Assembly (NCBI GenBank): GCA_964016885.1
Contig: CAXHJY010001268.1
Location: 10,979-74,978 of the forward strand
DNA length: 64,000 bases
Origin: Eledone cirrhosa
Lineage: Eukaryota
Reading direction: 5' to 3'
The position numbers and the translations under genes were made by a program. This document shows positions 1 to 64,000 of this stretch, in pieces. The notes beneath the pieces were generated by a model. That model did not search any database. It had not been told where the DNA came from and saw only the letters and a list, made by a program, of their open reading frames with translations. The stretch's first letter is position 1, and each line of letters starts with the position of its first letter.

Positions 1-985
1 GCTTTATGTATTGTATACCTAATTAACATATACTAATTAACATATACTATTGAAATAAATATATAATTTTTAACTTAGTTAACATATAATTTATATGCTA
101 CTACCGATGTAATACTTTATTTTATTTTTATTTGGGTTTCTTTTCCCTATTACTAAATTCATCTCCTAATATTGATACCATAACGTTATTAACTTTAATT
201 TAGTTATAATGTAATTAATAATCTACTACTGTTTGACTTCATAATTCTGCTTCAAATATTATAAACCTAACTAATTTACACCTTGGAAATCAATATGTTG
301 ACTATCTTTGGTTTAGTTGACATATGATTAATGGTATACTTTTTTATTTTGTGATGCATAGATTTCGTATTTCCTAGCACTGAAAATATGTAAGAACATA
401 CATTGAATTAAGATATGGAAAATATTATATGTTTCTTGAAACATATATTTACTTTGATCCCCTTCTCCAAACCCCCCCTTTCCCCCATACTATTATCATC
501 TGTTTTTGTAAGTGTATATGTATGAATATATGTGTAGATGGGTGTCTATATAGTTTTTTTGGTATTTATTTCTAAATATAAAAATACATATATGAGCATG
601 TAAATATGAATGTAAGATTGAGTGTATATATATGATTGTACATACATATGTATGTATATATATGTATATATATGTATTATATATGTACGTGTATGTGAAT
701 GTGTGGTATGTATATGTGTATGTATATGTATATATGTGTGTGTATGTGTATGCTTGTATATAGGAATATATATGTGTGTATATATGTGTATATATATGTA
801 TATGCGTGTTTGTATGTATGTGTATATGGGTTCTGTATATATTTGTATGTCTCTCTATTTATATGTTTATCTTCGTATCTATGTGATATATGTGTGTGTG
901 TGTGCACGTATGCATATGTATGTGTTTGTGTGTGTTTGTATGTGTGTGTGTATATATATATATATGTATTTGCGCACACTCACAT

Positions 986-1027
<42 letters not shown>

Positions 1028-1049
1028 ATGTGTGTCTGTATGTGTGTGC

Positions 1050-1083
<34 letters not shown>

Positions 1084-1113
1084 GTGTATGTATGTGTATG
1101 TGTGTGTATATAG

Positions 1114-1145
<32 letters not shown>

Positions 1146-1294
1146 GTGTGTATATAGGTGTCTATGTGTGAATATATGTCTTTATTCGTATGTGTGTATT
1201 TATATATGTTTATATTTAGGTGTATGTATGTATGTGTATGTATGTATGTATGTATGTGTATGTATATGTATGTATATGTGTATATGTGTGTATA

Positions 1295-1331
<37 letters not shown>

Positions 1332-1542
1332 CTTTATTATTATTGTAATATAACTTATGTGTATATGTGTATAAGTGAGGTTGTGTATGTATATATACTA
1401 TGTGTATATATAAGAGTAATGAAATATATATATATATATATATATATGTGCATGTCTGTATTTTATGTGTGTGTGTATATATATATGTGTATGTGTGTAT
1501 ATATGTATGTATATATACATATATGTGTACGTGTGTGTATGT

Positions 1543-1585
<43 letters not shown>

Positions 1586-1694
1586 TGGATGTTTGTATGT
1601 GTTTTTATGGTGGTATGAGTGTGGGATATATATGTTTGTGTATAAGTGTATGTATGTGTATGTATATATATATGAGTCTATGTGTGTGTGTATA

Positions 1695-1745
<51 letters not shown>

Positions 1746-2090
1746 ATGTGTGTATGTCTTGCGCGTGTGTGTGTCCGTATTTATATCTTCTTATATGTGT
1801 ATGTGTATGTTCGTGTAAATGTATGCGTGTGGATGAAAGTATAGGTATGTGTGTATGTATGTATGTGTAGATATCTCTATGTGCGCGTACATGTATGTAT
1901 GTGTATGTATATCTGTATGCGTATGTACATTATATTATATGTATTATATTTTATTGTTTTTATTTTTTTATTTTTCATAATTTATAGATACATTTATATT
2001 AGGCTGTCTGGTCTGACAATCTAATATTGACCCCTCCCCCCCCCCCCTCCCACCTAATTTCTGTATCTTGATCTTGAAATGTGTGTACCA

Positions 2091-2856
2091 GTGTGTTTAT
2101 GTGAGTGACTTAATTTCTATTTGCTTATGATTTTATATCCACATATATAAATGTGAGTGGGGGAGTGTGTGTGTTTGTGTGTTCGTGGTTATGTGTATAT
2201 TTATATATATACGCACATGTATGTGTGATTATACTGATATGTGTGAGTATGAAAAAAATATATTTATATGCTTGACTCCATAAGTATCATTGCGTATCTT
2301 ATCAGCGCATTAAGCTTACAGAGATATTAACCTTGAAATTTTTTATTTGCATCCATCTTTTTGGTATGCACATACAAATTATACACACATTATTGTAAAA
2401 TGTGTGTGGGGTTTTACATGTATCACACACCAAACTGCTTTTTAACCCTTTGTGTTTTCATTGGTCAATTTTGAACTGATATTTTGAATTGTTGTTATTA
2501 TCAATAAATATACTTCATTATTTCTGAAGACGGCGTATATATGAGTTAGGTATGTATATTTAATCTTGATAATTTGTATAATTTTGTATAATTTTGTACA
2601 TAGATCTGTTAAATATGCATACCAATTATAACACATATATACCCTAGAAACGATCGTTAAATAGTGAACTTTTTTTGTTTAATATAAGGAATTGTTTGTT
2701 CATTATTTGTTTAATATTTTATCTTGACTCTGTATACCGTTTATCTTTCACCGAAATTGGATTTTCATTACATCTCTTCTTTCCATGATATCCGGAATAC
2801 ATTGAGTTCTTCATACGGATTGGACATTACCGTAAACTTTTGGTAGATTTATCTAC
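2091..2856 (+). mobile_element. Hammerhead-bearing repeat, probable Penelope-like element pLTR, copy 1
   Basis: Directly repeated at ~5217-6050, diverged copy at ~10075-10473; copies 1 and 3 end at ggtagatttatctac|(AT)n. Confidence 0.6.
2514..2668 (+). ncRNA. Type I hammerhead ribozyme motif with extended stem II
   Basis: Stem I ttcattattt/aaatagtgaa, CTGAAGA core (2524), long hairpin, GAAA (2647), palindromic stem III ACGATCGT, triplet GUU. Confidence 0.75.
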
Positions 2857-2893
<37 letters not shown>

Positions 2894-5660
2894 TAGACTC
2901 ATATATATATATATACATATACATACATATATATAAACATATATATCCACACACTCATACCACCATAAATACACATACAAACACCCACATGTATATATAT
3001 ATATATATATATATATATCCACATACACACACGTACACATATATATATATATACATATATACACATACATATATATATATACACACACATAAAAAACAGA
3101 CATGCACATATATATATATATATATATATTTCATTACTCTTATATATACACATAATATATATACATACACAACCTCACTTATACACATATACACATAAGT
3201 TATATTACAATAATAATAAAGAATAATATATATATATATATACATATATACACATATACATATATACATATATATATATATATACATACATACATACACA
3301 TACATACATACACATAAATATATACATACATAAATACACACATACGAAAAGACATATATTCACACATAGACACCTATATACACATATATATATATATACA
3401 TATATATATCTATATATATATATATACATACATACATATATATATATATATACACATACACACACACACACACACACAGACACACATACATACTCACATA
3501 TATATATATATATGTGTATATGAGTGTGCGCAAATACACATATATATACACACACACACATACAAACACACACAAACACATACATATGCATACGTGCAGA
3601 CACACACACATATATCACATAGATACGAAGATAAACATATAAATAGAGAGACATACAAATATATACAGAACCCATATACACATACATACAAACACGCATA
3701 TACATATACATACATATATACACATATATATATTCCTATATACAAGCATACAGATACATACACATATATACATATACATACACATATACATACCACACAT
3801 TCACATACACATACATATATAATACATATATATACATATATATACATACATATGTATGTACGATCATATATACACACTCAATCTTACATTCATATTTACA
3901 TGCTCATATATGTATTTTTATATTTAGAAATAAATACCAAAACCTATATATACACCCACCTACACATATATTCATACATATACGCTTACAAAAACAGATG
4001 ATAATAGTATGGGGGAAAGGGGGGGTTTGGAGAAGGGGATCAAAGTAAATATATGTTTCAAGAAACATATAATATTTTCCGTATCTTAATTCAATGTATG
4101 TTCTTACATATTTTCAGTGCTAGGAAATACGAAATCTATGCATCCCAAAATAAAAAAGTATACCATTAATCATATGTTAACTAAACCAAAGATAGTCAAC
4201 ATATTGATTTCCAAGGTGTAAATTAGTTAGGTTTATAATATTTGAAGCAGAATTATGAAGTCAAACAGTAGTAGATTATTAATTACATTATAACTAAATT
4301 AAAGTTAATAACGTTATGGTATCAATATTAGGAGATGAATTTAGTAATAGGGAAAAGAAACCCAAATAAAAATAAAATAAAGTATTACATCGGTAGTAGC
4401 ATATAAATTATATGTTAACTAAATTAAAAATTATATATTTATTTCAATAGTATACGTTAATTAGTATATGTTAATTAGGTATACAATACATAAAGCAGAT
4501 ATTGTATTTCATCAATAGCATAATATAATTATATGCAAATAAAAATCAAAATTAATACGCATACATATACATATACATACACATACACATATATATACAT
4601 ATACACACATATATATATATATATACATATATATACACATACATACATATATACTCACATAAATATACATACAGATACACATACAACACACACATATACA
4701 TATACATATAGATATACATATCTTTTTCAAAAAATTGCACAGAATATATTAACTAGGTATATATCCAAAACACATCCCATTCTATGATTACATGACATTC
4801 TGCAATTCGTCTGTACAAGGATACTAATTTTAAGCAAATTAAAATTAAAGTTTTAGGTTGATTAAAACTAAAACCAAATAATAAATATATTTCCAAAATG
4901 TATATTAATTAGGTCTATAATACTAAAAATTCTTTCTCCGTCATTGGATACATGATATTATCTTGTTATATTTTATCTGTAAAAGAATTATAATAAAAAA
5001 AATTATAATAAAAGGTTAAAATAAATTAAAATTAATCTATAAATTAAATTACTGAGTATATATTAGTAATATTTAAAGGTTTTTCAAAATTTATGATTAC
5101 ATAATATTTTCTCATCTGTAATAAAATATTAATTAAATTAAATTTATAGGTTAACTAACATTTAAATTAAATTAAATTCTAGAATAATGTTATTAATTAG
5201 GTTTATAATATTTAAATGTGTTTTTATGTGAGTGACTTAATTTCTATTTGCTTATGATTTTATATCCACATATATAAATGTGAGTGGGGGAGTGTGTGTG
5301 TTTGTATGTTCGTGGTTATGTGTATATTTATGCATATACGCACATGTATGTGTGATTATACTGATATGTGTGAGTATGAAAAAAATATATTTATATGCTT
5401 GACTCCATAAGTATCATTGCGTATCTTATCAGCGCATTAAGCTTACAGAGATATTAACCTTGAAATTTTGTGTTTGCATCCATCTTTTTAGTATGCACAT
5501 ACAAATTATACACACATTATTGTAAATATGTGTAAGGTTTTTACATGTATATACACACACCAAACTGCTTTTAACCCTTTGTGTTTTCATTGGTCAATTT
5601 TGAACTGATATTTTGAATTGTTGTTATTATCAATAAATATACTTCATTATTTCTGAAGAC

Positions 5661-5847
5661 GGCGGTGTATTGGCAGTATCGGTAGAGGGTCAGACGCCGT
5701 GCTTTGCAGCAAAGAGTTACGGCCCTTTATGGTCTGAGTTCAAATCCCGCCGAGGTTAACTTTGCCTTTCATCCCTACGGGGTCGATAAAATAAAGTACC
5801 AGTAATACACTGGGATAATATCTGGCCTTGTGCCAAAAGTAGAAACA
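5661..5847 (+). mobile_element. tRNA-derived SINE with 15-bp TSD
   Basis: A box TGGCAGTATCGG, B box GAGTTCAAATCC; TSD ATTATTTCTGAAGAC at 5646-5660 and 5848-5862; empty site in paralogue at 2517-2531. Confidence 0.9.
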
Positions 5848-5999
5848 ATTATTTCTGAAGACGGCGTATATATGAGTTAGGTATGTATATTTAATCTTGA
5901 TAATTTGTATAATTTTGTATAATTTTGTACATAGATCTGTTAAATATGCATACCAATTATAACACATATATACCCTAGAAACGATCGTTAAATAGTGAA
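5848..5999 (+). ncRNA. Type I hammerhead motif, copy 2
   Basis: Same as 2514-2668; core regenerated by the SINE TSD. Confidence 0.7.
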
Positions 6000-6044
6000 C
6001 TTTTTTTGTTTAATATAAGGAATTGTTTGTTCATTATTTGTTTA

Positions 6045-8823
<2,779 letters not shown>

Positions 8824-9199
8824 AGATCAACGGTTAAATTCTCCTACTCAACAACCAAAAACATAAAACAAAATATAAGTGCCTACAATGCATATAAATA
8901 ATAGATATGAATGTAGATTATGTTCCCAAGAACTTTTTGAAATAATGAAATCTAAGGATATCCTATTAAATAAGCGACAGGAATTAATAATATCGTTAAC
9001 ATATAATTAACATATAATTAATATTCTACTACTGAAGAACTACATAATTTTACTTTCCTTCTTACAACTATCTTTTCCTAAAATTGATACCATTAAGTAA
9101 ACATATATAATGTTTTAATTTCAGGTTATGATTCTATGTTCCTTGAAATCTCTATATATTTATTATTTCTCACTAATAAATTTACCCCCCCCCCCCCAA

Positions 9200-9242
<43 letters not shown>

Positions 9243-9341
9243 TTTTTATATTTATTTAATTTCCCCTCGTCTTTAACAGCACTCTTCAATTACATCTAAC
9301 TCTTATTTATCATATCTATATGCATTAATATAATTTTAATA

Positions 9342-9525
9342 GGCGGTGGATTGGCAGTATCGGTAGAGGGTTGGACGCCATGCTTTCCAGCATAGTTACG
9401 TCCCTTTACGATCTGAGTTCAAATCCCGCCGAGGTTGACTTTGCCTTTCATCCTTACGGGGTCGATAAAATAAAGTACCAGTAATGCACTGGGTAATTGC
9501 TGGCCTTGTGCCTAAAGTAGAAACA
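9342..9525 (+). mobile_element. tRNA-derived SINE, same family, 15-bp TSD
   Basis: A/B boxes; ATTAATATAATTTTA at 9324-9338 and 9526-9540. Confidence 0.88.
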
Positions 9526-10154
9526 ATTAATATAATTTTATCAATATAAATATACCCATCAATTATATTAATTTATATTCTTTTCATAGATGTAAATTCC
9601 ATATATATTTTTTTCACTAACACTTTTATCGTAAAATTTTAGTCTCCTTAGATATTTACATTGGCATTATTCTTTTATAACAGCAACTTTTCGTGTTACC
9701 TTTTACTGACCTGACCTATTTTCACCCCTAAAATAAACTTTTCATTCTTCATACTCCTTCCATTCAAATCTGAAATCTGCCTTCTTCTACCCCAAAATAA
9801 ATTTCAATTACTACTATTTTACCATTTGGCCAATTATTACCTTTCTATTGGTTAATTCAAAACCTGTTCCCAAACAAACCTACTATATTAAATCTTTGTT
9901 GGTTTTATTCAATGAACAAATATAATTATTTCTGAGGTTAGCATATGACCTATTCTCATCCTATTCTCATCTTTCATTCATAATATTCTTTCCATCCAAA
10001 ACTGAAATCTACCTTCCTCTACCCATAAAGTAAGGTTCTTTTACTACTATATTACTATCTTGACCTTCACTATCTTTCTATTGGTCAATTCAAAACCTGT
10101 TCCCAAACAGACATATTGTATTAAATCTTTGTTGGTTTTTTCAATAAACAAATA

Positions 10155-10292
10155 TCATTATTTCTGAAGACAGCATATATATGTGTAGGTATGTATATTC
10201 CCTCTGATAGTTTGTAAAAATTTTACATAGATCTATAGGATATGCATACCAACACTAACATATATATCCTAGAAACGATCGTAAAATGATGA
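10155..10292 (+). ncRNA. Type I hammerhead motif, diverged copy 3
   Basis: tcattattt-CTGAAGA-hairpin-GAAACGATCGTA-aaatgatga; triplet GUA; compensatory changes in stem II. Confidence 0.75.
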
Positions 10293-10706
10293 ATTTTTTA
10301 ATATAAGGAACTGTTTCTTTGTTTATTCATTATTTTATTAATTTATCTTGACTCTGTTTTCCGTTAATTTTCACCGAAAAATTTTTTTGAATACATCTCT
10401 TTTCATGATATTCGGATTACATTGAGTTCTTCATACGAATTGGACACTACCGTACATTTTGGTAGATTTATCTACATATATATATATTACATATATATAT
10501 ATTACATATATTTATATATATATTATATATATTTATATATATATATATTTATATATATTACATATATTTATATATATATTATATATATTTATATATATTA
10601 TATATATTTATATATATTATATATATTTATATATATTACATATATTTATATATATATTACATATATTTATATATATATTATATATATTTATATATATATT
10701 TATATA

Positions 10707-10752
<46 letters not shown>

Positions 10753-10970
10753 TTATATATATATATTGTTATACTTGGGAGGGTCATATTTGTGTAATAT
10801 TGCCAGAATTAATAACAGAACACACTCACTGTCTGGTTAGTTTTCGCTTCTCGCTTCTGTGTCTTTTATATCAGTTATCTAATATACTCGGTCCTCAATG
10901 TTGCCATTGACTGACCGGCGGTAAAAAATAATACAGATACAATATAGACACAAACACATATATATAGTTT

Positions 10971-11014
10971 ATCATAAATCTTTCGTTGCACATCTGCAAC
11001 ATCGTCAGTGGTGC
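10971..11014 (-). ncRNA. Degenerate type I hammerhead motif
   Basis: Minus strand acca-CTGACGA-T-GTTGCA-gatg-TGCAAC-GAAA-GATTTA-tgat. Confidence 0.5.
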
Positions 11015-11138
11015 TATATTTTCCTCCTGTTGTATTGTATGTCTACGCCATTTTTATTCAGTCTGTCTATATAGAAATCAACCCAGAATCAGTTCCCGTC
11101 GCACCCTTGCAAGCAGGGAAAAGTGGACGTAAAATGAA

Positions 11139-11169
<31 letters not shown>

Positions 11170-11204
11170 ATATATATATATTTATATTTATATATATATA
11201 CATA

Positions 11205-14200
11205 TATACATTTTTTGTATTCATTAATTGTTAGATACGAAAGTTCTTGGTCGTATTGAACAGAACAAATTTTGTATTTTTGTTAATCGCTTGTTAAATG
11301 TGCAAGGACCCCATTCAATCATTACCTTCTATCTAGCTACCCAACACCCCTCCCTCCCGCCCCCACGCACCACCATTGCTATTACGTGGACCAATCATAA
11401 GCCAGAGCCACCACGCATCACCAGTATTATTATTATGCGGACCAATCAGAAGCCAGAGGCCTATACTATCGCTTGCCTGGTTGCCTTTCGATATATGATG
11501 GATGGATGGACTGCGGAATCCTGGAAAGTGGAGGAGAGAGAGAAAAATCTGGACGCTCAGTGACAATGCCAAAGATAAAGACAAATTCACCTCTTGGACG
11601 AGAATGCGAGCACTCCTCATTGTTTCGACCGCGGACGGCTAACATAACCCCATCGCCCCCCACCCCCCACCGACCCCAACCCCCAAACGCAATCCAAAAC
11701 TTCAGAGTTGGTACCATAAATGTAGGCACCCTAAAGGGTCGCGCTAACGAGGTTGTAGAAATGCTTGAACGTAAGGAGGTCGATGTTTGTTGTATTCAAG
11801 AGACCAGGTGGAGGGGTGGGTCTGCTAGGTTCATTGAGGGTAAAAAACGATGTTATAAGCTTTTCTGGACGGGAAACGACGATGGGCTGGGTGGAGTAGG
11901 AATCATGGTAGCAGAAAAGTGGGCAGATAAGATAATAGACGTAAATAGAGTGAACGACAGAATAATTAAAATACGACTTGTCGTCAATAGAACTACGGTG
12001 ACAGTAATATCTGCGTACGCACCCCAATCCAGACTGCCCGGCACTATAAAAGACAGATTCTATGAGACACTGATGCTAACTACCTCCCAAATATCCGACA
12101 GTGACTATATAATTATTGCAGGCAACCTAAATGGTCACGTTGGACAACATTGTGACGGCTACGACGAAATCCATGGAGGCTATGGGTTTGGTACTAGAAA
12201 TGAGGAAGGCTCCAGAATCCTGGAATTCTGTGATGCAAATAACCTAACTATCTGTAACACTAACTTCAAAAAACGTGACAATCACCTGATCACCTATAGA
12301 TCCGGGGAACACACAAGCCAGGTAGATTATATCCTTACCAGAAGACGTGACAGGGTGTCTGTTGTAAACACTAAATCCCTCCCCCATGAAGAATGCACCT
12401 CCCAACATAGACTGATAATTAGCGACCTCATAGTCAGGACGAGACGTACTCGACAGCAGAAGAGGACTATCCTCAGGAGAAAAATATGGAAGCTAAAGGA
12501 CCCCACAGCCAGGAATAAATTTCAAAGCATATTACTTGATGCTTTCGACAGTAAGGAAGAACATTTAGAGTCGGACAATATAGAGGGAGAGTGGGAATTT
12601 CTGAAAGCAAACCTGCTGTTGGCGACAGACGAAGTCTGGCTGGAGCAGGCCTGTAGGCAGGAGGAGAGTAACATGGTGGTGTAACAGTAAGGTGGCGGGG
12701 TCAATTAAGGCCAAAAAGCAGGCTTGGAAAGTATGGCGGAATGGGGGAAGTAGAGAAGACTATCAAGTGGCCAGGAGGGAAGCTAGGAGACAAGTGTACT
12801 TAGCAAGAAGGGAAGCTGAGGAAAGAAAGTTCAAGCATGTTCTACAACGCGATGACCAAAAACGTGAGGTGTTCAGGATTGCTAGGCAATGCGTCAAGGA
12901 AAACCGTGATATTGTCGGGGAGAAGTGTGTACTAAACGACGATGGCACACTTGCCATCACCGATGCTGATAAGAAGGTAGCTTGGAAGTGTCACTATGAA
13001 AGGCTACTAAATCAGGAGAATAAATGGGAGAAAGACGGTCTGCCCCATATCGACCCAATAGAGGGACCAGCAGTGTTAGTCGAGGGGAGTATAATAAGTA
13101 AGGCAATCAAGGATATGAAGACGGGTAAGGCGGCTGGGCCTTCGGAAATAGTTGCTGAGATGCTGAAGGCATCTGGCACGGTGGGACACACCATGGTCAC
13201 CCGCATAGTTAACCAAGTCGTACAGAATGGGGTTGTTCCGAAGGACTGGCATAGCAGCATCATCGTTAACTGTTATAAGGGTAAAGGAGACGCTCTAGAT
13301 AGGAGTAACTATAGAGGCATTAAATTAATCGACCAGGTCATGAAGGTCACGGAAAAAGTAATAGCGCAACTAATCAGAGAGAGAATTGACCTAGATGAAA
13401 TGCAGTTCGGGTTTGTGTCAGGCAAAAGTACCACAGACGCTCTTTTCATAGTACGACAACTACAGGAGAAGTACCTAGCTAAAGGTAAACCCCTCTACTT
13501 AGCTTTTGTCGACTTGGAGAAAGCCTTCGACAGAGTCCCCCGCTCCATTATCTGGTGGGCTCTTAGAAAACTAGGCGTTGACGAATGGCTTGTGAGGGCT
13601 ATACAAGCCATGTATAAAGAAACAGTCAGCAAGGTTAGAATTAACAACGAATATAGTGAAGAGTTTAGCGTAAAAGTTGGCGTCCATCAGGGCTCTGTTC
13701 TCAGCCCCCTACTATTTATTATTGCCCTTCAGGCTATAACAGAGGAGTTCAAGACAGGCTGCCCATGGGAACTCCTATACGCAGACGACCAGACACTCAT
13801 AGCGGAATCAATGGCCGGGCTAGAGAAGAAATTCCAAACATGGAAGCACGGCCTAGAGTCAAAAGGACTTAAAATTAACCTGGCTAAGACCAAAGTTCTA
13901 GTTTGTAGGAAAGAAAACAAGGCGGCGGTCCCTTCTGGGAAATGGTCGTGCTCGGTGTGTAGGAAAGGCGTAGGTAGAAACTCCATTTTATGTCCTAAAT
14001 GCAAAGTATGGGTGCATAAAAGATGTAGTGGGATCACAGGTAAGCTAACTAAGAACATAGATTTTACATGTGGCCGGTGTTCTGGTGCAATAAGTAGCAG
14101 CAAGTGCCCACAAAATACTAGCTCTTTCAATTGCGCAGAGGGTTCTATAGAAATAGTGGACAGCTTCCGTTACCTGGGCGATAAAATCAGCAGTTGGGGA

Positions 14201-15123
14201 GGGTGCTCTGAAAGTACTGTAGCTAGAGTCAGAACTGGTTGGAAAAAGTTCAGAGAGCTTATACCACTATTAGCTGCTAAAGGGTTCTCCCTAAAAATGA
14301 AAGGCAGGTTGTACGATGCCTGCATACGAACAGCAATGCTGCATGGCAGTGAGACCTGGGCATTGTGTGCAGAGGATATACGCAGACTAGAGAGGAACGA
14401 AGCTTGCATGCTCCGCTGGATGTGTAACAGTAATATACGTGAACGGCAAAGCATAAACGAACTAAGGAAAAAATTAGAGATAAGAGGGATCAGATGTTGT
14501 TTACTCGAGAGAAGGCTACGTTGGTATGGACACGTGATGCGCATGAAAGTCGATAGCTGTATAACAAAGTGCAGGGCAATAAAGATAGACGGTAGTCACG
14601 GAATAGGCAGACCTAGAAAAACCTGGGACGAGCTGATAAACTCCGACATCACACACTTACACCTCTCCAAGACAATGTCACTGGACCGAGACCTTTGGCG
14701 GTACTCAGTAATAGAGAAGACCCGCCTTACCTAAATACATAGTAAAACCTACTACAACCAGTAGGCATCTCTAACAAAATACAGCCCGTCCCACCACCAC
14801 CACCACCACCACCCCATCCACACCACCCCGTTCTATGTAAAGTTATGTTGGTGCCGCGCCATCCAGGCCGAAACAAATGAGATCGTGTAGGTGTCACGAC
14901 AAAAAAAACACACAGTCCATGCTGTAATGTGGCCGTGTAGGCAACACGGTAAAAACCTCCCAGACCCACACTGTAAATGTGGTTGGTGTTAGGAAGGGCA
15001 TCCAACTGTAGAAAACCTGCCAGACAGTCCTATGCGAGCAAGACAATCACTCTTGCCTCAAGTGGGACTACCCCCGTCCAAACCCATGCAAGCGTGGAAC
15101 ACGGACGTTAAACGTTGATGATG
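11205..15123 (+). mobile_element. Near full-length RTE-clade LINE, family A (APE-RT-PHD), disrupted
   Basis: EN motifs (GTINVGTL, CIQETRW, ISAYAPQ, SQHRL), RT (QFGF, DLEKAFD, QGSVLSP, YADD); frameshift near 12636; GDFN altered to GNLN; (ATG)n tail; (TA)n flanks. Confidence 0.95.
11565..14734 (+). pseudogene. Frameshifted RTE ORF (track ORFs 11473-12684 plus 12692-14734)
   Basis: gaagtctggctgg lacks 2 nt relative to EVCGW of the intact copy. Confidence 0.9.
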
Positions 15124-15190
15124 ATATATATATATATTTATATATATATATATATATATACATATATATTTATATTTATATATTTATATT

Positions 15191-15225
<35 letters not shown>

Positions 15226-15226
15226 T

Positions 15227-15257
<31 letters not shown>

Positions 15258-15264
15258 TTATATT

Positions 15265-15353
<89 letters not shown>

Positions 15354-15384
15354 TTATATATATATATATATTTATATTTATATT

Positions 15385-15415
<31 letters not shown>

Positions 15416-15432
15416 ATATTTATATTTATATT

Positions 15433-15471
<39 letters not shown>

Positions 15472-15510
15472 ATATTTATATATATATATATTTATATTTA
15501 TATATATATT

Positions 15511-15543
<33 letters not shown>

Positions 15544-15550
15544 ATATTTA

Positions 15551-15583
<33 letters not shown>

Positions 15584-15926
15584 ATATTTATATATATATT
15601 TATATTTATATATATATTATATATATTTATATTTATATATATATTTATATATATATTTATATTTATATATATATTTATATATATATTTATATTTATATAT
15701 ATATTTATATATTTATATTTATATATATATTTATATATATATATTTATATATATTTATATATATATATTTATATATATTTATATATTTATATATATATAT
15801 ATTTATATATTTATATTTATATATATATATTTATATTTATATATTATATTTATATTTATATATATATTTATATATTTATATATATATATATTTATATATA
15901 TATATATTTATATATATATATTTATA

Positions 15927-15977
<51 letters not shown>

Positions 15978-16070
15978 TTATATATATTTATATATATATA
16001 TATATATTTATATATATTTATATTTATATATATTTATATATATTTATATATATATATATATATTATATAT
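15124..16070. repeat. TTTA(TA)n compound microsatellite
   Basis: Directly follows the RTE (ATG)n tail. Confidence 0.97.
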
Positions 16071-16247
16071 CGCAGTTATTGCGATATATATTTGTTGCTG
16101 TGCTCATAATTGTTTTGGCATTAATACACTGGTTGGATGCCCTTCCTAACACCTACTTATCACATATATATATATATTTAGGTCAGTATTACAACGATGC
16201 CATACCTGTATTGATGAAAAAAAAACTGGATTTTTGTTTCATTGGTA

Positions 16248-16288
16248 CAGGCTGAACAAGCTGGTTATCAACGAAACGTATGTACCTG
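16248..16288 (+). ncRNA. Degenerate minimal hammerhead motif
   Basis: cagg-CTGAACA-agctggttatcaac-GAAA-CGTATG-TA-cctg; G8 replaced by C. Confidence 0.5.
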
Positions 16289-16435
16289 GTACTACAGACT
16301 TAAGTTGCTCTACAGCTTGAATTTCTTTACCTTTTACCACTATATACACACACACATTGAAATCTTACCAGCTAGTAAATAACTTTAATATGTTTGTGAT
16401 TCACAATCGCTATATGTTATGTTTGTATGTTTCAG

Positions 16436-16512
16436 GAAAGCAGCAACCAGTTACCATTAGAAGATCTCGAGAAATTGGTGCAGTTTATAAAAAACAATGG
16501 CTTGGCTAAACG
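16436..16512 (+). CDS. HTT: Huntingtin internal exon (ESSNQLPLEDLEKLVQFIKNNGLAKR)
   Basis: ttcag|GAA...CG|gtaaag; resembles human HTT [22 protein letters not shown]; phase joins next exon. Confidence 0.9.
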
Positions 16513-16617
16513 GTAAAGATTTTTTTCCGTGGAGGATGTGCCATGTTTTGTACTTTTGTCTTGATGGTGATGGTAGGGTAGTAGTTGTGGTTGTGGTGCT
16601 CAGAGATGTGTGCACAT

Positions 16618-16669
<52 letters not shown>

Positions 16670-17194
16670 GTTGTTTTGGAAGCCTGTACAATGCAGATGG
16701 ATAAATCTCCAGGTAACAAAATCAGGTGGGAGTATAAGAAGAGAGAAAAGTAAGAAGCATATAAAAAGACTAGAGAACATGAAAAGAAAACCAGATATAG
16801 TTATCTTGAAAGAGATTTATTGGTCCTTATATTTTGGATTTCACATCCATCGATGGTGGGGGGGACTGTGTTTTGTATATCTAGCAATATACGGTATGTT
16901 TACGAATAAACATTTTGAAAGCCTTCAGCCATGAATTTGGAAACTGATGACGTAGCGTCATCTAGTGGATTCCAACAGAAGTTTCCAAACATATTGTATA
17001 TCACTAGATATACAAAATACACATACTTATATATATATATACAGCTATGTTAGAATGAACACCTTAATAATAATATATATATATATATTTAGAGAGAGAA
17101 AGAACAAGTGAGTAGAGGAAGAAATGGAACAAAATTTTTTGGTGAAAAAAAAGCATGTCTTTCTATTGTTTTTTCCATTGTCTTTGTCCTCTGA

Positions 17195-17264
<70 letters not shown>

Positions 17265-17342
17265 TCATCATCATCATACGTCCGCTTTTCCCTGCTTGCA
17301 AGGGTGGGACGCGAACTGATTCTGGCTTATATATATATATAT

Positions 17343-18070
17343 ATAAATGGAATAGAATGAAACGAAATTTCATTTCTCACTCTTAGTACGGCACTTACTT
17401 AAATGTAAGTATGTATGTATACGTACATACATATATGTATACAGACGTACAGTAGCATGTATATATATACATACAGGCACACATATATATATGCACGTAT
17501 CAGTTTACCGAACATTTATTATAATGCTCGGTTTGTTCGTTTGTAAACAAACAAACAGCCTGAATTACGCCGTACAGTGTTTAGGCAACCACGTCACCTT
17601 TTTGTTCAACACTGACACAGGAACGATGTACTAGTTTCAAGCTTATCAGCACCGTATACCTTTCTGCCAGATGGTTGAACGTCCGAAAGTATATACTTTC
17701 CTTATGAAAATTAACGGCTGAGCAGCGTAATTTGCATATCGAGTGAGTTCAGTCGGCCAGGCACACCGAAAACGATAAATGGAATAGAATGAAACGAAAT
17801 TTCATTTCTCACTCTTAGTATGGCACTTAATTACATGTAAGTATGTATGTATACGTACATACATATATGTATACAGGCGTACAGTAGCATGTATATATAT
17901 ACATATTCAGGCTGTTTGTTTGTTTACAAACAAACAAACCGAGCATTATAATAAATGTTCGGTAAACTGATACGTGCATATATATATATGTGTGCCTGTA
18001 TGTATATATATACATGCTACTGTACATCTGTATACATATATGTATGTACGTATACATACATACTTACATT
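17343..18070 (-). repeat. 432-bp tandem unit (~1.3 copies plus inverted fragment) with minimal hammerhead motif at 17624-17654
   Basis: ataaatggaatagaatgaaacg at 17343 and 17775; homologue at 47377-47460 plus 56031-56595. Confidence 0.8.
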
Positions 18071-18479
18071 TATATATATATATATATAAATATATTCTTT
18101 GTCCACACGTTGGACAATAGTCTTTATTCTCTTCTCTTTTACTATTTTTCTCCTTTTGCTAATCCCTGGCACACTCTGTATTTGTGTTATTTACCTAAAG
18201 GCATAACTTGTCTCTATCTGTTTTATGTCCCAATGTACACTGGAATGAATGGTATCAACCTTAATGATCCGAAACTGTAATGATTTCCAGAGGTTGAATG
18301 AGGAGATGGGACTGTACATCTTTCTGTTGTTTTTCCCCATTGTCTTTGTCCTGTGCGGTCCCTATTTTGAACACACACACACACTCACACACACACTAGA
18401 GAAGCAATTATCCATAATTCTAGACAAGATACTTTATTATGTATTGTCTCAATTGAAAATATTATTTGTGGAAGCACCA

Positions 18480-19165
18480 CATCAGTGATGTCGAGATTTT
18501 GGAAAGCTCTGTGTGTGACAGTATAGAAGCTCTTGTGCTTAAGCAAAGACTCCGCTGGAGTGGTCACCTTGCCAGGATGAAGGATTCTAGAATACCAAAA
18601 CAACTCTTTTATGGAGAGTTAGTTAAAGGAAAATGACCTCCACATAAACCAAAAAAGAAGTATAAGGATTCGTTGAAAGCCTCTTTGAAAGACGCTAACA
18701 TCTCTGCTGATACATGGGAAAATGTTGCTGCTGATCATAATAAATGGAGAAAGACTGTATAGAGCGGAAAGTTGCCTTTGAAGCATCTCGAATCGCATAT
18801 GAGAAAGTAAAGAGGGCATTACTGTTGCATTTCCTGACAGCGAAGGTCCTTCTATGGCGCTAACATGCAGCGTCTGTGCGAGACTCTGCCTCAGCAAAGT
18901 TGGACTCGAAAGTCACCTTTGCAGTCATAAAGTGAGACCAGTGGTTGACTACCAGGCTGCTGTTGGAGATGCTATTCATCATGCCTGCCAAGCATGTGGT
19001 AGAGAATGTAAATCAGCAGGAGGACTCAAACAACATGCAAAAGTACATGAACTCCAACCACAGCCGGCTATCCCAGTGAATGTTTTGCTTGCCAACTCTG
19101 TGAAAGACATTTTAGATCATTGGCTGGGCTAAAAAGCCACATTCGATCACAGCACTGTTAATTGT
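18480..19165 (+). mobile_element. 5'-truncated RTE-type LINE of a different lineage, with C-terminal C2H2 fingers
   Basis: LRWSGHLARMKDSRIPKQLFYGEL...KYKDSLK, then CSVC..H, CQAC..H and a frameshifted CQLC..H finger; stops present. Confidence 0.82.
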
Positions 19166-19867
19166 TATCGTGTGTGTGTGTGTGTAAAGATGTGTGTGTG
19201 TGTGTATATATATATTTATTATTGTTATTATTTTTTTCGTGCAATGGCCATACTCGATAACGAAGGGGCAGCCATCATGTGTATGTATGTATATATGTTT
19301 TTGTATGTATGTTCTCTTTTTAATGGGAGTTTTAGAGTTTATTTTCACTGGCTACATGCTTGGTAGCAGGGTTGTAGATAAAATGAATATTTGAATATAT
19401 GTATAAATTGATTAAACAGAATATTGTGTATGTAAGAATGAACTAAGGCAGTGAATTTCCAGAGTCATTACAATGTCAGATAGAATGTTTTGCAGTATTC
19501 ATTTCGGTTCTCTGCTGCTCTCTGAGTTCAAATCCTGCCGAGGTTAACTTTGCCTTTCATCCATTCGAGGTCGATAAAAGAAGTACCAGTCTAGTACTGG
19601 GGTTAATTCTTCCTTTGTATCTCTTTTTAACTTTCCTTCTCTGGAAGAAATCTGCTGTATTCAGGCCTGGAGAGGAGATGGGCTTTGCCAGGTTTTAAAA
19701 ATGCCCTAGAAATGCTGTATGTCTATATAGTACCTCTACAAATCCCAAAGGAGTTATGGGACAAAGAGAGAAAAATGAGAAGAATTAACTAAATGCGAGT
19801 CTTTAAACATGTCTAGCTGTAAATGTTCAACCACATATCTCTATATCAAAAACTTTTTGTTTCATAG

Positions 19868-20003
19868 CCATGCCCGGTTGGCGTCTCTTCTGAGCAAATT
19901 CCATCAAGTTCTCTGCCCAACCAATAGCTGTAATTTATCTCCTGAGAGGACACATCCATTATCTTTGCCAACACCGCCCGTTACCGATATCACAGTTGAC
20001 AAG
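19868..20003 (+). CDS. HTT: Huntingtin exon (HARLASLLSKF...THPLSLPTPPVTDITVDK)
   Basis: catag|C...AAG|gtaag; resembles human HQRLYSLLDRF...SHPL...SPDK. Confidence 0.9.
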
Positions 20004-20038
20004 GTAAGCTAACATTTAAGGTAACTTACTCTACTCCC

Positions 20039-20252
20039 TTAACCCTTTAGTGTTCAAACCGGCCAAAACCGGCCAGAATTCTCTACCTCCTTCTGCTGAA
20101 ACTGGCTGTAACTGGTCGCTCAAACTGATGTTAAGGTATTGTTTTCAAAATAAATACTTTCAAAATCTCATAGATTCAATATTATGTGAGGTAAAGCCTT
20201 TACCACTAAAATATAATAGTATATATAAAATAATGTGAATGCTAAAGGATTA
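20039..20252. mobile_element. Small TTAA-bounded TIR element (MITE-like); related copy ~44818-45058
   Basis: ttaaccctttagtgttca ... tgaatgctaaaggatta. Confidence 0.55.
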
Positions 20253-21011
20253 GGTGGTAATTTGGCAGTCATTAGAATGTTGAATAGAATGCTTTGTGGT
20301 ATTCGTTTCAGCTCTCTTCTCTCTGAGTTCAAATCATGCCAAAGCCAACTTTGTCTTTCATTCTTTTGAGGTCGATAAAAAAAAAAGTACCAGTCTAGTA
20401 CTGGGTTGATTCTTCCTCTATATCTCTTTCTCACTTCCTCTCTCTCACTTTCTATCCTCCTTTGGAAGAAATCTGTTGTATTCAGGCCTGGACAGGGATG
20501 CGGTTTGCCAGGTTTAAAAATGCCCTAAAAAATGCTGTATGTCAATATGGCACCCCTACAACTACAGGAGTTATGGGACCATACCATACTCTCTTAGGTG
20601 GTGATTTAATCATTTGACCGTTGAATAGAATGTCTTATGGTTTTTATTATGGCTCTCTGTCTCTACTCAAATCCCACTGAGGTCAACTTTGCCTTTCATC
20701 CTTTTGATGACAATAAAAAAGTACCAGTCCTGTACAGGGGTCGATTTTTGCTTTATATCTCTTTTTCACTTCATCTCTCTCATTTTTTGGAAGAATTTGA
20801 CTGTTTTCAAGATAGTAATGTGTGATTTAAAGGAGATTTAGCTGCTATTTCTAGCATTTTGCATGATCACATAGAGGCTCTCTCATTAGTTTGAGGCTAC
20901 TGCTGTTGCTGATGTAAGATGTCATGATATTTAGTTCCAGATCAGTCTTGATAGACCTATACTCACAAATGCCTTTCTGACTCCACCCCTTTCAATTACT
21001 GATGACATAAA

Positions 21012-21220
21012 GGATACAGTATATTTATTCTAAAACAGATAGTATGTGTGTAAATATTGTACAATACAGTGTACCTATTCTAAATCTGATAGTATATATG
21101 TAAAGAGATATAGGGATACAGTGTATCTATTCTAAATCTGATAGTATATATAAAGAGATACAGGGATACTGTGTACCTATTCTAAATTTGATAGTATATA
21201 TGTAAATATTGTACAATACA
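21012..21220. repeat. Minisatellite, ~51-bp unit x4
   Basis: atacagtgta(c/t)ctattctaaatctgatagtatat repeated. Confidence 0.8.
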
Positions 21221-21875
21221 GAGATGTTTTATCTCTAAAGATGGTTAATAGAAAAAAAGAAAGAAAAGAAAAATTAAATTATAGCTATATTGATCCATCT
21301 AAGGGATTTGTTGTCTTTCAACATTTTAATATCCAGGTAAATATTATAAAAAAGTAATTAGGTTTGTGTTTTGTTATTTTAAACTTAGATCACTTTTTCT
21401 AATGATATAATTCTTTGCTCAGTTTTATGTATCATCATCATCGTTTTTACATCTGCCTTTTCATGCTTGCATGTGTTTGACAGGACCTACTCAGCATGGC
21501 ATTTCTCCACTTGTTGTGTTCCTTCATCATCTCCTCTGCCAGTCTTAGTGATTTGAGGTCAACTCTCACAATCTCTGCCCAATGATGTTGGGGTGTTACC
21601 TTGTAGTTCTTTTCATGTCCTTATATTTCAGCTCTCACAATCTCTGCTCAGGTCATTCTCTACTGCTGCTTCCTTCCACTGGGATTTCTTTACCCATCAG
21701 ACATCGACCACGTGCATCACATGTCCATACCAACACAATCTTCTCTCTTGCACACCATCTCAGATTCCCTTTAAACCCAGCTTCTCTCTTAGCTCGTCCA
21801 AGCTCTGCCTTTCTCTCACAAAACCCAACCAAAAGCATGACAGCAATAAACATCAATGTTTTTCTTTTCTTGCAG

Positions 21876-21995
21876 GAATGGTATTTATCTGTCGTTAAAG
21901 ATCAATGTTTTGGTGCAGAGCCCAACACCAGGGAGTGCGCCTTGCTCTTACAAAAGCTTGACTACTCTGATATTTTGGCAGTTATCATGGCTAAG
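21876..21995 (+). CDS. HTT: Huntingtin exon (EWYLSVVKDQC...IMAK)
   Basis: tgcag|GAA...AAG|gtata, 120 nt; resembles human DWYVHLVKSQC. Confidence 0.92.
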
Positions 21996-22010
21996 GTATA
22001 CATTTTTGTA

Positions 22011-22295
22011 CATCATCATCATCACCGTTTAACATCCATTTTTCGATGCTAACATGGGTTAGATGAGTTGTCCCTTTGTGAGACAAGTCAGATCAGGTGA
22101 CCGTGTCTTGCTCATAGAGAACTGTTTCTGGTTTGGTTTCTATGGCCGGATGCCCTTCTTAATGCCAACCGCATTTACAGTGTAAGCTGCGTGCTTTTTG
22201 CCACGATGCCCACACAGCTACTTTACTGTGTGGGCTGGCCACTTCTTGTAGTGTCACCAACATGACCACTTTACAGTGTGGGCTGGATGGTTTTT
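22011..22295 (-). mobile_element. RTE 3'UTR-derived short element; similar at ~23604-23900
   Basis: (CAT)n tail, ggatgccctt motif, 48-bp modules. Confidence 0.75.
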
Positions 22296-22858
22296 TATAA
22301 TTGTTTTGATTATTTATATTATTGATTGTCGGAGAAGGATGACTGAATCAGTAGTTATACAAAGATAATTTTGTATTAAGTTTCTATTTTCACAATCTGC
22401 TGCGATTAACTTCACCTTTCATCCTTTTTTGGTTTGAATAAAATAAAGTAGCACTCAACGATCTCTGGCCTTTTGTCACTGTGAGAAAGTTGACCTTTCT
22501 ATGTTCTGAGATTCCATTGAGGTCAACTTTGTCTTTCATCCTTCCGGGGTTGATAAAGTACCAGTTAAGTAGTGGGGTTGATATAACTGACTTTCCTCTT
22601 CCCCTAAAATTGATGGTCTAGTGCCAATGTTAGAATTATTATTATTGTTATTTTGGGCAATGGATTGGCAGTATCAGGAGAGCATCAGACAACATGCTTT
22701 GCAGTAGTTATGGCCTTTTACATTCTGAGTTCAAATCCTGCCGGGGTTAATTTTGCTTTGCATCTTTATGGGGTTGATAAAATAAAGCGCCAGTAATTGT
22801 TGTTATTGTTATTTTTAAGAGGCTGTTTTAGTTTGCTTAAAGCATTGTGTAAAGTGTA

Positions 22859-23207
22859 GAAAATAGTGTTTTGTTTGAAGACTACAATAATGTGAATTAG
22901 ATAGTAAATGGTTAAAAATATAACAATGATGTTGGGGTGTTACCTTGTAGTTCTTTATATGTCCTTATATTTCAGGATAACATCCCTTCATCAAAAGGTT
23001 AATAAAAGAAAAAAGAAAACAAGTTTGGAGCTCTATAGTTTTGACAGCTCCAAACTAATTTCTTCTTTTGATGAATGGATGTTATCCTGAAATATAAGGA
23101 GGACCAATAAAATCTTGAAGGCAACATCCCAACATCATTGTTATCATATTTTTAACATTTACTGTCTGATTCACATTGTGGTAGCCTTCAAACAAAACAC
23201 TATTTTT
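22859..23207. mobile_element. MITE-like inverted repeat with ~140-bp arms
   Basis: 22859-22998 is the reverse complement of 23063-23207. Confidence 0.8.
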
Positions 23208-23235
23208 GATGGTTATTTTTGTTTGTTTTTTGCAG

Positions 23236-23454
23236 GAGTTTAGCCCTTCTATTTTGAAAGAGTGCATTTCATTAGGCACACTTTGCACCCTTGAACAACA
23301 TCGCATGGATGAGATGTCCTCGTGTATGCGTGGTGAGCCTGTGAGTATGTCACGTTCAACCGAAGTTACGTATGAGCCACTCTTCCAAGCAGCTCAGCTC
23401 ATGCTTTTCCGACACATTAACAGTGTTATTAACATGCTCCCTGTTCCACATCAG
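23236..23454 (+). CDS. HTT: Huntingtin exon (EFSPSILKECISLG...LFQAAQ...MLPVPHQ)
   Basis: tgcag|GAG...CAG|gtaat, 219 nt; resembles human EFNLSLLAPCLSLG...LFEAAR...QLPAVHH. Confidence 0.92.
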
Positions 23455-24136
23455 GTAATTTTTTTAATTTCACTCTATTAATCTCATATTCAGATCTTTC
23501 TACAATATTTAGTACATCAACACTGTTTCAATCGATTTGATGTCAGGTTGTCATCTGATGTCTTATTCCTGGATATCTATTTAGTACCTTACTGGATTCA
23601 TTATCATCATCATCATCATCATCATCATCTCTATTTAACGTTCATTTTTCCAGGCTAGCATGAGTTAGACAAGTTGTCTTGTGAGACAAGCCTGGTCAGA
23701 TGACTGTGTCTTGTTCATACAGAACTGATTCTGACTTTGTTTTTATGGCTGGATGTCCTTCCTAATGCCAACCACCTTTGCAGTGTGTACTGGGTGCTTT
23801 CTGTTATGACACCAACGTGTCAACTTTACAGTAAGGGCTGGGTGCTTTTTGTTGTGTCACCAACACGACCACTTTACTGTGTGGACCGGGAGCTTTTTGT
23901 CGTTACAAGCTAGGAAATTGGTAGTGTTGTTAGAGTGTAATGTAAAATACCATGCAGTATTTATTCAGCATCTCTACACTCTGAGTTCAAATCCTACCAA
24001 GGTCAGTTTTCTTTCATAATTTTGGTAGTTAATAAAATAAAGTAGCAGTCCAGGGTGGTGCAATGGCAGAATTATTAGTATCAGGCAAAACATCTTGCAG
24101 TACTCATTCTAGCTCTGTGGCTTACTTGAGTGGTAG

Positions 24137-24320
24137 ACTTAATCTGTCACCCAGTTTAACACCACCATCTCATCCTTGGGTTGATTGACTTAATCTGTCA
24201 CCCAGTTTAACACCACCATCTAATCCTTGGGTTGATTGACTTAATCTGTCACCCTGTCTAACACCACCACCTGGTACTTGGGTGGTAGATTTAATCTGTC
24301 AACCAGTTTAACACCATCAG
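24137..24320. repeat. Minisatellite, ~50-bp unit x4
   Basis: gacttaatctgtcacccagtttaacaccacca repeated. Confidence 0.85.
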
Positions 24321-24717
24321 CTCTCCTTTGGTTGTCTTTAGGAGAGTCCTCTCTGTGGCAAGTATTCAGGCCTGGTCTCTAGTTTGAGAATTCCTTCCTC
24401 CCTTCCTTCTTTCCACCAGTCTCAGGGCCCCAGAAAAGTGTCATGTACTCCCCCTCTTCTCTCTTACGAAACAGTAATAAATATATAAATAAAAAATAAT
24501 AAAAAAAATCTAGAAATGTAGGTCGGTAGTTAGGATCCAGCCTGGGACACACTGTAGGTAACCCTAGGTTTTTAGTTTTTTGAGCCATTATGACTGAGAC
24601 CATGCTGGAGTACATAGAAAGAGACGTTTTTTTTTTATTTTTGAAAAATTATAATTTTATATTACATCTATTTTCAACTTTATTCCTGTGTTTTTTTTTT
24701 TGTTTTTTTTTCTCCAG

Positions 24718-24945
24718 GTCCTTGTTGATTTCCCCCCTCCTGGAATTCCTATGAGTCCTCGTGAGATCCAATACCAAGAGAAAATGGAGGATTTCTTTAT
24801 AGATGCTGCTTGGATGGATGCTGTGTTTCAGTTTGCTGCCTCACTGCTACAGTATCTACAGTCATTGATGTTGTTTCCATGGCAACCGGCAGTGCCACAG
24901 GAGTCACAGACAGATGTCTGCCGCTTTATCATACTAACACTAGAG
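24718..24945 (+). CDS. HTT: Huntingtin exon (VLVDFPPPG...DVCRFIILTLE)
   Basis: long poly-T tract, ccag|GTC...GAG|gtaaa, 228 nt, in phase with neighbours. Confidence 0.92.
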
Positions 24946-24969
24946 GTAAATACTTATTATTATTATTAG

Positions 24970-25383
24970 GGCACTAGATTGGCAGTATCGGTAGAGGGTC
25001 GGACGCCAAGCTTTGCAGCATAGAGTTATGGCCCTTTACGATCTAAGTTCAAATCTCGCCGAGGTTAACTTTGCCTTTCATCCTTATGGGCTCGATAAGA
25101 TAAAGTACCAGTCATGCACTGGGATAATTACGGGGTTTGTACCAAAAGTAGAAACAATTATTATTATTATTAGCAGTATCAGTAGAGTGTTGGACGACAT
25201 GCTTTGCAGCATAGAGTTATGGCTTTTTAAGTTCTAAGTTCAAATCCCGCTGAGGCTGGCTTTCCATTTTCTCCATACAAGGTCGATAAAATACAGTACC
25301 AGTAATGCACTGGGGTTGTTTAATTGCCTTTCCCCTATCCCAAAATTGCTGATCTTGTGCCTAAATCAGAAACCATTATTATT
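24970..25383 (+). mobile_element. Two tandem tRNA-derived SINE copies
   Basis: A/B boxes, shared core, (ATT)n tails; more copies at ~22500-22800, 23910-24050, 31356-31550(-), 32600-32724(-), 40906-41112. Confidence 0.85.
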
Positions 25384-25439
25384 GTCACCTCAAAGGTGGG
25401 ATTGGTTGAGTCATAAAATCATAGAACACAATGCTATGT

Positions 25440-26700
25440 GGCATCTGATCCGGACTGGTCTATTCTGGATCAATCCCAAATTATCTGTTCTGGTGACAAT
25501 CTGATCTGGATTGCTCTGATCCAGATTGATCCCATATGATCTGGATCAGTCAAATCCAGATTAGCCCCATTTGATCTGGACTGGTTCAATCTGATTCAGA
25601 TCAGTCCCATCTGATCTGGATTGAAACGATCTGATCCAGACAGGTCCTATATGATCTGGACTGGTCCAATTCGTATTGGTCTCATCTGATCTGGACCGAT
25701 CCAATCCGGGTCAATCCCATATGATCTGGACCAGCCCCATCTGACCCAGACTGGTTCAATCCAATATGGACTGGTCCTATCCAGATAGGTTCCATCCGAT
25801 CCTAATTGGTGCTATCTGTTCCGGATTGGCCCCATCCTATCCAGACTGGTGTCATTGATCCATACTGGTTCCATCTCATCCAGCCTGGTCCCATATATTA
25901 CAGGCCTAATATGGTTCAGTCCCATATGATCCAGATTGGTCTGATCCAGACCAGTGCCCTCTGATCCAGTTTGGTACTCCCTGATATGAACCTGTCTCAT
26001 CCGAACTCAACCGGTGCCATCTGATCTTGACTGGCCCCATCCCATTTAGGTCAGTCTTATCTGATTTAAATCTGTTCTGTTGCCATCTAATCCAGATTGG
26101 TCCAATCTGGATTAGTTACTTTGAACCAGATTGATTCCATCTGACCCAGACCAATCCCATATGATCTTACCAACACAATCTGGATCGGTCCCATATTACC
26201 TGGATTGGTCTGATCCAGATTGGCACCATCTGATCCGGTTTGGTCCTATCTGATCCAGATCGGTCTCATCTGATCTCAACCGGTTCCATCTAAATTAGAC
26301 TGGTTTTGTCTGATCCAGATCAGTCCAATGTGGTCCGGATCAGTCCAAGCTGATCCGGATCAGTCCAAGCTGATCCGGATTAGTCCAATATGATCCGGGC
26401 TAGTCTGATGTGGTTCAGTGCCATCTGATCTGGATCAGTCCTGTCTGGATTGATCTCATATCTGTTTTGGTTCAATCTGGTTCAGTCCCATCTCATCTGA
26501 ATTGGTACCATCCAATCTGGACTGGTTCCATCTGATGCAGACTGGTTCAAACCAATCTGGATCAGTCCCATATGATCTGGACTGGTCAAATCTGGATGGT
26601 CACATCTGATCCGGACCAGTCTCATCCAATCTCGACTGGTTCCATTTGATTCTGACTGGTCTCGTCCGATCTTGACCTGTCCCATCCGATCCAATCTTAT
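25440..26700. repeat. Degenerate quasi-palindromic satellite, ~20-bp unit with 5-bp sub-period (CCATCTGATCYRGAYYGGTC-like)
   Basis: Direct reading, e.g. gatccggatcagtccaagct repeated near 26335-26385. Confidence 0.88.
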
Positions 26701-27026
26701 TCAATACTCGTATGTTTCTAATAATTTTTTGAAAATGTTTAAGTGCCCTAATATTTTCCCAATGCCAACATAATGAAAGATGCTTATATTAAAGAGTGTT
26801 TAAAGTCAAAATTTGTACTGAACACCTCATTGTTTCATGAAAGATAATATAAAATGTCAATAGGTAAACATTTCTCTTTTATTAAGGTAAAAGTTATATA
26901 TAATTCTTTCACCAAACATCTCAGAATTCTTGATTATCTTGAAAATTAAGGAACACTAAAACAGGATGTATTCTTGTTAGAAATTTGGTGATAAAAGGTT
27001 ATATTTTTTAAATGTTATTTTTTCAG

Positions 27027-27204
27027 ATGATAAATTGGCTTATCCAGCATTCTACACTTCCTCCATCAAACCAGATCCAAGTAGCTCTAGAAGGACTCTC
27101 TGTTGTGTTACAGAACCCCCAGCTTGCTAGTGTGGTCGGACAAAAAGATCACATAAGCTGGGCCTGCACTTGTGTGAAGACTGTCTATCGTTTATTAGAA
27201 TCCT
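27027..27204 (+). CDS. HTT: Huntingtin exon (MINWLIQH...SWACTCVKTVYRLLES)
   Basis: ttcag|ATG...T|gtaagt, 178 nt, in phase. Confidence 0.9.
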
Positions 27205-27254
27205 GTAAGTTAGAAGTTACTGTTTTCTTTCATTTTTGAATATTCCTGAATGAG

Positions 27255-28150
27255 CAGAGTTGTTAGAACGTCAGATAGAGTGCTTTGTAGTATTCAATTT
27301 GGCTCTGATCTCTGAGTTGAAATCCTTCTGAGGTCAACTTTGCCTTTCATCCTTTTGAGTTTGATAAAAAAGAAGTACCAGTTATTTAACTCCAAGTTAA
27401 CCCTGTAGAAACTATGTTAGAATGTATTTATGGCTGTCAAATATCTATATGTATGTATTTATGTGTGTGTATGTATGAATGGCTGGCAGGTGTGTATGTA
27501 TGTGTGTGTATGGCTGTCAGGTTTGCAGGTGTGATGTTTCCACAAAATCAAAGTTGAGATTTCGACACACAAAAGAAGAAACAACAGTTATGCTGTGAGT
27601 TACTGCTGTGTTCAGCTCTGGAGAGATGATGTGCTCTGCCAAGCTTAAAATGTCCAAGAAATGCCATATTCCCCTACGACTCCATCAGGAGTTATGGGAC
27701 CATACCATTAAATATCTCATAATGTAGTGAATGTTTATCTTTTAACTCTGTCTTATTTCTTTAACACTCATTGTAATTTTTTCTCCCCCCAAACATTCAC
27801 TACATTATGAGATATTTAATGTTATGGTATGGTCCCATAACTCCTGATGGAATTGTAGGCACGCTGTAATGTAATACTGCGTTTTTTGGTCATTTTAAGC
27901 CTGGTGGAGCCCATCTCCTCTCCAGGTCTGACAACAGCAGATTTCTTCCAGAGAATGATAGAAAGTGAGAGAACGGAAGTGAGAAAGATTTAGAAGTGGA
28001 ATTGACCCCAGTACTAGACTGGTACTTGTTTTATTGACCTCGAAAGGATAAAAGGCAAATTTGATCTCAGCATGATTTGAACTCAGAGAGCCAAAATGAA
28101 TACCACAAAGCATTCTATCTGACATTCTAATGACTGCCAATTTTCCACCT
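27255..28150. mobile_element. Tail-to-tail inverted pair of SINE-derived elements
   Basis: 27680-27737 is the reverse complement of 27791-27851; SINE heads at 27255(+) and 28150(-). Confidence 0.7.
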
Positions 28151-28687
28151 TTGAGATAGTACAACAATAATTAAAAAGAAATATTTTGTTAGAAAATAAA
28201 GTACATGTCAGATGGATAGAACTGGATATGGTTTCTTTTTTTCGTTTCTTTTGTAATTGAAAAAAAAATTTGTTTACTCTCGGGTCTCAAATAATTGCCA
28301 CCCAGCCCCTTATTTTTCAGATTTTTCCACCTGCTTATTAAATTTTGCTCATCTATTGCTGGTGAAATTTTATTTTAAGTGGTCACATTCCTGCGACAAT
28401 TAATTTTCTTTATACATTAAAAAACATAAATGAAACATAAATGAAAAAAAAGAACATTACAAGAAATCCCATGTTATAAAACAAATAGGATGGGTTGGAG
28501 TCTCAATATGTAAACTAAATGACTAATTCTGTTTTTTTTTTTTAAATCAAGGAAGATAACCTAGAAAAATTGATTTTCCTACCCCACTGCTTATTCCAGC
28601 TCCCCCTATTATTTGGGACCCAAGTGTAGTAGGATCTACATAATTTCTTTCTTTTCCCCATTTATTGTATATTTTCAATGATTATAG

Positions 28688-28768
28688 TGATGGTTCTCCC
28701 TGGTATGAAACTGGCCATTCTACCCAACCAAGATGTCCACGATGATCAGCCAAAACAGAGTTTTGATG
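28688..28768 (+). CDS. HTT: Huntingtin exon (LMVLPGMKLAILPNQDVHDDQPKQSFD)
   Basis: tatag|TG...G|gtaag, 81 nt; open frame, phase 1 at both ends, fits between neighbouring exons. Confidence 0.8.
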
Positions 28769-29509
28769 GTAAGAATACTTCAATATATTGCATTAAGAAA
28801 TGCTTTGATCTTGGACAAACTCAAATACAAATATGAAAAAGTAGAAACTTGTCTTTATATATATATATATATCCTAAACGGACGGTAGTCCGTTTAGTAA
28901 TATTGTTGTGGTCGTGTTTTCGTTGGCAATCGTCTGTTTACGACAGTACAGTGCGGCTCTACTTTATTTAACTGACATAAAACTTATATGAGCATGAACA
29001 GTAGATCATTACGCATCTTTTGGCTTAAAAATCTAGAAATTTGGTCCAGTGGGAAAAAGTTTATAATCAAAGTTTGCTGATAAATCTTGTGTTCAAGTGA
29101 GTGAATAGTAAGCGTGACGCTAGGGGAGGTAATCCAGAAATGACGACGTTTGGAAAAGTTTAATTACTGCATGAAAGAAATGATTCAAAAATTGAACTTG
29201 CCCAATCTTCACAACATTGAAAATTGGTCAAAATTTGACAAATCTGACTTCAAACCAGATATGATTCATTTGAACAATGTTGGAAATCTTAAATTGACAC
29301 AAATTTTTGCCAATGTTTTTGCCACCTGATCCTTGTTCTATGGCTGACTGACTAATTTTGTGACTTAATAAAATGTCATCATACTAGTAAGGCACAATGG
29401 TCATTTTTAAATTTAAATGTTATTAAATAGTTGTTGCTTGCATTGCCTTAAAATAGTAACAAGAATGTACACATACTTTTTAAAAATACATCATTATCAG
29501 TCAAATCAG

Positions 29510-29830
29510 TCAAATGTCACTAAAAGCCAGCTGGTCCATAACAACTTCTATAAGATTAGTTACATGCTCACACATTGGATCACCTCTCATCAATGGCATT
29601 GGGTGTCTGAGATAATCGTGGAGATAACTGATGAAGTCACAAATGAAGTGATGGTCTTCCAGTGTGAACAACTCCCTATATCCATTGATATATGTGATGG
29701 CTTCCGATTCATAGGTGCATTTTATGAGGAATTCCATGCATCCGATTTTCAGTGATTCAATGGGCATTTTATCAGAGATGATAAGGTATTTGACCACGTT
29801 TTGCTTTGTAAGTAAATTGGAGAGAATCAC
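29510..29830 (-). other. Open reading frame resembling a BACK/SPOP C-terminal helical segment (possible gene fragment)
   Basis: ILSNLLTKQNVVKYLIISDKMPIESLKIGCMEFL fits the L..eNv...L..ad......Lk..c..Fi pattern; candidate ttgcag acceptor. Confidence 0.4.
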
Positions 29831-30141
29831 TGCAAGTCAGTCATTTCTTTGCATGGGTTTTTGTCCATTCTAAAAAGTTAAAATGATAAAGTATTACTAC
29901 TATATAACTTACATCTATTGTTGTAACACCATTGAAATGCACAAGTTTCACTAATTCACTATTATGCACTAATCATCTCAAATGCATTCATGATTAACTA
30001 GCTTTGTCATTAAGCCAGTTGCCTCAACTAGATTGCAATTATACTCAAAAGAACTTTAAAATGTCAATCACTTGTCAGTAATTCACTATGATCATTTAAG
30101 TATTAGATAGTTGTTGCTTGCATTGCCTTAAAAAATAGTAG

Positions 30142-31182
30142 ACCAGATAGAAAAATGCATACAGCAAAAAAAAGTAATATTGTTGGAATATAAACCTTTA
30201 AAAATACAGGACAAGAAACTAAAATAAAACTTTAAAAGAATAGGACAAGAAACTAAGATAAAACTTTAAAAGAATTGGACAAAAAACTAAGATAAAACTT
30301 TAAAGAATTGGACAAGAAATAAAAAATGTTACAATAATATTAGTGGCAACATTTTTTTATTCGTTTCCTGTGCTATGCCCCAGTATTTTCTTGATTAGTG
30401 CATAATAATTGTCATGCTCTCATTGTGCGTTGCCCCTGAGCGGTTGGTTCTGGTTGGGGTTGGTTGGCTGAGCAGTTCTGCTCCGTCAGAATGACCATTG
30501 CAAGAAGAATTGGCCGATGCAGCTGCAGGTCTCCTCCAAGAATGCACTTCTGGTCCCACAACACCAGACGAAGATGGAGAAGACGACCGGGACAAGATGT
30601 CGACTCTGACCACCGACTACGGGACCTCCCTCAACCACCGGTCCTCCCTTCCTCTGTCCCGTCATCCCTCCAGTCCTCCTGCTCCCCCTTCCTGTACCAG
30701 AAAGCTGTGGCACGCATTCATCTGGACTGCTGGACTTGAACTCAAGGACAAGATGCAAGGAGAAGATGGATGGGTTGGTCAAGATCAAGGATGAGCGGGA
30801 CGACAAGATCTGTGCTCATGGGCCCATGGGTCCATTCACATTATGCATGACACATGAGGCGTGTCGCCGAATGATGAAATAGGGGTATGGTTATGGCCCA
30901 ATTGGTGTTCAAACCAGGATCAAATGATCCCCCCGGTTTGACGACGGCCTCTGAATGTGGAACCCAGAGCCTATGAATGTGGAACTCGATTTTTTACCAA
31001 TAAAAATTTTGCCACTAATATTATTGTAACCTTTTTTATTTCTTGTCCAATTCTTTAAAGTTTTATCTTAGTTTCTTGTCCTATTCTTTTAAAGTTTTAT
31101 TTTAGTTTCTTGTCCTGTATTTTTAAAGGTTTATATTCCAACAATATTACTTTTTTTTGCTGTATGCATTTTTCTATCTGGT
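30142..31182. mobile_element. Non-autonomous TIR element with ~200-bp subrepeated TIRs and GC-rich interior
   Basis: accagatagaaaaatgcatacagc... and its reverse complement ending at 31182; ~34-bp ggacaagaaa subrepeats. Confidence 0.88.
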
Positions 31183-31278
31183 ATACATTATGTATATATA
31201 CATTATGTATATATATATATATATACATTATGTATATATATATATATATACATTATGTATATATATATATATATACAT

Positions 31279-31317
<39 letters not shown>

Positions 31318-31621
31318 TATGTATATATATACTGCTGGGGGCCAGTATTGCAGTGGTAATAATTGTTTCTACTATTGGCATAAGGCCAGCAATTATCCCA
31401 GTGCATTACTGGTACTTTATTTTATCAACCCCGTAAGGATGAAAGGCTAAGTTAACTTCAGTGGGATTTGAACTCAGACCATAAAGGGGCGTAACTCTAT
31501 GCTGCAAAGCATGGCATCTGACCCTCTACCGATACTGCCAATCCACTGCCTACTGCTAGTAATAATGGTGTCGTATCTGCTGTTAACTTTTTGACCAACC
31601 GGATGAAAGCTTCCTCACCAA

Positions 31622-31710
31622 TGGGATCCAAGCACTGCAACACCAATGGAAGAAGTGTGTGGACCGCAAGGAAGACTGTTGAAAAATAAACCTTATTTGG
31701 TCATAGTCCA
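31622..31710 (+). mobile_element. Mariner transposase C-terminal relic
   Basis: GIQALQHQWKKCVDRKED then a small deletion and EK*, resembling the mariner RW.KC....GDY.EK end. Confidence 0.6.
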
Positions 31711-32018
31711 TGCTCTTCTAGGCATGTAATGTAATGTGTGTATTTAATGTGTAATGTGTATATTACATGTGTAATGTAATGTGTGTATGAATGGTGGAGC
31801 ACAGATGAACTGAGAGATAAAATTATAAAAAAATTATAATCTTTTTAAAAACCATCTCAAATATATTTATACATGTGTTGTAGTATTTCCTCTGATAGAA
31901 TACCTCCATGTGAACATTTATACATGTTGTAGTATTATGTTCTCTATCTGTCTTCCAATAGATTACCCCCATGTGAACATTTATCCATGTATTATTTTCC
32001 CTATTTGTCTTCCAATAG

Positions 32019-32156
32019 ATTACCACCATGTGGTTGTATCCTGTGATCATATTTCTGAATTAGTGCACTGCCTGCGCTCTCATCTCAGCCTCAGCTGCCA
32101 AATGGATCAACATCTGCCTCTCTTTCTCATTGCTCCCATTCGTAGAATCATTGTTG
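32019..32156 (+). CDS. HTT: Huntingtin exon (DYHHVVVSCDHISELVHCL...LPLFLIAPIRRIIV)
   Basis: aatag|AT...G|gtaat; resembles human ACEMVAEMVESLQS...VPAFLTPLLRNIII; alternative in-frame acceptors at 31962 and 31899. Confidence 0.88.
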
Positions 32157-33041
32157 GTAATGTATAGCCTCTCTCTTTCTCTCTCTCTCTCTCTCTCTGT
32201 ATATGTATATATAACAGAATGCTGGACTGGGGGCTGCCTTCCCACACTAGAACAGTTTTTTACAGACAGTCTCCAAGTCAAATTTTCATTTTTCAATTTC
32301 CTATTCTCTTTGCCCTATCTTCCATGATAAGTATGGGTTCTACATAACCCTGTTGTGTAATTCTGTCAAAGTCACCTGATGAGATCGTCTTGGCTAGCAT
32401 CATAAATGGATGATGGAGCTGGGCCATTGAAATATGTATAGTGGTTTAATGAAATTAAAATTTACAGCATATCTTCCAGTCCAGGCATTTTAAATACTTT
32501 ACTCCATCCCTGCACCAACCCTGGATACCACATCTACGATGGATGACATGCATAATGTTGAGTGCTTTATTAATTCATTGCATCACGATTTGCCTACCAG
32601 CAGGTTTCTAATTTGGGGGAAAGGGAAAGTTGATTAAATCAATCCCAGTGCATTACTGGTACTTTATTTTATCAACCCAGTAAGGATGAAAAGCAAAGTT
32701 AACTTCAGTGGGATTTGAACTCAATCCGTGCTACCAATAATAATAATTATTATCTCTATATATATGCCCCTTTCTTTTTCCTGCCTAACTCTCTGCCTTT
32801 TCTTTGTTGTATGCATGTGTGTGTATATATCATAAATGATAAATTACTTATAATTTTGGCTAATAACCTTAGATTTCAGAGCCAATACCATTTTCTATCT
32901 GTACCCATATACTTTATATAATAATGTTCATGCCATCATGGAAAATAAGCTGTAAAATAGTGTTTTTTTTTTTTTCATTTAATTATCATTTAAGATTGAG
33001 TTTTTATTTATTTCCTATTTAAAAAAAAAAAAAATTGTCAG

Positions 33042-33218
33042 GTCTTGCACGGCTCCCTTTGTTGAACAGCTATGCCCGAACACCACCCCTCGTCTGGAAG
33101 ATGGGCTGGATGCCCTCACCAAGTGGAGAAATGCGAACCAAGTTACCCCCATTACCATTAGACTATCTGCTGGACAAAGAAGTCTTGAAAGAATTTGTCT
33201 TCAGAGTGAATTCTTTAG
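33042..33218 (+). CDS. HTT: Huntingtin exon (GLARLPLLNSYARTPPLVWKMGW...KEVLKEFVFRVNSL)
   Basis: Strong match to human [23 protein letters not shown]...KEVFKEFIYRINTLG; gtcag|GT...G|gtttg. Confidence 0.97.
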
Positions 33219-33230
33219 GTTTGTTTACAT

Positions 33231-34555
33231 ATTATTATTACTGTGTTATTCCATTTAGCTCAGTTCTGTTTCTCTATTGCCGGGTTCAGACCTTGAACCT
33301 AGGACAATAGATGTTTTCATTGTAGGGAGAGAACTCGTCTGAGAATATGTGCTGTTCCTAGTAGCCCGATCTTCTGTAGCTCATATTTGCTGATCTTGCA
33401 GGGAAGGACGCTAAGGTGCAGGTCTGATGATTTGGGTATTAATCCTAATGCTCCTATTACCACATGGATAGTGTTTGTGGTCATTCTCCACATGCGGTTG
33501 ATCTCCATTTCCAAGTTTTTGTACTTTTGACAGTTTTTCCATTGTTTTTACAGATGTATTCTTGTCAACTGGCACAGAAATATCTATAAGGCTACATGTC
33601 CGATCTGTTTTTTTTTTTTATGATGATATCTGGTCTGTTGGCAGCGGTTTGCTGGTCACTTATGATAGGCATATCCCACAAGATGGATATGGTGCCCTTT
33701 TCCATACTTTTTTTGGTTGATGTTCATACTATTTGTCAAAAGTTTGGATGTAATGAAAACTGCAGAGCATCCAGTGCACATATTTGGTAATGTGGTTGTG
33801 TCTTTCGATATAGTCAGTTTTTACCAGCTCTGGACACCCAGAGATAACATGATCTACTGTTTCTTCATATTTGTAGCATAATCTGCATAGAGGGCTAGTC
33901 CTATCTTTCACTATTCTGTGTCTATAGGCCTGAGTGTTTATAGATTGGTCTTGTGCAGCAACTAAGAGTTCCTCAGTCTCTGCTTTCAAACCAACACTTC
34001 TGAGCCAGGATAGTGAGCCATGCTGATCGATATCATTGTCAGAAAGTCATTCTAGGAATCTACCATGTAGTAGTTTTACCAAAATTTGCTTGCCTCTTTT
34101 GTTATTGAGTGTAATTTTTTAATTCATTCATGCTTGAGTACAGGCTTAAGTTCATCTCGGGTGTGGTGGAGGTAGCTATCCAATCCAGTTGTTGCTGTAT
34201 ATCTCCTTGAGATATACAGCCTATGTGCATTGGCTTTAGGGTGGTGCATTTTTTCTGTTGTCAATAGTTTGCTGGTCTTAGTGTCTATCCTTTGTAGTTC
34301 TTGCAGGTTTCAGTTTATGATGTTAAAGATGTATGTTACCACTGGTACTGCTAGACTCTTAATGGCTTTGAACTTGTTGCAGAAGTTTAGCTCAATTTTT
34401 GTTACCTGTTTCACTCTCCTTATGTACTCCTTCTGTATCTTTTCCTTCATGCTTGCATGCTGGATTCCATCTCCTTCATTAATTCCAAGATATTTGTAGA
34501 ATTCTTCATTGTTAACTTCCTTTATAGTGGTTTGTTAGTCTATGACAATATCTTT
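33231..34555 (-). mobile_element. R4/Dong-like (RLE-type) non-LTR retrotransposon, 3' fragment
   Basis: AAQDQ, CCHC knuckle CRLC...ETVDHVISGC, ERHN, NRPDI...D, K..KY..L, VVIGALG; ends in (TAA)n. Confidence 0.88.
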
Positions 34556-37011
34556 CATCATCATCAGCATCACCGTTTTACATTCGTTCTTCCATGCTAG
34601 CATGGGTTAGATGGGTTGTCCTGTTGTGGGCAGTGTCTGGTCGGCTGACCATGCCTTGTTCATACAGGAACTGATTTTGGCTTGATTTCTACCTAAGACC
34701 AACCTCATTTACAGTGAGTGCTGGGTGCTTTTTTCGTGGTGCCTACACGTCCACTTTACAGTGTGGGCTGGGTGCTTTTTTGCCGTGGCACCTCCACGAC
34801 CACTTTGCAGTGGGAGGGTGTGGGGGCATATTGTCTATATGCTTCAGCTTGTACCCATGTACTCCAGCTCGTACCCATACTCTGTATTACTGCGTGACGC
34901 CAGAGGTCACGGTCGTGTGTCATTGCCTTTGAGAGGTGTAATTGGGTAAGGTCGGCTTTTATCACCTCATCCCAGGTCTTCTTGGGTCTCCCCACTCCGT
35001 GGTTTCCATTGACTTCTAGTGCTCTGCACCTTTTTATGCAGCTGTCATCCTTCATATGCATCACATGTCCATACCAACACAACCGCCTCTCTTGCACACT
35101 GCATTTGATTCCTCTTATGCTCAGTCTCTCTCTCAATTCATTTATGCTTTGCCATTCGCGTATATTACTATTACACATCCATCGGAGCATGCAGGCTTCG
35201 TTTCTTTCTAATCTACGTAAGTCTTCCACCTTCAGCGCCCAGGTCTTGCTACCATGTAACATTGCTGTTCGGATACACGCATCATACAGTCTGCCTTTCA
35301 TTTTGAGGGAGAAGCCTTTTGCAGCTAGCAGTAGCAGTAGTTCCCTGAACTTCTTCCATCCCGTTCTTACCCTAGTTATTGTACTTTCTGAACACCCACC
35401 TCCGCTGCTAATTCGGTCACCTAGGTAGCAGAAGCTGTCTACTGTTTCTACAGAGCCCTCCCAGAGATTGGTGGTACTTGTTTCCTGTGGCTGTTTGATG
35501 CTTGCTGTCCCAGCACAGCTGCTACATGTGAAGCCTACATTCTTAATTAAGCTTCCCGAGATCCCACTACATCTCTTGTGTACCCATTGTTTGCATTTGG
35601 GGCAGAGAATAGAGTTCCTACCTACACCTTTCCTACATACTGAGCAAGGCCATTTCCCTGAGGGGATCTGGGTTCTGTTTTCTCGTCTACTTACAAGGAC
35701 CTTAGTCTTTGTCATGTTGACTTTGAGACCCTTTCTTTCTAGTCCCTGCTTCCAAGTTTGGAATTTCTTCTCTAGTTCTACCATAGATTCAGCTATAAGT
35801 GCGAGGTCATCTGCATACAGGAGTTCCCATGGGCATCCAGTCTTAAACTCCTCCGTTATTGCCTGCAGGACTATGATGAACAGGAGAGGGCTAAGAACAG
35901 AGTCCTGGTGGACACCAACCTGTACGCTAAATTCCTCGCTATACTCATTGCTAATCCTAACTTTGCTGACTGCTCCCCTATACATGGCTTGTACAGCTTT
36001 CACAAGCCATTCATCTACTCCTAGTTTTCTAAGAGCCCACCAGATTATAGCACATGGAACTCTGTCAAAGTCTTTCTCGAGATCGACAAATGCCAGGTAG
36101 AGTGGCTTACTTTTAGCTAGGTACTTTTCTTGTAACTGCCTCACAAGGAAGAGGGCATCAGTGGTGCCTCTTCCTGGTACAAACCCAAATTGCATCTCAT
36201 CTAGTTTCACCCGGTCCCTAATCAACTGTGCTATAACTCTTTCTGTTACTTTCATGACCTGGTCCATCAGCTTTATACCTCTATAGTTTCCTCTATCTAG
36301 TGCATCACCTTTACCTTTGTAGCAGTTGACAATGATGCTACTGCACCAATCTTTTGGTATGACACCTTCTAGTATTACCTGGTTAACAATACGTGTGGTT
36401 ATAGTGTGACCTACAGACCCAGATGCCTTCAGCATCTCGGCAGCTATACCCGATCCTTCCCCATCTTTATAACTTTGATTGCCTTACTTACTACGCTGCT
36501 GCTGACTTGTACTGCTGGCCCTTCTATAGGGTCTACTTGGGGTAGGGTCTCTTCTTCCCATGCATTCTCCTCATTTAGTAATCTATCATAATGGCTCGTC
36601 CATGCACCTTTCTTCTCAGCACTTGTGAGGGCAAGCTCACCTACCTTTATCATTCCGGATACACTTCTCTCCAATGACATCACAATTCTCTCTGACACAC
36701 TGCCTTGCAATCTTGAACACCTCCTGTTTCTGGTCCTCACGTTGCAAGACATGCTTGAATTTTCTATCTTCTGCTTCCCTCCTAGCTAAGTATACTTGTC
36801 GCTTAGCTTCCCTCTTGGTCTCTATGTAATGTACCCTGCTTTCCCCATTCTTCCATTCTTTCCATGCCTATCTCTTGACCTTAACTGCCTCATCTACCTT
36901 ATTGTTCCACCACCAAGTCACTCTCCTCCTGCTTGTGGTCTTACTCCAGCCACAGATCTCATCCGTCGCCTCTAGTAAGTTATTTTTTAGGAACTCCCAG
37001 TGCTCTTCTAC
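34556..37011 (-). mobile_element. 5'-truncated RTE LINE, family B, frameshifted
   Basis: ORFs 34756-36435 and 36444-36752 closely match the intact copy; (ATG)n tail. Confidence 0.95.
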
Positions 37012-37013
37012 AT

Positions 37014-37460
37014 ATTATTATTATTGTTATTATTTGACTATTTATCACTTCCAACTTTGATGTTGGTTTGGGCCAGTTCTTTTAGGGAATACCAGACTAC
37101 AACTAGTATCCCAGGGTAACTCCAACATTTTCATAGCATTTCTTGTCATTTCAATATTGCTGGTAGTCCAGAACCATTCTCAATATTTGAGCTGTTCCCA
37201 GTAGGCATGTCTTCTAGAGAAGTTCACTCCCTAGTGCAAAGTCAGTCTCTGACAATTCTTAAGGTTCTTTGACACTATACCAAGAGCACCAATCATTGTC
37301 TTCACTTTATTACTCTAGGATTTCAAGATCTCATTTTTAGGAAGGTATAAACCCCTATTTTCTCCTTCTCTTTTCATTCAATTCTGGTGTCAAAAGCACA
37401 TACTACATCTATGAGGGTAGAGAGTCTCTCCTTCTTTTCAATTACAACATTATCTTGTAT
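37014..37460 (-). mobile_element. Second, older R4/Dong-like 3' end
   Basis: MIGALGIVSKNL motif followed by (TAA)n. Confidence 0.6.
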
Positions 37461-37926
37461 GCTCAGTCGCTTAACACCACGGAAATCGGGATAAGCACCG
37501 GACAGATGAACTGCTGGGCTCGAGACAGACTTTAGACTTTTTCTTTAGAGTTGCATTTGCATCACACCAATCAATAAACACTGGTGTAATCAGTATTAAG
37601 CACTCCATAATGTAAAAACAAAGTTTAATATAGAAATGGCTTCTACAGGAAAGCTTTCCTGATGGATTCTTTTGAATGAAACAGTTCTAGTCTCGTAGAA
37701 GCCATTTCTATATTATAGTTGTTTGCACTCTATAGTTGTTTACACTCTACTAATGTATTGAATACCTTACTAACTGTGGCTACCCCCAATTGAACCCTTA
37801 TATATTTCTTTATTGTACTGTGTTGTCTGCTTTGTTATTTCTGTTTACTTTTTACACACACACACACACACACACGCACGCGATCTGTTCTGTGTCTCTT
37901 CTTGAAATACAATTTCTATGTTATAG

Positions 37927-38024
37927 GTTGGATTAGTCGACAACAGTTTGAAGAAACCTGGATGAGTTTGTTGGGTGTAGTCAGTTCTGCACCCTCCATG
38001 GAAGAGGAACACCTTTCTCCAGAG
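37927..38024 (+). CDS. HTT: Huntingtin exon (GWISRQQFEETWMSLLGVV...SPE)
   Basis: Matches human GWTSRTQFEETWATLLGVL; tatag|GT...GAG|gtagg. Confidence 0.97.
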
Positions 38025-38292
38025 GTAGGCTTTTTTTTTTGTCAAAAATGTCTTTTCTAGAGTCTTGAGAACTGAAAATGTCTCTTCAAGAGTATTATGT
38101 AGACCCTTCAAAAGACGCGGCAACTTATCTCTGTATTCTATATGACTGTTCATAAGCAGGAAGCAGGATGCAGACCTCCTTGGCCTGTCTGGGATGTCAT
38201 TAGCTCTGCTTCAATACTGTCTTGGTCTATGTAGACCTATCCAACCAGGGAAAGCAGATGTTAAATGATGATGATATATATATATCATCATC

Positions 38293-40420
38293 AAATTTAA
38301 AAGCATAGTACTTAATGTTTTTGACAGTAAGAAAGAGCAATTAGAGACGTACAATATAGAGGAACAGTGGGAATTCTTGAAAGTTAACCTGCTGAAGGCG
38401 ACAAATGAAATCTGTGGCTGGAGAAGACTTATAGGTAGGAGGAGAATAACTTGGTGGTGGAACAGTAAGGTGGAGGAGTCAATCAAGGCCAAAAAGCAGG
38501 CTTGGAAAGTATGGCAGGATTGGGGAAGTAGAGAACACTATCAAGTGGCCAGGAGAGAAGCTAGGAGCAAATTGTACTTTGCAAGAAGGGAAGCAGAGGA
38601 AAGAAAGTTCAAGCATGTTCTACAACGCGGGGACCAAAAACGTGAGGTGTTCAGGATTGCAAGACAATGTGTCAAAGAAAACTGTGATATTGTCGGAGAA
38701 GTGTGTCCGTAATGATGATGGTGTACTTGCCCTCACTGATGCTGATAAGAAGGTAGCTTGGAAGTGTCACTATGAGAGACTACTAAATGTGAGGAGAATA
38801 AATGGGAAAAAGATAGTCTGCCCCAAATCAATCCAATAGAAGGACCAGCGGTGCAAGTTAAAGGTAGTATAATAAGTGAGGCAATCAAAGATATGATGAC
38901 AGGCAAGGCAGCTGGGCCTTCGGAGATAGTTGCTGAGATGTTGAAGGCATCTGGAATGGTGGGACATACTATGGTCACCCGTATAGTAAACCAAGTAATA
39001 CAGAATGGGGTCATACCATAAGACTGACGTAGCAGCCTCATCATTAACTGCTACAAGGGTAAAGGAGATGCTCTAGATAGGGGAAACTATAGAGGCCCAT
39101 GGGAACTCCTATATGCTGATGATCTAACTCCGATGGCTGAACTAGAGAAGAAATTCCAAACATGGAAGCATGGCCTAGAATCAAAAGGCCTTAACGTTAA
39201 CTTGTCTAAGACTAAAGTTCTAGTATGTAGAAAGGAAAATAGGGCACAGGTGCCCTCTGGGAAATGGCCATGCTCAGTGTGTAGGAAAGGAGTAGGCAGA
39301 AATTCCAATTTATGTCCCAAATGCAAACTATGGGTACATAAAAGATGTAGTGGGATCACAGATAAACTATCTAAGAACGTAGATGTTATATGTGGCCGAT
39401 GCTCAGGTGCAATAAGTAGCAGGTGCCCACAGGATACTAGCTCCTTCTATTGCCCAGATGGTTTCTATAGAAATAGTGGACACCTTCCGTTACCTGGGTG
39501 ACAAAATCAGCAGTGGTGGAGGGTGTTCTGAAAGTACAGTAGCCAGAATCAGAACGGGATGGAAAAAGTTCAGAGAGCTTATGCCGTTGTTGGCCACAAA
39601 AGGTTTCTCTTTAAAAATGAAAGGCAGATTGTATGAGGCCTGCATACAAACAGCAATGTTACATGGTAGTGAGACATGGGTATTGTGTGCAGAGGACCTG
39701 CGTAGACTGGAGAGGAATGAAGCATGCATGCTCCGTTGGATGTGTAATAGTAATATACGCGAACGGCAAAGCATAAATGAACTAAGTGAGAAATTAAGAA
39801 TGAGAGGGATCAGATGCTGTTTACTCGAGAGATGACTACGTTGGTATGGTCACGTGATGCGCATGAAAGACGACAGCTGTATAAAAAAGTGCAGGGCGAT
39901 CAAAATTGATGGAAGTTATGGAGTAGGTAGACCCAGAAAAACCTGGGACGATTTGATAAATTCCGACCTTACACACTTACACCTCTCCATGACAATGTTA
40001 CTGGACCGAGATCTTTGGCGCTACGCAGTAATACAGAAGACTTGCCTTGCCTATGTACAAGGCGAAACCTACAGTCAGTAGGCACCTCTTAACCAAATAT
40101 ACACCCCCATCCCACTGCCTCTACTCCACCCCCCACAACACCACCCTTTCTCTGTAAAGTTATGTTGGTACCACAACATCCAGTTCAAACTAAATGAGGT
40201 CGTGTAGGTGTCATGACCAAAAAACACACAGTCCAGTCCACGCTGTAATGTGGCCGTGTAGGTGAAAACCTCCCAGTCCACACTGTAAACATGGTTAGTG
40301 TTAGGAAGAGCATCCAGCCGTAGAAAACCTGCCAGACAGTCCTATACGAGCGAGACACGGTCACCTGACCAATCTTGCCTCAAGTGGGACAATTTCCATC
40401 AAACCCATGCTAGCATCAAA
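38293..40420 (+). mobile_element. 5'-truncated RTE LINE, family C, with internal RT deletion
   Basis: Fragmented ORFs 38377-40081; deletion near 39095 joins YRG to PWELLYADD; PHD retained. Confidence 0.93.
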
Positions 40421-40433
40421 GATAGACATATAT

Positions 40434-40785
40434 ATTCATTTCATTTCATTTCATCATCATTTCATTTTACGTCCGCTTTTCCCTGCTTGCAAGGGTGGGA
40501 CGGGAACTGATTCTGGCTTGATTTCTACAGCTGGATGCCCTTCCTAACACCAACCTCATTTACAGTGAGTGCTGGGTGCTTTTTTGCCGTGGCACCTCCA
40601 CGACCACTTTGCAGTGGAATGATATGGACCCCAGTCCCTATCATCTCATTTCTACAGCTGAGTAAACTGGAGCAATGTGAAATAAAGTGTCTTGCTCAAG
40701 GAAACAACACATCACCCGGTCTGAGAATTGAACTCACAACCTTTCGATTGCAAGGCCAATGCTCTAACCACTAAGCCATGTGCAT
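40434..40785 (-). mobile_element. tRNA-head/CORE-like SINE with RTE-derived 3' tail
   Basis: tggcttagtggttagagc...gagttcaattct head, ccttgagcaagacacttt body, then RTE 3'UTR sequence and tail. Confidence 0.82.
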
Positions 40786-41189
40786 ATATATATCATCGAC
40801 TATTACTACTACTACTACTACTATAACCACTACAACTATTACATTACTGCCACTACTACTACTATTACTACAACCACTCATATTATTATTATTATTGTTA
40901 TTATAGGAGTGATGGGTTGGCAGTATCAGCAGACGTCTGACATATTTTACAGGATGTAATTATGGCTTTTTACATTCTGAGTTCAAATCCCACCGAGGGC
41001 AGCTTTGCTTTTCATCCTTACGGGAGTCGATAAAATAAAGTACCAGTAATGCACTGGGGTTGATTTAATCAACTTTCCCTGTTTCCAAAATTGTTGGCCT
41101 TGTGCCTAAATCAGATGTCGATGGGGTGCAGCCAAAACACTGATCTGACCTAGGTATAAAATTAGATATAAATTATACAATTTATGCCT

Positions 41190-41613
41190 ATCATCATTGT
41201 TTAATGATCATTTTCCACGCTAGCATGGGTTAGACGGGTTGTCCCATTAGAGGCAAGTTGGGTCAGGTGACTGTGTCTTGTTCATATAGAACTGTTTCTG
41301 GCTAGGTCTCTAGGGCTGGATGCTCTTCCTACCACCAACCACATTTGCAGTGTGTGCTGATCGTTTTTTGTCATGACATCTACATGAGCACTTTACAATA
41401 TCTACTGGGCTCTTTTTGTCGTGACACCTACACGACCACTTTACGAAGTGTACTGAGTGCTTTTTGTCATGGCGCCTACACGACCACTTTACAAAGTGTA
41501 CTGGGTACTTTTTGTCATGGCACCTACACGACCACTTTACAAAGTGTACTGGGTGTTTTTGTCATGACACCCACACGACTACTTTACAGTGTGGGTTGGG
41601 TGCTTTTTTTTTT
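41190..41613 (-). mobile_element. RTE-tail element with ~6 copies of a 48-bp module
   Basis: ctttacaaagtgtactgggt...acacgacca at 48-bp period. Confidence 0.85.
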
Positions 41614-41857
41614 ATGCATTCACTACATACAAGGTGTACCAAAAAGTGTATATTTCAAAAAACTATTTTTTAAACAAATGACCATATAGTCATGCAGTAT
41701 CTTGTACAATACATGTATAAATATAAATTTTTTTTTTTTTTTTATAACTTTTATAAATGTTTATAAAGTTATTTATATGTTGAGAATTTGTAAAAATTAT
41801 AAATAAAATCCAATAATTCTTTTTTTATTACGCCTGTATTTACTCTTATAATTTCAG

Positions 41858-42012
41858 GAAGAGATGGAAAGATCCCAAGCAATGGTTTTGGCAGTGAAAG
41901 CTATAACGTCTCTATTAGTGCAATCTATGTTAACACCTTCTCCTGGAAATCCCTCAAACAGTCGCTATGAAATGGCCCCGCGAGATAAACCCTTAGCATT
42001 TCTCCATACAAA
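41858..42012 (+). CDS. HTT: Huntingtin exon (EEMERSQAMVLAVKAITSLL...PGNP...PRDKPLAFLHT)
   Basis: Matches human ERTQINVLAVQAITSLV...GNP...PRNKPLKALDT; ttcag|GAA...AA|gtaac. Confidence 0.96.
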
Positions 42013-42622
42013 GTAACTCCTAAATTCTTAGAATCATTTTTATTTTATTTGTAAATGCTTTTTACTTGAGTTAATTTTTTAAACTTTTATGTATATGTTG
42101 TTTTTATGTAGTTTATTAAAAAAAAATTTTTTTTTCATTATTCTAACTAGCAGGTTTTTCTGCTAGCATGTATAGTGTGTATATTGATATTATACGCAAG
42201 TATATATACATATAGATATGATGCATCAAATAAAATTGTAATTGACAATATATTATACATAGAAATTGAACGAAGACTGCGTTACACTGTCTTATTTAAT
42301 CAGTAATGTAATCCATGATACATTTAAAAAGACGATATTATATACAAACTGCATTAGGAGAAAATTAGTATGTTTATTTAAGCGATGGCTAACCGGAAGT
42401 GATGACATTTCAGAAATTTTAAAGAAGTGAATCTTTAAATAAACAAAATATATTTAATCAACAGCCATGAAATTTAGTAGATAAATTATGTAATATTCAT
42501 TCATTATTTATTCAAAGTAATCCAACTTATTTTACTAATGGGATAAAAAATTATAAACCGTATGCAGTCCCGCACTCCTTACTTTATTATAGTTTAGATT
42601 AACCTAATTCATTACTATAATT

Positions 42623-43030
42623 AGTGGAGGCACTTGGCCTAATAGTAGGGACATTGAACTTATGTTCACAATGTTGTGGGTTCGATTCCTGGACTGGGTT
42701 GTGTGTTGTGTTCTTGAATAAAACACTTCATTTCATGTTGCCTCCATATACTCAGCTGAATATGAGTATCAACAATAGCTGGGTGTTTAACCCTGTGATG
42801 GACTGGTGTCCTGTCTAGTTGGGTGGCAGTCGTGTACTCTGTCACTTAATGCCATGGAAACCAGGTTAAACACTGGCCTGATGAGCCTCCGTGCTCGAGA
42901 CAGATTTTAATACTGTGATGGACTGGCATCCTGTCCAGGAGGGAGTCTTATACTGTCAGAAGCTTAATGCCATGGAAACAGGGATAAGCATCGGCCTGAA
43001 GAGCGTCCGGGCTTGAGACAGACTTTAGAT
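42623..43030 (+). mobile_element. tRNA/CORE-like SINE with duplicated 3' part
   Basis: ggcacttggcctaatagtagg, gggttcgattcc, ttcttgaataaaacacttc; ctgtgatggactgg block present twice. Confidence 0.75.
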
Positions 43031-44247
43031 TACTATAATTATCTTAATTAAATGACTGTTCTTTAATTTATTAATTGATTGGGGTATTGGAATGTGACTC
43101 CCCCTCTCTTTGTCACACTACTTTCTTCTATGTGATTGCTTGATCAGCTAGAAACAGCAGGTGGATCTTCATAAAAACCACATCTGAACATCTTAAAAAG
43201 AAAAAGGAATGACACATTAAGTATTCTTCTTCTTTTCCCACTTATTCCTGAGAGGGTTGTTGGGGCAGAGTCCTCAAACACCCCTGTCAGAAGCAATCGC
43301 CTCCAACTGATTCAACTGGATCCCCAAGCGAGACCAGCCAATCTCATGGGTTTTATCCAACCATCTTGCTCAGGGTCTACTCCTGGGTCTCCTGCTAGTT
43401 GGTTTTGCCCATAAAATCTGTCCAGTGATTCTTTCCCGAAGTAGCGGTTCTACCTGGAGTGACTCTCAGATCTCCGAGCTATGCACTCTATCAAGTAACG
43501 TTACTCCAAAGACTTATAAATATATTGTGCCTGAAAATGAGATGAGATGCGGTGTTCCTGGATGGAATGCCTTTGACTTTAATCCACTGGTCTATTCAAT
43601 AAAATCAGACCTGGGGTTGAACAATAAAGCTCAGTTCTTGATGGCGCCCTCTATGTGGTTGTTCGATTTGCTAGTAATAGTAGCTAAATTTTCTGTTTGA
43701 AAATAAAGTAGCAATCTGGGATTGTGGACTGGTGGAATCATTAGTGTCCAATAAGATAGGTGCCTTGTGGTGTTTGTTTCTACCTACTGAGGGCCTTCTT
43801 GGATGGTAGACTTAATCTGTTTAGTTTAGTTTAACATTACCATGTAACCCTTGGCTGCTGTTAACAGGATCCAGTCTCTTTCAAGTATTGTTGTCATTGC
43901 TGTTGATGTGGCTGTTGTTGTTGTTGCTCTTATCGTTGTTGCTATGCTTGTTGGTGTTGTTGTTATCATTGGTGAATCACTGTAGTCATTGTTATTGTTG
44001 TCATTGTCACTATTTTGTTGTTGTTGTTACTGCTGTTGTAGTTTTTTCTTCTACATTCTTCACATTATTGTGACCATATTTCTCATGGAATACACTTTGT
44101 TTATATTTATTCAGTCTTGTACACAATCAAGAATCGATTGCTTTTAGTAAAATAACTGATTTTTCCCATATATTAATCTGTTGTTTTGAACATAGCCTAA
44201 CACTAGGTTCCTGCATGAAATTATGATAAAAAAACTTTACATTTTAG

Positions 44248-44673
44248 AAGCACCCAGCCCACACTGATAAGTGGTCGTGTAGGTGGCATGACAAAAAGCA
44301 CCCAGTCCATACTATAAAGTGGTCATATACGTGTCATGACAAAAAGCACCTAGCCCATACTGTAAAGTTGCTGTATATGTGTCGTGACAAAAAGCACCCA
44401 GCCCACACTGTGAAGTGGTCATATACTTGTCATGACAAAAAGCACCCAGTCCATACTGTAACGAGGTTGTGTAAGTGTCATGACAAAAAGCACCCAGTCC
44501 ACACTGTAAATGGGGTTGTCGTTAGGAAGCGCATCCAGTTGTAGAAACCAAACCAGAATCTGTTCTGTATGAGCAAGATATGGACATCTGACCTGGCTTG
44601 TCTCACAATGGGACAACTTGTCTAACCCATGCTAGCATGCTGGAAAAATGGACGTTAAACAATGATGATGATG
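44248..44673 (+). mobile_element. RTE-tail element with 6 copies of the 48-bp module
   Basis: aagcacc at 44248, 44296, 44344, 44392, 44440, 44488; (ATG)n tail. Confidence 0.87.
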
Positions 44674-45087
44674 GAGACGTATTTGAAAACCAGTAGTTTT
44701 GTCAAGAAACTATCTTGAGCCTGTTGCTACCCAAATGTCTTAACATTTTATTTTCTCAGTTAGTTTGTTGATGATGATGAGGTTTACATTCTTTTTAGTT
44801 GTTTGTCACCAGGCTCTTTAACCCTTTAGTTACCAACCTGGCCAAAACCGTCTCTGGTTCCATGTAATAAAACCACCTATTTTAAAGGTTTCCAATTTAA
44901 ATTAAAATCTTCCAACCTAATTTCATAAAAGAACCTTACATTAGGTTATTATCTTAGTAATGAAATAATTAATAATTTTAGAAAATCCCTTGAAATCCTT
45001 CATTAATTAAATAAAATAAAGTAATTTTTCTTAAGAAATATGGTCATGATAGGTTTAAGCTTTTCATAAAACTATCCTTAATTGCAG

Positions 45088-45156
45088 ATGTGGGAAGAAG
45101 CTTGCCACACTCCGTGGATTCATAGAACAACACATACAGCGTCTGTGCAGCTCAAA
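45088..45156 (+). CDS. HTT: Huntingtin exon (KCGKKLATLRGFIEQHIQRLCSS)
   Basis: Matches human [20 protein letters not shown]; tgcag|A...AA|gtgag. Confidence 0.93.
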
Positions 45157-45835
45157 GTGAGACTATATTTTAAAGTATTTCTTTTTAAATTTTGTTGAAT
45201 TAATTAATATCTAGTGAAACCTTGGTTCACAAACTTAATTCATTCCTGCAGGCCGTTTGTCACCCGATATGTTTCTAAACCGGAACTATTTTCCCATACG
45301 AAATACAGTGAGAGAAAGACTGTGTGAAAGACAGATAGAAATCACCATAGTAACTATCTACACAGTAAGTGATACTTTCTTGCTAATACTTCAAGCTTGT
45401 TGCCAACCGTTGTTGTTGGTTTGGAAAACTTGTTCGCGAACAGATTTGTTCGTGATGAGAAGCATTCATGAACTGAGGTACCGCTGTATTTATTTACTGG
45501 TTGCAGTCTTTTGAGCTGCTCTTATGCTCTGTTCATTTTCAGGGAAGGGGAGTGGAGGAGGAGGGGATCTGCATCTCACATATGTTCTCATGCTTTATTG
45601 AATGAATTTTATTGTGGCACCAGCACTAGGAAAATGGTCATGTTTTTGACACAGCTGAAGAGTCCTCCTGGCAACTTTTTATATTTTTTGGCAGGATTTC
45701 TACAGCAGGATATCCTTACTCTGATTGTGTGTGTGTCTGTGTCAGTCATAACTCCTTTGTAGTTGTTATCAATCAGGATTTTAAAGGGAGGTGTAGTTAT
45801 GTGGAGAATAACACCTAAGGAGTGATAGTGAAGAG

Positions 45836-46262
45836 GCTATATGATGCCTGTGTGAGATGCGCGATGCTGCATGGTAGTGAGACATGGGCAGCAACTACAG
45901 AGGATATGCGACGGCTGGAGAGAAATCAAGCAAGTATGCTCCGTTGGATGTGCGATGTCAATGTGCGAGAATGACCAAGCATAGATGAGATGAGGGATAA
46001 GTTGTGGTGTGCGGGAGAGAAGACTGAGATGGTATGGGCATGTGATGCGCATGGAAGATGACCGTTGGGTAAAGAAGTGCCAAGAAATCCAGTAGAAGGA
46101 AGACCTCGAAAAACATGGGCGGAGGTGGTGAGAGCAGACCTCAGATCGCTGAAGCTCACAGAGGAGATGACGAAGGACTGTGACAAGTGGAGAGACGCTG
46201 TGCTGAATGGGACCCGTCCTACCCTTGCAAGCAGGGAAAAACGAACGTAAAATGATGATGAT
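45836..46262 (+). mobile_element. Short RTE 3' fragment, another subfamily
   Basis: YDACVRCAMLHGSETW...RLRWYGHVMRM...GRPRKTW; (ATG)n then (TA)n. Confidence 0.88.
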
Positions 46263-46441
46263 ATATATATATATATATGTATGTATATATGGTGGTTCAC
46301 CACTGGGTAGAATTGGCGATAAACCCAACTGACAACAATGGGCTACCACGATCGCCTTTGAATCAAAAACAAAAAACACATTCTTTCTTCTCTGCTTTTC
46401 CTCTTTAAAACCTCTTGGAATGTGTTTACCATCATTCCAAT

Positions 46442-46505
46442 ATACACCTGATGATGTCACTAGGTTCATACATAACTTGGCCACTGAAATGTGCATAGTA
46501 TTTGC
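46442..46505 (+). ncRNA. Degenerate type I hammerhead motif
   Basis: CTGATGA (46448), stem II ctaggtt/aacttgg, GAAA-TGTGCA-TA; followed by AATAAA and (TA)n. Confidence 0.45.
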
Positions 46506-46679
46506 AGGAATAAAAATTTGATATATATATATATATATATATATAGAATGATTAAGTATCGAGAGAGAGAAGAAAATGGAAAGATGGGCGATACATATAT
46601 TTAGTCAATACTCGTGCCTACAGGGTTAAATATTAGAGGCGTCAATATTTAGTGGGCGAGAAAAAATAAGCAGAGCGAT

Positions 46680-47292
46680 TATAAAGGAAATGAATACAAA
46701 GAGTTTAAAAACGTTAGAACATGTTTATATAATAGTGCGCCTACGTACGTTTCACCCGTAATGGGCCTATCAAGGGCATGGAAAGCAAAATAATGATCAA
46801 TACAGGACCCAGGAGGGAATTCACGGTTAAATTAACATCATCGTTAATTTTTCCCCTCTGTGCATGTGTTTTTATTATCGCAGAGCAGGGGGAGTAACTC
46901 TGAACGGTGTTCAAACAATCGGTCCCATGTGGATTTTTATATCTGTTCATATGCTGGTGTTTAGCATCTTTATATTATGCGTGTTGTTTCACTAGTGCCA
47001 CTACAGGTCGGGTCTAGGGTGTACATTTATTATTTAGTGGATGTTGCTTCACTAATGTTTGTTCGAGTGTGGTCTGCGGTGTACATTTGGTTCACAGATG
47101 TTTGTTCATACTGCCTGTCCACCAGGGTGTTATGGTTCGGGCAGAGGGACCCAGTTCGTAGTTTTCACGTCACAGTCGCCTCCCATTATTTTGCTTTCCA
47201 TGCCCTTGAGAAGCCCATTCCGGGCGAAACGTACGTAGGCGCACTATTATATAAACATGTTTTAACGGTTTTAAACTCTTTGTATTCATTTC

Positions 47293-47298
<6 letters not shown>
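46680..47298. mobile_element. Probable Penelope-like remnant with inverted pLTR copies
   Basis: 46680-46795 is the reverse complement of 47184-47298; each arm holds a hammerhead motif; ends in (TA)n. Confidence 0.65.
47201..47243 (+). ncRNA. Minimal type I hammerhead, U3-A8 core variant
   Basis: tgccc-TTGAGAA-GCCC-attcc-GGGC-GAAA-CGTACG-TA-ggcgca. Confidence 0.7.
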
Positions 47299-47350
<52 letters not shown>

Positions 47351-47762
47351 GTATATATATATATATAAATATATACAAACAAACAAACCGAGCATTATAA
47401 TAAATGTTCGGTAAACTGATATGTGCATATATATGTGTGTGCATGTATGTATATATATATCATCATCATCATCATCATCACCGTTTTACGTCCGTTCTTC
47501 CACGCTAGCATGGGTTAGACGGGTTGTCCTGTTGTGGGCAGTGTCTGGTCGGCTGACCATGCCTTGCTCATACAGGAACTGATCTGGCTTGATTTCTACA
47601 GCTGGATGCCCTTCCTAACACCAACCTCATTTACAGTGAGTGCTGGGTGCTTTTTCGTGGCGCCTACACGTCCACTTTACAGTGTGGGCTGGGTGCTTTT
47701 TTGCCGTGGCACCTCCACGACCACCTTGCGGTGGGGGGGGGGGGGCATATTGTTTATATGCT

Positions 47763-50700
47763 TCAGCATGTACCCATGGGAGGTCGGGTACCCTGTATTA
47801 CTGCGTGACGCCAGAAGTCACGGTCGTGTGTCATTGACTTTGAGAGGTGTAGTTGGGTAAGGTCGGCTTTTATCACCTCATCCCAAGTCATCTTGGGTCT
47901 CCCCACTCCGCGGTTTCCATCAACTTCTAGTGCTCTGCACCTTTTTATGCAGCTGTCATCCTTCATACGCATCACATGTCCATACCAGCGTAACCGCCTC
48001 TCCTGCACGCAGCATTTGATTCCTCTTATGCTCAGTCTCTCTCTCAATTCATTTATGCTTTGTCGTTCACGTATATTACTGTTACACATCCATCGGAGCA
48101 TGCAGGCTTCGTTTCTCTCTAATCTACGTAAGTCTTCCACCTTCAGCGCCCAGGTCTCACTACCATGCAACATCGCTGTTCGGATACACGCATCATACAG
48201 TCTGCCTTTCATTCTGAGGGAGAAGCCTTTTGCAGCTAGCAGTGGTAGTAGTTCCCTAAACTTCTTCCATCCCGTTCTTACCCTAGTTATTGTACTTTCT
48301 GAGCACCCACCTCCGTTGCTAATTCGGTCACCTAGGTAGCAGAAGCTGTCTACTGTTTCTACAGGGCCCTCCCAGAGATTGGTGGTACTTGTTTCCTGTG
48401 GCTGTTTGCTTGCTGTTTCAGCACAGCTGCTGCATGTGAATCCTACATTCTTAATTAAGCTTCCTGAGATCCCGCTACATCTCTTGTGTACCCATTGTTT
48501 GCATTTGGGGCAAAGAATGGAGTTCCTACCTACACCTTTCCTACATACTGAGCAAGGCCATTTCCCTGAGGGGATCTGGGTTCTGTTTTCTCGTCTACTT
48601 ATAAGGACCTTAGTCTTTGTCATGTTGACTTTGAGGCCCTTTCTCTCTAGTCCCTGCTTCCAGGTTTGGAATTTATTCTCTAGTTCTACCATAGATTCAG
48701 CTATGAGTGCGAGGTCATCAGCATACAGGAGTTCCCATGGGCATCCGGTCTTAAACTCCTCCGTTATTGCCTGCAGGACTATGATGAACAGGAGAGGGCT
48801 AAGAACAGAGCCCTGGTGGACCCCAACCTGTACGCTAAATTCCTCGCTATACTCATTGCCAATCCTAACTTTGCTGACTGCTCCCCTATACATGGCTTGT
48901 ACCGCTTTCACAAGCCATTCATCTACTCCTAGTTTTCTAAGAGCCCACCAGATTACTGCACGTGGAACTCTGTCAAAGGCTTTCTCAAGGTCGACAAATG
49001 CCAAGTAGAGTGGCTTACTTTTAGCTAGGTACTTTTCCTGTAATTGCCTCACAAGGAAGAGCGCATCAGTGGTGCCTTTCCCTGGAACAAACCCAAATTG
49101 CATCTCGTCTATATTCACCCGGTCCCTAATCAGCTGTGCTATAACTCTTTCTGTTACTTTCATGACCTGGTCCATCAACTTTATACCTCTATAGTTTCCT
49201 CTATCTAGTGCATCGCCTTTACCTTTGTAGCAGTTGACAATGATGCTACTGCACCAATCTTTTGGTATGGCCCCCTCTAGTATTACCTGGTTAACGATAC
49301 GTGTGGTTATAGTGTGACCTACAGACCCAGATGCCTTCAGCATCTCGGCAGCTATACCCGATGGACCGGTTGCCTTCCCTATCTTCATATCTCTGATTGC
49401 CTTACTTACTACGCTGCCGCTGACTTGTACTGCTGGTCCCTCTATAGGGTCTACGTGGGGTAGGGTCTCTTCTTCCCATGCATTCTCCTCATTTAGTAAT
49501 CTATCATAATGACTCTTCCATGCATCTTTCTTCTCAGCACTTGTGAGGGCAAGCTCACCTTTATCATTCCGGATACACTTCTCTCCAATGACATCACAAC
49601 TATCTCTGACACACTGCCTCGCAATCTTGAATACCTCCTGTTTCTGGTCCTCACGTTGTAAAACATGCTTGAATTTTCTATCCTCTGCTTCCCTCCTAGC
49701 TAAGTATACTTGTCGCCTAGCTTCCCTCTTAGTCTCTATGTAATGTACCCTGCTCCCCCCGTTCTTCCATTCTTTCCATGCCTGTCTCTTGGCCTTGACT
49801 GCTTCATCTACCTTATTGTTCCACCACCAAGTCACTCTCCTCCTGCTTGAGGTCTTACTCCAGCCACAAACCTCATCCGTCGCCTCTAGTAAGTTATTTT
49901 TTAGGAACTCCCAGTTCTCTTCTACGTTAAATGTCTCTATCTGTTCTTCTTTACTGTCGTAGGCGTTGAGTAAAATATCTTTAAATCTGTTACTGGTTGA
50001 GGGGACTTTCAGCTTCCAGATCTTTCTTCTCCAGGTTGGCCTCTGTTTCAGGGCTCGTCTAGTTCTGACCGTGAGGTCGCTGACAACTAAGCTATGTTGG
50101 GATGTACATTCCTCACTAGGGAAGGCTTTTGTGTTTACGACCGTCCATCTGTCACGTCCTCTGATGAGGATAAAATCTAACTGACTAGAGTGCTCCCCTG
50201 ATCTATAGGTGATCAGGTGGTTGTCGGGTTTTTTAAAGTTTGTGTTACATATCGACATGTCATTGGCGTCGCAGAATTCTAGAAGTCTGAATCCTTCCTC
50301 ATTCCTTGTGCCAACTCCATGGCCTCCATGTACTCTATTGAAGCCGTCGCAGTGTTTACCTACGTGTCCGTTAAAATCTCCTGCAATGATTAGGAAGTCC
50401 TTGTCGTCTGTTAGAGCAGTAGTGTGTATTAGGGACTCGTAAAACCTATCCTTAAGTTCGTCTGGCAGCCCTGATTGGGGTGCGTAAGCTGATATTATTG
50501 TGGTAATTGTCTTATTCAGGACTAGTCTGAGTTTAATGATTCTTGCATTTACCCTGTACACTGAGATTACTTTATCTACCCACTTGTCAGCTAATAGTAT
50601 ACCTACACCACCCATCCCATCGTCATTTCCCACCCAGAAAAATTTGTAGCACTGGCTTTTTCCTACAAGGACTCTAGCAGACCCTCCTCTCCATCTAGTC

Positions 50701-50882
50701 TCTTGCACACAGCATACATCAACTTCCTTTCGCTCTAGCATTTCTACGATTTCTCCTGCTCTTCCTTTCATTGAGCCTACATTGATGGTACCAACTCGGA
50801 GTTTTGGGCATTTGTCGACACTCGTAGGGGAGGGTCTCTGGGTTGGCGCTTCACGTGGGTGCTTGGTAGCTCGCAGATTCAT
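47763..50882 (-). CDS. Intact RTE ORF, 1039 aa: APE endonuclease, reverse transcriptase, PHD finger
   Basis: GTINV, CVQETRW, AYAPQ, AGDFNGH, QLDFI, SQH; QFGF, DLEKAFD, QGSVLSP, YADD, FCYLG; no stops. Confidence 0.97.
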   Translation of the reverse strand: MNLRATKHPREAPTQRPSPTSVDKCPKLRVGTINVGSMKGRAGEIVEMLERKEVDVCCVQETRWRGGSARVLVGKSQCYKFFWVGNDDGMGGVGILLADKWVDKVISVYRVNARIIKLRLVLNKTITTIISAYAPQSGLPDELKDRFYESLIHTTALTDDKDFLIIAGDFNGHVGKHCDGFNRVHGGHGVGTRNEEGFRLLEFCDANDMSICNTNFKKPDNHLITYRSGEHSSQLDFILIRGRDRWTVVNTKAFPSEECTSQHSLVVSDLTVRTRRALKQRPTWRRKIWKLKVPSTSNRFKDILLNAYDSKEEQIETFNVEENWEFLKNNLLEATDEVCGWSKTSSRRRVTWWWNNKVDEAVKAKRQAWKEWKNGGSRVHYIETKREARRQVYLARREAEDRKFKHVLQREDQKQEVFKIARQCVRDSCDVIGEKCIRNDKGELALTSAEKKDAWKSHYDRLLNEENAWEEETLPHVDPIEGPAVQVSGSVVSKAIRDMKIGKATGPSGIAAEMLKASGSVGHTITTRIVNQVILEGAIPKDWCSSIIVNCYKGKGDALDRGNYRGIKLMDQVMKVTERVIAQLIRDRVNIDEMQFGFVPGKGTTDALFLVRQLQEKYLAKSKPLYLAFVDLEKAFDRVPRAVIWWALRKLGVDEWLVKAVQAMYRGAVSKVRIGNEYSEEFSVQVGVHQGSVLSPLLFIIVLQAITEEFKTGCPWELLYADDLALIAESMVELENKFQTWKQGLERKGLKVNMTKTKVLISRRENRTQIPSGKWPCSVCRKGVGRNSILCPKCKQWVHKRCSGISGSLIKNVGFTCSSCAETASKQPQETSTTNLWEGPVETVDSFCYLGDRISNGGGCSESTITRVRTGWKKFRELLPLLAAKGFSLRMKGRLYDACIRTAMLHGSETWALKVEDLRRLERNEACMLRWMCNSNIRERQSINELRERLSIRGIKCCVQERRLRWYGHVMRMKDDSCIKRCRALEVDGNRGVGRPKMTWDEVIKADLTQLHLSKSMTHDRDFWRHAVIQGTRPPMGTC

Positions 50883-51119
50883 ATTTCATCTATTGATTCA
50901 GAGTTGCTCGTGTATTCCCAGCTCATCCATCCCTAACGGTGGGAAAATTGAGGGCTAGAAGGACAGTGGTGGTGGGGTAATGGCAGGGTGTGTTGGGATG
51001 CGAGGAGAGAGTTAGTTAGGCAGGTAGTAGCAGCAGCAGCAGTGGAAATGGCATGCTAGGTTTGATTGGTCGAATAGACTATGGTGGTGTGTGGGGGTGG
51101 GGGGGAGGGAAATTGTGAG

Positions 51120-54100
51120 GTAGGAACTGAGGGTCGCATGGTAAATATCCAAGTTAATACTACATCAGTAAAATTAACAATAATAACGTCATGAAAAAAG
51201 CTACTAAGAGAAACCCTCGAAAATTTATCGCTAATACAGCAGGGAAAATTTAACGCTAATACAGCAGGGAACATCATAATATTAACGACATGAAAAAGCT
51301 ACTAAGAGAAACCCTCGAAAATTTATCGCTAATACAGCAGGGAAAATTTAACGCTAATACAGCAGGGAACATCATAATATTAATGACATGAAAAAGCTAC
51401 TAAGAGAAACCCTCGAAAATTTATCGCTAATACAGCAGGGAAAATTTAACGCTAATACAGCAGGGAACATCATAATATTAACGACAATATGTAGGCTAAA
51501 ATACCTTCGTAGATTAGGTGGATGGCTGGCTGGGAAAATTTGAATCAGCTCTACTGGTACATTTTAGCAGAGAAGAATGGCAAAGTGTCTTATCTCTTCA
51601 ATATTTTCAGATTGAATGAATTAGGTTAAAGACAGGGTAGTAAGCCTTAAAGAAGTGCATAGAGGGGGGGGGGGGGGGGTAGGAACTGAGGGTCGCATGG
51701 TAAATAACTGAGAGAGATACAATAGGATTAGAATACCGCATGGTAAATATCCAAGTTAATAAGTTAATACTACATCAGTAAAATTAACAATAATAACGTC
51801 ATGAAAAAAGCTACTAAGAGAAACCCTCGAAAATTTATCGCTAATACAGCAGGGAAAATTTAACGCTAATACAGCAGGGAACATCATAATATTAACGACA
51901 TGAAAAAGCTACTAAGAGAAACCCTCGAAAATTTATCGCTAATACAGCAGGGAAAATTTAACGCTAATACAGCAGGGAACATCATAATATTAACGACATG
52001 AAAAAGCTACTAAGAGAAACCCTCGAAAATTTATCGCTAATACAGCAGGGAAAATTTAACGCTAATACAGCAGGGAACATCATAATATTAACGACAATAT
52101 GTAGGCTAAAATACCTTCGTAGATTAGGTGGATGGCTGGCTGGGAAAATTTGAATCAGCTCTACTGGTACATTTTAGCAGAGAAGAATGGCAAAGTGTCT
52201 TATCTCTTCAATATTTTCAGATTGAATGAATTAGGTTAAAGACAGGGTAGTAAGCCTTAAAGAAGTGCATAGAGGGGGGGGGGGGGGGGTAGGAACTGAG
52301 GGTCGCATGGTAAATAACTGAGAGAGATACAATAGGATTAGAATACCGCATGGTAAATATCCAAGTTAATAAGTTAATACTACATCAGTAAAATTAACAA
52401 TAATAACGTCATAAAAAAAGCTACTAAGAGAAACCCTCGAAAATTTATCGCTAATACAGCAGGGAAAATTTAACGCTAATACAGCAGGGAACATCATAAT
52501 ATTAACGACATGAAAAAGCTACTAAGAGAAACCCTCGAAAATTTATCGCTAATACAGCAGGGAAAATTTAACGCTAATACAGCAGGGAACATCATAATAT
52601 TAACGACATGAAAAAGCTACTAAGAGAAACCCTCGAAAATTTATCGCTAATACAGCAGGGAAAATTTAACGCTAATACAGCAGGGAACATCATAATATTA
52701 ACGACAATATGTAGGCTAAAATACCTTCGTAGATTAGGTGGATGGCTGGCTGGGAAAATTTGAATCAGCTCTACTGGTACATTTTAGCAGAGAAGAATGG
52801 CAAAGTGTCTTATCTCTTCAATATTTTCAGATTGAATGAATTAGGTTAAAGACAGGGTAGTAAGCCTTAAAGAAGTGCATAGAGGGGGGGGGGGGTAGGA
52901 ACTGAGGGTCGCATGGTAAATAACTGAGAGAGATACAATAGGATTAGAATACCGCATGGTAAATATCCAAGTTAATAAGTTAATACTACATCAGTAAAAT
53001 TAACAATAATAACGTCATGAAAAAAGCTACTAAGAGAAACCCTCGAAAATTTATCGCTAATACAGCAGGGAAAATTTAACGCTAATACAGCAGGGAACAT
53101 CATAATATTAACGACATGAAAAAGCTACTAAGAGAAACCCTCGAAAATTTATCGCTAATACAGCAGGGAAAATTTAACGCTAATACAGCAGGGAACATCA
53201 TAATATTAACGACATGAAAAAGCTACTAAGAGAAACCCTCGAAAATTTATCGCTAATACAGCAGGGAAAATTTAACGCTAATACAGCAGGGAACATCATA
53301 ATATTAACGACATGAAAAAGCTACTAAGAGAAACCCTCGAAAATTTATCGCTAATACAGCAGGGAAAATTTAACGCTAATACAGCAGGGAACATCATAAT
53401 ATTAACGACATGAAAAAGCTACTAAGAGAAACCCTCGAAAATTTATCGCTAATACAGCAGGGAAAATTTAACGCTAATACAGCAGGGAACATCATAATAT
53501 TAACGACATGAAAAAGCTACTAAGAGAAACCCTCGAAAATTTATCGCTAATACAGCAGGGAAAATTTAACGCTAATACAGCAGGGAACATCATAATATTA
53601 ACGACATGAAAAAGCTACTAAGAGAAACCCTCGAAAATTTATCGCTAATACAGCAGGGAAAATTTAACGCTAATACAGCAGGGAACATCATAATATTAAC
53701 GACAATATGTAGGCTAAAATACCTTCGTAGATTAGGTGGATGGCTGGCTGGGAAAATTTGAATCAGCTCTACTGGTACATTTTAGCAGAGAAGAATGGCA
53801 AAGTGTCTTATCTCTTCAATATTTTCAGATTGAATGAATTAGGTTAAAGACAGGGTAGTAAGCCTTAAAGAAGTGCATAGAGGGGGGGGGGGGTAGGAAC
53901 TGAGGGTCGCATGGTAAATAACTGAGAGAGATACAATAGGATTAGAATACCGCATGGTAAATATCCAAGTTAATAAGTTAATACTACATCAGTAAAATTA
54001 ACAATAATAACGTCATGAAAAAAGCTACTAAGAGAAACCCTCGAAAATTTATCGCTAATACAGCAGGGAAAATTTAACGCTAATACAGCAGGGAACATCA

Positions 54101-56030
54101 TAATATTAACGACATGAAAAAGCTACTAAGAGAAACCCTCGAAAATTTATCGCTAATACAGCAGGGAAAATTTAACGCTAATACAGCAGGGAACATCATA
54201 ATATTAACGACATGAAAAAGCTACTAAGAGAAACCCTCGAAAATTTATCGCTAATACAGCAGGGAAAATTTAACGCTAATACAGCAGGGAACATCATAAT
54301 ATTAACGACAATATGTAGGCTAAAATACCTTCGTAGATTAGGTGGATGGCTGGCTGGGAAAATTTGAATCAGCTCTACTGGTACATTTTAGCAGAGAAGA
54401 ATGGCAAAGTGTCTTATCTCTTCAATATTTTCAGATTGAATGAATTAGGTTAAAGACAGGGTAGTAAGCCTTAAAGAAGTGCATAGAGGGGGGGGGGGGG
54501 GTAGGAACTGAGGGTCGCATGGTAAATAACTGAGAGAGATACAATAGGATTAGAATACCGCATGGTAAATATCCAAGTTAATAAGTTAATACTACATCAG
54601 TAAAATTAACAATAATAACGTCATGAAAAAAGCTACTAAGAGAAACCCTCGAAAATTTATCGCTAATACAGCAGGGAAAATTTAACGCTAATACAGCAGG
54701 GAACATCATAATATTAACGACATGAAAAAGCTACTAAGAGAAACCCTCGAAAATTTATCGCTAATACAGCAGGGAAAATTTAACGCTAATACAGCAGGGA
54801 ACATCATAATATTAACGACATGAAAAAGCTACTAAGAGAAACCCTCGAAAATTTATCGCTAATACAGCAGGGAAAATTTAACGCTAATACAGCAGGGAAC
54901 ATCATAATATTAACGACATGAAAAAGCTACTAAGAGAAACCCTCGAAAATTTATCGCTAATACAGCAGGGAAAATTTAACGCTAATACAGCAGGGAACAT
55001 CATAATATTAACGACATGAAAAAGCTACTAAGAGAAACCCTCGAAAATTTATCGCTAATACAGCAGGGAAAATTTAACGCTAATACAGCAGGGAACATCA
55101 TAATATTAACGACAATATGTAGGCTAAAATACCTTCGTAGATTAGGTGGATGGCTGGCTGGGAAAATTTGAATCAGCTCTACTGGTACATTTTAGCAGAG
55201 AAGAATGGCAAAGTGTCTTATCTCTTCAATATTTTCAGATTGAATGAATTAGGTTAAAGACAGGGTAGTAAGCCTTAAAGAAGTGCATAGAGGGGGGGGG
55301 GTAGGAACTGAGGGTCGCATGGTAAATAACTGAGAGAGATACAATAGGATTAGAATACCGCATGGTAAATATCCAAGTTAATAAGTTAATACTACATCAG
55401 TAAAATTAACAATAATAACGTCATGAAAAAAGCTACTAAGAGAAACCCTCGAAAATTTATCGCTAATACAGCAGGGAAAATTTAACGCTAATACAGCAGG
55501 GAACATCATAATATTAACGACATGAAAAAGCTACTAAGAGAAACCCTCGAAAATTTATCGCTAATACAGCAGGGAAAATTTAACGCTAATACAGCAGGGA
55601 ACATCATAATATTAACGACATGAAAAAGCTACTAAGAGAAACCCTCGAAAATTTATCGCTAATACAGCAGGGAAAATTTAACGCTAATACAGCAGGGAAC
55701 ATCATAATATTAACGACAATATGTAGGCTAAAATACCTTCGTAGATTAGGTGGATGGCTGGCTGGGAAAATTTGAATCAGCTCTACTGGTACATTTTAGC
55801 AGAGAAGAATGGCAAAGTGTCTTATCTCTTCAATATTTTCAGATTGAATGAATTAGGTTAAAGACAGGGTAGTAAGCCTTAAAGAAGTGCATAGAGGGGG
55901 GGGGGGGGGTAGGAACTGAGGGTCGCATGGTAAATAACTGAGAGAGATACAATAGGATTAGAATACCGCATGGTAAATATCCAAGTTAATAAGTTAATAC
56001 TACATCAGTAAAATTAACAATAATAACGTC
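51120..56030 (-). repeat. Higher-order tandem array: 27 x 98-bp units in 7 blocks separated by a ~310-bp G-run-containing linker
   Basis: Blocks of 3,3,3,7,3,5,3 units; each unit contains a 25-bp doublet; G runs of 10-16. Confidence 0.95.
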
Positions 56031-56595
56031 ATATATATATATACTACTGTACGTCTGTATATATATATGTATGTACGTATACATACATACATACTTACAT
56101 TTAAATAAGTGCCGTACTAAGAGTGAGAAATGAAATTTTGTTTCATTGTATTCCATTTATCATTTTCGGTGTGCCCGGCCGACTGAAGTCACTCGATATG
56201 CAAATTAGGCTGCTCAGCCGTTAATATGCATGAGGAAAGTATATACTTTCAGACGTTCAACCATCTGGCAGGAGGGTATACGATGCTGGCGATAGCTAAT
56301 AAGCTTGAAACTAGTACATCTTTCCTGTGTCAGTGTTGAACAAAAAGGTGACGTGGTTGCCTAAACACTGTACGGCGTAATTCGGGCCGTTTGTTTGTTT
56401 ACAAACAAACAAACCGAGCATTATAATAAATGTTCGGTAAACCGATATGTGCATATATATATGTGTGCATGTATGTATATATATACATACTACTGTACGT
56501 CTGTATACATATATGTATGTATGTATACATACATACATACTTACATTTAAGTGCCGTACTAAGAGTGAGAAATGAAATTTCGTTTCATTCTATTC

Positions 56596-59900
<3,305 letters not shown>

Positions 59901-62101
59901 ATCATCATCATCATCATCATCATCAACGTTTAACGTCCGTGTTCCACGCTTGCATGGGTTTGGACGGGGGTAGTCCCACTTGAGGCAAGAGTGATTGTCT
60001 TGCTCGCATAGGACTGTCTGGCAGGTTTTCTACAGTTGGATGCCCTTCCTAACACCAACCACATTTACAGTGTGGGTCTGGGAGGTTTTTACCGTGTTGC
60101 CTACACGGCCACATTACAGCGTGGACTGTGTGTTTTTTTGTCGTGACACCTACACGATCTCATTTGTTTCGGCCTCGATGGCGCGGCACCAACATAACTT
60201 TACATAGAACGGGGTGGTGTGGATGGGGTGGGGGTGGTGGGACGGGGTGTATTTTGTTAGAGATGCCTACTGGCTGGAGTAGGTTTTACTATATATTTAG
60301 GTAAGGCGGGTCTTCTCTGTTACTGAGTACCGCCAAAGGTCTCGGTCCAGTGACATTGTCTTGGAGAGGTGTAAGTGTGTGATGTCGGAGTTTATCAGCT
60401 CGTCCCAGGTTTTTCTAGGTCTGCCTATTCCGTGACTACCGTCTATCTTTATTGCCCTGCACTTTGTTATACAGCTATCGACTTTCATGCGCATCACGTG
60501 TCCATACCAACGTAGCCTTCTCTCGAGTAAACAACATCTGATCCCTCTTATCTCTAATTTTTTCCTTAGTTCGTTTATGCTTTGCCGTTCACGTATATTA
60601 CTGTTACACATCCAGCGGAGCATGCAAGCTTCGTTCCTCTCTAGTCTGCGTATATCCTCTGCACACAATGCCCAGGTCTCACTGCCATGCAGCATTGCTG
60701 TTCGTATGCAGGCATCGTACAACCTGCCTTTCATTTTTAGTGAGAACCCTTTAGCAGCTAATAGTGGTATAAGCTCTCTGAACTTTTTCCAACCAGTTCT
60801 GACTCTAGCTACAGTACTTTCAGAGCACCCTCCCCCACTGCTGATTTTATCGCCCAGGTAACGGAAGCTGTCCACTCTTTCTATAGAACCCTCTGCGCAA
60901 TTGAAAGAGCTAGTAGTTTGTGGGCACTTGCTGCTACTTATTGCACCAGAGCACTGGCCACATGTAAAATCTATGTTCTTAGTTAGCTTACCTGTGATCC
61001 CACTACATCTTTTATGCACCCATACTTTGCATTTAGGACATAAAATGGAGTTTCTACCTACGCCTTTCCTACACACCGAGCACGACCATTTCCCAGAAGG
61101 GACCGCCGCCTTGTTTTCTTTCCTACAAACTAGTACTTTGGTCTTAGCCAGGTTAATTTTAAGTCCTTTTGACTCTAGGCCGTGCTTCCATGTTTGGAAT
61201 TTCTTCTCTAGCTCGGCCATTGATTCCGCTATGAGTGTCAGGTCGTCTGCGTATAGGAGTTCCCATGGGCAGCCTGTCTTGAACTCCTCTGTTATAGCCT
61301 GAAGGGCAATAATAAATAGTAGTGGGCTGAGAACAGAGCCCTGATGGACGCCAACTTTTACGCTAAACTCTTCACTATATTCGTTGTTAATTCTAACCTT
61401 GCTGACTGTTTCTTTATACATGGCTTGTATAGCCCTCACAAGCCATTCGTCAACGCCTAGTTTTCTAAGAGCCCACCAGATAATGGAGCGGGGGACTCTG
61501 TCGAAGGCTTTCTCCAAGTCGACAAAAGCTAAGTAGAGGGGTTTACCTTTAGCTAGGTGCTTCTCCTGTAGTTGTCGTACTATGAAAAGAGCGTCTGTGG
61601 TACTTTTGCCTGACACAAACCCGAACTGCATTTCATCTAGGTCAATTCTCTCTCTGATTAGTTGCGCTATTACTTTTTCCGTGACCTTCATGACCTGGTC
61701 GATTAATTTAATGCCTCTATATTTACTCCTATCTAGAGCGTCTCCTTTACCCTTATAACAGTTAACGATGATGCTGCTATGCCAGTCCTTCGGAACAACC
61801 CCATTCTGTACGACTTGGTTAACTATGCGGGTGACCATGGTGTGTCCCACCGTGCCAGATGCCTTCAGCATCTCAGCAACTATTTCCGAAGGCCCAGCCG
61901 CCTTACCCATCTTCATATCCTTGATTGCCTTACTTATTATACTCCCCTCGACTAACACTGCTGGTCCCTCTATTGGGTCGATATGGGGGAGACTGTCTTT
62001 CTCCCATTTATTCTCCTCATTTAGTAGCCTTTCGAGTGACACTTCCAAGCTACCTTCTTATCAGCGTCGGTGATGGCAAGTGTGCCATCGTCGTTTAGTA
62101 C
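59901..62101 (-). mobile_element. 5'-truncated RTE LINE, family A
   Basis: Nearly identical to 12925-15123; ORF 60297-62048; (TA)n on both sides. Confidence 0.96.
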
Positions 62102-62828
<727 letters not shown>

Positions 62829-63248
62829 TCGAGACCTTTGGCGGTACTCAGTAACAGAGAAGACCCGCCTTGCCAGTAGGCATCTCTAACAAAATACACC
62901 CCGTCCCACCACCACCACCCCCACCCCATCCACACCACCCCGTCCTATGTAAAGTTATGTTGGTGCCGCGCCATCCGGGCCGAAACAAATGAGATCGTGT
63001 AGGTGTCACGACAAAAAAACACACAGTCCACGCTGTAATGTGGCCGTGTAGGCAACACGGTAAAAACCTCCCAGACCCACACTGTAAATGTGGTTGGTGT
63101 TAGGAAGGGCATCCAACTGTAGAAAACCTGCCAGACAGTCCTATGCGAGCAAGACAATCACTCTTGCCTCAAGTGGGACTACCCCCGTCCAAACCCATGC
63201 AAGCGTGGAACACGGACGTTAAACGTTGATGATGATGATGATGATGAT
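62829..63248 (+). mobile_element. RTE family A 3' end, 28-bp deletion variant
   Basis: gacccgcctt|gccagtagg versus the full-length copies; (ATG)n tail. Confidence 0.93.
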
Positions 63249-63252
63249 ATAC

Positions 63253-63409
<157 letters not shown>

Positions 63410-63419
63410 CATATACATA

Positions 63420-63451
<32 letters not shown>

Positions 63452-63490
63452 CATATATATACATATATATATATACATATATATATATAC

Positions 63491-63575
<85 letters not shown>

Positions 63576-63579
63576 CATA

Positions 63580-64000
63580 TCATCATCATCATCATCAACG
63601 TTTTACGTCCGTGTTCCACGCTTGCATGGGTTTGGACGGGGGTAGTCCCACTTGAGACAAGAGTGATTGTCTTGCTCGCATAGGACTGTCTGGCAGGTTT
63701 TCTACAGTTGGATGCCCTTCCTAACACCAACCACATTTACAGTGTGGGTCTGGGAGGTTTTTACCGTGTTGCCTACACGGCCACATTACAGCGTGGACTG
63801 TGTGTTTTTTAGTCGTGACACCTACACGATCTCGTTTGTTTCGGCCTGGATGGCGCGGCACCAACATAACTTTACATGGAACGGGGTGGTTTGGATGGGG
63901 TGGGGGTGGTGGCGGGACGGGGTGTAGTTTGTTAGAGATGCCTACTGGCAAGGCGGGTCTTCTCTGTTACTGAGTACCGCCAAAGGTCACGGTCCAGTGA
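63580..64000 (-). mobile_element. RTE family A 3' end, same deletion variant, runs off the window
   Basis: Reverse complement of 62829-63248. Confidence 0.93.

What the first reader, a model, noticed from the sequence alone, without database searches (positions are those of the whole stretch)
47461..56030. Intact RTE LINE inserted together with a 4.9-kb higher-order tandem array at its 5' end
Seen: the left flank (47377-47460, ...gtgcatgtatgtatatatatat) and right flank (56031 onward, atatatactactgtacgtctg...) join into the sequence seen uninterrupted at 56400-56510. ORF, UTRs and array therefore occupy one insertion site in a (TA)n run. The array is nested at three levels: 25-bp doublet, 98-bp unit, ~610-bp monomer with a G run. 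Units are nearly identical, and the ORF-proximal monomer lacks two short internal segments. Established: RTE elements usually have short 5'UTRs, while tandem promoter monomers are known from rodent L1. Inference: a self-regenerating monomer promoter, or a satellite being born from or carried by an active LINE.
Basis: partly seen in the sequence, partly recalled or inferred. Interest (0 to 1): 0.8.

Follow-up and report, generated by a model that had tools for sequence, protein, structure and literature searches.

The report
LINE with rodent-style repeated front end
A young, intact jumping gene carries seven near-identical copies of a 600-base front-end module that other copies of its family also carry in smaller numbers, a layout known from mouse and rat elements, where such modules act as renewable promoters, which they may also do here.

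Summary
Observation confirmed. An intact 1,039-aa endonuclease/reverse-transcriptase/PHD ORF, a 238-bp spacer and a 4,910-bp array sit at one site in a (TA)n run, with about 10 extra TA bases (TSD-sized). The array holds 7 monomers with 3,3,3,7,3,5,3 units of 98 bp, plus a partial eighth monomer. In an independent run (X1) one unbranched contig goes from ORF through spacer into the monomer. Unit depth is only 1-4 times ORF or spacer depth in three low-depth runs. The monomer is therefore the family's own 5' region (roughly 1.6 per copy), not a free satellite, and this copy is a long outlier. The layout matches rodent L1 (monomers plus tether; rat about 600-650 bp). Promoter function is untested. 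The only 5' motif shared with a sister family, a C-rich stretch plus CCAAT box, lies in the spacer, not the monomer. Array length at this locus is not read-confirmed. This scan noted a similar case before on other DNA of this genome (e1-8673048, about 105 copies; same family not verified). New variant of a known kind.

The parts
47374..47460 (+). Left flank: first part of the 446-bp host repeat unit, ending in an 11-base TA run (left copy of the likely TSD, 47450-47460)
   Evidence: 98% match to 56400-56485; TA length
47461..47480 (-). (TGA)n microsatellite 3' tail
   Evidence: sequence; the same kind of tail ends most other copies printed
47481..47762 (-). 3' UTR, 282 bp, with two copies of a ~46-bp internal repeat
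47763..50882 (-). Single ORF, 1,039 aa: AP endonuclease (33-267), reverse transcriptase (558-762, YADD 720-723), PHD finger (778-821)
   Evidence: Pfam; residues N34, E61, D169, N171, D236, H263, YADD and 8 PHD ligands present; these residues are invariant in 25 of 25 aligned proteins
50883..51120 (-). 238-bp unique spacer (tether) between ORF and array
   Evidence: continuous with ORF and monomer head in X1 record 1
51063..51109 (-). C-rich stretch plus CCAAT box, conserved with the 5' region of the sister family at 11348-11397
   Evidence: local alignment score 53; 0 of 500 dinucleotide shuffles reached it, maximum 34
51121..51679 (-). Proximal monomer, 559 bp: short head (lacks 43 bp and 8 bp), 3 units with one private substitution, tail, G16 on the + strand
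   Evidence: short head in spacer context seen in X1 record 6, depth 27.7
51680..55909 (-). Six long-head monomers (610, 606, 998, 608, 800, 608 bp) with 3,3,7,3,5,3 units of 98 bp
   Evidence: long-head segments and unit-unit joint seen in contigs
55910..56030 (-). Partial eighth monomer (head only), forming the 5' end of the insertion. The monomer sequence continues to 56033, overlapping the TA target by about 2 bases (microhomology)
   Evidence: not read-tested
56032..56602 (+). Right flank: TA run (right copy of the likely TSD) and the rest of the 446-bp host repeat, 1.3 units

Best explanation
This is a young, intact RTE-type LINE whose 5' end is a tandem array of a monomer that other copies of its family also carry; the monomers likely work as renewable promoter or enhancer modules, as in rodent L1, and the seven-monomer length of this copy likely arose by DNA-level duplication of a shorter array. 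Shown: intact ORF, single insertion site, array anatomy, and spacer-to-monomer linkage in an independent run. Inferred, with my odds: the monomer is the family's own 5' region (0.9). Insertion was by target-primed reverse transcription into a TA run with a ~10-bp TSD and a 5' end inside a monomer (0.85). The array lengthened by unequal exchange or slippage at two nested levels, here or in the parent copy (0.75), more likely here after insertion (0.55). The monomers raise or start transcription, so that copies truncated inside the array keep a working 5' end (0.5).
For: Linkage. X1 record 1 runs unbranched from 49900 to 51147 (ORF, spacer, monomer head) at depth 38.2 with 2 other letters and one 7-base gap. 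Short head 27.7, long head 35.5, unit 142.5, unit-unit joint 73.1. My arithmetic: 1.65 heads and 3.7 units per spacer, 2.3-2.5 units per head; units minus joints (69) is close to heads (63). The unit-unit joint is 1.9, 2.6, 2.4 and 1.0 times spacer or ORF depth in X1, X2, X6 and X7, whereas this copy alone has 20 such joints. The short head appears only in spacer context in X1 (record 6 unbranched from 51118). The 10 extra TA bases match the RTE TSD peak of 10-12 bp (PMC6007223 and PMC4245944, passages). Uneven unit counts with near-zero divergence require copy-number changes after the monomers multiplied. A founder with one short-head monomer plus a partial long head would give the observed short-first, long-after order by unequal exchange (inference). 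Rodent precedent: monomers of ~200 bp (mouse) or ~650 bp (rat) plus a ~250-bp tether (PMC5381506, passages). A 50-monomer mouse promoter is attributed to unequal crossing-over (PMC6454616, Discussion). CpG observed/expected is 0.88 in the array against 0.51 in the ORF.
Against: The motif conserved with the sister family lies in the spacer. The monomer has no CCAAT box and no similarity to the sister 5' region (186 of 500 shuffles scored as high). The monomer is 36% GC, unlike the CpG-island monomers of rodents, and carries 14 sense ATGs (118 in the array). The tool warns that contig depth is no copy number. X1, X6 and X7 are low-depth runs labelled as other organisms, and X6 and X7 lack cover over most of the spacer and head. 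No listed contig spans even the laid 1.4 kb, and array length at this locus is unconfirmed. Nothing in the sequence separates growth here from growth in a parent copy.
Confidence: 0.55

Rival explanations
1. The whole 8.6-kb insertion was copied in one step from a long RNA of a parent element that already had seven or more monomers.
For: One TSD-sized TA gain brackets everything, and the 5' end lies inside a monomer with about 2 bases of microhomology. The sense strand of the array has no AATAAA or ATTAAA (few are expected, so this is weak). With a geometric tail fitted to the X1 mean, six or more extra heads have probability 0.004, which is 1-2 copies among a rough 250-440. Young mouse families have some loci with more than 10 monomers (7 of 5,765; PMC9022269, section 5).
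Against: The family mean is about 1.65 heads and 2.3-2.5 units per head, against 8 heads and 3.9 units here. The 93%-identical copy at 34555-37011 is truncated after 2.5 kb.
Confidence: 0.25
2. The monomers are passengers. The promoter is the C-rich/CCAAT module in the spacer, and the upstream repeat is an unstable captured sequence that expands neutrally and rides along when read-through RNAs are copied. This rival concerns function only and is compatible with linkage.
For: The module conserved across two families 26% apart is in the spacer, and the sister family has two CCAAT boxes and no monomer-like sequence. The array has 118 upstream ATGs. The same LINE group also has a 46-48-bp 3' UTR repeat that expanded locally to 4.7 and 5.5 copies in this window.
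Against: In X1 all spacer depth continues into a monomer head (record 1 ends only at the head fork). If RNAs began in the spacer, most copies should stop there. In mouse L1, monomer 2 is more active than monomer 1 or the tether (PMC9022269, abstract).
Confidence: 0.35
3. The element has a monomer 5' end, but the assembly inflated the number of monomers or units at this locus.
For: Only 2 substitutions among the units, heads and tails compared over 4.9 kb, and G-run lengths vary as homopolymer errors do. No spanning read was seen.
Against: Unit counts differ between monomers (3,3,3,7,3,5,3) and two monomers carry private substitutions, which a repeated consensus would not give. All parts that were laid exist in independent contigs.
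Confidence: 0.12
4. An independent satellite was joined to the LINE by template switching or 5' transduction, or inserted next to it.
For: The monomer has no similarity to the spacer or to the sister family's 5' region, so its ultimate origin is unknown.
Against: Unit depth is only 1-4 times ORF or spacer depth, and spacer and head are joined in the majority contig of X1. There are no free monomers in the window or in metagenome contigs (0 matches; host DNA may be absent there).
Confidence: 0.05

Closest known systems
Rat L1Rn 5' monomer (~600-650 bp) with tether (PMC5381506 passages; PMC6454616 Discussion)
   Same: Monomer of about 600 bp in tandem upstream of a ~250-bp tether (238 bp here), with a low average copy number.
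   Different: Rat elements are two-ORF L1 with at most 2 monomers per promoter in that survey and CpG-island monomers. Here: single-ORF RTE-type element, AT-rich monomer with an internal variable 98-bp array, 7 monomers.
Mouse L1Md A/Gf/Tf monomer promoters (PMC6454616 passages and Discussion; PMC9022269 abstract and section 5)
   Same: Variable monomer number, 5' end inside a monomer, position-specific monomer variants next to the tether, rare very long arrays ascribed to unequal crossing-over.
   Different: Mouse monomers are ~200 bp with measured promoter activity and mapped start sites. None of that is shown here, and here the nesting has three levels.
RTE-clade LINEs, including octopus RTE-2_OV (PMC9115989 passages) and tobacco SolRTE (10.1101/2022.11.04.512097 passages)
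   Same: Single endonuclease-RT ORF, microsatellite tail, TSD of about 10 bp, exchangeable 5' ends.
   Different: RTE-2_OV has a 1,109-aa ORF, a C2H2 finger, ~600-nt UTRs and a mostly microsatellite 3' UTR. The word 'tandem' occurs 0 times in the main text of either paper. This element has a 1,039-aa ORF with a PHD finger and a tandem 5' array.
Satellites derived from transposon UTRs (PisTR-A from the Ogre 3' UTR, cetacean satellite from the L1 3' end; PMC9659126 passages)
   Same: A repeat inside a retroelement UTR amplifies into a longer array.
   Different: Those are free, large satellites. This array is 4.9 kb, still attached to an intact element and comes from the 5' end of a LINE, which the table rows I saw do not list (table seen only in part).

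Membership tests
RTE-clade LINE | Single continuous ORF with AP endonuclease and RT, no gag-like ORF1 | tested here: met
   1,039-aa ORF with Exo_endo_phos and RVT_1; no other ORF of 150 aa or more between 50886 and 56030
RTE-clade LINE | Microsatellite 3' tail instead of poly(A) | tested here: met
   (TGA)n at 47461-47480
RTE-clade LINE | TSD of about 7-15 bp, peak 10-12 | tested here: inconclusive
   10 extra TA bases against the paralogous unit, but in a TA run the length cannot be fixed and slippage could mimic it
RTE-clade LINE | RT groups with named RTE elements in a tree | not testable with these tools
   Homologs carry no clade names; solved structures give only L1, R2 and intron RTs
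Rodent-type monomer promoter (works like) | Tandem monomers joined to the ORF by a tether in many copies of the family | tested here: met
   X1 majority contig ORF-spacer-head, about 1.65 heads per spacer; rough, depth-based
Rodent-type monomer promoter (works like) | 5' ends of insertions fall inside monomers at preferred positions | tested here: inconclusive
   One 5' end seen, inside a monomer; no census was possible
Rodent-type monomer promoter (works like) | Monomers have promoter activity and contain start sites | not testable with these tools
   No RNA laid; needs CAGE and reporters
Rodent-type monomer promoter (works like) | CpG-island, GC-rich monomer | tested here: not met
   GC 0.36, although CpG observed/expected is 0.88
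Free satellite DNA | High copy number in arrays unlinked to the element | tested here: not met
   Unit-unit joint 1.0-2.6 times spacer or ORF depth in 4 of 4 runs
LINE with 5' self-cleaving ribozyme | HDV-like or hammerhead motif in the 5' region | tested here: inconclusive
   No Rfam ribozyme match at E<=1 in 47300-52400. A descriptor recalled from memory found none, but it had no positive control

The most novel reading that the evidence does not exclude
An active invertebrate RTE-type LINE family independently evolved the rodent-L1 solution of a self-renewing tandem monomer promoter, with a second, nested copy-number dial (the 98-bp unit). Its 5' arrays keep expanding after insertion, giving a continuum from 1-2 monomers through this 7-monomer copy to arrays of about 100 copies: satellites born on intact, possibly still active elements.
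Probability: 0.35. Interest if true: 0.75.

Novelty: new variant of a known kind. Interest (0 to 1): 0.5.

Why it matters
Tandem monomer 5' ends are described as a rodent L1 speciality, and how they expand is still open: stepwise addition during insertion or unequal crossing-over (PMC6454616). A very young family with a few hundred copies (rough) in a distant animal and a different LINE clade would be an independent case. Its monomers carry built-in markers (head type, unit count) that let expansion events be ordered, so the question could be tested directly. It would also catch tandem DNA growing while still attached to an intact mobile element. If the monomers prove to be passengers, it is an ordinary unstable repeat in a LINE UTR.

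Tried and rejected
No whole genome is held for this window, so no copy census was possible. An exact 24-base unit motif gave 0 matches in metagenome contigs; this is uninformative if host DNA is absent there. Related loci in metagenome contigs: 79 loci were kept, with best segments 37-64% identical. Only L002 matched the ORF near its start (residue 17 on), with about 400 bp upstream, too short to test for arrays. Look-ups of earlier scan notes by sequence and by relatives found nothing, and 'near' found nothing. Rfam gave only TA-rich microRNA matches far below gathering scores, for the element region and for the host repeat. The HDV-like descriptor and hammerhead core regex (recalled motifs) gave no hits in the monomer, spacer or host repeat, with no positive control. 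Initiator-like TCAKTY matches (recalled motif; 3 per monomer) were not counted as evidence because no chance control was run. Small ORFs in the units (33 aa) were treated as chance. Clade placement by named homologs failed. Gaps in cover in X6 and X7 over 50934-51168 were not taken as absence. Literature searches that showed no report of a tandem 5' monomer array in an RTE or invertebrate LINE: (listings read; open-licence library only; Repbase reports and supplements not seen).
Full report
Verdict. The structure is in the sequence as described. It is a young, intact RTE-type LINE whose 5' end is a tandem array of the family's own monomer. The promoter role is plausible by analogy to rodent L1 but untested, and the length of the array at this locus is not confirmed by reads. 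The host is called octopus-like in earlier scan notes; my own calls gave no taxon name.

The element. On the minus strand there is one ORF of 1,039 aa at 50882-47763, with endonuclease, RT and PHD domains. N34, E61, D169, N171, D236, H263, YADD and the eight PHD ligands are present and invariant in 25 of 25 aligned proteins. The search found 425 relatives at E<=1e-50, the best at 55% identity, none with a clade name among the 120 listed. The PHD-bearing single-ORF type is therefore common and is not the novelty. A 282-bp 3' UTR ends in (TGA)n. Single ORF and microsatellite tail are the RTE features given in 10.1101/2022.11.04.512097 (passages). A tree with named elements could not be built.

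One insertion site. The joined flanks match 56395-56602 and 17343-17545 at 89% over 217 columns, with 10 extra TA bases at the break. The RTE TSD peak is 10-12 bp (PMC6007223 and PMC4245944, passages). The comparison copy is the next unit of a 446-bp host repeat, not an empty allele, and a TSD inside a TA run cannot be fixed exactly. At the 5' end the monomer sequence runs on into the TA target by about 2 bases. This is the microhomology that PMC4245944 describes for truncated L1 ends.

The array. 51121-56030 holds 7 monomers of 559, 610, 606, 998, 608, 800 and 608 bp and a 121-bp partial head. Unit counts are 3,3,3,7,3,5,3 and G runs are 10-16 bases. 26 of 27 unit cores, 7 of 7 tails and 5 of 6 long heads are identical. 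The proximal head lacks a 43-bp and an 8-bp segment, each between direct repeats. No monomer sequence occurs elsewhere in the window. Uneven unit counts with almost no divergence mean that copy number changed at two levels very recently (inference).

Is the monomer part of the family? No genome was held, so I used public runs. 24 were listed, 5 of them holding at least half of the sampled words. I laid 4 of the 24 on 49900-51290. In X1 one contig at depth 38.2 runs from the ORF through the spacer into the monomer head (49900-51147) with 2 other letters and one 7-base gap. It ends where short and long heads fork. Depths were: short head in spacer context 27.7, long head 35.5, head-to-unit 56.6, unit 142.5, unit-unit joint 73.1. 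My arithmetic gives 1.65 heads and 3.7 units per spacer and 2.3-2.5 units per head. About 73% of spacers join a short head, which is seen only next to the spacer. The unit-unit joint is present in 4 of 4 runs at 1.9 (X1), 2.6 (X2), 2.4 (X6) and 1.0 (X7) times spacer or ORF depth, while this copy alone holds 20 such joints. A free satellite would be far deeper (inference). In X2, spacer depth at 51001 (3,845) over low-depth variant contigs (8.8-15) suggests 250-440 copies, a rough figure. Limits: the tool states that depth is no copy number; X1, X6 and X7 are low-depth and labelled as other organisms (mislabel, carry-over or real sharing cannot be told apart); X2 could be the assembled sample; X6 and X7 lack cover over most of the spacer and head. 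The monomer tail, the monomer-monomer joint and the 5' junction were not read-tested.

How it likely works. Shown: anatomy, intact ORF, linkage. Inferred: an RNA starting in or upstream of a monomer was copied into a TA run. Because the 5' region is repeated, a copy that stops inside the array keeps downstream monomers, and duplication restores what is lost. A founder with one short-head monomer plus a partial long head would give the observed order, short first and long after, by unequal exchange between the heads. PMC6454616 (Discussion read) ascribes a 50-monomer mouse promoter to unequal crossing-over. The same changes could have happened in the parent copy. A geometric tail on the X1 mean gives probability 0.004 for six or more extra heads, or 1-2 copies in the family, so direct copying is not excluded.

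Evidence against the promoter reading. The sister family at about 11210-15125 is 74% identical over the ORF. The only 5' similarity between the families is a ~50-bp C-rich/CCAAT module in the spacer (score 53; 0 of 500 shuffles, maximum 34). The monomer shows none (186 of 500 shuffles as high) and has no CCAAT box. The monomer is 36% GC (CpG observed/expected 0.88 against 0.51 in the ORF) and has 14 sense ATGs. On the other side, all spacer depth in X1 continues into a head, so copies do not usually stop in the spacer. No ribozyme was found (weak tests). No RNA was laid.

Comparison. Rodent L1 has monomers of ~200 bp (mouse) or ~650 bp (rat) and a ~250-bp tether (PMC5381506, passages). Young mouse families average 3-4 monomers, and 7 of 5,765 loci exceed 10 (PMC9022269, abstract and section 5). 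Rat elements had at most 2 monomers. PMC6454616 calls the terminal tandem structure special to mouse L1 (passages). Octopus RTE-2_OV differs in ORF length, finger and UTRs (PMC9115989, passages), and its sequence was not reported (PMC13282606, passages). Searches listed no report of a monomer 5' array in an RTE or invertebrate LINE. Repbase reports, subscription papers and supplements were not seen and may hold one.

Earlier scan notes. e1-8673048 describes an intact LINE in this genome with about 105 5' copies over 43 kb. That is about 410 bp per copy, close to a one-unit version of this monomer (610 - 196 = 414; my arithmetic). Sequence look-ups returned nothing, so family identity is a lead, not support.

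Scores. Novelty: new variant of a known kind. Interest 0.5: the convergence on a rodent-type architecture in another clade is real at the level of structure, and the system is well suited to testing how monomers expand, but function and local array length remain unshown.

Noticed in passing
window 11210-15125 (+): Sister LINE family copy, 74% identical over the ORF, with its ORF in two frames (11401-12684, 12605-14734). Its 5' region has two CCAAT boxes (11389, 11440) in a duplicated ~50-bp module and no monomer.
   Followed up: partly
window 34555-37011 (-): Second copy of the same family, 93% identical, 5'-truncated within the ORF, no array.
   Followed up: yes
window 56031-56602 and 17343-18072: The host is a 446-bp repeat in 1.3 units. 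The 17-kb copy has an inverted arm back to back with the direct units, like the layout noted for ~445-nt retrozymes in e1-8668420, but no hammerhead core was found by regex or Rfam.
   Followed up: partly
window 41365-41588 and 44248-44510: The 46-48-bp repeat present twice in this element's 3' UTR occurs as arrays of 4.7 and 5.5 copies, parallel to the 48-bp satellite of e1-9585604.
   Followed up: partly
window 47461, 59906, 63246, 63579, 15125, 11162: 6 of the 13 LINE-related 3' ends printed are followed directly by TA-rich microsatellite, suggesting a preference for TA targets or growth of TA runs at the tail. No chance control.
   Followed up: no
window 46680-46795 and 47184-47299: 116-bp inverted repeat pair, 95% alike, enclosing about 390 bp just left of the host repeat; MITE-like.
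   Followed up: no
Carry-over, mislabel or real sharing was not resolved.
   Followed up: no
window 50933 and 51001: This copy differs from the family majority in the spacer by one substitution (97% of X2 depth has the other letter) and a 7-base gap (84%), which are useful markers for finding its parent.
   Followed up: no
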